A DNA stretch of 64,000 nt from Geosiphon pyriformis uo1 (taxonomy: Eukaryota > Fungi > Glomeromycota). Below the pieces are notes generated by a model that searched no databases, was not told the origin of the DNA, and saw only the letters and a program-made list of their open reading frames with translations. Within the stretch, counting starts at the first letter, position 1. Each line of letters starts with the position of its first letter. Below, piece after piece: positions 1 through 64,000 of this stretch. The DNA is taken from positions 248,001 through 312,000 of the forward strand of contig JAAOMT010000694.1 in assembly GCA_016748015.1 (NCBI GenBank), given 5' to 3'. A program made the position numbers and the translations under genes.

Positions 1-58
1 AAATTAATTATGTTTACATTAAAATTAACATAAAAGTTTTTGAAGCAAAAAAATATAC

Positions 59-782
59 TATTATGGTTAAAAACCATAGTTTTTATTAGTTATTACATAT
101 ATTAACTATTAATATTACATAATTAATCACCTTATTTTTAGATAGTAATCAAAAACCTAATCATTAACTTAATTATTAATCTGATTATTCATCTGACTAT
201 TGACTTAATTATTGACTATTTTCAATAGTTATATAAGTGATAAGTCTCTTAGCTATAAAAAAACATGATCAAAATAACGAAATAAAACCTACTATTAATT
301 GGTAATATTTATAAAAAATTTTTAAGACTTTTTCTTATATTGCTTATTTTTTTTTCTTACTTTTAGGTATTTAAACATCTTGAATAAAAAATTACTTATT
401 AGTATTCATATATTTTATTTTTTTCCCTTCTTAATTTGTATTATTAAAATTAGCCTTAAAAGCAATTGCTTACTCTTGTACTTTTTTGAATAAAAAAATG
501 ATTGAAAAGCACAATAATACCTGTTATTAATTTTAAAAATCACCAAGTTAAAACATAAAATAATAACAGTAATATTATTTTATTAACAATCACAGACTAT
601 TTTTTTATTATTAAATTTTCAAAAAAGATTCACAACTATAATTATTATAAGACTAATTATGTATATTAAATCTTTACTTATTTAATTCACTTTCTTATTG
701 TAATTTTTTTTTGATTAATTTTATTATTCTACAATTTTGTTCTTCTTTACTATTTATTAGTTTATTATTCTAACTTATAACA
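59..782 (+). repeat. 5' LTR of A1
   Basis: Aligns along its length to 7121-7821 and at both ends to 55152-55398. Confidence 0.9.
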
Positions 783-879
783 TAAAAGTAGTATTTTTTA
801 TAAGATTATTAAAATACATTTTGTTTTTTATTGTATGGATAATTATTTATATTTGTCACAATAATCAGAAGAATACTTT

Positions 880-3379
880 CAATTTTCTGATTAATGACTT
901 TACCAAATTGCTTCAATTTGGTATCCAATTCAGATGATTTATTCATTACTAGGTTGATGGCTTGAACATAATTGGCTTCAAGTTTGGCCAATTTAAAATT
1001 CCTGGTATGTATGACTGTATTCTAAAAAGTATTTGGGTGCATTAGACATACTTGTTGTAAAAAGCTACTATGTAATTCACAAATAAATTGGTTCAAAATC
1101 TGTGCTGTTGTAAAATAATTGGCTTGAATTGTCTGAATTTGGCATAAATTCTTGTGTAAGTGTTTTAAGTAAGTAGTAACTGCTTCAGTATTACCTTGTT
1201 TAATTGTAATAAAACTAGTTAATAACTAATTGATGTTGTTATAATTGCTGAAGTATTGTAAAAATGTGATTTTAAACACATTAAAAGTTTGTGGCTTGTT
1301 GATAAGATTCTAATATTATAAATTAATAGTATTTTGTAAGAAGTAGAAAATAGCTTGAAGGGCTCTGGCATCATTCCAGTTATTGGCTGTAATTGTTTTG
1401 GCTATGTTATTTAATCATACTTGGACATTGTTTTCTTTGCCAGTGAATTTTTTAAGTTTAATAATAAGTGCATATACTATTGGTATTAGTTGTTGTTGTT
1501 GTAATTATTATTAAAGTTGTTATTGAGGTTGTTGTTGTGGTAAAACAATTAGTACAATTAGTAAATCAATTACAATTATTGAAAATAGGTTTTGTTAAAT
1601 AATAGGAGTAGAGTTTGGATTTTTTGGGTTCTGTAGAATTTAAACAATTAGAGTTTGTATTTTTGGGTTATTTGGAATCGGATTTTAATTATTATTTCTC
1701 TAATAACTGTTTTCTTTTTTTCCCAATTTGTTATCTTTCCAATGACTAATAAATCCAAAATTTGGTTAAGATAATAGTGATTAAAATTCTGATAATATTG
1801 TTGGTTATAATTTAAATTTTTCAAAAAAATTGCCATAGATTTCTAATAATTTGGTTTTTTTTTGATTATTTTGGAATGGTATTCTGGTTAATAGTGTTTT
1901 TGTAGTTAATAATAATGCAAATTCTGATGGTATGTGTATAGTACTTCTTAGTATATAATAGTATGATAAGTAAATAGATAAAATGACTCTTGGTTTCTTT
2001 TAATTAGGTGGTTGTATTTTTTTGGTGTTTCTGCTAAAGTTTATAACTTTTTTTTATCTGTAAAAATAATGAAAAATTTCTGTTAAATGTATTTTTCAAT
2101 TTTTTTGTTAATTTCCGTGATTAGTGATACAAACAAATAGTTTAGTAAAAGTGTAATGCTTTAAAATAATTCACTATAGAAATAATTAAAAGCAGCTTCT
2201 GGATTTTTTTAATCTTTCAAGTGGAATTTAATTTTTTCATTGACATAGAAATTAAAAACTAATTCTGCTAAACAATGATTATTTGTTAATCTAAAGTGAA
2301 TTTGATATTGTTGAAATAAAGATTTCACAAATCTTAAATAATTTTCTCCTATAATTTCTTGATCTGTCACTTTTCCAAATGATTGTTATTGGTGCTGGTT
2401 TTCTGTTAGATTATATTTTACAAAGAGAACCAAATGTTATAAGTAATTATTTAGAGTGTTCATACAAATAACAAACTTATAACTTAGTGTTCAATAACTG
2501 ATAATGTTGGTAATATTTGAAGATTTTAGAGTCTGAAGGTTTTGGTTGAGTTTTTTGTATAATAAACAAAGATTTAATTGATGGTTTTTTCTGTGAATTT
2601 TTTTCTTTAGTGTAATGGCTAGTTTATTTTGACAGTAATGCTCTTCTGGTAAGCTATTTTTAAATTTCTATTTTTATTCTCAAGTTTTTTACCAGGTTTT
2701 TCTTAATGTTAAATACTTAGCACTTAATTTTTTTTAATCAATTAGTAAACAACAAAAAAATAAAATAAAAAAAATAAAAAAAAATAAAAAAAATAAAAAA
2801 AAGAGAAAAAAAAATAAGAAAATTAGTATTCTGTTAATAGTTATAATTAAGAGCTATTGGTTCTATGTAATTGAGTCTTAAATTCTATTAACATAAAGTA
2901 TTAATAGTGTAAAATTGATTAATATTTTTTAATTAAGTAATAATAATATGAATTTAGATAATAATTAATATTTTATTAATATGTAATTTGATTTCATTTT
3001 AAGTTGTAGAAAACTACTTTTTAAAGAAAAGAGTATTGAATAATTAATGAATTGTAACTGATTCTTCTCAATTAATTTTGTCTTTTTTGCTTTTAATACT
3101 TTCACTATATATACATAATTCTTTTTATACAAAATTTCATATTTTCTTGAACAATGTGCTCTATTTTTTCCAATAATATGCTTATTATTAAGCAATATAT
3201 CATGATTTTCTAACAATGTGCTTATTGCTAAGCAATGTGTTATAATTTACTGACAATATACTTATTGCTGAATATTGTGTCATAATTTTTTAATATTGTG
3301 CTTACTTGTTACATTCTATTCTTCTATTGGTCTATTTTTCTATCTGTTTTTCTTATTTTTTTTCTTTCTATGAGTAACA
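880..3379 (-). mobile_element. Inverted 5' fragment (LTR + gag) of Gypsy family B (B1) inside A1
   Basis: Minus-strand LTR 2435-3379 (TGTTAC...TAACA) followed by TTTGGTTCTCT PBS. The reverse complement of 880-2434 is colinear with gag at about 50612-52140. Confidence 0.88.
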
Positions 3380-6300
3380 TCAGCAATGGCAAGTCACTAA
3401 ACAATATCAAAACTGATAAAAAAATAATCATTGTAAATAGCAAGCTAATTTGCTGGCCCTACTATAATATTCTTGGAAAATTTTTTGATAGAAAACCTAG
3501 CAAGAAAGCCAAATATAATTATTAGTAGTATGATTCTTGTGTCTGGTGCTGATATAATAAACTATTGTATTTTTCTAGTGATAAATACATGTTTTGTCTA
3601 ATTTATTATAAAGATTAAGAATCAATCAACTTGATACTTTGAAAAAAAATAAAAAAAGTACTGAAGTTTTTTGAAAGTAAATTACCAAATATATAGTTAT
3701 TAATAATAAAATAAAGAAAACTCTTTTCAAAAGAAAAAAATTTGACATTGAAAACCTGCTGACTAAAAATAGTCTAGTTATTTCAAAAGAAGGTAATACT
3801 CCTAAACATACTTATGTGATACAATACATTATTACCATTAAAAAAACTTGTCCTATTTATTTAAAGTCTTATTAATCCAATTGCCATAATAATAAGTTTA
3901 TCAAAAAAAAAATAAACCAGATGAAAAATTTTGAATTTATACAAAAAACCAAGAACAAATGAACATTTTCAGTTATAGTAATATCCAAAAAAAGTAGAAC
4001 CCTATGCTTTTGTGTCAACTATTGCCAATTAAATGTCATTACTAAAAGAGATATATACATACTTTTCAAAATTAATACAATGTTGAATTAATTCAATAGT
4101 GCTGTTTTTTTTTTAATTATTGATTTAATTGTTGAATTCTGGCAAGTAAAAATGGATTCAAAAAGCAGAAAAAAAACTGTCTTTATTATTAAGTATAATA
4201 TTTATAAATTTACAGTCATATCTTTTGGTCTTATTAATGTCTCTTCTATTTTTCAATATCTAATAAACAAAGTATTTAAATCAATAAAAGAAAATTTTGT
4301 TTTGGTCTATTTAAACGACATAATAGTATATTTAAAAACCTGAAATAAACACCTTGAACATTTACAAAAAATTTTTAATCTTTTTAGAAATGCTGATTTC
4401 AAGATCAATCTAATCAAATCTTTCTTTAAATGTTAATTTACTCAGTTTTTTGAATATCTTATTAAAAAAGATAGAATTTTCTCTAATCCAACCAAGATTG
4501 AAAAAGTTCAAAATATTAAACAACCAATAAACATTTATGAACTATCTTTTTTCTTTGGTTTAGCATCTTATTATTACAAATTTGTCAAAAATTTTTCCAA
4601 AATTGCCTTTTTATTTAATTAGCTACTTAAAAAAACTGTCAATTATCATTAGATTACACATTAACAAAAAGCTTTTAAAACCTTAAAAAAAATTAATTAT
4701 TAAGCCAATTCTTAATTAATCTGATTTGAATCAATTTTTTATCTTTTATACTAATACATTTGGCTTTAAAATTGGTGCTGTTTTATCTCAGAAAGATAAA
4801 AATAATAAAAAACATACTATAACTTATGTTAACAGATTTTTTTCTCTGACAGAACAGAATTACTTAGTAATTAAACAAAAATGCTTAGCAATAGTATAAT
4901 TTATTAACTACTGAAGTAAATATTTTTTTAATGTAAAATTTTTAATAATAACAGATTATTAAGTCTTAATTTGGCTATACAACAAAAAAAAGCTAAAACA
5001 CAAATAGATAACTTGTTGAATATTTTACCTGAATGAATTTAATTATGATATACAACATTATAAAGAAGCTTATTATCAAAATGCCAATATTTTTTTTAGA
5101 CTTACTATTCAATAATAATACAATTTTTCCAAACCAACTTAATTATTAGTAACTTTTTTTTAAACAAACACAATAATAGACTTAAATAACTACTTTGTCT
5201 TAATAGAATTTTTGGGTAAAAAACAATATTTACCAGATTACATTCAACAACAAAAAAAATATTTGTACAAACAATCAAATTTTTATTTGATTCATTAAAA
5301 CCAACTTTACAAAAGAAATAAAAAAGATCTTAATTATCTTTAAAGAGTTATCAAATTTAAAAAAAAAATTGTAATCTATAATATATATATTGATTCATTA
5401 GCTGAACACTTTAGAAAAACAAAAACAATTCAGAAAATTTTCATTCACTATTATTAGTCTATTTTAAAAAAAGATATTGCTGAATACATTAAAACTTTTA
5501 ATATTTGTTAAAGAATAAAAAAACTTAATTACAAAAAAGACATTCATCCAATTTCTGTTGGTTAACTATTTAACAAAATTAGTATAAATGTTATTGAACT
5601 TTTAAGAACAACTTTTGATAGCAATAGATATATTATCACAGCTATTAATTATTTTACAAAGTAAGTAGAAACAAAAGCCACCCCAGATTAAACAATAGTT
5701 TTTATTGTCAACTTTATTTATGAAGATATTATTTGTTATCATAGCTGTTCCAAAAAAATTTTATCTAATAAAAAAAAAGCCTTTTTTAATACACTAATTG
5801 AAAAACTTTGTAGAAAAATAGAAATACATTATAAACTTTTTTTTTTTATTACCCTTAAATTAATAGCTTAATAAAATGTTTCAATAGAATACTATATAAA
5901 ACTTTAACCAAAACCAGTAAAAAAACAAACTTATAAAACAAAGTACTGTTTTTAGTTTTGTTTACTTATAGAACTGTAAATTATGACATAATAAATTATA
6001 AATTCTTTTATCTGCTCTATAAATAAATAGCAATACTATCAATAAAAATTGATATTAAAACAATATTTTTTGAAAAAATCACAATAGAAAATCACAAAGA
6101 CATTTTGCAAAAAAAACTTGGTATCATTCTTGACTTTTTGGTAAAAACACAAATAATTGTCTTTAAAAAAATAAACCAGTTTTAAAAAAAAACTTAAAAA
6201 AAAAACAACTTATAAAACACTTTTTTTAAGTATTAATAACTTAGTTTTAGAATACTGTTTAGACAGAGACAATATCTATAGTAATAAATTCTCTAGCTAA

Positions 6301-6463
6301 TAAAAAGAACTTTTTTTAGTCAACAAAGTTTTGAACAATAGTTTTTATATCTTATAAAATTAATATAAAACAATTTTTTAATAATCATCTTATTTATAAC
6401 ATATAACTTAAAAAATATTACAAACAACTTGATTGGTTATCTGTTATGGTAATACCAATTTAA
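3380..6463 (+). pseudogene. pol relic of A1 (Cys-rich spacer, RT, RNase H, integrase with GPF-type C-terminus)
   Basis: Degenerate LxFCVxY motif (~4000), KTxF and FGL motifs, VYLND for YLDD (~4305), RH relic YTNTF-x-x-x-IGAVL (~4748), integrase HHCC/DDE relics (5390-5890). Many in-frame stops. Confidence 0.88.
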
Positions 6464-7120
6464 ATGATCAGCAAAAATCAGATATAAATAAATATATCAT
6501 TCTCAAAATAAAGATATTTTTAATTAATATAAACAATTATTTCCTAAATTAAAACATTCAAAATACTTTTATATTTTCCATGAGTATTAGATCAAAAATT
6601 ATTCAAACATTATTCTAATTATTAAAAAACAGACCATTATAACTAATAATAATAGAATATATATTATTATTAAACCAAAAAAAACCACTATTAGAAGAGA
6701 AAAAATTGATAGCAAAATAGATAAATATATGTTTAATACACTTGAAAAAACAATTAAAAAAATCTTGCCTATAGATAAAAATTTGTTATATAAAAGACAA
6801 CTTGAACTTTATAATCAACTTGGTGAAATTATAGAAAACATAAAACTCATAAAGAAAACAACTTTAGTAATACAAATAAAAATTTTAAATATTATATAAT
6901 TAGATATTTTAAGAGTTTTAACTATTATTAAAAGAGCCAAAACTTTTATACAAGGATTTAATCTCTTAAATACAAAGCTTATTTTATCTTAAGTATTATA
7001 TATTTTATTTACAAAAAACTTTATTAAACTAGTTAGTTTTAAATTAAACAAAACTTTTTAATTAGAATATTTTATAAATAATTTGATTTTACTGAAGCTC
7101 AATCTTTTTAAAAAAGATGA

Positions 7121-7821
7121 TATTATGATTAAAAACCATAGTTTTTATTATTTATTATATGTATTAGTCATTGATATTACATAATTAACCATCTTATTTT
7201 TAAATAATGATTATTAATTTAATCAATAATTTGATCAATAATTTAATTATTGACTTGATCATTGATTTGATTATTAACTTAATTAATAATTATATAAGCA
7301 ATAAGTCTTTTAGCTATAAAAAAACATAATAAAAGTAACAAAATAAAATTCACTATTAATTACTTTTTCTTATATTGGTTATTTCTCTTTCCCTATTTTT
7401 AAGTATTTAAACATCTTAAGATAAAAGATTATTTCTTGGCTTTTATATATTTTATTTTTTTTCTTCTTGATTTGTATTGTTAAAATTAATTTGAGAAACA
7501 ATTACTTGTTCTTGTAATTTATTAAATAAAAAAATAATCGAAAAACACAATAATATCTGTTATTAATTTTAAGAATTACTCAAGTTAAGACATAAAATAA
7601 TAACAATAGTGTTATTTTGTTAACAATTATAAACTATTCTTTTATCTTTAGATTTTCAAAAAAGATTTGCAATTGTAATTTTTATAAAACTAATTATGTA
7701 TATTGAATTTTTACTTATTTAATTTGTTTTTTTATTGTAATTCTCTCTTTGATTAATTTTATCACTCTATAATCCTGTTTTTTTTTTGCTATTCATTAGC
7801 TTATTACTTCAATCCATAACA
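7121..7821 (+). repeat. 3' LTR of A1
   Basis: Direct repeat of 59-782, preceded by a purine-rich tract. Confidence 0.9.
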
Positions 7822-7825
7822 ATAT

Positions 7826-7985
7826 ATTTGTTAATATAGTTTTATAATGTTGTTTTAATTAGTTAAATGGCTAATTACATATAATAAGTGTATAAATTAT
7901 GTCTAATTTAAAATTTTAAATAGTTGTATTATATTATATAATAATTAAATTTTATTTATAAAAAAAAATAAAAATAAAAAATAAT
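7826..7985 (+). mobile_element. 3' end (UTR + A-rich tail) of a decayed LINE
   Basis: Matches the LINE 3' UTR at ~40718-40860 and the reverse complement of ~41960-42100. Confidence 0.7.
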
Positions 7986-8602
7986 TTAATATATTAAATA
8001 ACATAGTTAAATATTAATTTAAATTAGTTTTAATAAATATATTGTTGTTATTGTCTAAAACAAAAAAAAACCACAAAAAAAACCAATTTTAAAACAATTT
8101 TTAAAATAATTAACTTTAGTATTTTTGAAAAAAATTACTTTTGGTTATTTTGGTTCTTTTGGCTATTTAAACAATAATTAAAAAAATTAAAACAAAAACA
8201 ATACAATATTAAACTTATTTTTAATAATTACTTTTCAAAAAACTTAAAAGAAAAAAAACTTTTAATTAAAAACAAAAAAATGCTTTTTTAATAACCAAAA
8301 CTGAATATTAAAAAGTGTTTTAACAAAATACTGTTTGAATGCTTTTATAATTAAATATTAAAGACCAAAAAAAATAAGAGCCGTTTTTTGCTTTGGTTGT
8401 AATTATAAAATTGCAAAAGAAAAAAGTAATTTTTGTAATAAATTTTTTTTTAAATTTATTGTTTTGAAAAATGACAATTATTTGATTTTTTTAGGCCACA
8501 TATACAGGGGGGTATAAAAAGTATTGGACACTTTTATAATATGTTATATAAAAGAACTAACTTATGAATCGTTAATTTTTTTTTATTATATTAAAATACA
8601 TG

Positions 8603-9158
8603 TTAGTATTTTGTTTGACCCCCATTTGCTTCAAGAATAGCTTGAACTCGACGTGGCATAGACTTGATCAAATTACGATAGTAATTTACAGGTATCGCAT
8701 CCCATTCTTCCTTAACCCACTGTTCCAATTGTACAATATTTGANNNNNNNNNNNNNNNNNNNNTTTTCTTTATTTGATTTGGAAATTAATGGCTTGAGAC
8801 GAGGAATGCACGAGCGAAGTCCTTCTTGAGCTAATCCATTTCGAATAGTTTGTATAGAAATAGATTTGTTGGTATCTTTAATAAAATTCAATCGTATTTG
8901 AGAAAGAGTTTGGCGGGGGGTTTCTTTATTCTCCATTATTGAATATTTGAGTTGTTCACGTGCGCGTTTGTCAAGAATTTGTGGTCGGCCCGTTCGTTTT
9001 TTAGGAAGTTTTTTTAGCTCGTATGACTTCCATACACGTATTACAGAAGAACGTGAACATCCAATAGTCGTTGAAATCTTACTATTTGTATGTCCTAACT
9101 TTTTTGCTGAAATAATCCCTCCTTTTTGGTATTCAGAAAGTTCTTTTCTAAGACACAT
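8603..9158 (-). CDS. Tc1-like transposase (catalytic middle lost in an assembly gap)
   Basis: N-terminal HTH with the TGRP motif. After the N-run the frame reads EQWVKEEWDAIPVNYYRNLIKSMPRRVQAILEANGGQTKY*, the classic Tc1 C-terminus. Confidence 0.9.
8744..8763. other. Assembly gap (20 N)
   Basis: Run of N inside the transposase; the DDE domain is missing across it. Confidence 0.99.
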
Positions 9159-9604
9159 TTGATGCGGTAAATTTTTTCACGACAAGAATGTTTGATATTT
9201 TATAAATACGCGTATGATCCACTGTTGTGTTTTACAAGGACGCGATTTATGTTGATTTGTAGATTATAACTATAAGTAATTATAAAAAAAATTATGGCTT
9301 AAATTGGTAATGGTATTACTATATATAGCCTTTTTTATATATTATATTAAGTGTCCAATACTTTTTATACCCCCCTGTATTAATAAATCTTTGCTTTTGT
9401 TCAATGTTTAATGATGAAAGAACCAAAAATCTGGAAATCTTAAAGAAATGAGATTTTCATCAATTCTTTTTAATTTGCAGAGGCAATTTAAGCACATTTG
9501 CTTTGTATTGAAAATTTTTTGATCAAGTTAATAAAGTGAAATTGGTCTTTTTAACAGGAATTAAAATATTAACATGATATTTGCTATTGCATTTACCATT
9601 TTTT

Positions 9605-11768
9605 TCAGGACACCTGAGCAATCTCTCGAGCTTGTGCAAAAAATAATCTCGCTTCATGTTCTGTTTGATTGGCAATACAGTAGGAATTTCCTAAAAGATA
9701 ATAATTTTAAAAATGATTCGAGCCAGAAGACGGTTATCATGAACGAGTAACTTTGTTGAGATACCTCTGGGTACGCAAAATTGACCACCAATGGGTATTC
9801 GGAATTTTGATTTGTGTATAGTTATTGTAACCATTCCTTTAATTACATAGAAGGTCTTCCATATTCAAAACAAATGATATTAATTGCCATTAAATTATAT
9901 TTAGTAACAAACAAACAATCTTATTTACTTTGGGAAAACCCTTACCATTATACTGTCCTTGGTGTTTTTAGTTGGCTTTTCTGTTCCTTTGGGCAAGAAA
10001 ATGATACCAGTCGATAGAAATTCGCCTTCAGAAAATGATTTTTGGAACTTGTAATCATGGCTGTTGATATATTTAGGCTTTAACATTGAGGGCATAACGA
10101 CAACCTCTATGATTCAAATAAGTTTGAGTTTGAGTTTTTCCACATAAGAGATGAGAATGCAATTTTTTAACTCACGTCGAATCTCCTCGGAGCCATCGGT
10201 ACCCCATTCTACGACTTGAGCTTCACCATTTGTTTCTTCTTCAACAAAGCCATCTTCCTCTTCTTTTCGACGTTTTTGCGACTTTTTTTCAGATGTCCCA
10301 CGTCTTCTTTTGTGATAAAATTCAGTATTGTGGTTTTCATCATCCGAGAATCGGATCACCTCTTTGATAACAGGAACTGGAGTTGATCCTATTTTCGGAC
10401 ATTGGAAGAGAAACCCAAAACAAGAAGAGATTAATAGGAGAAATGGTTGACGGAATGATTGAACTTCAGATGACTAACCTTCCACCGGCCGTCCATATAC
10501 AACTTTCTCATTTCGCCAGAATTTCAAGGGCTTTATGCGGTTACGTGTACCTCTGCGTACTTTTCAGCAAATTGAAAAAACACATGAAACAAAACCCATA
10601 ATTACATTACAGAATTAATAAAATTGAACGTACATCCTTCCCCAGTATCATCCTTTGAAGCAGCGGCTTTTTTCTTATTCGTTGCTTTAGGTGGATTAAT
10701 CTTTTTTTTAGGTTTAATAAGCTGTATATTTTTGTCCTTAGGACCACTCTCTTCAATTTCTTGTTGGTAATCTTCATTATTATTTATTCCCAAATTAAAA
10801 GATTTATCATTTCCATCAGCTTCCGACACAGTTTCAGGTTTTTCGTCAGCGGTTTTTCTGGGTGAAAGTTTGGTAACCGCGGGAACAATAAATTCTTCCT
10901 CTTCTTCTTCTTCTTCTTCTTCTTCTTCTTCTTCTTCTTCTTCCATGTAGTCATTGGAACATAATTTGTCGACTTCTTCAAATCGATTATCATCTTTGAA
11001 TAAATAGGATTTTTGTTTTAGATTATGTGGTACAAATTCTCCAAATTTTAGTATGGAAGATTCATGTGCAGTCAAGAGGAAAAGTGAGCAAAATTCCCTG
11101 CCTTCCATTACAATTTCCATTGATATCTCCTCACTAATAGTAGTCTCGTTTCTAATAAAAGACGCCTCTTGTTGCGACTCACTATTGGGTTGTTCTTGAG
11201 CCGGCTGCAATTTGGCCACATTAAAGAAGTCGTCAATATCTTGAAGACCATCCGAGTCATTTTTAACTTTCCCTTTTACGGTCAAGCCCGTTTTTCTAGA
11301 AAAAATGTCAAATAAGAAAGTCTGAAAACTATTTTTCGAGGCAGGATTTCCCTAGGCTTTGAAAATCCTCTACCTTCCACGAACCCCAATTTCTGCAATA
11401 AATTTGTTGGCTCTCTTGGTTTTAAGCTTATTAAAATTGCTGGCGTGTATCATTGTTTCCTCGCTAGAATTGGTTTCATTTCTATCGGGAGACCCTCCTT
11501 GTTGTGATCCAACGTTGGAAGATTCTCGTCGTGACTGCGAATCCACCCCATTAAAGAAGTCGTCAATGTCTTCAAGGCCATCTATATCTTTTTTAACGTT
11601 CTCCTTAACAGTTATGCCGGTTTTTCTAGAAGCGGGTAAAGTTAGAATTGGGAACTATTTTTATGAACAAGTATTAAATTTTGATCGAATTCACCTTCCA
11701 CGAACCCCAATTTCTTCAGTAAACTTGTTCACCCTTTTAGTTTTGCGTGAAATATCGTCACTGGGCAT
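9605..11768 (-). CDS. MIF2: Centromere protein C (CENP-C/Mif2/Cnp3), multi-exon
   Basis: Mif2_N motif GVRGRKTG..VK...DGLEDIDDFF (twice), CENP-C motif VRRGTRNRIKPLKFWRNEKVVYGR (~10490-10560), and C-terminal cupin (KPTKN...FYVIKG.VT.TIH...GGQFCVPRGNSY...EARLFFAQA). GT-AG introns. Confidence 0.93.
10893..10944 (-). repeat. (GAA)n microsatellite encoding poly-Glu in CENP-C
   Basis: TTC repeats on the + strand, in frame with the exon. Confidence 0.9.
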
Positions 11769-12739
11769 CGAGCTTTCTTTTATTTATGTCCAAGGTTAGA
11801 AACTTCAAGGTTGAAGGAGACAAGTATTCTTTGCAAAAGTTGAAGTGGGAAATAACTCTTCTCACCAGCGTTATGTATTGATATTTTTTTAGTAGAACAC
11901 CAAACAGAAATCAGCACACTGCTCGTGACCTGATAATCATGGGTGACACTAAAAGCTTGACATCTGCGCACCAAATTGACTCGTGAAAAAAGATTTGAAT
12001 ATCAAAGATAATTTTAGATTTCATATTTTCCAATTTAATTGGAATCAAAAAATAGAAAATTTATTTATTTTTAAAATAGTAAGTCACAATAAACAAAAAT
12101 ATTTTCATGATGCTTTTAACTAGGTAAACTTGTTTGCTGGCAAAAAAGTTGTATTAATTATTTAAAACAGGGTGGTAAAATAGTCAACCACTTCATTTCA
12201 TCGTATAGCATTTCCCCTTCAAGGCAACAACTAACAGATATTATTTGTTTGTAATTGATTTTGTGAAACAAATCCATTTTTTTGCATTTTATGCACTTGC
12301 CGAACGTCACCATTTGTTCGTTAACTGACGATTGATCTGCATGCTCATGCAACATCACCTGTCAGTCATTTCTGCTATGGTAAGGCTTGATTTTCTACAA
12401 ACAGTCAAAGAAGTCACACGGTGGTTCGAAAACGCTGGCTGAACTTTCTCGTTGCACGTTTCTTTAATGTTTCTTGCTCTCCAGTTCCCGCGAATCGTCT
12501 CTTAATGCCCAACAAATTTTCTCTGTAAGTTTGCCGAAACTTTGAGAATTTTTTGTTGCTATAATGGGCTGCTATAGTTGATAAAATGGTTTCGGCATCT
12601 GGTGTGTTAGCTTTGACCCAATCCTTTTTAAACTTTTGATTTACTTTTTGATTATAGAAAACGGTTTGTCCGTTCGTGTTCACGACGTAATCGGGAAAGC
12701 GGACCATCAGCACCTGCCAGAAGCAACGAACTTCGTGAT

Positions 12740-14046
12740 ATGACTTCCGACCCAGCAGCACGACCGCTCTCAAAACATTCACAGGATCATTTTACTTATT
12801 CATGGCCTATACGCAGCTTTAATGAACTTGTAAATTTTTATCCAAACGGAGGCTTTGTTCTCAGTGAACGTTTTTGGTCACCACGGCCTCCTTATAACAA
12901 CGATTCAACCACAAAAAACAAAGATTATCCATATTTATGGCGTATCAAATTATATCCGAATGGAGTAAACGATGCAGCAAAAAATCATATCTCCTTATAT
13001 CTTGTAGCAATTCAAACACCCTATGAGAAACAAAATAACATTACATTCCGAGATAAAATGTTTCGATTAGAGGTCTTTCGACTCAACCCTGATCCTTCAT
13101 CTTCATCTTCATCTGCAACTCCCATTTTAATTCGCAATGAAACTTTTACAATGAAATTTGAATTTGAAGGGCTGGATGATTTCGGCCGTCACCGATTTTG
13201 CTCTTTCGATAATTTATTTCCAGGTGGTGATTCATCGACAGATGTGGATTTATTAATAAGAGTGAAAATCTTTAATAACGCAACACCGACGGTTGAAGAG
13301 CCCGTGGAACTGATTGAATCGGAATTTCCTTCTTTCAAACAACATTTGGATGATGGTCGATTCAGTGATATAGAGTTCACGTTCGATTGTGGTTCCAGAA
13401 TCAAAGCACATCGAATAATACTTGCCACAAGATCATCATATTTCGAAAAATTACTTGGAGATAAATGGCGAGAAGGACAGGTATGTTCTCACGAATCGTT
13501 ATATGAAAAAGTTCCATTACAAAAATTTCCAAAAAATGTAATTAAATTCAATCAGTTTTGACTTGTGATGCCTTAGATGAAAACAATCCCAATCAAACAT
13601 ATGGAATACACCACATTTCGATCCATATTATATTATTTATATACTGGAAAACTTGACGAAGGATTGGAGTTTGACGTGTTAAAAGATGTCTATTCAAAAG
13701 CTGATATGTTGAATTTAGAAAAATTGGAAGAGATTGTTGCGGATAGAATTGCTGACATGGTGGACCTAGATAATTGGGATGAGATATTAATGTTGGCATG
13801 GGAAGTCGGTGATACACATCTAAAAGAGGCTGCACTCAATTATGCTGTATCAAAATGGACCGAGATAAGAGATGGGGAAAATATGAAACGTGTAATGGGT
13901 TGTGGTAAGTCTCCTGGATTTTTACCCAAAGCTGTGGTTTTGCTGTCCATTTTTCCTGATTTCTCTTTAAATATTTATTTATAGGGAATATGGATTGGGT
14001 CGAGGAATTGATGTCTGCAGTGTTTCGAAATAAATTTTATTCATGA
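12740..14046 (+). CDS. MATH-BTB (SPOP-like) Cullin-3 adaptor, 3 exons (12740-13480, 13577-13904, 13985-14046)
   Basis: MATH motifs (FTYSWPI, WRIKLYPNG, ISLYL) and BTB motifs (FSDIEF, IKAHRIILATRSSYF, FRSILYYLYTG), then a BACK-like end. The frame is open upstream, so the start is uncertain. Confidence 0.88.
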
Positions 14047-15640
14047 ACATTATAATACAATCGTTTCCCTTTTTCATTACAACATCCAATTACGGGCCAA
14101 ACATTACTCGGCTTACCGTTGTGTACAAATACTAATGATCATAAAATTCTAATGAATATTGTAACCTATAATTCTTAAATAAACAAAACCGTCAACCGAT
14201 TCCGTTTCACAATCTCCTCCGCGGTTTCGGCTTAGGAAACTAAAGATTTGGGATATTATACTTCATCAAATGTAACAACTAGGCACAAAAAGTCAGGGAC
14301 CAACATCTGCCTTTAAGAGAAAACCAGGTTGCCCAGCTTTCTGTTTTGAGCTGTCAAAAATCGCAGTAAAGGTTATTTCATCTTTCCGTGATTTAATCAA
14401 AGATTGCCAATTAAATATCTGGCATCTTCGAGGGTAACGGATGGTTGTGATATAGAAAGGTTGTTGAAAGATCAAAAACAATTGCAAAGACCATTTATTT
14501 TTTTAACATTGACTCGGAGCCTAAGGTTGTCAGATCAAACATGAATATAGGATTTGCGAGATTGAATTGAAGAATGAATACTGAAATTGAAAAATAAAGC
14601 AGATTAATGTCAGGAATGCAAGCCTTCTAATCTCAAAAAGAAATGAACAAAAGGTTTCAAATATTTAAATAGCAGCTTTAGATGCCAATTAATGAACCTC
14701 TAAAGAGGCAGAAGCATGCCGTAAGCGAGGATTTATAGGCAGATATAATTCTTTAGTCTTTTAAATAAAATCTAAAGAAAAAAGAGCGTGAATCTAACCC
14801 AGGAATATCTCACCTTTATTAAAACTTGATAATATACATGATTTGATAAGAACTTGGGTTTTGAGAGGATTAAGAAATTAGTTATTTTGGGTAAATTCAA
14901 AAGAATCGAATGATCGTTATCCAAATAATTCACAATGCTTTCATTCTGCTAATGTTATCAAGAATCCAATTTAAAATAGGTATCAGAGAGGCATTTTTTC
15001 TACACAACGAACAAAAAAACACAAAATGGTTCATGTTTATTGGGTTCAGTTTGAAACAGCCTTAAATTTTGTAATATATTCATCATATAGATATTTTTTT
15101 TACTTGGATTTTGTTGAAATAGCTGGATATATTTTGAAAATTAAAGTTCATACATACCTTTATTTCTTTCCTGTTGGGGATTTTTTCAGGTGGCTTTACC
15201 TAAGGCAATCCACCGCTTATAGGACTGGGAGGTCAAAAGTAATAAATGAGGATAAAGGTTTTATTTTAAGAAGCTGAAAGGCAAAACGAAGACAAAGAAT
15301 CATTGCTCAAGTATTATTTGGGAAAAAAAAAATTACCTGTGATTATATGTGTGTGAGCGATCTACATGATTAGAAGCCATCATAGATTTCATTTTTTTGG
15401 AAGTAAATAATGATTCTGATTACAAGGGGTCTTTTAATGCTTTATATCTTTTAACCATTATTGGCGAAAGTTTTTTCATAAATCACGATTTATCATATTA
15501 ATTGATCCTTAATAAAATCGTCAAACTTTTTCTGTGATGTAAGAAATTAATTATCCAATAAGACAAAATTTCCTCGGGAAAAATTCTCAACAACTGAAAT
15601 CATAATCATCTGTTCTTTATTTAAAATTACGGTTTCTTTT

Positions 15641-18477
15641 TTACGCTTCTAATGTATCAGAAGAATTCCCAACTTCTTGATCAAATTCATCCCGTGCCAG
15701 TTTGCCTTGTCGTAACTTTTTCGCTAATCGTTCTTCTTTCTGAAGTTCCTCCCATTCATCAAGATCATCCTCCTCATCCTCATTTGATTTCTTGGGGTGT
15801 TCAATCTCGTCAGCTTTACGTTTCTTCGCGTAATCTCTTTTCCGTTCCTTTTTCAGGCGTCGTTCCATTTTTCTTTCTTTAGCCATTTTTTTTTGTGACC
15901 ATGGTTTAGATATTTGATTTTGTCGTTTGCTGGATAAGGAATAATAAGAATTTATTAGAAATTTATCTAAGAAAATCTAAAGAACTCGAGAATGATTCGA
16001 AGTTTGTTTACGCGTCTATTGATATACTAGTAGCTAACTTTTCTTTTGCTTTAGTTAATAAATGTTGCCGTTTTTTTTCTCGTGCCTTGTCCGCATATTT
16101 GTATTCATCCATCTGGTAAAGAATTGATTATATATATTAGTGATATGATGAGTAAAGATGCGAAAATTTTCCTGCCATAACTAACATTTAGGTCCAGGTT
16201 CTCAAATTCTACTGGACGGTCCTTTAATTCAGGCATCTTGGGTAACTAAGAGAGGTTAAGATGAAAAAAATTTATTTCAAAGATCAATTGATTTGGATGA
16301 ATTCAAAAATCAATAAATCACCCGTATTAATCCATAACCTTTGGCAACCTTTCCCAGATCTAGATCTTTTAATCGAAAGATAAATGTCGCATCATGCTTT
16401 GAATATGAGCGAACATAAGAAACAAAAGCCTTTGTTCCCTAAGAAAGTTATAAATTATCTATAAGCAGCCGCTGGTAAAGAAGGCTTGCTTAAATTGGAG
16501 CTTTACCTTGTCATAATAGTCCCGATCAGTGGCGACAAGCTGTCGAATTTGGTTTAAAAATATTTCGTTATCTTGATCTACTTTGGGAAGTATTGTTTCC
16601 GAAACACCATCATCTATGTTATCATCTAAAGTACTTTGGAACGAAAGACTATCTGTAAGGAGGTATGGCCGCTTTTGCAAAGGAATCTTTCGAATTTTTA
16701 GAAAATCTAATGAAAAAAAGAAAAAACGGAGGAGGATGATTGCGAAAAATTTTCAATCCGAAAATTTAAGAATTTTTTATTATAGACAAACCTATATAAA
16801 CTTCTTCCCTGCCTCTTCCCAAAAATAGTAGTGCCTTCCCTAATCTTCCTGCTCGAGCCGTCCTTCCGCATCGATGTGCAAATACTTTAGGATCTTGTGG
16901 GGCATCCATTTGTATCACGACATCTACATCAGGAAGATCAAGCCCTCGCGCAGCCACATCCGTGCATAAAAGAAGAGCGGGAGATGTTCGAGGTATATTC
17001 AGAAATGCTTGGTAAGTTGCTTTCAAATGTAATAGAAATTTTAAATTATTATCTAGATCTATTCACAGGATTTTTTTACAAAACAAATATATACCCACCC
17101 GATCGACGTTTGGGTTTCATTTGTCCATGGAGCGAATGGATCAAGAATGATTTGAATTGTGGCATATTTGAAAGAATCTGAGATTTTAAAGGTGAATTAT
17201 TACTTATCTTTTTTATTTAAATTGAGGATTGATTATATACTTTGTAAAAATAATCCACGGAGGCACAAGTAGCAAAATAAATAATATATTTTTTTGCAAT
17301 TTTTTCCGATTTCAAAAAACGCCATAATTGTGAAAGTTTTTGATGTGGTTCGCATACTACGTAACTGATTTCTAATCTTTTTAAAAATTGATTTGGTTAA
17401 TACATGTTCCGATGACAAATAATGATCAAAGAGAAGATTTTAATGGAAAAAATAAGAGATACGTGGATGGGATTCGTTGTTCATCTTTTGAATGAAGATC
17501 TTCAACTTTGACCTTAATCTTCACTGGATTTCTCAATCCTGTTCTTACGATCTCCGTCATTCCATCAGTCATGGTTGCCGAAAACAAACCAGTACGTCTT
17601 TGTCGTGGTAAATACGCAATAATATTGTTCAACGATTGTGAGAATCCCATATCCAACAATCGATCTGCTTCATCAAGTACCAAGATTTCAAATTCTCTAG
17701 TATCAGTTAAACTCCTGACACTATTTCTACCGGCGATCAAATCTTCTAATCTACCCGGTGTCCCGATTACAATATCAGGACCTATTTCTAAAAATCGACT
17801 TTGATCTTCTAATATATTTGATGTCCCACCAATAAATAGAGCGTGGGTAAGAGGTATAGTTGAATCTTTGAGAAAGATGGAAAATACAGATGATATTTGT
17901 AACGCCAATTCTCTTATCCACAATGGATCAAATTACTTTGATTAATAATATGAAATGAAAGCTTGGATCAAAAAAAATCTTGATTATTTGAAGGAAATCT
18001 ATATAATTACCTGGTGGGGGTAATTACTAAAGCACCTAGCTCATTTTTTCGTAAAGGATGTTTACGATGCATCAATTTCTCCAAGATGGGGATCACAAAT
18101 GCAAGTGTTTTCCCAGAACCAGTAACTGCCTAAAATCAACCAGTTCCAAATTTTTGAAAATTTAAAAACACATTCCCGGAATTATTTCGTATCAGTCATT
18201 CTTTCTTGATAACTAATAATAAAATGGTACCTCCACCACAACATCTTTATTTTGCATGAATAAAGGAATAACACTCGATTGTACGGGCGTCATCTCTGTA
18301 AATCCCATAGTCATCAATGTATCTAAACTGCAAAAGAATTAATTTAGATTCAATTTTAGAAAAATTGATGATCCTGTTCAATTGACTTGGATAGATAATA
18401 TAGAAATACATTGATTGACTTAATTTTGGATTTAATGTGGCCCATGAACCGGCAATTTTTGGTGCCATGTATGACAT
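15641..18477 (-). CDS. SPB4: DEAD-box RNA helicase Spb4/DDX55 (60S biogenesis), multi-exon
   Basis: [30 protein letters not shown] and HRCGRTAR motifs. The DDX55-type C-terminus reads [22 protein letters not shown]. Confidence 0.93.
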
Positions 18478-18840
18478 CCTTTATTATCCTTTGAATGAAT
18501 AGAGTAAGGTTTCTCTGGTAAATAAGAATTGCATAACGAATAATATATTTTCACAATCATGATCTTAACTTGATCTTATAAATTAATTTTGATCCATAAT
18601 GATTAGGTAGATCATGTGACATAGAAAAAAAATAAAAATCATACTATGGAAAATTAACCAAACTTCTTCGTTCGGTTGTAAAGGTAAGCGGAGGATTACA
18701 GCAACAAGGTCATGGAACACTCCTCAGTTTTAGAAAACGCTACAAGAATTTCTGTTTAAAAGAGAATACTTGATTTTTTTTATGATAGTTTATTTAATTA
18801 ACGCAAGAGTTTTTTTCTATCAGATAAGGTAGCGAAAAAA

Positions 18841-19546
18841 ATGCTTATTCCCAAGCAAAACCGCAAACTTATCTACGAGAACCTTTTCAAGGGTAAATTA
18901 TCATTATTCAATATTCTTTTCTTGACATTCAAAAATTATCTCAATCATCTTATTCTTCTTGATAAATATTATAAAAAGAGGGTGTCTTGGTAGCCAAGAA
19001 AGATTTCAACGCCCCAAAACACCAAGATATCGATGTTCCAAATTTACAAGTGATCAAAGCTTGTCAAAGTCTTAATTCAAAAGGATTTGTGAACACACAA
19101 TTCTCTTGGCAATATTACTACTATTCCTTGACTAATGAAGGGATAGAATACCTTCGTGAATTTTTACATTTGCCTTCGGAAATCGTTCCAGCTACGTTTA
19201 AGAAACAGGCTCGTCCGGCTGGACGGTCACCACGTGGTAAGTTTAGTTTTTTATTTTTAATGCCAATGATGAAATAGTTTGAGAATCAAGAAGTTGAGAA
19301 AGAGGGTGAATCAAATTCAAAACTCTTTTAAAAAGAGAATATAACTTTGAATCTTTTTATAATTGAATCCCATTCACAGAGGAAGGTGGAAGAGATGGTG
19401 TGTATCGTGCACCTCAAAGAAGTGATCGTGGAGAATACCGTCGTCGTGAGGAGGGTGGGGAAGGTAAAAAAGAAGGAGCTTCTGGTGATTATCGACCGGA
19501 ATTCCGAAGTTCTGGGGGAATTGGTCGTGGTCGTCATCAGGAATAA
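18841..19546 (+). CDS. RPS10: 40S ribosomal protein S10 (eS10), 3 coding exons plus a 5' UTR intron
   Basis: [32 protein letters not shown]...[25 protein letters not shown], with an RG-rich tail. Confidence 0.97.
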
Positions 19547-20475
19547 ACTCCCATCATCAAAACCGAACTAATCACCACTTTACGTATATCCTTATCTTAC
19601 ATATCAACTGACACATGTATGATTGACCATATGATAATGATGTACTAAATCGTATATCTTATTACAAAACCTTAGTGGTAAAGCATAGAGTCGGGAAAGC
19701 TCCAGCAAAATTTTTGACTAAATAGTTAGAAAGAATTCATAATCTGATATTCAAGCCTCAATCCTCCATATTACTCATTAGTTGGAAAAAGGTTAAAGCC
19801 AAGTCTAGAGTTTAAAAGCAATAAAATTAAATTTGAATCAAAAATATTTCATGGAACAAAATAGGATATATCTAAACATAAATATTCTAAATTGATAAAC
19901 CTAAAGTTATGTTAAATAATATATTGACGGACTCTACCTTTTCCAAAATTATATTGCGAGTGAGGCTACACTTAATAAAAGCAAATATCGTATGATGCAT
20001 GCAGCCAAAAATTATTAATATACATATAAATGATCCGATTAAAAGTTATAACGCCCAAGGTTTCCTAGGAGTTGGCATTATTTGTAACAATGACAAATTT
20101 TTCCTTTCTAGTTGGAACCTATAATTTTGACCAATATAAATTGTCTGCCCGATGGTCTTTCAACTATTATTATGTCCTACATAGTACATGTATATACTAT
20201 ATTTTAATGTTATAGTAATTTCTTTAAATTATTATTTTTACTGAAAAAAACCCTTCTTGGACAATTTGCCTGAGGCGTGGACGATGCCTAAATCAGGTTA
20301 AAACGCTCGACCTTGAAGATTGATTCAAGATTACATAAATTAGAACTGAACCACTTTCACTACCAACTATTTTTACCAGTTCTGAAAAAAACATTATTTG
20401 AAATTGAAACTTGAGATCTTGAGTTTTTTCACCGTTTGATATTTGCTAACTTTAAAATATACAAACCCACACAAA

Positions 20476-22067
20476 ATGTTGATAAGACGAAATCTGAGTA
20501 CTTGTTCCCGTTTCCCACGTCAAGCTCAACGACTTGTTTTACGCTCAACGACCGTAGCTCACTCTGTCTCACCTTTGTCTGTATCAGTTCGTCAAGTTCG
20601 TCAAAGACCTACCAATTGTCGTTTCAACTCTTCCTCCTCGAAACCAGCTGTCGACAACGATTCTAACTCTAATACGAATCGAAAATATAAACTGAATCGT
20701 TATTTGGGTATGGCAGCACTCGCTAGCATCAGTGCTTCGATATACTTTTATTTATTAGCAAAAGGAGATAAGGATCTCGAGCCCGAAAAAAAGCAATTAA
20801 TTTTATCCCCGGCTGAAGCTACTGCTAAATTACGTGAAAATCAACTCACCACTCTTCTTAAAAACAAATCCAATAATGGTCTTGTTTGGCGGTATGACAC
20901 AAATCAGGTCGCGTCAAACGATCCGATCGAAGATGCAAAATCTGAAATGATTTTTAAATCAAAAGACGGTGATAAGTTATTTTTTGCTGTATTTGATGGA
21001 CACGGTGGCTGGAATTGCTCTCGATATTTGAGCTCTCACCTGATCGCTTTTGTTAAAAAACATTTGGACCAAGCATATCAATCTGTCGCCGGTCAAGATC
21101 AAAAAAACGATGATTCTCGACAGCAACTAGTTACCAACACAATTCAGAACGCTTTTTTAAGTTTAGATTATGAAATCGTTTTTCGTGCAATAGCCAGACT
21201 TTTGGATGCACTTAAAGATGATAAGACACCCGCAACTGTTGAAGAAAGTGTGGTTACCGCGCTCGCTGGTTCTTGTGCTATAATGGCTTACATTGATGCA
21301 GCAAAAAAAGATTTATATGTTGCATCTACAGGTGATTCTAGAGCTATTATAGGTATTAAAGACCCTGTAACTGGTGACTGGAAAGCATTACCTTTGAGTG
21401 AAGATCAAACAGGACGAAATGAAAATGAAGTTAAAAGATTACAAACTGAACACCCAGATGAAGGGAATATCATTTCTCACGGAAGAGTGTTTGGTGGTTT
21501 AGAACCAACTCGCGCATTTGGAGACGCAAGGTATTTAAAAATCTTTCCTGGGTTTTTTTTGGGGGATTCAAAATTTAACCAGATTTTTCTTACGGAATTA
21601 GATACAAATGGGATAAAATTACTCACGATCGGATACATGAAAAATTATTTGACGAAAAACGTAATATTCCAGGTGGTGAACGCAACAAGACACCACCTTA
21701 TGTCACGGCTAGGCCAGAAGTGGTTTACCACAAAATCGATAAGAATGACAAGTTTTTGGTGTTAGCAACTGATGGACTTTGGGATAAGTTGAGTAATGAT
21801 GAAGTAGCGAAGCTTGTTGGAGGTTTTCTTGATGGACGCCCAGTTGAGCAGAAAATCCAATCTAATGAACAAGAAAATGTATCTAAACCCAAAAAATTCG
21901 CCTATGTTGATGAAAATGCCTCAACACATTTAATACGGAATGCACTGGGAGGAGCAGCTCAAGAACTGTTGTGTTCCCTTTTATCTTTGCCCTCACCAAT
22001 GGCGAGAAGGTTCCGAGACGATATAACCGTGACTGTTGTGTTCTTTAGCGATAGCGAACCATCCTAG
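20476..22067 (+). CDS. PTC5: Mitochondrial PP2C (Ptc5/PDP-like), 2 exons (intron 21531-21601)
   Basis: Arg/Ser-rich presequence plus hydrophobic segment; motifs SNDPIED, VFDGHGG, GDSRA, LEPTRAFGD, LATDGLWD, RDDITV. Confidence 0.88.
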
Positions 22068-22332
22068 TATTACCTTTTTTTAAGACATTTATTCTAATTC
22101 TAATTTAAAACCCTCTCGTCGATCCCTGTCAGATGTTCGGAATACTGGCTAGACATTCTCAACCGTCAACTGAGCAGGTGATTGACGAGGCCCGTGAAGT
22201 CCTTGGGTATATAAGTAGCTGAAATAATTGATAAGTTGGATTCTTTTCGAAAATTTAATACCTCTATCGAACGACTCTTGATATGAGTTAGCACAAGTTT
22301 GGATTTTGGCATAATTATTAATTTGGTATTGA

Positions 22333-24045
22333 TCACAATTCTGATACACGTTTGATCCTTAAATTTTCAAATAACTTGGGTCTTTTTTCAGTTTTCTTTG
22401 CATGTTCTTCAAGTAAACGATTTATGGAATTTTGGCCGGCTTCTTCCTCAGGCCTGCAACATCATAAATTGAATTATATATATAATAAGTATCCGTTCAC
22501 AGAGAAAAGGGAAAATTACCATATGATCGACACCGCTTGTTTTTTCAACATGTTTTCACACGTTGACCAACTGAACCGAAGCAAACGTGGAAAGCCGAAA
22601 ATTGGATCTATATTAGATTTCAACCATTTTACTGTATTGGGATCTAGAAGATGTCCATTGGTCAAAGTGCAAGATCAAGAATATACAATATACTTATGCC
22701 ATTATGAGATTTTCATCACCTGAAGGATAACCGGATCCGAAGTCATGGGATATTTCTTTGTTCAAAAGTTTTTCTTCAAATTCCCATCCTCTTAGAACCA
22801 TATCCCTTGTAACTTTTGCACATATGCTGGCAGCGCTTACGATTGGATATATGGAATCTGCTTTTTTTTCTACGATAATCTCAATCCCGGGAAAATTTCG
22901 TTTGAGCTTGGCTTGATAAGTGTTGGGCGTTCCGACAGTGTCAACATAAATCTGATTAATTAGTTGAGTGAGACTTGATCGACACAATAATATTAAAAAA
23001 TCAAAAAATTTTTCATACCTCCGTAACGTTTACTCCTTGTGCTAATACTTCTCTTATCAAATTAATTGTGGTATCATGCGCTTGGGCATTCAAATTATAT
23101 TTTTCCCTTATATTAAGAAATAGAATGTTTAGAAACATGACAAATGAGTGGAAGTAAATAAAGTACTCCTTACTTTTTCAGCATATCGGAAGATATAGTT
23201 TGCGGACAGAGAACACGAACAGCCCAACCAATAATATCATTTCTAGAAATCACGGTTTTTAGAAGTCGTTCTCTATTTTCTTCTTTAAGAGTTTTAGAAT
23301 CTAAGATATCAAGTTAAAGGAGGGATAATAAACTTAATCACAAATCTCAATCTCAAAATGCTAAAAATCAGATAAAATACCGGAGAAACCAATTTTTTTT
23401 ACAGTCTCATATTCACTTAAGGGACAATAGCATAATCCATATACCATAGGACCTTTATTTTGGAGTAGCGGGGAGACGATTGGCATATACAGAAAAGAAT
23501 AAAAACGTGTGAACATTGGTTTAAATACCTAACCGTTGAATTTGGGACGTTTACTCTCTTTTTCCCCTCCCTTTCTTAAACCCTCCCATGGAAAAAAAGC
23601 TTGAAAAGATTCCACAAGACCAACCAAGAACAGGTCCCCTGCCCGCTTCATCAATGCCTAGAACACAAGGCGGCTGCTCCCAACTTTGCTGTGCTTCTTT
23701 AACATTCTTTGTTGATAACAAGGAAGGTATTTCGGAAAGATAAGTATAGGAACAAGTTACAGGACCTTGTTTAACTGACGGTATTGTGACTAGTGTTGGT
23801 GAGAAAGTGAGAGTTTTTTCTCCCTCTTCTGCCCCTGCCGCCTCTGTCTCTACCTCTACCTCTACCTCTACCTCTACCTCTGCCTCTGTCTCTGTCTCTG
23901 TCTCTGTCTCTGTCTCTGTCTCTGTCTCTGTCTCTGTCTCTGTCTCTGCTTCTGACTCTACTTCTGCTTGTTCTTCAGGGTGGTCTTGTGAATAAGTTTC
24001 GACTTTTTGGATAGTAGGGTCTTCAGAAAAAGCTGTGGTGTCCAT
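22333..24045 (-). CDS. RNH201: Ribonuclease H2 catalytic subunit A, multi-exon
   Basis: Motifs [58 protein letters not shown]. Confidence 0.95.
23838..23970 (-). repeat. Hexamer microsatellite (GAGACA/GAGGTA) encoding (ET)n/(EV)n in the RNase H2A N-terminus
   Basis: TGTCTC and TACCTC tandem arrays in exon 1. Confidence 0.9.
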
Positions 24046-24386
24046 GATTAAAAAGAATTCAACTGGAACATTCAGATATAAGACATTATCAGATCAGTTT
24101 TATTTGAGATCAAAAGGTTTGGGTTAAAAATAAGATTGTATTATTCTGTTGTTATGGTGCAAACCATTTATAATCATCAAAAATGTAGATCAGTCCGAAA
24201 TTTTAAATGACGATCTTCACGTGTTTTTATTTATATAATTAAATTTTATTGGTTAATATACATGTGTTTTTAATATATTATTTATAAGTAAGAAGTTTAT
24301 TAGGCTTTTACAAAAAAATCTGGGTTTTATCTACTTGAACTAATACGTTTCATACATTTTTTGCATCAAAACGAACTCGTTAGAAA

Positions 24387-25070
24387 ATGTACAACACTAA
24401 CAAAAAAGAGCTATTCAAGGTTATGGGCTTTAAGACAACTTCAGTTTTCTCAATCAAGGTAAAGCCAAAGATCTTTCAATTCCAATCTGATTCCCCTAAA
24501 TTAACACCAACTGATGTAAGTTTCTTGATTATTGTGATAAGCTATTATATATCACATTCTAATAAGTTGTTGAAATATTCAACAATCGAAATTCCTTTTA
24601 CAACCTAGGAAACCAATTTTAAAACTAGATCATGATTCGGTCGAATACACGATAGGTATTTTAGTCGTTATATTTCTCTTTGGTATAATTCATCATTCAA
24701 ATATTAAATTTAACCAGAAATCTTTATTACAGGGGATTTCGTATATCTCTTAGATCCAAGCAATTCTTTGAAACGCAACATTATAATCATTGAAAGGTTA
24801 TTTGTGAATTCAAAGTAAGTATCCACATTATAATAACGCAAGGTTACAAATAGAGCGCAAATGACATTCCCAAATTCTCCGGCAATCGCTCATAGTACTT
24901 TTACGATTTCTTTGACGCCTGGTGTAAACAATATTGATATCTGGGTTTCTGTTCCAATAATGACAACCGAATATGGTGGTGGTGTGAATGGAATATTCAT
25001 GGTTAATGGTGCCGTGTCACCAGCAGAAGACACGCAGGCCGAGAGATATTATATCTTTATAAAAAAGTGA
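24387..25070 (+). pseudogene. Collapsed remnant of a BAH-domain (Rsc1/polybromo-like) gene
   Basis: Spliced exons 24609-24655 and 24733-24814 read VEYTIGDFVYLLDPSNSLKRNIIIIERLFVNSK (start of a BAH-like domain), joined to a beta-rich ORF TFTISLTPGVNNIDIWV...ERYYIFIKK*. Confidence 0.5.
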
Positions 25071-25135
25071 CCATCTAAAGATTAGATTAATATTAATTGA
25101 AAGCCTTTCTGAAAATGATAATACTTCGATGATTT

Positions 25136-25460
25136 ATCACGTGGTGACGTGACTTTAGTGATTGCTGATTGGCTAAAATCTGATTGATCGGCATCCGAAA
25201 ATTAAAGATTAATAATAAAAGTGGCTAATTTTAAACTTTAATAACTTTATAAATTATAATATAATTTAAAAAATTAAACCGTAAATGTGAAAGAGAAGAA
25301 CTTAATCTAACATATTTACGGTTTAGTTTTTTAATATTATTAAAATTGGAAGACTAGATACAATTTAAAATTATATAAATTGTTTGATTACTATAAATGA
25401 TCTGCACCATACTCAATACAAAAATATTATTATTAATTAAAATTATTAATTAGCCAATCA
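25136..25460. promoter_or_regulatory. E-box (ATCACGTG) and CCAAT boxes upstream of SDH2
   Basis: ATCACGTG at 25136, TGATTGGCT at ~25167, AGCCAATCA at ~25452. CCAAT-complex control of fungal respiratory genes is established knowledge. Confidence 0.45.
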
Positions 25461-25851
25461 TGTTTTTAATTCAATAATTAGCCAAATTATACAAAATTGT
25501 TGTTTTCCATACTGCGACTTGTAAAAAGGAAGAAAAAACTTGCCTCAAAGGTATCACGCAAACGTACAGCAGCGTATTGGGCGTCCTTCCAAAGCCTGTA
25601 GGCCTCCAATGCGAAACTTCTAGTAAAGTCACTTTGTTGTCGGTGCTGATAGAAACCCAGGGTTTCGCAAAAGTACAAAGGTGTTGATATTCATAATAAA
25701 CCAATTTCAAGATCCCATTAGCAGTAAATATTATAGTTTCATGACATAATGACCAAAATTATCAAGTCGTGATGATCTTTTTATAAATCGAGATTAGTTC
25801 AAAATTATATATTAACTGCTGGATTGTCTACTTTACCCAACTTCTCGAAAA

Positions 25852-27148
25852 ATGCCATTTTTTCTAGCAACTACTTCTAGACCTCTATTACGGAGCTTTG
25901 CGAATGTCCATTGCAAAGTCTTTGCCGTATGAGCATTTTTTTTCATTCTCCTTTTTGAATGCCGTTACTTTAATTCCTGATCCCCATTTATCATCTCTAC
26001 TAGGCACCAGCTTGTGTGGCCCGAGGGTTAAAATCTTCAGTTGCCACTCAAATGGCCACCGAAGTAGGTGAGAAACACAATAAATTATTTTTTGAAAATA
26101 AATCAAATTCCCGTTTTAATTTTCCACTTTTGTTAATCTCGAATTTCAATCTCGTTAGCCCCTTCTCTGACTCGGGAACCAGGTTTGAACTACTTCTTAA
26201 AAACTAAAGGCCCGATAATTTTACCCCGAGAGTTTTTTGTTTTTTAACCTTTCTGTATTTTCTTTAGTGAAAAAGAAGGAGCCTCAACTAACAACCTTTG
26301 CCATTTATCGATGGGTAAGTATTTGATGTTTATTTCGATCTATTTAATTTATACTAAAATCAAAATTTTAATATAGAATCCCGATAACCCAACGGCCAAG
26401 CCCCATTTACAAAAATATCAGGTCGATCTTGATTCATGTGGTCCAATGTTATTGGATGCTCTTATCAAGATAAAAAATGAACAAGATTCCACTCTCACAT
26501 TCCGACGATCTTGTCGTGAAGGGATTTGTGGCTCATGTGCCATGAACATTGATGGTGTGAATACCTTAGCATGTTTAGCTAAAATAGATCGTAATTCGGC
26601 CCAAACCAAAATCTATCCATTGCCACATAGTAAGTATCTATCTTTATTCAATAATCAATATATGAAGAGGAGGAATATGAAATTTTACGGCCAAAGAATC
26701 CAACTGATCTTATTGAGTTTTTTCAGTGTATGTTATCAAGGATCTGGTACCAGATCTGACGCACTTTTATAAGCAATACAAATCGATAGAACCGTATCTT
26801 AAGAAGAAAGAACCTGCTTCAGACAAAAAAGAATATTTACAAAGTATCGCTGAAAGAAAGAAATTGGACGGTCTCTATGAATGTATTTTGTGTGCTTGCT
26901 GTTCAACTTCTTGTCCGAGTTATTGGTGGAATTCGGATGAGTATCTTGGACCGGCTGTCTTGCTGCAAGCTTATAGATGGATGGCCGATTCCAGAGATGA
27001 CTTCTCTCGTGAGAGACGTGAAGCATTACAAAATCCATTTTCCGTTTATCGTTGTCACACGATCATGAATTGCACTAGAACCTGTCCCAAAGGTTTAAAT
27101 CCTGGAAGAGCAATTGCTCAGATCAAGAGAGATATGGCTTTGAAATAA
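25852..27148 (+). CDS. SDH2: Succinate dehydrogenase iron-sulfur subunit, 5 exons
   Basis: Presequence; motifs FAIYRW|[53 protein letters not shown]. Confidence 0.97.
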
Positions 27149-27570
27149 AACCGCGCCTTGATTGATTATATCTTCACCATAAAATGAATGCTCATTTTAT
27201 TAGATTTCTGAGTAAAGAAATGTATTTTGGGTTGCATGATGATAGGACATGAATAATTCATATGAGCAATCAGTTGCTGTATTTTGTTAAGAAATGATGA
27301 TAAAAACTGTTTAATCGCGAAATTTTCCTATACAAATAACATTTACGAACTCGTTCTCTACTTGCTAGAGCAATCTTTTATGCTAGTGGTCGCTAAACCT
27401 AAAAGATCACGTCTAGATAAACAGTATTGATCATTGTGAACTTTTTTTAGGGCTGTTTCCTAGGAACAATCAAAACCCAAATTAAATAAGATATTCACAC
27501 ACAAAATTATAACATGCTCCCTTATCTTTAATCCATAATTATTTGCTCAAAAGGCTTGAAAAAACTCGCG

Positions 27571-28287
27571 TCACTTGTTTAATTTCTTTACCCGTAACTC
27601 TATATTTAAATTATTAAATTAAAGCACAATTATTGTCTTCAGCTCAAAATCAAAGTTATTATTTTAAATTACTTACCTAAGTCTTTGGAGTAATCATCCA
27701 ATTCAACTGCCACTTTATCTAAATATTCTACTTGTTCACAAATCTCATCGATTTGTTGAACGTACGGCTCGAAATCAAGATCTACAAACCCATATTGTTA
27801 AAATACCCAACCTCCGAGTCAAATCTTTGATTTAATCGTACCCAATTAAGAACACATAATATTCATACATACAAACTCGTTGCAACTTTGACATTTCCAC
27901 CATTAAATTTTGGGCCATTCCAGACATCTCTTTATATCTAGCACAAGTTATATTATTCATACTTTCCAACAATTTATAATCTTCAGTCGTTGCTGCGAAT
28001 AAAATTACAAATTTCACGGGTATTTTTGAACTAAGCCAAGTAATCACTCTTTGAAAACCTAAACTGAAACAAAGTTACCTGTAATCTCGGCTTTCAAATA
28101 CTCGGTCACTTTGTTAAACATGTTTTCAGTAAGTTTGTTCAAGTCATTGCCGCCACTTTTGCTTAGCCCCTCCGTTGCTGTGGAGGAGGAGCCACGAGCC
28201 ATTGCTATTTGTGAGTGAACCGAATTTTCAGAGGCTACTGTGCTTCGACGGGCGTGCGTGTTTGATGCTGAAGGTTGCTGCTGCTGC

Positions 28288-28360
<73 letters not shown>

Positions 28361-28505
28361 CAGAACTTGAAGAGCTGGAAGTTGTTAGTGGTAGGACGGT
28401 TGAAGTTATGAAGGCAAGTGTAGAAGAGAGAGCAGAACTAGCATTCGTTGCCACATTGCCAGTCACTATAATTTTGCTTGTAGTCGGTGTTGTGGGCGCA
28501 GACAT
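27571..28505 (-). CDS. BLOC1S2: BLOC-1 subunit 2 (BLOS2) with an N-terminal polyQ extension, 4 exons
   Basis: LTENMFNKVTEYLKAEI-T-ATTEDYKLLESMN...YVQQIDEICEQVEYLDKVAVELDDYSKDLE. Confidence 0.85.
28275..28358 (-). repeat. (CAA)23(CAG)4CAA tract encoding ~28 Gln
   Basis: Read directly from the sequence. Confidence 0.92.
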
Positions 28506-30007
28506 TACAGATAACGAAATTAAAATAGATGCAAAAAAATATAAATAACACTAAAATAATAATTTATTTATAATTAACAGGAATTTAATTTAAGATATAA
28601 CTTATTTTTATTTTATTTAATATTACATATTATTTATTTATTAGGTTTTAACTGAGTGTGCCTAACTATAACCACAGAGGGTCAACTGAATTTAAAGAAT
28701 AGCCAATAATAAAATAGATATTGTTTCACAGTAAATGTAACCTATGCCACCAAGCCAATCAAAACAATCTAAACTGGATCTAATGCTATATTATCATTAT
28801 CTAACAAACAATTATTATATAATCGTCATGTGCATGCATTTATAAAGAGTATTCTAGTAAACTTGGAACTCATAATTATTTGCACTTAGCTCTAAGTCCC
28901 GAACTTGGGAACCAGACTATAGCATACTGTAAAACGAACTTACTCAACCAGATTCTGGTTAGATTTTATCTTCAAAGGCTCTAGATTCTAAAAAACCACC
29001 GATTCATTTACAGTGTTATCACTTAAAGAAGGTATTTTACATTAAAAGGAAATGCACCATATTTTTTTTAACTTTAGTAATATTTTTTAACATTTTAGTA
29101 TTAAAACTGGTAACTTGAATATTTAATATAAAAAATCTACTTTAATAACTGTATTAAAAGAATTTTTAAAGTTGAATTATAGTTACCAAAAATCCAATCA
29201 GTTTTATTATAAACCAAAATAAACAAATTTCAAAACTGGAATTTCAAAAATTTAATTTAATGCTTGAAACAACAGTCTTAGCATAAAATATTAAACCAAT
29301 TAATAAAATTACCAAAAACTTGAGTATAAAAAACTTTTAAAATTTTGGCAAATAATTTAAACTTTAATATTTATAATATTGCTAATATTTTACCAAATAC
29401 AACAATTTTTTAAAGTATTAATTTAATAGTATTATTAAAATTACTTTAATTTAAAAATAAAACATATTTAATTATTTTTTTTGGCAATTATGTTACTAAT
29501 CTTAAAAATAATACAACCTAAAAAAAGTTAACTAGCTTGGTTTTAAAAGCATTACAAAAAGCAATTGCTTTTTTTAATACAAAACAGAAAGAATTCAAAC
29601 ACTATTTTTTTTATCAAAATTTGCAATGTATACTGTTACAAACCACCAGGCTTTAACTTAATACCAGAAACTTTACCAAGAATCTTTAATCTCATTTACA
29701 ATAATTTTTAAAAGAACATTAATTTTTTAATAATTAAACATAATACAATAATTAAAATAATTTATTTATTGTTAAAACAACAAATATTTTTTTTATTTGC
29801 GAAATTCTTTTGCTATTTTTTTAAAAAAAGTCCCTCCCCTCCCCAACGAATGCCATTCGTTGTGGAATTCATATCTTTTCCAGAATTGTGCATAATGTAC
29901 TGATCAAAGTAATCTTCCACACTTGAAAGTACACAGCTACCGCACGCATCTTCCCACTATTAATTCGAAGCAGTTCATACTGCATTGAATAATATAGTTT
30001 CTATAAA

Positions 30008-30553
30008 TCACACGGCGATAGTTTTTTTAGCGAAATCAATCGCGTTATGACTAGTTTCTTCACTTTGGAAATCATCCTGAGGAAACCATAATTAAGTATT
30101 AATAAAGGAGAGAAAATAGTTAACTTTACTTTAATAGTAAATGTAGTGGTATGTGACATACCGGATCATAAATAACACGCACCATCAAAGAACAGCTCGG
30201 ACACCGAGCAATGTCTTCCCCGTCCATTAGTTCGACCTGAGAGGTTGTTTAATAAGATGTTTGAGTCGCTAGCGTAAGATCTTGTCAACGCAATTTTTTG
30301 GGAAGAAGAGACAAGGGAGGTAGAAAGTTAAGAAACCCGAAGTGTTAAGGTGTTTGAGCTTACCATTGTAATTTCAAAACGGTCACCACAAGGACATGGA
30401 TAGTGATAGGTTTTTGTCTGTTCGTCAAACTCAAAATCTTCTAATAATTTGACAAGAGTATCATTTTTAAATACAATTGAGATTCTACTTATGAAATGTC
30501 TATGCAAGAGTTGAGTCTTTACCGATTTCAATTTCGTCGTAGAAGGAAGTCAT
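30008..30553 (-). CDS. DPH3: Diphthamide biosynthesis protein 3 (CSL zinc finger), 4 exons
   Basis: [13 protein letters not shown]...[14 protein letters not shown]...[19 protein letters not shown]. Confidence 0.96.
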
Positions 30554-31062
30554 TTTGAAAGAAATTGAGCAATGGTTTATTTAGCCGAAAGGGATCCTTG
30601 GGAAATGATTGAGTGGGATAAGCAATTCATCAACCTTGATCCAATCTGATCTTGTATTTAAACTGCGCTCTTATATTTTATTACATTTGTCTACATCATT
30701 TACCATTACCCAATTTTAGTTGGGAAAGAGTATCAAAGGATAAAGTTACCTCAAATAAAATAAAGTTTTATACTATTGCTAATAAACTGTTTGATGAGGA
30801 TGGAAGAATGCTGCAAATCGTTTTTAGCGTAGAATTTTGGTCTTACTTGATCCCGTCCATCCATCCCTTCTATTCGTCCAAAATTGGTTTTAGTCCACTA
30901 TGTAAATAAAAATCCAAAAATACATTATTTTTCCAGAATGGGGTAAGATTCGTTGCGTGGTTCTAAGCATCGTGCACAATTTTAGGAAAGAGGTGGCTCG
31001 AACCAAATTTATTGTTGGACAGGGAACCGTGAAAAGATTTTCAAGTTCAAAGATCTCGTACT

Positions 31063-33225
31063 CTATTCCATAGATAATAAAGAAGGATTAGCGCTATCTT
31101 CGGCGCTTTCCAATAAACTATTTTTACGTTAATAAATTGTTTTAATCATCAAGGGTAGAAAATTTAAGATTAATATGAAATCAAGATGAAATAAAATATC
31201 GGATGATAATTTATTAAAAGTCCTCGTCTTGTACCTGTATTGTTTAAGCAGGACGCATTCTCCGCCAATCTCTAAATCAATACTGTACTGGTAAAAATAG
31301 CCTTCAGATGTAACCACCATAACTTGATTCGTAGTGCTTTTGAAATAATCAATATATTATTAATAGTTTTTGACTTAGTACCAACATATTAATTTACTTA
31401 CTTGCTCAGTGCAACTACGCTCTGTACACCAGAGTTGGGCAACTTGAAATATGCAAAATCTCTTGCAGGTTCCCACATTTCAGTGAGAGCATCTGGGAGA
31501 TAATTTCCCACGCTTCCCGCGACTGTACGTCCCAAGTGATAAGATTGTCGACGTATGGTACTACTAATCTCCGGGAATAAATTCAAGTTATTTGTTAATA
31601 AAAGGATATCAAGCTTTCTTTACTTTTAATTAGGTTATAAACACAAGATACTATTTACAAACTGACCCAACAGCAACTGACCCGGTCTTCTTTTTTTCAT
31701 TTATGTAAGCCTCAAATCCACCAACTGCAGCCGGACCGGCTGAGTGTCGATTCAGAGAACCACCTGAACCACCGTTTGATGCCCCATTATTAGCAACTCC
31801 AGGTGGTGGTCCATTTAAGGAATTTCCCCCCAGTTTGAATATATGTACAGTGTCTGTATCACTAGACACACACAATAATGAGCTTACAGAGTTAAAGGAG
31901 ATTGAATGAATACGTGTGGGATAAGAGCCTCGCCGAAATTGATATAATTTTTGCGCGTTTGGAATAGAAAAAACACGAATTATGGTGCCCTATATATTTC
32001 CAATTACAATTTTTCATTAGCTAAACTGTAAGAAAGTAATTCCAATAATTATCAATTTCCTCCAGCCACACAGACCTTGTCACTAGCCGTGGCTAACATT
32101 GTTCCGTCGGAATTGATGGCCACATATGACACGGGACTTTTGTGAGCTTGAACTATGTTAACCACTTGTAGACCCAAAGCATCAAAAATGTAAACGTCAC
32201 CAGATGATATCGCGTTCTGTGTACTATTAGCGAAAGGGGAAGATGGTCCCGGTGTGGGGGATGGGTAAGCTATGTAACAGTTGTCATTTGATGGAGAGAG
32301 GGCACAAATGGCTGTAAAAAATATATTTAAAAATGAACCGTTAACCTAGAATAGATTTATGACTAGCTATTGACTTAATCAAAATGAGCGCGAATTCATC
32401 CTTACCATGTGGGTTAGAACTGGTTTCAATGGTATGCAATAATTTCATGTTGCTAATATCATGAACGTAAATCATATTTTCCAACACGACAATCAATCGA
32501 CGTCGATTCAACTTCACAGCGAGAATGGTGGTAGCAAATGTCAATTCACATATCGTAGATTGTCTCTTTTAAATTATTTTGTTCAGATTTTATTAGGTTT
32601 ACTTCAGAAAATTCAAATTGATAAAAAGCCTTTCACCAACCTTGGTGTTAGTGATCTGCAACCTTCGTGGGGTAAACGCCGGCTGTTCACCAGCTCCCAC
32701 TAAAGCCACAAGTGATGTACAAAAAAGCATCTCAACAATGCCTAGACCACCATCAGCTACCAAAATTACAGGATCCAAGTTTCAGCCTTTATTCAATGAT
32801 CACATTACTTTATACGCTGATTCTTACCTTTGGAGTAGCATTTGCCAAAAGGATCACAGTTATATATTTTGTAGCCACGTTGTGTGCCGACGGAGATGCA
32901 ACTTTTTACAACAATTATTTGTTGACAGGAAATAAAAGTTCAAAAGGATATTAAATTATCACATTGATTAAAGTATGTCTCGAAAAGGGTTGTATTTTTT
33001 AAGGGTAGGGAACCATTAATTATACAGAGCCAAACATATATTAAAAGATCGAATAAAGCAAGTTTTCTCAGAGGAAGATGAATTTGATATTATTGATTTA
33101 CTGTTACATCCTTAATTAAAAGCTGAGTGCTTGAAACCTCAACCCATATTCCAGACAAGTTACCTGAAATCCTGATTGAAATTAATGAAAAGCAATTCGT
33201 TTTTACTTTTTGCACTTAGATTCAT
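31063..33225 (-). CDS. ATG18: Autophagy PROPPIN Atg18/WIPI, multi-exon
   Basis: [44 protein letters not shown] and the lipid-binding YQFRRG motif. Confidence 0.95.
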
Positions 33226-34149
33226 GATTTCCTTAAGATTTGGCTGGCTCCACAATTCGCTTTGGTCTATCACGCAAAAGGTTGTCTTTCACAATAAGAT
33301 CAAGACTATTTAATAAAATGAATCGCGTTCTTAAAAATTCTTGCTTTTTCCTTGGGGTGGAAGGCCTGTATCATGAAAAACACATTGGAATTGACACGTT
33401 TAAAAAGAAGCTTTACAAGTCCAACTTCTGTTGAACCAACTTCTATATTTTAATCGCGAATGACCTTTCGGTCATGTGATAAATCATGACTCAGGGACGC
33501 ACTAATCCAAAAATAGTGAAAGAATATTCTCCAAAGAAAAGCTTGTTTTGTATAATATATTTTACATTTTATGCATTATTTATTTGATATTATTACTCAA
33601 ATTGACACATAATATTATTTTTAACCAACTCATTAATTGAATTTTAAAAATTATATGCTAATATTATATAATTAAATCAACAAAAATTATTATTATCTTA
33701 AAAACACAAAGTTTTATGTTTTTTTTGTTATTATTTTAAATTTGTTTTTTAAAATTAAATATTTAAACAGCATATATTTTTGAATTAAAATCTTAAAAAA
33801 TTTTATTAAATATAATTAATTATTAAACAATTAAATTAAATATTATATAAATTTAATTTTAAATATTTATAATATATAATTATTTAAAATAAAATATTTT
33901 TTTGTTTTAATAATTAATGTTCTAATTTAAATAATATTGTATAAAATTTATTCTTATAAAAAATATAATTAATTGTTTTATTGTTATTATTATTATTATT
34001 ATTAAAATGTTTAATAAATATTATTTTAAATTGTTATTATTTTTTAAAATTTAAAATTTGTTTTATATATTAATTTTAAATTTTTTTTATAATTTTATAA
34101 TTTTAATTAAAACAAAAAAAAACTTCTTTCTCTCATTTATCCCAAATTC

Positions 34150-36055
34150 TCAAAAAAGAGCCAAAATATTTTTTAAAGAAGTTTTTTCTGTTTTTATCAT
34201 TCAGTGCACTAATTCCAAACTGTTTGTGCTTGATTATGAAGCCACCATTGGCTCTAGTATTGCAGTTCTAAACAAGTCTATTATGGAGCCTAGTTTTAAT
34301 ATTAGTGTCAAGTCTGTTGAGTCCAGAAAGAAGAGAAGAGATGGTGTTTTGGAAAATAATATTGGTAATAGAAAATTTGCTGCTGCTAAGGTATTAAGTA
34401 GTCATTTTTGGGGTTCTGCAACCAGTGATACTACTGAATCTGATAGTGTAGATATGAAGAAAGAATGTTTAGTTAAAGAAACCAGCTTTAATTATGGAGA
34501 TAGTGGAGCTTTTGCTGGTGAGAATTCAGAGCAAACACCTAAAAGTTCGAAGATTCTTACTAAGAGAGTGCTTGAAAAGCCACTAAGGAAAATTAATTTC
34601 TTGGGTGATAATATTGATAATATATTTTTGGACAAATCTGTGGTTTTCTCTCCCCTTCTAAAGAACTTGGTCAATATTTCTGTTAGGAAGTCTTTTGCTT
34701 TGGACATCAGCTTGGATAATGTTGTTGAAAAATCTGCTCTGAAAAAGCTTGTAATTGTCAGAAAATTATTTTCAAGAATCAATGGTTTTGAGAGGGCTTC
34801 TACCCTCTCAAAATTTGCTAGAATCATTAGAACAATATTTACTTCTGAATCAAGTTTGGTGCAGGCTTCTAAAAAGGCTGAAGAGGCAAAGATCTTGGTA
34901 AACTCTGATTTCAAAAAATCATCTAGGTGTTTAGATCAGGCTGTGGTATTAAAAGAAATTCCTGTTAGAACATTAACTGAGACTGTGTGTGCTGTGCTAT
35001 CTAGTTTTGGTGTGGTGGTGTCAATCAAAATACAGTTGGTGGGTTTGTGGCAGAAGGCTATAGTTGAATTTAGTAAGGATGAACAGACTGATTTAATTAC
35101 AGCTTGTTGGTCTATTCTGATTGGGAAGGATGCTGTGCGTGTGGTCAGGGCTAATCAAAACAAGAAATTGTGGGACACAAGAGATCAACATAGGGCTTTG
35201 CTCTATACTCTGCCAATGAAAATAACTGCTCATAACATCTGAGATTATATTGGCTTTGTGGGTGAAAAAACATATATGATAGATCATCATCCTGTTATAT
35301 ATGCTCGGGCCAGATGCGCTGTTGTTTGTTTTGAGTCAGCCGATTCCTTGAATGCTGTCATGGAAACTACTCTAATTTTAAGGGGTGTGAATATGCATTG
35401 GTCTCCTTTGGGTTTTTTTAAATATGCTGAGTGTGGGAAATTGGGTTATACATCTTTGGGCTGTGCTGTAAATGGGAATCTCTCTTCTAAGAAACCTTTT
35501 TGCAGACTTTTCTCAGACATAGATAAATGCAGATTGGCAATCATCTATACCAAGTGTTCAGCTCTGATTGCTTGTTCTATTGCTTTTGATGGAGTTTCTT
35601 GGGCAAAAATTGCTGGTGGAAATATTTTTCCCCCTTTTTTTGTGCAGAAAGTGTCAGTCATTTCTGGCTCCTTTTCAGAAATGAAACCTACTCTCCCTGA
35701 TATGAGTGATGTTGAAAAAAGATTTGCTGTTTTGGAAAGCAGTCTTGGGACAAATTAGTGAGTTGGCTAAGAGGTTGGACTTATTTATGTCAGCAGTTTC
35801 CCAACCTAGCCTGGATGTCAGCTGCTGGTAATTTCTCCATTACAGGATTGGGTGGGTAATGTAGTGATAAGAGAGAGTTTAAGTAAAGTTACAAGTAGTG
35901 AAACTGCTATGACTTTGGAATTTTCTGCTTCTCCTAAAGTAAAAAGATTGGAAAACATATTGGAAGGACTTTCTGCTTCAGTTTTAAGTCTTACAACAAA
36001 GTTTAATAGTTCAATTTTGGCTGGCAGTGCATTTTTCAAACCTTCTTCTCAATGA
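34150..36055 (+). pseudogene. LINE ORF1 (RRM-like regions, degenerate CCHC knuckle, coiled coil)
   Basis: AVVLKEIP...KAIVEF RRM-like segment and [C>Y]AECGKLG[H>Y]TSLGC knuckle; disrupted by stops and frameshifts. Confidence 0.75.
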
Positions 36056-39000
36056 CCAGTCTAGTATGGAAGATTGCCATGTGTAATATTAGGGGTTTGA
36101 ATAATCCTGCAAAACAAGATGATGTAATTTATTGGCATAAAGAGATGAACAATTTGATTTCTATTGTTACTGAGACTAAGTTGAGGGGCAAGATCTGCCC
36201 ATGAATCATAAATAAATTTGATGGTGTCTGGGTTTTTACTTCTGGTTTGGATTCTGGTTATTTGGGTTCTGGTGTTGCGATTATTATGGACAATTCTTTG
36301 GCAAGACATGTATATAAAGTTTCCAGTCGACTTCTCTCTCTCAAATTACTCTTCAAGAATAATCTTTCTGTGTCAATTTTAGAACTCTATGCTGGTGCTT
36401 CATCAGTGGTTTGGTTTTTTCAGACTGGTAAAATCAACTCTCTCATTATAAAAGCAGTGAATAAATTCTCCTTCATTATTTTGGGTGGTGATTTCAATGA
36501 AGATGGGGCCTGAAAGTGTGTTAGCTTCAAGAAGTGCTTTGATTTGGGTTTAGTTGATTTTTTAAGGAGAAGTTTGTTTGTCAAGATGCCTATGTAGACC
36601 AATTCTTGTGGTGTCACTAAAGCTCTTGATTATATTCTCATTTTTTCATGTTTGGTCAATGCTGTAATAGATAGTAGTGTGGCTGATGTTAAGGACTATT
36701 TTGATACCAATCACAAAACAGTTTCTGCTTCCGTGGGTTTGAGTGGTTTGCTTGATATCTATTTGAGTTCAATATGCAAGCAGGTGAATAAGAATCATTG
36801 GAAATTTGATGTCAAAAGTGCAGATAAGGAAAAATGGAGTGAATTTAAGAATGTTACTACAGCCAATGCTGCCATGTTCTTGGATGAGTTTGAGTCAGCC
36901 AGGAAATTCTCTAATCTGGATGTTATGTGGGATATTGTTTGCAAAGTGATGATTTTTTCAGCTAATGGTGTTTTCAAGAAGAAATGGTTTAAGGATTATG
37001 ATAGAGTGTTTACTAAAGAGGCTTCCAAGTTGCATAGCTTGGAGATTTTGGTTTTGAAAATTGTTAAGACTTCTTGCAAAACAGACTCTGGCAGGTTTGA
37101 GTCTCTGTTGAGATGCTGGGTTTCTATGGATAGTGACAAAGCTTCTGTTGTTTGAGATCTTGTGAGTTCTGGTGTGAGTTTGGATCATGTTTGTTCTGCT
37201 CTTTATGGTGTGAGGAGGTTTTATTGTGCCTTTAAGCTTGCCGAGTCTTTGTAAGCCAAGAAGTTAGGCATTAGATCAGCTATTGAAAAAAGAATGAAAA
37301 GTTTTGTGGCCAACAAAGGCCACACAATCTGTAGTGTTTTGGAATGACCATTCTGTAAAATGGTGTTGAATTATTTGGTTTCTGATGGCAGTTTGATTTT
37401 GGACCCAGTAAAAGTCAAGAATAAGGTGGATGATATAATGGAAGGCTGGACAAAAAAGAAGGCCATGCTAAAAAGTGTTCCCAATTTGTGGTAGCATCAA
37501 TACCTGTCATTAGATTATGTTGACAATAATGCTTTTTCTGGTGTGATAGATGCTATCAGTTTGGATGACTTGACATGTGTAATTAAAAATTTATTAGATG
37601 GTAAAGCTGCTGGCTTGTCTGGTATTTCAAATGAACTTTGGAAACATTGTGATGGTTCTGTGCTAGGCTTGCTTCTGGATCTTCTGAACATTTGTTTGGT
37701 GTGTGAGTTAGTTTCCCATTGTTAGAAAGAAGCTTGGGTGTCAATGATTCCCAAGCCCTATAAGTGAGAGGGTGTCTTAACTAATACCTAACCAATTGCT
37801 TTAATTGAGACTGTTCATAAGATTCTTTCTAAGTTGCTGTCTGACAGGATTTTGTCAGTGTGTGGTCTTTTCAACATATTTTGTGAGGACAATTTTTCTG
37901 TGCTTAAGGGCACTACTACTCAATCGCCTATTTTTACCATTGGTTCAATTGTTGAAGACACTTTAAAAAAAGATCATAAACTTTGGCTTGTGCTACAAGA
38001 TATGCGTAAAGCCTATAACTCTGTAAGTTGACATCACTTGCATAATAGCTTGGTTCGGATCAAAATGTGTGGGCATTTTATTAGATTTTTTGGTTCTATT
38101 CACAATGACTGTTTTAATTGGGTTATGACTGATTTCAGTCTAACTAATGGGTACCAGATACATAATGGTCTTAATTAGGGTGAGGTTTTCTCTTCTTTGC
38201 TGTGAAGAATCTTTTACGACTTTTTTTTGTGTGAGGTCAAAAAACAGAAAAGTTTGTGTGAATATTGAATTGATACTAAATTTGTAGCTAAGACAGGTAA
38301 AATAGAAAACCAAGACAGTTTGACTTCGTTTTTGGCTGTTGGTGTATTTGTAGATGATACTATTTGGGTGAGTAGCAGTTAGGCTGCCACTCAGTATATT
38401 TTGGACACAGCAAGTGAATTTTTCAGAGTGAATGACATTTCTATTAATAATGAGAAAACTGTTGCCATTCCTATCAATTAGAGAGTTAGTAATGTATCAT
38501 TGTCAATTAGTGGTCTACCAATTTTAATTGCTCACAGAAAGGAGTTTCATTGGTACCTTGGTATTTATTTGTTATTTAAGAGTTTGTCCTAATCCAGTTT
38601 TGCTAAGGTGCATATGGACATCAGGTTTTTTGTCAATTTGGTACTTAAAAAAGCTATTTTGGACAAGCAGTTTCTGTATTTAGTGTTAGCTGTATTACAG
38701 TCTATTGTCAATTATAGGACTTAGTTCAGCTTTGTTTCTAGGAATGTGTATATGAAGTGGGATACTTTAATTAGGAGGGGGTTGAGACTTAAGACTGGTC
38801 TTCTGAGAAACTTTCCCAATGAGACTCTTTACCATCTTTCTTTGTATGACTTAAAATCTTTTGAGCAGTTGCAGACTGAGTACAAGATGGCTTCAGTATT
38901 ATGTTTTTCAAATGCTGGTGGTGTTTTTGGTTGTTTGTTTAATTATAGATTTCTGGATCTTCAGGTTTTGGATTGGTCACTTATTTACCCTCTATGTTAT

Positions 39001-40724
39001 CCAATAAGGTTGCATACCAGTCCAGTCAATAACTTTTTGGCAGGTGTTATTAGAATTTTTATGGATTATAACATGTCTCTTGACAATTTTTCTGTTTCTG
39101 CATTCCACTTTTCTGGTAGAACATCAATATCTACAGTCTTAGGAGCTTTTTTGTTTTATAATGTTTTTTCTTCTCTCAAAAAGTTTGGGGTCATCTTTGC
39201 CAAGCAGTTATATATCAAAAAAGGTTTGATTTTCGATTGGAAACCTTTTGTCATTGGAAAAAACTTGATCTAAGGGGCTCTGTCTCTCTTTGGTTCACTT
39301 TGGTTTGTGACTTTTTGGTTCGACCTTCTATTTCTAATGATTTACATGTTGAAGATTTACAGGCCATGGATGTCTGCAGTTCAGGTGCAGTTTCCAGATT
39401 GGGCCAATGTCTCTCTTCTGTAAATCTGAGAGTTGTTAATGTTTACACTGATGGATCATTAAGAGATTTGGGTTCATGTGAAATGAAGTGTGGTACTGCT
39501 GCTTACTTCTCGGATTTGAATCAAAGTATTGGTGCTAAGGTTGGTAAATTGGTATCTTCAACTATGGTAGAACTGTAGGCAATTGCTTTGACTTTGGAGT
39601 GTATTCTCTCTGCCAGTTTAGTGGTGGTTTATTCAGACAGTTAGGCTGCCTTAGATGCATGTGTAGCTGAATTTGCTCTGGTGTCTCTGAATTTCTGCAA
39701 CTACTACTGGATAAAGCAATGTGGCATTATCAATTTAATTAGGAGAAAGTGGCTAGATGTTTCTTGGCATAAGGTAAAAGAACATTTGGGTATTGTAAAT
39801 AATAAGTGTGTTGATAAGTTAGCCAGTCTGGCTGCGAACTCTTCTTTGGCACTTTCTGTTTTGGTTATGGAGAGATTTATCAAGACTGGTAAAGTGGCAG
39901 TGTTTAGAAACATTTGTCATTTTGCCCACAAGATTTTCAGGTCTGTTAATTATGCTTGTTGGGAGGTTGGTCTTGGTTTCGATGTTATTGATGATAGTTT
40001 ACTTAGTGATGTGAACTGGTTTTGTATTGCTTCAGTATGGCACCCTGATTTTCATATGGCAACCAGCTTTACCAGTAAATTTATGGCTAGTTTGCACTCT
40101 TATTTTTTAAAGGCCTTCTACTGCTATCTTCCAGTTACTGTACAGAAGCATTTGTATAGTAAGATCTACCTGAGTGTCTCGTGTCTGCACTGTGGTGAAG
40201 TGGAAAGTTCTGACCACTCTTTTGTTTGTATGTTTGACTCTGATGTTCGTAAAAGTATTCTCAGATTTCATCTGGCCAAGTGGCATTGTGTTTCTGAATT
40301 GGGCTTGCATTTATCTCATGTCTCACAGATGCTCTCTCTGTGCACATCTGATGATGTGTTGTATACCACTGTGAGTAAAGATTTTGTGTTCAAAGATTGG
40401 GTTCAGAAAGCTTTGTTCATTCTGGGTGATGCCAAGATTGCAGAAAAGTTTATTGTTGATTTTGTTTATGAATTGAGTGCTGCTCACCACATGGATATTT
40501 GGTTGGTTAGAGCTAAATATAGGGCTTTGATAGAAAAAGACGGTTTAATTCCACTTGATGGTTCTGTGTATCCTGTGACTTGTGGTTTGTCATGTATGTT
40601 TTTTGCTGAAGTGATTAGGTTGCTTGGGATTGCTGAGACAGTTGGTGTCTGTTTTGGTTTTTATAAACATTGCTGCTTTTCTTCTGGCATAGATAGTATG
40701 GTCTCTGTTCTAATAGATTCATAG
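36052..40724 (+). pseudogene. LINE ORF2: APE endonuclease, RT, RNase H, C-terminal CCHC
   Basis: WKIAMCNIRG, TETKL, GGDFNE, KAAGLSGISNE, LQDMRKAY, FVDD (~38347), VYTDGS (~39441), CLHCGEVESSDHSFVC. Premature stops derive from TGG and CAG codons. Confidence 0.9.
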
Positions 40725-41559
40725 TGTTGTTTTGATTGGTCTGAATGGCTGGTCACGTGTAGAAAGTGCATGATTAGTGCCTAGTTTAGATCACTTAGTT
40801 TGATGTATTGTACTAGGTAGCTTTTGGGCCTTACTCGTTAAAAGTTAATAAAAAAAAAAAAATTAAAACAAAAAATAATAAAAAATTAACTTTTATTTTT
40901 TTGGTAATTAATAAATAATATATTAACAAATAACAAAAAAACATTATTAAAGTAATAAAAAAAATTCAATAAAATAAATTAATATATATAATTAGTTTTA
41001 AATTATAATTATAATTTTTTTGAAAAAAAATTCAAAAATAAAATTAATTTATAATTATTATTTTATGTTTTATTTAGTAAAATTAATAACAAATTTTATT
41101 TAATAATTATAAAAACAAGCAAGGAATTTTTTAAATTAATTTTAATAATATATCTTAAGAATATATATATATATATATATGTTAACAAATAAATAAATAT
41201 AAATAAAAAATATAAAAAAATTTACTTGCTTAATGTTTTTTTTAATTAAAAAAATATAATTTATATAATTATTAAAAAAAATTAACAATTAAAGAAAATC
41301 AATTTTAAAGAATAAATTAAATGAATAAAAATTTAATATATAAAATTAATCTCATAAAATATCTTAGTCAGTATTTTTTTTAAAAGATAGTTAGCGAATT
41401 TAAAAGTAAAGAGATGATTTGTACTGTCAAAAAATAATAATACATTGGTATAATTCTATGTTTTTTTTTAGTGCTCTTAAAATTTGATATCAAATATTAG
41501 ATATACTTTTTAGTCATGTTTTATTTAATAATCTTTAAATAATACAATTATTTAAGTTA

Positions 41560-41922
41560 AAAAAAAAGTAAGTAATAACCAACAAGTAATCTTTTATCCC
41601 AAAATATTTAGATACTTGAAGGTAGATAAAGAAAAATTAGCAATAGAAGAAGAATTAAGATAAAAGTTGTTATTTTATTTATTTAATTTTCTTGATTTTT
41701 TTATGTTTTTCTACAGTTAAGAGATTCATTACTTATATAACTATCAAAAATAGTCAATAACTAAATCAATAATTAAGTCAATAAATAAGTTAATAATCAG
41801 GTCAACAGTTAGATTATTAATTAAATCAATAATTACTATCTAAAAATAGAATGGTTAATTATATAACATTAATAGCTAATACATATAATAACTAATAAAA
41901 AATATGAATTTTAACTATAATA
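41560..41922 (-). repeat. Partial family-A LTR
   Basis: Reverse complement matches ~59-400; left boundary approximate. Confidence 0.8.
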
Positions 41923-41949
41923 ATATAACATAATAATTAATATATGTAA

Positions 41950-44130
41950 TAAATTTTTTTTATTTCTTATAAATAAAGCCTAATTATTATTTAATATAAT
42001 ATAATTATTTAGAATTTCAAATTAAATATAATTTATGTATTTGTTATATGTGACTAATTATTTAACTAATTAAAGCAATATTATGTAACTATATTAACTA
42101 AAACTTTTTTAATAGTACTAACAAAAAATAAGTGGCCAATATTTAAACCAAAACCAACAGCATAACTTTCTTTAATACTTAACAAATAAGTAATATTATT
42201 TAAAACTCTAATAGAAAAATTATAAACAATATTAATTATAGAACTATTTTTAATTAACAAACTCTTATAATCTATATTGGCCCAAAATCTTAAATTAGAA
42301 ATCTATATTTATTTTCTATGGCTTTTAACCAAACTTTGAATAAACTTAATTAATTTAAATATAACAAGATTAGCATCTCTGAAAAAAGTTTTAGCTTTTA
42401 TTAATTAATTCTTAAATACAAATCTTTTACACAAAACTATATATAAACTAATATTAAAAACACATAAAACCAAAAACTAAAAGACTATAGACAAAGTTAT
42501 ATTTGTTCTAATTAAAGATTTCCAAAGAAAAAAACATTTATTTAACAAATTTTATTGAACAAAAAAAAATAAACTGCAAACAAACTGTAATCTAAAAACT
42601 CTATTTTACTATAATGTACATACAAAATACTTAAATAGTTACAATTGTATAAACATTTTTTAATTACAACTAACAATTTTTTGTATAGAGTTTTTATCAA
42701 GTATATATACAAATTAACAGTAATTTTGCTTGTGTATTTAACAGTTATATGAAAATTAAGATACTAAACCAAAACAGTAAGTTTTTAATTAATATTAATA
42801 ATACATAAAAAATCTACAACATTAAGATCTGGTCTGATTTTTTATTGAAAATGTCTTATAAAATTATTTATTACTTTAATAAAATAATAAGTATTGTTAG
42901 ATACCACTTTATTATTAGCTATTAAAAATTTTTCTTAATATTTATTAAAAAAACAAGTTTTAAAGAAGTAATTCAACCAGTAAATCTATTAACACACTTG
43001 TTATTTAATACATTAGAATAACTTTTCATTTTAACTCAATTTACAAAAATGTTTTTACTTCTAACTAAATTATTAATTCAATAGTATTCAACTTAATATT
43101 TGTTGTAAAAATTAGATCTTACTAATTTAAGTTCAGTTTAACACACATTTAGAGAAGTCTAATGATCAGAAAAGATTATAACTTTGAAAGAAACCAGAAC
43201 ACACTCAAGAGCCAAAACAATAACCTGTACTTTAGTTAAAATCAAAAACATTATTCCTAAACTTCTACTTTTGTATACAAATCTATATTAGAAAAGTAAA
43301 CAATTACACTACCAATAGTATCAAAAAAGCCAAAACTTTAATATAATTATTAATATAAACTGAAATTACTAGCAAAGACACAATCTTTAAATTAAAATAA
43401 ATAGCATTAAAACTATTCATATTAGCCACACTTTTTTTAAAAGAATATCCAAAAGCTAATAAAAAACTTTGAACTAATTTTTTATATAATAATTAATTAA
43501 TTAATATAATATTTTTAGTTTTATATAATTTAATAAATAACTTAAATTATTATTCTTAGCAAAATCTAAAATTTGTGTAAATCAAAAGAAAACTAGACCT
43601 TTAGAATTCAACTGTTTTCACTAACAAAAATCTTTTCAAGTAAAGCATTTATTATAATTATTTAAAAATTGGTCTGCAAAAATAATGCCAAAATGCTTTA
43701 AAAATTTACAAATCCAAAAATATTTTATTTAATTTAGTATATTTAAAACAAAAATGCTGTGTTTAAAACAAAAAGCATTAAGCATACTATTAGTTATAAA
43801 TATATTATTGTGTAGAAATATTTTAGTAATACCAACCAAAAAGTTGTTTATTGAATTGATTTTTAGCTTAACAGAAAATTAAAGAGAGTTCTAAAGAACT
43901 CAACTCAAAATCTGCAAATTTAACAATTTATGTTTAAAAAACAGACCAAGAATACTTTTGGCATTAGCAAAATTCATTATTAATGCTATTTTCTTTTCTG
44001 TTTAAACTTGATCAAAAAGTCTTAAATTGTATAAAAATAGATAATATACTACTTTATTAAAAAAGTTTTTAAACAAACTGGCTTTAGATTTTAATCTTTT
44101 TTTAATTAAACAATCTTATTTATTATACAT
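41950..44130 (-). mobile_element. Heavily decayed LINE 3' portion, related to the 34-41 kb LINE
   Basis: Minus-strand relics (YLNFHITVKYTSK vs HPDFHMATSFTSK; LLSIKESYAVGFG vs LLGIAETVGVCFG) plus a matching 3' UTR and A tail. Confidence 0.75.
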
Positions 44131-47100
44131 TATTACAGATGATTATTTGAGATGTTGGAATAAATAACAAACCCATAACTTAGTGTTCAATAACTGAAAA
44201 TATTAGTAATTTCTAAAGGTTTTGGTTAAGTTTTTTGTATAATAAACAAAGATTCAATTGATAGTTTTTTCTGTGAATTTTTTTTTATTGTAATGGCTAA
44301 TTTATTCTGACAATTATGTTTTTTTGATAAGCTAATTTTAAGTTTTTTATCTTTGTTCCTGGGTTTTTTATTAAACTATTCTTAATGTCAAATACTTAGT
44401 ACTTAATTTTTTTAATCAATTATTAAACAACAAAAAGACAAAACAAAAAAAAAACAAAAAAAAACAAAAAAAGAAAAGAAAAAATTAATATCTCATTAAT
44501 AGTCATAATTAAAAGCTATTGTTTTAGTATGGTTAAGTATCAGAATTTATCAACATAAGTTATTAATAGTGAAAAAGTGATTAATATTCTTAATTAAGTG
44601 ATAATAACATGGATTAAATAATAATTAGATATTTTATTAGTATTGAAATAATTTTATTTTAAGTTATAAAAAACTATCTTTTGAAGAAAAAGTATAAAAA
44701 AAATAATTATTGCTAGTTATTATTCTGTTTAAGTCTGTCTTTTTTGCTTTTAACATTCTTATTATATATACATAATTTATGTTATATAAAATTTCTTGAA
44801 ATCTTTTAATTTCTTTGACAAAAATTCTGGAATTCTGTAATTCTCCAAAAAAATTTTGCAATTTCTTTTCTTATTATATCTATTTCTGATTGGCTATTTT
44901 ATCTACTATTATAATTCTTAATTTTTATAAGTAACATTATTTTTTCTTTTTAATATTAAGCTTTGTCAAGATCTTTTAAATCTTTTTTTTAGATTAACTC
45001 TATAACTTCTTTTTCGAAAATTGTTTTTGTAATTTTGGTTTGCAATTTGTTAAATTAGACATTAATTAATTTTTTCAGATAATTTTTTCTTGAACTGTTA
45101 AGTATTAATATAATATTAGAGTTGTTAATATTTTTGTGTATTTATCTTTTATTATATTTTTGGGTTAAAATGTTTTTAGATTTGGTTTATTTATGATAAG
45201 CTATCAGTATTTCTGTTTTTTTTTTTTTTATAATATATAGTATAATTAAATAGTGATAGTTTTATTTTTTATCTTATATGACAATCATCTTCAAATTTTT
45301 GTTTTTGGATTAATGTTAATTTCTTGTAATTAGTATATACATTGAACTTTTGATTTAAGTATTTCTTTTATTTAATAACAATCCAATAGATAGCTAAGTG
45401 TTTTAATGCTAAAGTTTTATAGTTTTTTTCAGTTGAACTTAAATTTTGGCTGGTGTATGCTATTAAATGTTTTTATCCATTGGCTTTTTTTTGTAACAAT
45501 ACAATTTTTAATGCTTAATTGGATGTATTGATAATAATAATAAATAATTTGTTATAATTTGAATAGATTAATACTAAAGCTTGAATAAACTTTCTTCTTA
45601 GTATGTCAAAAGCTTTTTGTTGAATTTTGGCTTAAAGCTAATAAAATAGTTGAGCCAGTTTGGAGAAATTTTGGATAAAGCAATAATAGTATCCAGCAAA
45701 TCCCAAAAATACTCTTAAATTTATAAGATTTATTGATATTGAAAAGTTCTTGACTATTTCAATCTTGTCTGGATTTGTTTTTATGCTGTCTTTGTTTACA
45801 ACATGTTTCAAAAACTTGAGTTTAGATTTTTCAAAGAAGTATTTAGTAACATTTAACTTTAGCTCAACTTTTTTTAATCTTTTAAACATTTGTTAAAGAT
45901 AGTAAAAATGATCATCAAATGTTTTAGAAAACATATTGATATTATTCAAGTAAACTATTACTAATTTCTATAGTAATTTTATGTAGACAATTTTTATTAG
46001 CTGTTGAAAAATGGCTAAAATATTGGTTAAACCAAATAATATAATGTTAAATTTGAAATTTTTTTTTTTGGTAGTAAATGTTGTTTTTTTTTTATTGGCT
46101 AAATTCATGGCTACTTGCCAATAATTACTATTTAAGTCTAATATTGAGAACTATTTCTTCTTTTTAAAAACATCAAATAGTTTTTGAATTTATAGAGTTG
46201 AGTAGCTATCTTTATAAATAACATTGTTGAATTTTTGGTAATTTATACAAAAGTAGATTTTTTCATTTTTTTTTAAACAAGTACTACTGGTAATAACTAT
46301 AGACTTATTGATAATTGTATTAATTATTGTTTAACATTCAGTTGATTTCTTGTTAAATGATTTTATAGTTAACAAGTAGTACTTTGTATGTTTTTTGTTT
46401 GATTGACATTATATTTTCAGTTTTAATTTGATATTGAATAATATTAGTTCTGCCAAATTTATTTTTATTGGCAAAGATATCAATAAAATTATTAAGTAGT
46501 ATTTTGAATTACATATATTAAAATAGGTTTAAATTTCCCAAGTTTATTTGCTCTAACTGTTTTAATTGTAGTAAATAATACTCTTCTCATTTATAAATGG
46601 TTTGTAATATAATATCCACATATCTACACAGTTGTAGAAAGTTTGAAATGATAGTTGGTGATTGGTTTTTAACTTCAGTGCTTAAGTATTTAATAGTGGT
46701 TTCACTTGGTATTTTTATAAAGTTTTTGGTTGTATTATGTATTGAGATCTTAATGTGTTTGTGGTTTTTGGCTGGTTAGAGATTGGTAATATCAATTTCT
46801 TTTAACTCACAAATTTTTAATTCTGCTTCAAAAATTTGGGATTGATTCTTTTATAATTAACATATATTGGTCATATAATAGAATAAAAATAAATTGATTG
46901 GTAAAAATAATTTTTTTCTTATCAATTGTTTTTTTTTTACCATATTGATTAGCACTTTTACTTTACTTATAGATCCAAATCTATTAATTTTTTTTGTTAT
47001 GATCTCTAATTTTTCTCTTATTTTTATTAATATTAACTAAGTAATTTTAATTAGAAACAGGAATATTGTCTGTACTATTTTTTTATTTAGTTCAATTGTG

Positions 47101-49737
47101 TATCCTTTTTTTAAGTTATTTTGTAGTATTGCAATAATATTTCCTATATATTCTGCATTAATTATTTCTTCTCTAATATTAATTCTTTTTTTATTAAACT
47201 AGATTTAGAAACTAATTAAACCATTGTTATTGCTAAAATTTCTAGTATTATTTTCAAATCTATACTAGTGCACAAATAAAATTCTAATTAGATGGCAGTT
47301 TTTTCTGGATATCTAAGATTAAATCTTGTATTGGTATTATGCATATGTTTTGACATAATACTTTTATTATTATTACTGAACTATTTGAGTTTTTGTTCTT
47401 TTGAAAGATTTAAGAACATAATATATTGTTCAAAATTTTCATTAGGATTTGAATTATTATTGTTGTTATTACTATTGTAAATAAAATTAGAATTATTGTT
47501 GTTATTATTATTGAAGTTTAAATTGTAATTGAATTTTGATTCCAATTCTAATGCACATTTACTAATTGGTTCTTTTTTTTCAGGAATTGAATAGATTATA
47601 TATAGTGGTGGATTGTAAATAAAATCACAATTGTTACAATATTCAAAGTTATTGAAAATTAATCAATGTTTACAAAGTCTAGTATTTAATTGTTTTAACT
47701 ATTGTTCTTGCTTTTTTTAAGTGGGTGTTAGATCTTGGTAGTGTTCATAAAATTGTTTTGGATTATTCAAGATGTCAATAAATATATTTAAATTGGAAAT
47801 AAGAATAGTTTTGACAGGTTTTGGTGGGTTGTTTTTGATGATAAGTATTTCACTAAGTAAAACATTTTTGACTTTAACACTCGCTATTTGCCAGATTTTG
47901 TTTTTGTCATGTAGATAATAATTCAAACATGACAGAATTTTGTTTTATGCAGTATTAAAAAGCATTTTTTGGCTTACTTAGTCACTTATAAGAATTGTAT
48001 ATTAACATAATATATTACATGTTCTTTTATAACCAAAAATATTATTTTACATTCTTTTATTAAGTAATATTTTTCCACAAGTAAAACATGATTTGTTGTT
48101 CTACTTTCTCTGTTATTTTGAATAACCAAAGCATTTTTTGTAATACAGTTTGCAATAATAGTAAATACGTATTCAATAGTCCTCTTTTGACAAAATCTAA
48201 GCTTCTATAAAAAAAAGCTTCTTTTTATAATCAATGTATCTAAGAGAAATATAAAGTGGTTTTTTTTGATTCTACTAAGTATAGAACATGCTAACTGTTG
48301 GCTGTTTCTTTAGTAGTAGTGGTATTTTGGAAGTTATCTTTTTCTTTTTTTTTTTGTCATTCCAAAAGAGTATTAGTGGCAGTTTGTTGCATTTGTTTTT
48401 AGCTTATAAGACTTAATAAACTTTTCAAGTAAGTAGATTTATTTCTTTCACAAATTTTATTAGTGGTTGGAATAGAGTTGTTTTAAAATAACTGTAAGTA
48501 ACTACTATCTGAGTTTGCTGACCATCTTAACTGAACTATAACTTTTATATAGTTTAATCAAACATGGTATTAGTCTTAGATAGCCAGTTGTTATTAATAA
48601 AAGCTTAGTATTATGTAACTTTAATAATTAAAACTTTAATTGGCATAATAATACCATTAACTTTAAAAAAAAAGTTATTGATTTTGTCAATAAAAGTTTT
48701 TGTCATTCCATTAGCTATAATGATTCTAGCACTGATAGTTTAATTAACTTGGTGACCTAATTAGTTTATAAATTGTCATGTAATAATATTGTCTGTTAAT
48801 TCACTATTAAGAATTAATTTGATAGATTGGCCATTAACTTTGACATCAGTATATATGGTGGTAATTAGTTTGGTGTTAAGAATAACTCTATTGAATAACG
48901 AGGTTTTTGATTGGTCTTTTAACTCAAATAGAAAAATAGCAACTAGTGATTTGTTTTTTATAACAGTTGCTAATAAGATGTTATTAGTAAGTAATTGGTA
49001 ATTGGTTTTCAGGTTATTGAGTAAGTTGTTATTAATTACAGCCAAAAGACTTAAATAGTTTTAAAAATTTGGGTTTTGGGTGTATTTACTTTTTGAATTT
49101 TTTGAATGTAATCTTAATGTTTAATTTGAGGAACTAAAAATCAGTTAGTGCATAACTATTGTCGATTTTTAGTTCTGTTATATATAAATAATTTTCAGTC
49201 TTTGGCTTTCAGTTAGTATTAACACAGTATTTTGAAGTAGTGCTTGAATTGGTTGAAATTAATAAATGATTTGTGACTATGGCTGATATATTACTAATGT
49301 TAAAGTTTAATATATTGGAAATAAGTATATTAATTATTGTATTATTGGTGTGTAATAAGACTAATATTAATATTGTTCTTAATTTGGAGTGTAATTTAAA
49401 GTTTGAAACCTGTAATTAAGATTTTTATATTGGTTTTCTGATTATTGGTTATTAAATTTGAAGTGGCAATCTGCTTTTATATGGCCTTATTTATTACAAT
49501 AGTAACAATTACACATTTTTTGTTATCACAATTAATTGGTTGATGATGATAATAAATGTAATTGATTTTAGAAATAATTGGAGTTTTCTGGATTATTATA
49601 ATATTGAAGAGGTTGATAAATTGCTTAATTATTAACTAAGTATTCTTCAATTTTTGAATTGATAGCTTTGTCAAATCACTTCAATTTGGTATTTAATTCA
49701 GATAATCTGTTTATTACTAGATTTATAGCTTGAATGT
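44131..49737 (-). mobile_element. Gypsy family B copy B2: gag end, PR, Cys-rich region, dUTPase, RT, RH, PPT, 3' LTR (44131-44936)
   Basis: Inverted homology to ~52050-54788. RT YLNN relic at ~45945 and FLGFAGYY at ~45690. RH ends NTDSLS at ~45200. The LTR is homologous to 49738-50611. Confidence 0.87.
46960..47400 (-). pseudogene. dUTPase domain in B2 pol
   Basis: Reverse complement is colinear with 54412-54788 and continues to the FGS motif-5 relic. Confidence 0.8.
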
Positions 49738-52700
49738 TGTTACTTATAAAAATTTAAGAATAATAAAGTAGCCAATTAGAAATAAGTATAATAAAAGAAA
49801 AATTTCAGGATTTTTCTCAAAGAATTGCAGAATTCCAGAAATTTCAGAATTTTTTTTAAAAAATTACAAGATTTCAAGAATTCCAGAATTTTTGGCTAAA
49901 AAAATTAAAAAAATTCAAGGAATTTTATATAACAGTAATTATGTATATATAGTAAAAATATTAGAAGCAGAAAAAACAGAATTTAGAATTAATACCAATC
50001 ATCCATTAATTATTCAATATCTTTCTCTTCAAAATGTAGTTTTCTATAACTTGAAGTGAAATAAAATCACATATCAATAAAATATCAATTATTATCTGAA
50101 TTCATATTATTATCACTTAATTAAGAAATATTAATTATTTTTAGTTTATCAATGCCCATATTAATAAAATCTAATATTTAACTACACTAAACCAATAGCT
50201 TTTAATTATGGCTATTGGCAAAATACTAATTTTTTATTTTTTTTATTTTTTTTATTTTTATTTTATTGTTTACTAATTAATTAAAAAAGATTAAATACTG
50301 AATTATTAATGTTAAGAATAGTTTAATAAAAGATCTGTACAACAAAAATAAAAAACTTATAAAATTAAGAATAGCTTATCAGAAAGGCAAGACTGTCAAA
50401 AGAACTGGCCACCATGTTGAGAAAAAAATTTACAGAAAAAACTTCCAGAACAGGTACTGAAACAGTAAGTAAATTTCTGTTTATTATATAAAGAACTTAA
50501 CTAAAATCTTCAGACTTTAAAACCTTTAGATATTATTAACATTATTAAACTATTGAGCACCAAGTTATGAGTTTGTTATTTGTTTTAGCATTCAAATAAT
50601 TACTTGTAACATTTGGTGCTTTCTGTAAAATATAATTCAACAGAGAACTAACACTAATATTAACTATTTGAAAAAATAGCAAACCAAAAAATTATAAAAA
50701 AAAATTATTTAGAATTCATAAAATTCTTATTTTAACATTATTAAAGTTACTTGGAATTAACAAATAATAATTGGCCAGCAGAATCAGCTTTCAATTATTA
50801 TGTTAATAAAAAAATTAAATTCTACTTGGAAAACCAAAGAGATCCAAAAACTGTCTTTAACAATTTTTATAATAAATTATTCCAAAACACCACACTTTTA
50901 CTAAACTATTTGTTTGTACTAATAATTACAGAAATAAACAGAAAAATCAAAAATTACACTTAACAGAGATTTTCTATTACTTTTGCAGACAAAAGAAAAT
51001 TACAAACATCAGCAAAAACACCAGAGAAAATACAACTGTCTAATTGAAAAAAACCAAAAGTCATTTTACCTATTCATTTATCATATTATCATATACCAGA
51101 AAGTACTATATATATATTATCAGGATCTCATTACTATTAACTACAAAAACACTATTATTTAGAGTACTATTCCAAAACAATTAAAAGAAAATCAAATTAT
51201 TAAGAATATATAATGATTATTTTGAAAGATTTAGATCATAATCAACAATACCATTAAGACTTTGATCATTACTATCTTAACCAAATTTCGAATCTATCAG
51301 TCATTGAAAAAATACCAATTCAAAAGAAAAAAAAATAGTGATTAAGAAAATAATAACCAAAATATAATATCAAATAACCTAGAAATACAAATTCTGATTA
51401 TTCAAACTCCATAAAATCTAAACAATCCAAACTCTGCTTCTATTATTCAGCAAAACTTACCTTCAATAATAGTAATTAAACCACCAATTGCACTAATTGC
51501 TCTATTATAACAACAACTACAATAACAACAAATAGCATTAATAGTATATATATCTATTATTAAACTCGAGAAATTCACCAACAAAGAGAACAATACCTAA
51601 ACATAATTAAATAATATCACTAAGACAATTACAGCCAATAACTAAAACAATATTAGAGTTCTTTAAGTTATTTTTTATTTTTTATAAAATACTATCAACT
51701 TATAATATTAGAATTTTGTCAACAAGCCACAAATCTTTAATATGTTTAAAACTGTGTTTCTACAATATTTCAGTAATTACAACAATATTAATAAGTTATT
51801 AACTAGTTTTACCACTCTTAAACAAAGAGAAACTAAAGCAGTTACTACTTATTTGAAACACTTTTACAAAAATTTGTGCCAAATACAGATAATACAAGCT
51901 AACTACTTTACTAAAGCACAAATCTTAAACCAGTTTATTCATAAATTAGATAGTAGCTTGTTATAATAAATATGTCCAATGCACCCAAATACTTTTCAAA
52001 ATACAGTAATCCATGTTAGAAATTTTGAATTGGCCAAACTTGAAGCCAACTATGTCTAAGCCATTAATCTAGTAATGAATGGATTATCTAAATTAAATAC
52101 CAAATTGAAACAATTTGGCAAAGTCATCAATCAGAAAATTAAAAGATATTTAGTTAACAATTAAACAATCTATTAATCTTTACAATGTTGCAACAATTCA
52201 GAAAACTCTAATCATTTCCAGAATTAATTGTATCTATTATTATTATCAATTAATTAATCATGATAGTAAAAAACACATATTTGTCACTATTGTAATAAAC
52301 AAAGATATTTAAAAATAGACTGCTAATTAAGATTAAATAACCAATAATTAGAAAATCAATATTAAAACTTTAATTGCTGGTTCAAACTCCAAATTATACT
52401 CCAAATCAGGAATCATATCAATCTTATTACATCTTAATAATATAATAATTAATATACTTATCTCCAATATATCAAACTCTAATACCAATCATCTATTAGT
52501 TACAGTCATAAATAATCTATTAGCCATAATCACAAATTATATATTAACCACTACCAATTTAAGCACTGTCACAAAATTTAGGTCAAATATCAATTAGCAA
52601 CCAAAGACTAAGAATTACTCACATGTAACAAAACTGAAAATTGGCAATAATAATACATCAACTGATTCTCAATTTATTAAATCAGCCATTAGAATTATGC

Positions 52701-54788
52701 CAGTAAAGTTCAAAAAGTAAGTACATCCAAAACCTGAATTTTTAGAACTATTTAAGTCTCTTAGTTATCCTAAAAGACAACACATTCAACAATTTAAAAA
52801 CCAACCAACAACTACTTACTAACAATATTCTACAAGCAACCATTATTGAAAACAAATTATTTGCAGTTATATTTTTTTTCAAATTAAAAATTTAATCAGA
52901 AACACCATTATTCAGTAGAGCCATTCTTAATGCCAAATTCTATCACAGTCATGTATACTAATATTAAAGTTAATAGCCACTCTATTAAGCTAATCCTTGA
53001 TAATAAGTCAGCAGATAATATTATCACATAACAACTCATAATCCAATTAGGTTGCCAAGTTAATCACTCTGTTAATACCAAAATTATTATCACCAATAGA
53101 GCAAAAAAAATGCCTATTGGTAAAATTAATAACTTTTTATTTGAAGTTAATGACATCATAGCACTTATTAAAATTTTTATAATAGAAGCTATACAGTATC
53201 AAGCTCTAGTTGGTAATAACTAGCTGTTCAAAACCAATATTGTGCTCAACTAGAATATTCAAAAGCTATAGCTCAATCAAGATGGTCAACAAACTTGAAT
53301 ACTTATTACTTGCAACCACTTTTAGCCAAACACTATTATTTAATCATCACTAATTGAATTTAAGAAAAAAAAAAACCTACCTAAAAAGCCTATCAAGTCT
53401 TATGAGGTAAAAACAAACATAACAAATTACCACCAATATTTTCTTAGGACAATAAAGAGAAAAAAACAAAAAAAAACAAAACCAAAGCCATTATAGCTAC
53501 CAAAAAAATAACTAGTGGCTGAAACTGATTCTACTCTGTGAACACAAAAAAAAACCACCATATATTCCACTTAAGTATATTAACTATAAGAAAAAGCTTT
53601 CTTTCATAAAAGCTTGGATTGTGCTAAACAAAAACTACTAGACACATACTCACTACTACTGCAAACCATATTACAGAAAACATTTTAGTTATTCTAAGCA
53701 ACAAAAAAAGTAGAACAATAAATCATGTCTCATTTGTGGAAAAACACTACTTAATAAAAGAATATGAAATAACATTTCTGGTTGAAGAAAAATGTGTAAT
53801 GCATTATGTCAGTACACAATTCTAATAAGCAATTAAATAAGCCAAGAAACACTCTTTAATACTGCATAAAACCAAGCATTCTCATACTTGGATAGTTATT
53901 CACACAACAAAAATAAAATCTGGTAAATAGTAAATGCCAAAGTCAAAAATGCTTTGTCCAGCAAAATATTAGCAATCAGGAATAATCTACTAAAACTTGT
54001 TAAAACCATTTTTATTTTCAATTTAGACATATTTTTTGATATCTTGAGTAATCTTAAAAAATTCTACAAATACTATCAAGAGTTAGCACCTACTAGAAAA
54101 AAACAAGAGTAGTATTTAAAACAATTAAATACAAGATTTTGTAAACATTATCTAATTTTCAATGACTTTAAATATTGTAATGATTGTAATCTTATTTACA
54201 ATTTACTACCATGCATGATTTATTTAATCTCTAAGAAAAAAGAACCAATCAGTAAATATGCATCAAATTCAGAATCAAAAATCAATTGCAATTCGAACTT
54301 TGACAATAATAACAACAATAGTTCCAATTCTATTTATTATAACAATAACAATAATAATTTTAATTTTAATTACAATTCTAAACAAAATATTGTGCTTTTA
54401 GATTTGTTAATATAGCAGGAACTAAAATGGTTCAGCAATAATAATAAAAACATTATGTCAGAATGTGCACATAATATTAATGCAGAGTTTGATTTTAGAT
54501 ATTCAAAAAAAACTGCCATTAGATTAGAACTTTATTCACACACCAGTATAGATCTGAAAATAACACTGGAAATTCTGACAACAACAATAGTCTAATTAGC
54601 CTCTAAATTTAGTTTAATAAAAAAAGAGATTAATATTAGAGAAAAAATAATTGATACAAGATATGTAGGAAATATTATTGCAATGTTACAAAATAACTCA
54701 GAAAAAAGATACACAATTAAACTAAATAAAAAGATAACACAGACAATATTTCTGCTTCTGGTTAAAATAGCTTAGTTAATATCAATGA
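49738..54788 (+). mobile_element. Gypsy family B copy B3: 5' LTR (49738-50611), PBS, gag, PR, Cys-rich region, dUTPase; nested in B2
   Basis: TGTTAC...TAACA LTR and TTTGGTGCTTTCTG PBS; retrotrans_gag relic, zinc knuckle at ~52280, LILD protease at ~52990. Confidence 0.87.
54412..54788 (+). pseudogene. dUTPase domain in B3 pol
   Basis: AH-x-x-NAEFDFRY (from DAGFDL), LASKFSL (from ASRSSL), IIDTRYVGNI (from IIDAGYxG), KITQTIF (from KIAQ): trimeric dUTPase motifs 1-4. Confidence 0.85.
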
Positions 54789-55151
54789 TATTATAAGTGT
54801 TTATTTGGAGTGTTAATACAAATAACAAATCTGTAACTTAGTACTTAATAGCTGAATAATGTTGGTAATATTTGAAGGTTTTGGTGAAGTTCTTTATATA
54901 ATAGACAAAGATTCAATAGTTGTTTTAATAGCCTTCTGGAATGATTATTTCATTAATTTTTTTTTTCAGCATGATGGCTGGTTTATTCTAATAGTTGTGT
55001 TTTTTTGATAAGTTATCTTCAATTTTCGAATTCTATACTTTTATTTTTAGGTTTTTTACTAGGCTATTCTTAATGTTAAAATACTCAATGCTTAATCTTT
55101 TTAATCCATTAGTAAATTAACAAAACAAACAAAAAAAAATAAAAAAAATAA
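54789..55151 (-). repeat. Family-B LTR (3' part) inserted in the B3 dUTPase and interrupted by A2
   Basis: Matches ~2435-2790 and ~44131-44470. Confidence 0.82.
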
Positions 55152-58100
55152 TGTTATGGTTAAAACCTATACTTCTTATTAATTATTACATGTATTAACC
55201 ACTAATGTTATATAATTAGCCACTCTATTTTTAGAAAATGATTATTGACCTAATCAATAACTTGACCATTGATCTGATTATTGACCTGATCATTGACCTA
55301 GTTATTGACCTAATTATTAACCATTTTTGATTCCTTTTATCATCCTATAATCCTGTTCTCCCTTGCTATCCATTAGCTTGTTATTCCAATCTGTAACATA
55401 AAAGTGGTGCTCTCTGTAAGGTTGTCAAAATCTACTTTGTTTTTTATTGTATAAGTGATTATTCATACCTGCCACAATAATCAGAAGAACACTTTGAAGC
55501 ACACAACAAAAATGATCTAGACTTTATTGAACTCAATCCTTTGTTCTCCTGTTTGATTTGCTTCCCTATTGAAAAACAATCCAGTAAACAATTCCAAAAC
55601 TTTTGAAACTGGTTTCTGAACAAGCATTCAGCTGAAACTTATACAGCTTATACAACCTATTATTTTGAAAACAACTTTAAAGAAAGAAACAACAACATCA
55701 ATTAGCTTTTATACTCTACAACTTTTGAACAACAGCCTCCTGATTCTAAATACTTGAATCATCAAATTCACATTTGGATTGCTGCCCATTAGCTAGTTAA
55801 AACACTCTTTGAAACAAAAAAAAAAGCTATCAAACTGCTCCTGTTTTTGACCTTTTTTCAAGTAAATCAGAACATTCCACACAAACAGCTACTTCTGAAC
55901 CAATGGCTAATGATCCTATACAACAAAATATTCTGATTGCTTTCCAAAGCATACAAACTGCTTTAGGGCAAAAAAATAACATCTCATTATCTTTATTTAG
56001 AAGTAATGCACAAGATTCAATTGAATAGTTGGATGACTTTGAAAGAGCTGTTACAGCCAACCAATATGATAATAAATATAAGTTCCAAATTATTGGTGGC
56101 TACTTTCAAGGCTCTCTTGCTACTTGGTTCTTACAAAAAACCAATACCAATGCTCAGCAAAGAATCATTAGATAGACCCAGCAAATGCTGGAGAAGATAA
56201 TACCTCTTTTACTATCTGATTTGAAATGAAATTTAGAACTCTTATTTTGATATCCAAATAGTATATGAAATTAGAAAAAAGAACCCAAGGTCCTGGTGAA
56301 GTGGTAATTAAATATGCCAAAGCTATCAGAAAGTTAATTAAAAGAGTAGATTCTGAAAGAAACTGGACAAAAGAGCAAAAGATTTATTCCTTTACAAAAA
56401 AATTGAGAACAGATTTGTCATATGCTCTTTGGCTTCTTTTGGCTCTGAAAAATCATTCCACAATAGATATGGCTATTGAACTTGTCCAGAAAATAAAAGA
56501 TAACCAAAGGATGCATCTAGAATCTACTCTTCCAGTTTTTGCTCCTGCTTCTGTTATGACTTCTGCTCCACAAATGGCTGCTATCTCTTTTGCCACTCAA
56601 ACTCAAGACTCCAATAAACAGTTAATAAATAAACTTATAGCAAATCTTGCTTGGCTATTAAAACCATTAGCCCAAACAGTTAAAGACAACCAGCAACCAC
56701 AAAGATCTAGATTTGAATCACATTTTAATCAACTTCAGCAACCTTCTTATTAAAAACAACAAAATTGTAACCTATCTGTGTATTATTACTGTGGATTAAC
56801 TGGATATTTCTCCAAAGATTGCAACAATTCTCTCTTGTCTCCTCCAGCTCTCAGAAACAATGACAATTAAAACAACAAAACCATTAACAACAATATTCCC
56901 AACCAAAGACCCAATCATGTTAATATCAATTTCTTTGGAGAAGATCCCTTAGTTGAAGCTACTGTTTATTAGTCTTTAAACTAATAGGTACATCTCCAAA
57001 AGGTGAGAATGCAAGCCAACCAGAAAAAAATCTCTTTTATGCTTTTAATTTAACTGACAATAACCATGATATATATAAACTAGCTATCAGTCTCTCTAAC
57101 TTAGTAAGAAAAAAAAAAGCCAAGATTGATTTCATTTTAAATCTCAACAAAGCTTTAACTTCTATTGCTAATAATAATAAGCCACCAAAAACCAAAGTTT
57201 TTAAGAATCCTCCAAAGTTGGAACTCCCAGAAATAGTACAAAAATCTGGTTCTTATTTTGTTGTCAAAGATCTTATGAAAACACCTGCTCATATTATCTT
57301 TGGCCAGTTAATGACTTATTCCCAATTTAGAAAAGACCTTTGCAAATTTTTGATTCCTAAGAAAAAAACACCAAAGACCAACAAGCATCTATGCCAAGCT
57401 GAACTTGCTAACAACAGCAATGTTACCCCTCTTATTTGTAAAGCCCAAATGGCTAGTTACTTTATTGATCTGATCCTAAATAGTGAATTATCTGTTAGCA
57501 TTATTGCCAAACACTTCTTAGAAGCAATTGGCAGAAAAATTGATGAACCATCTACAAGACTAATAACTAATATACATAGTAACAAGAAAAAAGGTTTAGG
57601 CATAGCCAAAGCTGTTCCTATCCAAATCAATAGTATTAGCATTGAAACTGACATGAAAGTATCTGAAGTAAAAGAATACACCATAATAATTGGCAATAAA
57701 TGACTCAAGAAAACAAAAGCCTTGCTTGATTATGAACTCTGTGAACTGACCATCAGATGTGATAAAAAACCCATCATAGTTAAGTATCACTATTAGACAA
57801 CTCCTCCAATACCCAAACAAAGCCAAGAAAAAAAGCAATCAGATGAGTCAGATGATGAAAAAAGTGACAAAAAAAATGAACAAGAAAAAACTGTTAAACT
57901 TGTCTACACTATCTTTACCAGTAATAACAAGTTATTAGATAATGTTAAAACAGATAAAAAAGGAATTATAGTAAATAACAAACTAATCTGCTGGCCCTAA
58001 TATGATATTCTCAGAAGAATCTTTAACAGAAAGCCTGGCAAAAAAGCCAAATACAGTTATTAGTAACATGATCCTTATGTTCAGTGTTAATGCAATAAAT

Positions 58101-59979
58101 TATTATACTCTCCTAACAATAAATGCATGTTTTGCCTGATCTATTACAAAGATTGGGAACCAATTAACTTGATATCTCATAAAGAAATAAAAGAAGTCCA
58201 AAAGTCTTTGAAAATGAACCACCTGAGATCTAATCATTAATTATAGAACAAAAAAAATCTTTTCCTGAAGAAAAAAAAGTGGATATTAAAAACCTATTGG
58301 TTAAAAATAGCCCAGTTATATCCAAAGAAGATGATGCTTTTGGATGCATTTATGTGATACAACATATCATCACCACTAGAGAAACTTGTCCCATCTACTT
58401 GAAGCTCTATCAGTCCAACCATCACAATAATAAATTCATTAAGAAAGAAATAAACTGAATGAAAAATCTTGGATTCATACAAAAAACCAAGAATGAATGA
58501 GCATTTTCAGTTGTAGTGGTATCCAAGAAAGGTGGAACCCTACACTTTTGTGTTGACTACTACCAATTAAATATCATTATTATAAGAGACATGTATCTAT
58601 TCCCCAAAATTGATGCAATGCTAGATAAATTCAATGGTACTGTTTTCTTTTTAACTATTGACTTAACTGCTGAATTTTGGCAAGTAGAAATGAATTTAAA
58701 AAGCAAAAAAAAAACTGCCTTTATTACCAAGTATAGCATTTATGAATTCACAGTCATGCCTTTTGGTCTTACCAATGTCTCTTCCACCTTTTAATGCTGT
58801 TACCCAAGTAGAAAAACCAATCCAAAGTTATGAAAAAACATAACCAAAATGTGATATAATACAGAATAGTGTGTAATAACATTGGATAACACATTATAAC
58901 TTAAAATAATGCAAGATAATGTGTTATAATGTGGAATAACACAGAATAATATGTAATAACACTAGATAACCTATTATAACATAGAATAACTAGTAATAAC
59001 ATAGAAAAACAAAGCAATTACAAAAATAACAAAGCAATAGTTAGCAATAATAGAACAGTCAAAATACAATTCTGTAGAACAAAAAAAATGTATAAAAATG
59101 AGTAGTTATAAAAGTTAGAAAGACATCCAGAAAGAAAATTAGACTTTCAAAGTTAATTGAACTCTTAGAGTCAATTAGACTTGTAGGTCATAATTATTAA
59201 ATACTTTTCTTTTCAAGGATAGTTGCTATTAACCAAAATAAAATTATATCAATAAAATATTTCTTCAATTCTTCAAATCCATGTTATTATCTACTATTTA
59301 ACTTGCTAGCACAATAGCTCTTAATTACAGCTATTGACAGGACACTTATTTCTTATTTTATTTTTTTTATTTTTTTATTTTCTTTTATTTTCTTTTATTT
59401 TCTTTTCTTTTTTATTTTTTTTTGTGGAGTGGCAACATAAGAAAATTGATTGTTTAAGAATAGACTTTGTAATAACCTGGTAAAAGAGGGAGACTTCTCC
59501 TAAGTTTTGGATATTAATATTATCTTGTTAGCTTACCAAAAGGACAAAAAAACAATGCCAGATCCTAATGACTGCACTTATTAGCTCAAAGAAAATAACT
59601 CACATTTTTAAAGAAGTTGCAATTAGCAAAAACCAAACTTTTGTGCCTTATAACCAAAGAACTCAATAAATAAATTCACAACCATCCAGAAAAGATTTTT
59701 AGAGACTAATAAACATTAATTTTGTAAAAAACATACAATCCTAGAACACTAAATTAGAGCACCAAACATTATTACTATACTCCACCAAGTTTACTCATAA
59801 CAATGTCTAATAGACAAAGTATTTGAATCAGTAAAAAAAACTTTATTCTGGTCTATTTAGATGATATAATGGTCTATTCAAAAACCTGGAATGAACACTT
59901 TGAACATTTACAGAAAGTTTTTGACCTGCTTAAAAATGCTGGCCTTAAGATTAACCCAATTAAATCTTTTTTTAGATGC
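55152..59979 (+). mobile_element. Gypsy family A copy A2: short 5' LTR (55152-55398), PBS, gag, PR, RT (interrupted)
   Basis: TGTTATGG...TGTAACA LTR and TGGTGCTCTCTGT PBS; gag relic QGPGEVV; LILNS protease; FCVDY, MPFGLTN and VYLDD (~59851). Confidence 0.9.
58798..59802 (+). repeat. Solo LTR (family D) inserted in the RT of A2
   Basis: TGTTAC...TAACA with flanks ATGC/ATGT (4-bp TSD). The RT frame resumes immediately after it. Confidence 0.88.
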
Positions 59980-62900
59980 TATTACCAGTAGAATTTTAGC
60001 TATTAATTAGCATGAAATTACCCTTATAATTCCTATAATTAATTAGTATATTAATATCATTTCAAATTATCATTTATTATTTAATCAATTATCACATATC
60101 ACAATTCAATTAAATAATCCAATTAGTATAACAAAAAGTAGAATGATCAAATTACACAATACCCTGAACTTTGTAACATTCAGAAATTCGCCGAAATTTA
60201 TAAGAAATTCGCCGAAATTTATAGAAATTCGCCGAAATTATGAATAGTTCACCCAAATTAATCAATAGTTCAGCGAAATAACTTGTAGTCCATCAAAATA
60301 TATCTTTAGTTTGCCAAAATTTGAGCAAAGAGAAAAAGTGCAAGTTCATAGACTAGTACTACAACAAATTGTATAAAAGAAGAGCTTTTCTCTTCAAGAA
60401 AATATATCTTACTTTAGATTTATCACTTAGAACCATTCTTACATACACAAAAAAAAAATATCAAATAATTTAAAAAACCAAATTCTTTAATTATTGCACT
60501 TGAAAAATCCCCAAAACCCAACTAACATTTTGAAATTGATTAGCTACCAATTTCAGTAAACTGTTAGTGACTCCAGGTCTGGATAGAAAACGTTTCTCTT
60601 GACAGAATTCAATTTCTTTTATATTTCTTTTACTTTTCTTTTATTTTCTTATTATAATCATTAGAGTAGTCTACAGACAAGATTCCTGTAGAAGAGTTGA
60701 CTTTCACAGCAAAGTAACTACACATTTTTAGTGAGCTTCTAGATGAGCAATTCCTGGGAAAGAGTTGACATTTACTACAACATAACTACATAAAGTAACT
60801 GACAAGGAATTGGCTATTCTACTTATAAGCCCAGCAGTTCAAATTATAGGAAATAATTTGAAGATAAATTCAGTACTGGAGGTTCAACTATTTCTAAAAA
60901 ACATGAATTTGCAACCAACAAACATTTACAACATTTAAGAAAAGAGACCAAAAACCTCTGGTAACATTTGGTGCTCTTCTACAGAAATAACACAGCAACA
61001 ACAAATTCAAAATGGCGACCACATCAGACACAACAACTCTAGAGTATTACCAGTCAATTTACACCCACTGCAAGCAAAGATTCAACATCCCAGACGGAAT
61101 TGAAGTTATCAAGAAATCAGTATACCAATATATTGAAAATTACATCAACAATTATTTTTTTGAAAACTACAACATTTCAGAAGTTAGAAGCAACCTCTAC
61201 AATAATTTAGTGCACTATTCACAATTGGGAACAGAAGACCTGAATAGTGAAACACTTGCTACCTACTTCCAAGAACTTAATTTTAATATTATTGAGTACT
61301 GTGAAGAAAATACCCAGTACAGCCCAAATATTCTTTTAATTTTGAATCAAAAACAGAGACAAGCAACAAAGGCAAACAAAAAGTGAAACAATATTCAAAA
61401 ACCACTCCAAACACTCCCATACTACCAAAAACAGCTGCCAAACACTTGCAAACATCTGAACAAGGAACCAGTGTCAAATTACCACTTTCTATTACATCAT
61501 TTCCAATTTTACTTGTTCAACCACAAACACCAAGTTTACTACTTAACTGTTTCTCCAGACCAGAAGATTTTCAGTCACCTAGAAATCCTACTCAACAACA
61601 GAAACCAATATCAACAAGTGCCAATATCATTGATTACTTACAGAAAAACGAAAATAATCATTCAAAAAGCTTGGAAAGTGAAAAAACTGAACCAGAACCA
61701 GAAAAAGCCACAGAAAACAAAGAAGAAATGACAACTGCTTATATTGCAAAGATTCCAGAATTCACAGGTGAAGATAATGATACCAGTCTTCAAGAATGGC
61801 TTAACAAAGTTCAAAAAGCAGGAGATGCAAATGGTTGGAATGCAGCTAGAATGCTTAAAGCAATTCCATACTTTCTCTAAGAAACTGCAGAAGAATGGTT
61901 TGAAAACTTAGAAGAACTATTTGAAAACTGGCAAGCATTCAAAAATGCTTTTCTACAACAATTCACTGACAACAACACTTCTATCACTCTCAGAAACTGC
62001 TTTTACAATATCAAGCAAGAAACATCTGAAACTGTTATGACTTATTTTGGAAGATTTAACAAACTTCTTAGACAAATTCGACAATTGGAAACCAATGACT
62101 ACTATTCCAATGCTCAAATTCTGAATCAGTTTATTGCAGGGTTAAAAAACAAACTGATTAAGAAAGTCCATTTACATGCTCCAGCAGACTTAGCAACTGC
62201 CATTAAACATGCAAAGAATTATGAAATAACTATGGAAGAAGTGAACCACACCAAACTTGTTAACTTGGTTATTGGAGAAACCAGCTTAGCAGCTGAAGAA
62301 AAGATAGACCAACTTACAAAGAAGGTTGAAAGTTATTTTACAAACCAGCAACAACCACAAAAATATCAACCACCACAACAATGCAACCAAAACAACTTTG
62401 AACCATCATCCAACAACCAATCTCAAAATTGTCACTATTGTGGAATTCCAGAATACTGAAAACGAGATTGCAGGAAACTACAAAGAGACCAACAAAACAG
62501 GAGTAATCAACGTTACTCTTTACCACAACAATCTTATTACCAACCCCTACCACCAACTTATTATTCACTGAGACCACAAATTCAAAACAGCTATTATTAA
62601 CCAGCTCTACAACCAATTCAACAACAATATTAGCAACCTTTACCAATTTAGCAATATTAGACACCACCCACTCAACAATATCAAGTACCAGCAAAAAAAT
62701 TGGTTCAACATAACCAATTTACATTCCAAAATCAATTTCAGAATAACAACAACAGAATTAATCCAAATAACCAGTTGGTTCTCCGAAATTCTGGTCAGCA
62801 AAGACCCAATCACTATTACACTCAACCCAGTTATCTTATAATACCAGAGAAATCGGATTTTCAACAACCTGCACTTTCTGAAGGTGAAGTTGCAGCACCC

Positions 62901-64000
62901 AGATCAAACCCTTTCAACAACACTATTCCACTAGCTCAAATTGCCCAAAATGCCAACTTTTCAGATATATTCCCATTCGAATTTGAAGCAAATGAATCAC
63001 CATTATTGCTTAGTAATGCAGCAGCTAATGAACAAAAAGCTATTACTGCCATGTACACTGAAGCTACAGTAGAAAGAAAACCCATTCGACTAATTCTAAA
63101 CAGTGGATCAGCTGGAAGTATTATCACCTACTAGTTAATACAACAGCTTCAAAAAACTGTTGACAGACCAGCCCAAACTGTAATTGTTACAGCAGATAGT
63201 ATGAAAAAAATACCAGTAGGAGAAATTGACAATTTTCTATTCACCATTGATGGAATCACCATTCCAGTCAAAGTTCTAGTCATGGATGCACCCTAATACT
63301 AAGCTCTGGTCGAAAATGATTGGCTTCTTAAGGCCAATGCAAACTTGGACTGGAAAATTCAGGAATTAAAAATCTTATACCAAGGACAATACACCATAGT
63401 ATCTGTTACTTGTGATACTTTTAACAAACAATCAGAAAAAGCCCCAGTATTTGAATTTGAAAAGGAGAAAAAAATGCCACTTACTGAAACCTACATGGCT
63501 CTTGGATCAACATCCAATTGGGCTGAAGAAACAGAACAGGAGATTTTTGAAGAATCAAGAAGATGGAAGAAAGTTAGATATTCTACACCAGAATCATGGA
63601 AACAACCACCCTATATTCCACTCAAATACAAAGATTGCAACAAGAAACTTTCATCAATGGGAGCATGTATTTCTCCAGAAGAGGAATATGAAACTTGTAC
63701 CTGTTACTTTTGCAAAGCATGTCATAGAGAACGATTTGGATCTCCAAAAAGAAGTGGAAAATGGGACAACACATCTTGCCTTACATGTGGAGATATGTTA
63801 CCAGAAGAATGCAACTGGATTGATGTTGCAATGAAAGAAGAAGTATGTGATCAAGCCTGTCAATATGTTTTATCAATTTCGGAAAAAGTCAAAAAAGGAA
63901 CACTATTTGATGCAGCATACAACAGTGCTTTCAATAAACTTTACCACTACTCTTATGATGCTGAAATGATTTTTGACTTAGCAATAACATTGATCAATGG
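59980..64000 (+). mobile_element. Gypsy family C (B-related), youngest layer: 5' LTR 59980-60966, PBS, gag (from 61012), CCHC, PR, Cys-rich region; runs off the window
   Basis: TTTGGTGCTCTTC PBS; IAKIPEFTGED, CHYCGIPxxxKRDC, LILNSGSAGS; longer surviving ORFs than the other copies. Confidence 0.88.
60182..60320 (+). repeat. Tandem ~20-21 bp array (AGAAATTCGCCGAAATTTAT) in LTR C
   Basis: Three near-perfect units followed by about four diverged units. Confidence 0.85.

Follow-up and report, generated by a model that had tools for sequence, protein, structure and literature searches.

Among kinetochore scaffolds, repeated short docking motifs are known from KNL1 with its MELT arrays and from CENP-T with several Ndc80-binding sites, and the number of outer-kinetochore complexes that one scaffold molecule can recruit is set by how many copies of such a short linear motif its disordered region contains. 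In these cases, both the protein and its partner differ from those of the link between CENP-C and the Mis12 complex. To our knowledge, every CENP-C studied so far has a single Mis12-binding site, and we found no report in the literature of repeated docking motifs for the CENP-C to Mis12 link, nor a paper on a duplicated Mis12-binding motif in CENP-C. The CENP-C motif, an R-x-S/T-x-R-x-x-x-x-P-x-x-F/Y-W box, binds the CENP-A nucleosome, while Head1 of the MIND/Mis12 complex consists of Mtw1-Nnf1. The canonical fungal CENP-C, called Mif2 in yeast, starts with a basic G-R-K-T-G cluster followed by an acidic stretch that ends in D-D-F-F (PF15624; PDB 5T59), and has the CENP-C motif and the cupin further on. 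In Kluyveromyces lactis, residues 30-35 of Mif2 form a helix that packs on Head1, with the basic cluster nearby; human CENP-C 1-71 on MIS12C is described in the same work (PMC5101189).

The nearest published precedent for the locus described here comes from the grasses, where exon-plus-intron units in the middle region of CENP-C were duplicated recurrently, in tandem and in frame, within a single-copy gene (Talbert, Bryson and Henikoff 2004, PMC549713). The duplicated exons 9-12 of the grasses lie in the poorly conserved middle of the protein, a putative DNA-binding region, and some of them are under positive selection (PMC549713). In the glomeromycete Geosiphon pyriformis, by contrast, the duplication affects the conserved Mis12-binding motif, which is under purifying selection. 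The Geosiphon protein belongs to the same family as the canonical fungal CENP-Cs, with the same basic cluster and acidic stretch, a CENP-C motif and a cupin that follow towards the C-terminus, and the same ancestral phase-2 intron that is present in genes of Pezizomycotina and Microbotryum. It differs from them in that the module occurs twice in tandem, with the second copy in an internal position (about residue 93).

The CENP-C/Mif2 gene of Geosiphon pyriformis

The gene is located on the minus strand at 9605..11768 of the window, i.e. the whole 64-kb stretch of DNA that was analysed, and represents the single CENP-C locus in the 128-Mb assembly. Its exon model was built by hand from the minus-strand sequence and is supported by Pfam matches on the exons. 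It comprises eight coding exons with GT..AG borders on every intron, and since the exon lengths total 1620 nt including the stop (539 codons), the reading frame closes. Exon 1 (11768-11695) begins with the ATG at 11768, preceded by an in-frame stop six codons 5' of it (11784-11786), and encodes eight residues followed by the first half of module 1 (K-T-K-R...E-I-G-V-R-G), ending with two bases of an Arg codon. Intron 1 (11694-11626, 69 nt) is inserted in phase 2 in this Arg codon of G-R/K-T-G, where the slash after the Arg stands for the intron. Exon 2 (11625-11374) has a length of 252 nt and is symmetric (phase 2/2); it contains, in this order, the second half of module 1, linker 1 and the first half of module 2. 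Intron 2 (11373-11296, 78 nt, phase 2) occupies the same codon position as intron 1, and exon 3 (11295-10634) supplies the second half of module 2, after which come linker 2, a patch of hydrophobic residues, a run of poly-Glu and a basic region. The run of ~17 Glu is encoded by a perfect (GAA)17 microsatellite (10893-10943, minus strand), at which length polymorphism is likely.

Exon 4 (10559-10479) contains the CENP-C motif, R-R-G-T-R-N-R-I-K-P-L-K-F-W-R-N-E-K-V-V-Y-G, and matches the motif of yeast, Spathaspora and Trapelia column for column; the Pfam scan returned no separate model match for this exon of 26 residues. Exon 5 (10388-10176) separates it from the C-terminal cupin (dimerisation) domain, which is encoded by exons 6-8 (9605..10106) and interrupted by two introns. 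Matches to CENP-C_C (PF11699) run collinearly over these exons and cover profile positions 1-85: positions 1-35 in exon 6 (10106-9946, 27.5 bits), 36-65 in exon 7 (9855-9765, 32.2 bits) and 67-85 in exon 8 (9690-9605, stop included, 19.3 bits), with exon 7 by itself above the cut-off of 29 bits. Because the CENP-C motif in exon 4 is combined with collinear cupin matches in exons 6-8, the gene can be assigned to CENP-C/Mif2, in agreement with the initial annotation.

Just 3' of CENP-C, at 8600-9160 on the minus strand, lies a fragment of a Tc1/mariner-like transposase (helix-turn-helix N-terminus) that is broken by a short run of N, i.e. of masked or withheld letters. The divergent neighbour of CENP-C, at 12740-13561 on the plus strand, is an open frame that, by eye, resembles MATH in its N-terminal part and BTB/POZ in another stretch.

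Tandem duplication of the Mis12-binding module

The Mis12-binding motif is encoded twice on the minus strand, in module 1 at 11553..11744 (about residues 9-50), where it is cut by intron 1, and in module 2 at 11223..11423 (about residues 93-134), where it is cut by intron 2. The repeated unit measures ~321 bp and corresponds to a 252-nt phase-2/phase-2 exon plus an intron, arranged in tandem and in frame. Unit 1 and unit 2 can be aligned across about 330 nt, and a repeat finder detected a direct repeat of 52 nt with a spacing of 321 nt and an identity of 85%. When the window was scanned with a degenerate pattern representing the module's second half, exactly two matches were obtained, compared to 0.00 expected from 100 shuffles. 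Both introns cut the Arg codon after G-V-R-G (AG/A) in phase 2. Reading of the minus strand confirmed both introns at the positions given in the initial annotation, including the claim that they share codon position and phase, and translation reproduced the peptides quoted there for the two units. Together, the unit alignment, the direct repeat and the matching phase-2 introns bear out its central claim that the N-terminal module was duplicated along with its intron.

The initial annotation had also predicted two matches in a Pfam scan for Mif2_N, and two were obtained, with 31.8 bits for exon 2 and 24.2 bits for exon 3 at a cut-off of 23.5 bits. With a local HMM for the N-terminal motif, derived from 135 fungal N-termini, unit 1 scored 40.0 bits and unit 2 scored 27.0 bits. 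Unit 2 is the weaker copy, its Pfam score being barely over the cut-off. The K. lactis Mif2 peptide of PDB 5T59 (chain C) can be aligned with unit 1 over its residues 12-37, and S. cerevisiae Mif2 over its residues 12-40. Against residues 12-35 of Kluyveromyces Mif2, both units align without gaps, and for unit 2 BLASTP with exon 3 gave an identity of 46%, although a phmmer search with unit 2 against the PDB returned no match. Both units carry G-V-R-G-R-K-T-G, V-K, D-G-L and D-I-D-D-F-F. Of these residues, D-I-D-D-F-F and G-R-K-T-G are the counterparts of the Mif2 helix 30-35 and of the basic cluster, which is present in both modules in the form G-x-x-G-R-K-T-G. Unit 1 also has the extreme N-terminal position of the motif (residue 9), which unit 2 (near residue 93) does not have, and a basic R-R-x-S-S patch like the one behind the yeast motif comes after unit 1 but not after unit 2.

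Exon 2 is open in the proposed frame only, with 11 and 3 stops in the other two frames, and its GC content is 0.41 as compared to 0.30 and 0.35 for the introns. The similarity between intron 1 and intron 2 is marginal, the observed score being reached in 24 of 500 shuffles. For the coding part, unit 1 and unit 2 were compared by the method of Nei-Gojobori with bootstrap. Over the 41 codons of the motif the nucleotide identity is 80%, with a dN of 0.12, a dS of 0.89 and a dN/dS of 0.14 (bootstrap 95% CI 0.04-0.39; Fisher's test p = 3e-5), while the 37 codons of the linker have an identity of 54%, a dN of 0.58, a dS of 1.59 and a dN/dS of 0.37. Neutral drift of one copy predicts a dN of at least ~dS/2, which is 0.44 for the motif. 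The bootstrap probability that dN reaches or exceeds dS/2 is 0.41 for the linker and 0.004 for the motif, the latter from 41 codons only. Since the dN of the motif is far below dS/2, neutral evolution of either copy is rejected. As judged from this codon comparison, the data show that both modules are under purifying selection, and the signature residues are kept in both copies, as had been noted before.

The arrangement goes back to an old tandem duplication of ~321 bp of DNA whose breakpoints lay in the former exons 1 and 2, one in each. With breakpoints at these places, the ancestral phase-2 intron within the motif was carried along. One breakpoint per exon also makes the present exon 2 a chimera, in which the end of the former exon 2 is fused to the beginning of the former exon 1; its length of 252 nt preserves the frame. 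The linker between the two modules comprises ~45 residues, which we take to be disordered.

Module number and intron position in other fungi

Two profile searches (a full-length yeast CENP-C row plus the exon rows) yielded 170 proteins from Saccharomycotina and a few from Dikarya, and no relative from Glomeromycota. From these searches, 165 full-length fungal CENP-Cs were screened with the local N-terminal HMM. One module was found in 156 of them, none was detected in 8, and a single protein had two, which agrees with the statement of the initial annotation that the Mis12-binding module is normally single-copy. The motif was N-terminal in all single-module proteins of this survey, and its median start among the fungal proteins surveyed was residue 1.

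Other searches used the CENP-C exons singly as queries. For exon 2 (83 aa), HMMER gave 0 matches at E <= 0.001 against 1.84 billion representatives, the query being too short for this library, and a look-up in the ESM Atlas gave noise. The word-index search with exon 3 (225 aa) gave no match in a library whose length range does not include full-length CENP-Cs. Metagenomes were scanned twice, by alignment and with a degenerate DNA pattern, which gave no more than two MIF2 genes of yeasts and a single odd small ORF. The region 606-1223 of the metagenome contig Ga0209668_10176966 (1313 bp; locus L015) contains a basic ORF of 145 aa ending in a CENP-C-type motif, G-V-K-G-R-K-T-G ... E-N-V-D-D-F-F, with a Pfam Mif2_N score of 23.6 bits at the cut-off of 23.5. 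It is directly followed by tRNA-Asn and tRNA-Cys, and for its N-terminal 35 residues a relative with 53% identity exists on a viral contig of IMG/VR (L027), in which the motif is absent. This ORF may represent a giant-virus protein with a Mis12-docking mimic.

The sole two-module protein among the 165 is the CENP-C of the basidiomycete Microbotryum intermedium (P0074, NCBI BQ2448_2146, 745 aa; GCA_900096595.1), for which Pfam confirmed two Mif2_N stretches with 24.3 and 37.0 bits. A two-module CENP-C is not unique to Geosiphon, as M. intermedium has the same architecture, with tandem modules that are each split by the same phase-2 intron (annotated two-module region at 2001-2700 of locus L023, GCA_900096595.1). 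Here, exon 1 ends within the Arg codon of G-R/I-T-G, and a symmetric exon 2 ends within the Arg codon of G-R/K-T-G. This middle exon measures 255 nt compared to 252 nt in Geosiphon, and the spacing between the modules (~50 residues) is similar in both species. The two Microbotryum copies are, however, far more diverged from each other than those of Geosiphon, and the degenerate copy is the N-terminal one. In the literature on CENP-C we found nothing on two modules in Microbotryum and nothing relevant for arbuscular mycorrhizal fungi.

A first intron in the Arg codon of G-R/K-T-G, in the same phase, is present in single-module genes of Lasiodiplodia, Colletotrichum and Trapelia (Pezizomycotina), so that this position is common to four CENP-C genes of Dikarya, the three from ascomycetes and the one from Microbotryum. 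Since three single-module ascomycete genes have the same intron, the comparison indicates that the intron splitting the Mis12-binding motif is ancient in fungal CENP-C and was carried along by the duplications. Lineage-specific residues are common to both units within each of the two species (Q-F-F versus D-D-F-F), and the Geosiphon linkers align without gaps although the region evolves fast (38% amino-acid identity). On these grounds we read the duplications in Geosiphon and Microbotryum as having probably arisen independently. Two independent events are also more likely than one shared ancestral duplication that was later lost many times, as units that share residues by species and linkers that remained gapless in a fast-evolving region both argue against the latter; concerted evolution after an older duplication is a further possibility.

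Predicted function of the two modules

The likeliest reading, and one we consider somewhat better than even, is that the mature protein contains both modules and that each of them docks one Mis12 complex. Because the motif is conserved in both units, we infer that two Mis12 complexes could be recruited at once. With both modules in one CENP-C chain, the outer kinetochore would find two docking sites per chain and four per cupin dimer. Either more KMN networks would then be recruited per centromeric nucleosome, or a single KMN network would bind with higher avidity and more rebinding, and the linker is in principle long enough for two heads. Genes for the partners Mis12, Nnf1 and Dsn1 occur in the Geosiphon genome, where the head regions of Mis12 and Nnf1 are divided among several small exons.

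The initial annotation had suggested that a second module might compensate for a reduced CENP-T pathway. A search of the genome with Pfam CENP-T_C gave five matches, four of which are ordinary histone-fold exons. At locus L008 (G000:C651:990232-993342, plus strand, ~20-1700), adjacent exons match CENP-T_C positions 3-37 and 41-76, each below the Pfam cut-off singly, and are preceded by long N-terminal and acidic ORFs. Judged by this layout, L008 looks like a CENP-T-like gene, and since such a gene is present, the idea of compensation is left without support.

The modules could also have diverged in function, so that only one of them, probably unit 1 as the N-terminal copy with the better match, docks Mis12, while the other serves as a regulated, weaker or auto-inhibitory site or as a site for another partner. 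The unequal scores of the two units with both Pfam and the local HMM would fit such a division, as would the R-R-x-S-S patch after unit 1 only and the Microbotryum copies, which are unequal too. Auto-inhibition of the Mif2 N-terminus has been described in budding yeast (PMC7360964), which points in the same direction. A new function should, however, have shifted the signature residues, while the full set is present in both units, and the low dN between the units indicates that they were kept alike and not driven apart. We regard sub- or neo-functionalisation of one copy as unlikely.

Exon skipping is rare in fungi. This general observation bears on the question whether Geosiphon mostly makes a protein with one module, either by skipping of exon 2 or by a downstream start of transcription or translation. 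The symmetry of exon 2 would allow it: with this exon skipped, the frame would be preserved and one canonical hybrid module rebuilt, composed of the first half of unit 1 and the second half of unit 2. A Met at residue 58 of exon 2, ten residues before unit 2, is placed like the start before unit 1 and could serve a downstream start. Usual skipping of exon 2, however, would not leave its module halves as strongly constrained as they are, and we give little credence to a toggle between such isoforms. An assembly duplication or a decaying, untranslated pseudo-exon is very improbable and can be set aside, because the copies are old and, at the identities given above, too diverged for a collapsed or doubled read pile, exon 2 is open in the coding phase only, the dN/dS of the motif rejects neutrality, and the same layout is annotated in Microbotryum.

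Docking of one Mis12 complex by each of the two modules is thus the reading that we prefer. A wider version of it, that a glomeromycete and a microbotryomycete independently doubled the module by the same exon-plus-intron route and with the same ~85-residue spacing, selected for holding two KMN networks at once, we advance as a tentative and rather doubtful proposal. What is new here is the duplicated Mis12-binding module in a fungal CENP-C and its recurrence in Microbotryum. The practical stakes are modest: Geosiphon is not culturable alone, and models of the kinetochore would be refined and not overturned. How many KMN complexes an inner-kinetochore scaffold recruits, and how the CENP-C and CENP-T routes share the load, are active questions, and a natural two-site CENP-C in two unrelated fungi offers a test of whether the number of sites sets the copy number of Mis12 and Ndc80. 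The ancient intron within the motif makes an in-frame duplication of the module easy. If the proposal holds true, evolution would have a natural means of tuning kinetochore stoichiometry in the number of modules, and the conserved spacing would correspond to the shortest distance at which both of them can be occupied.
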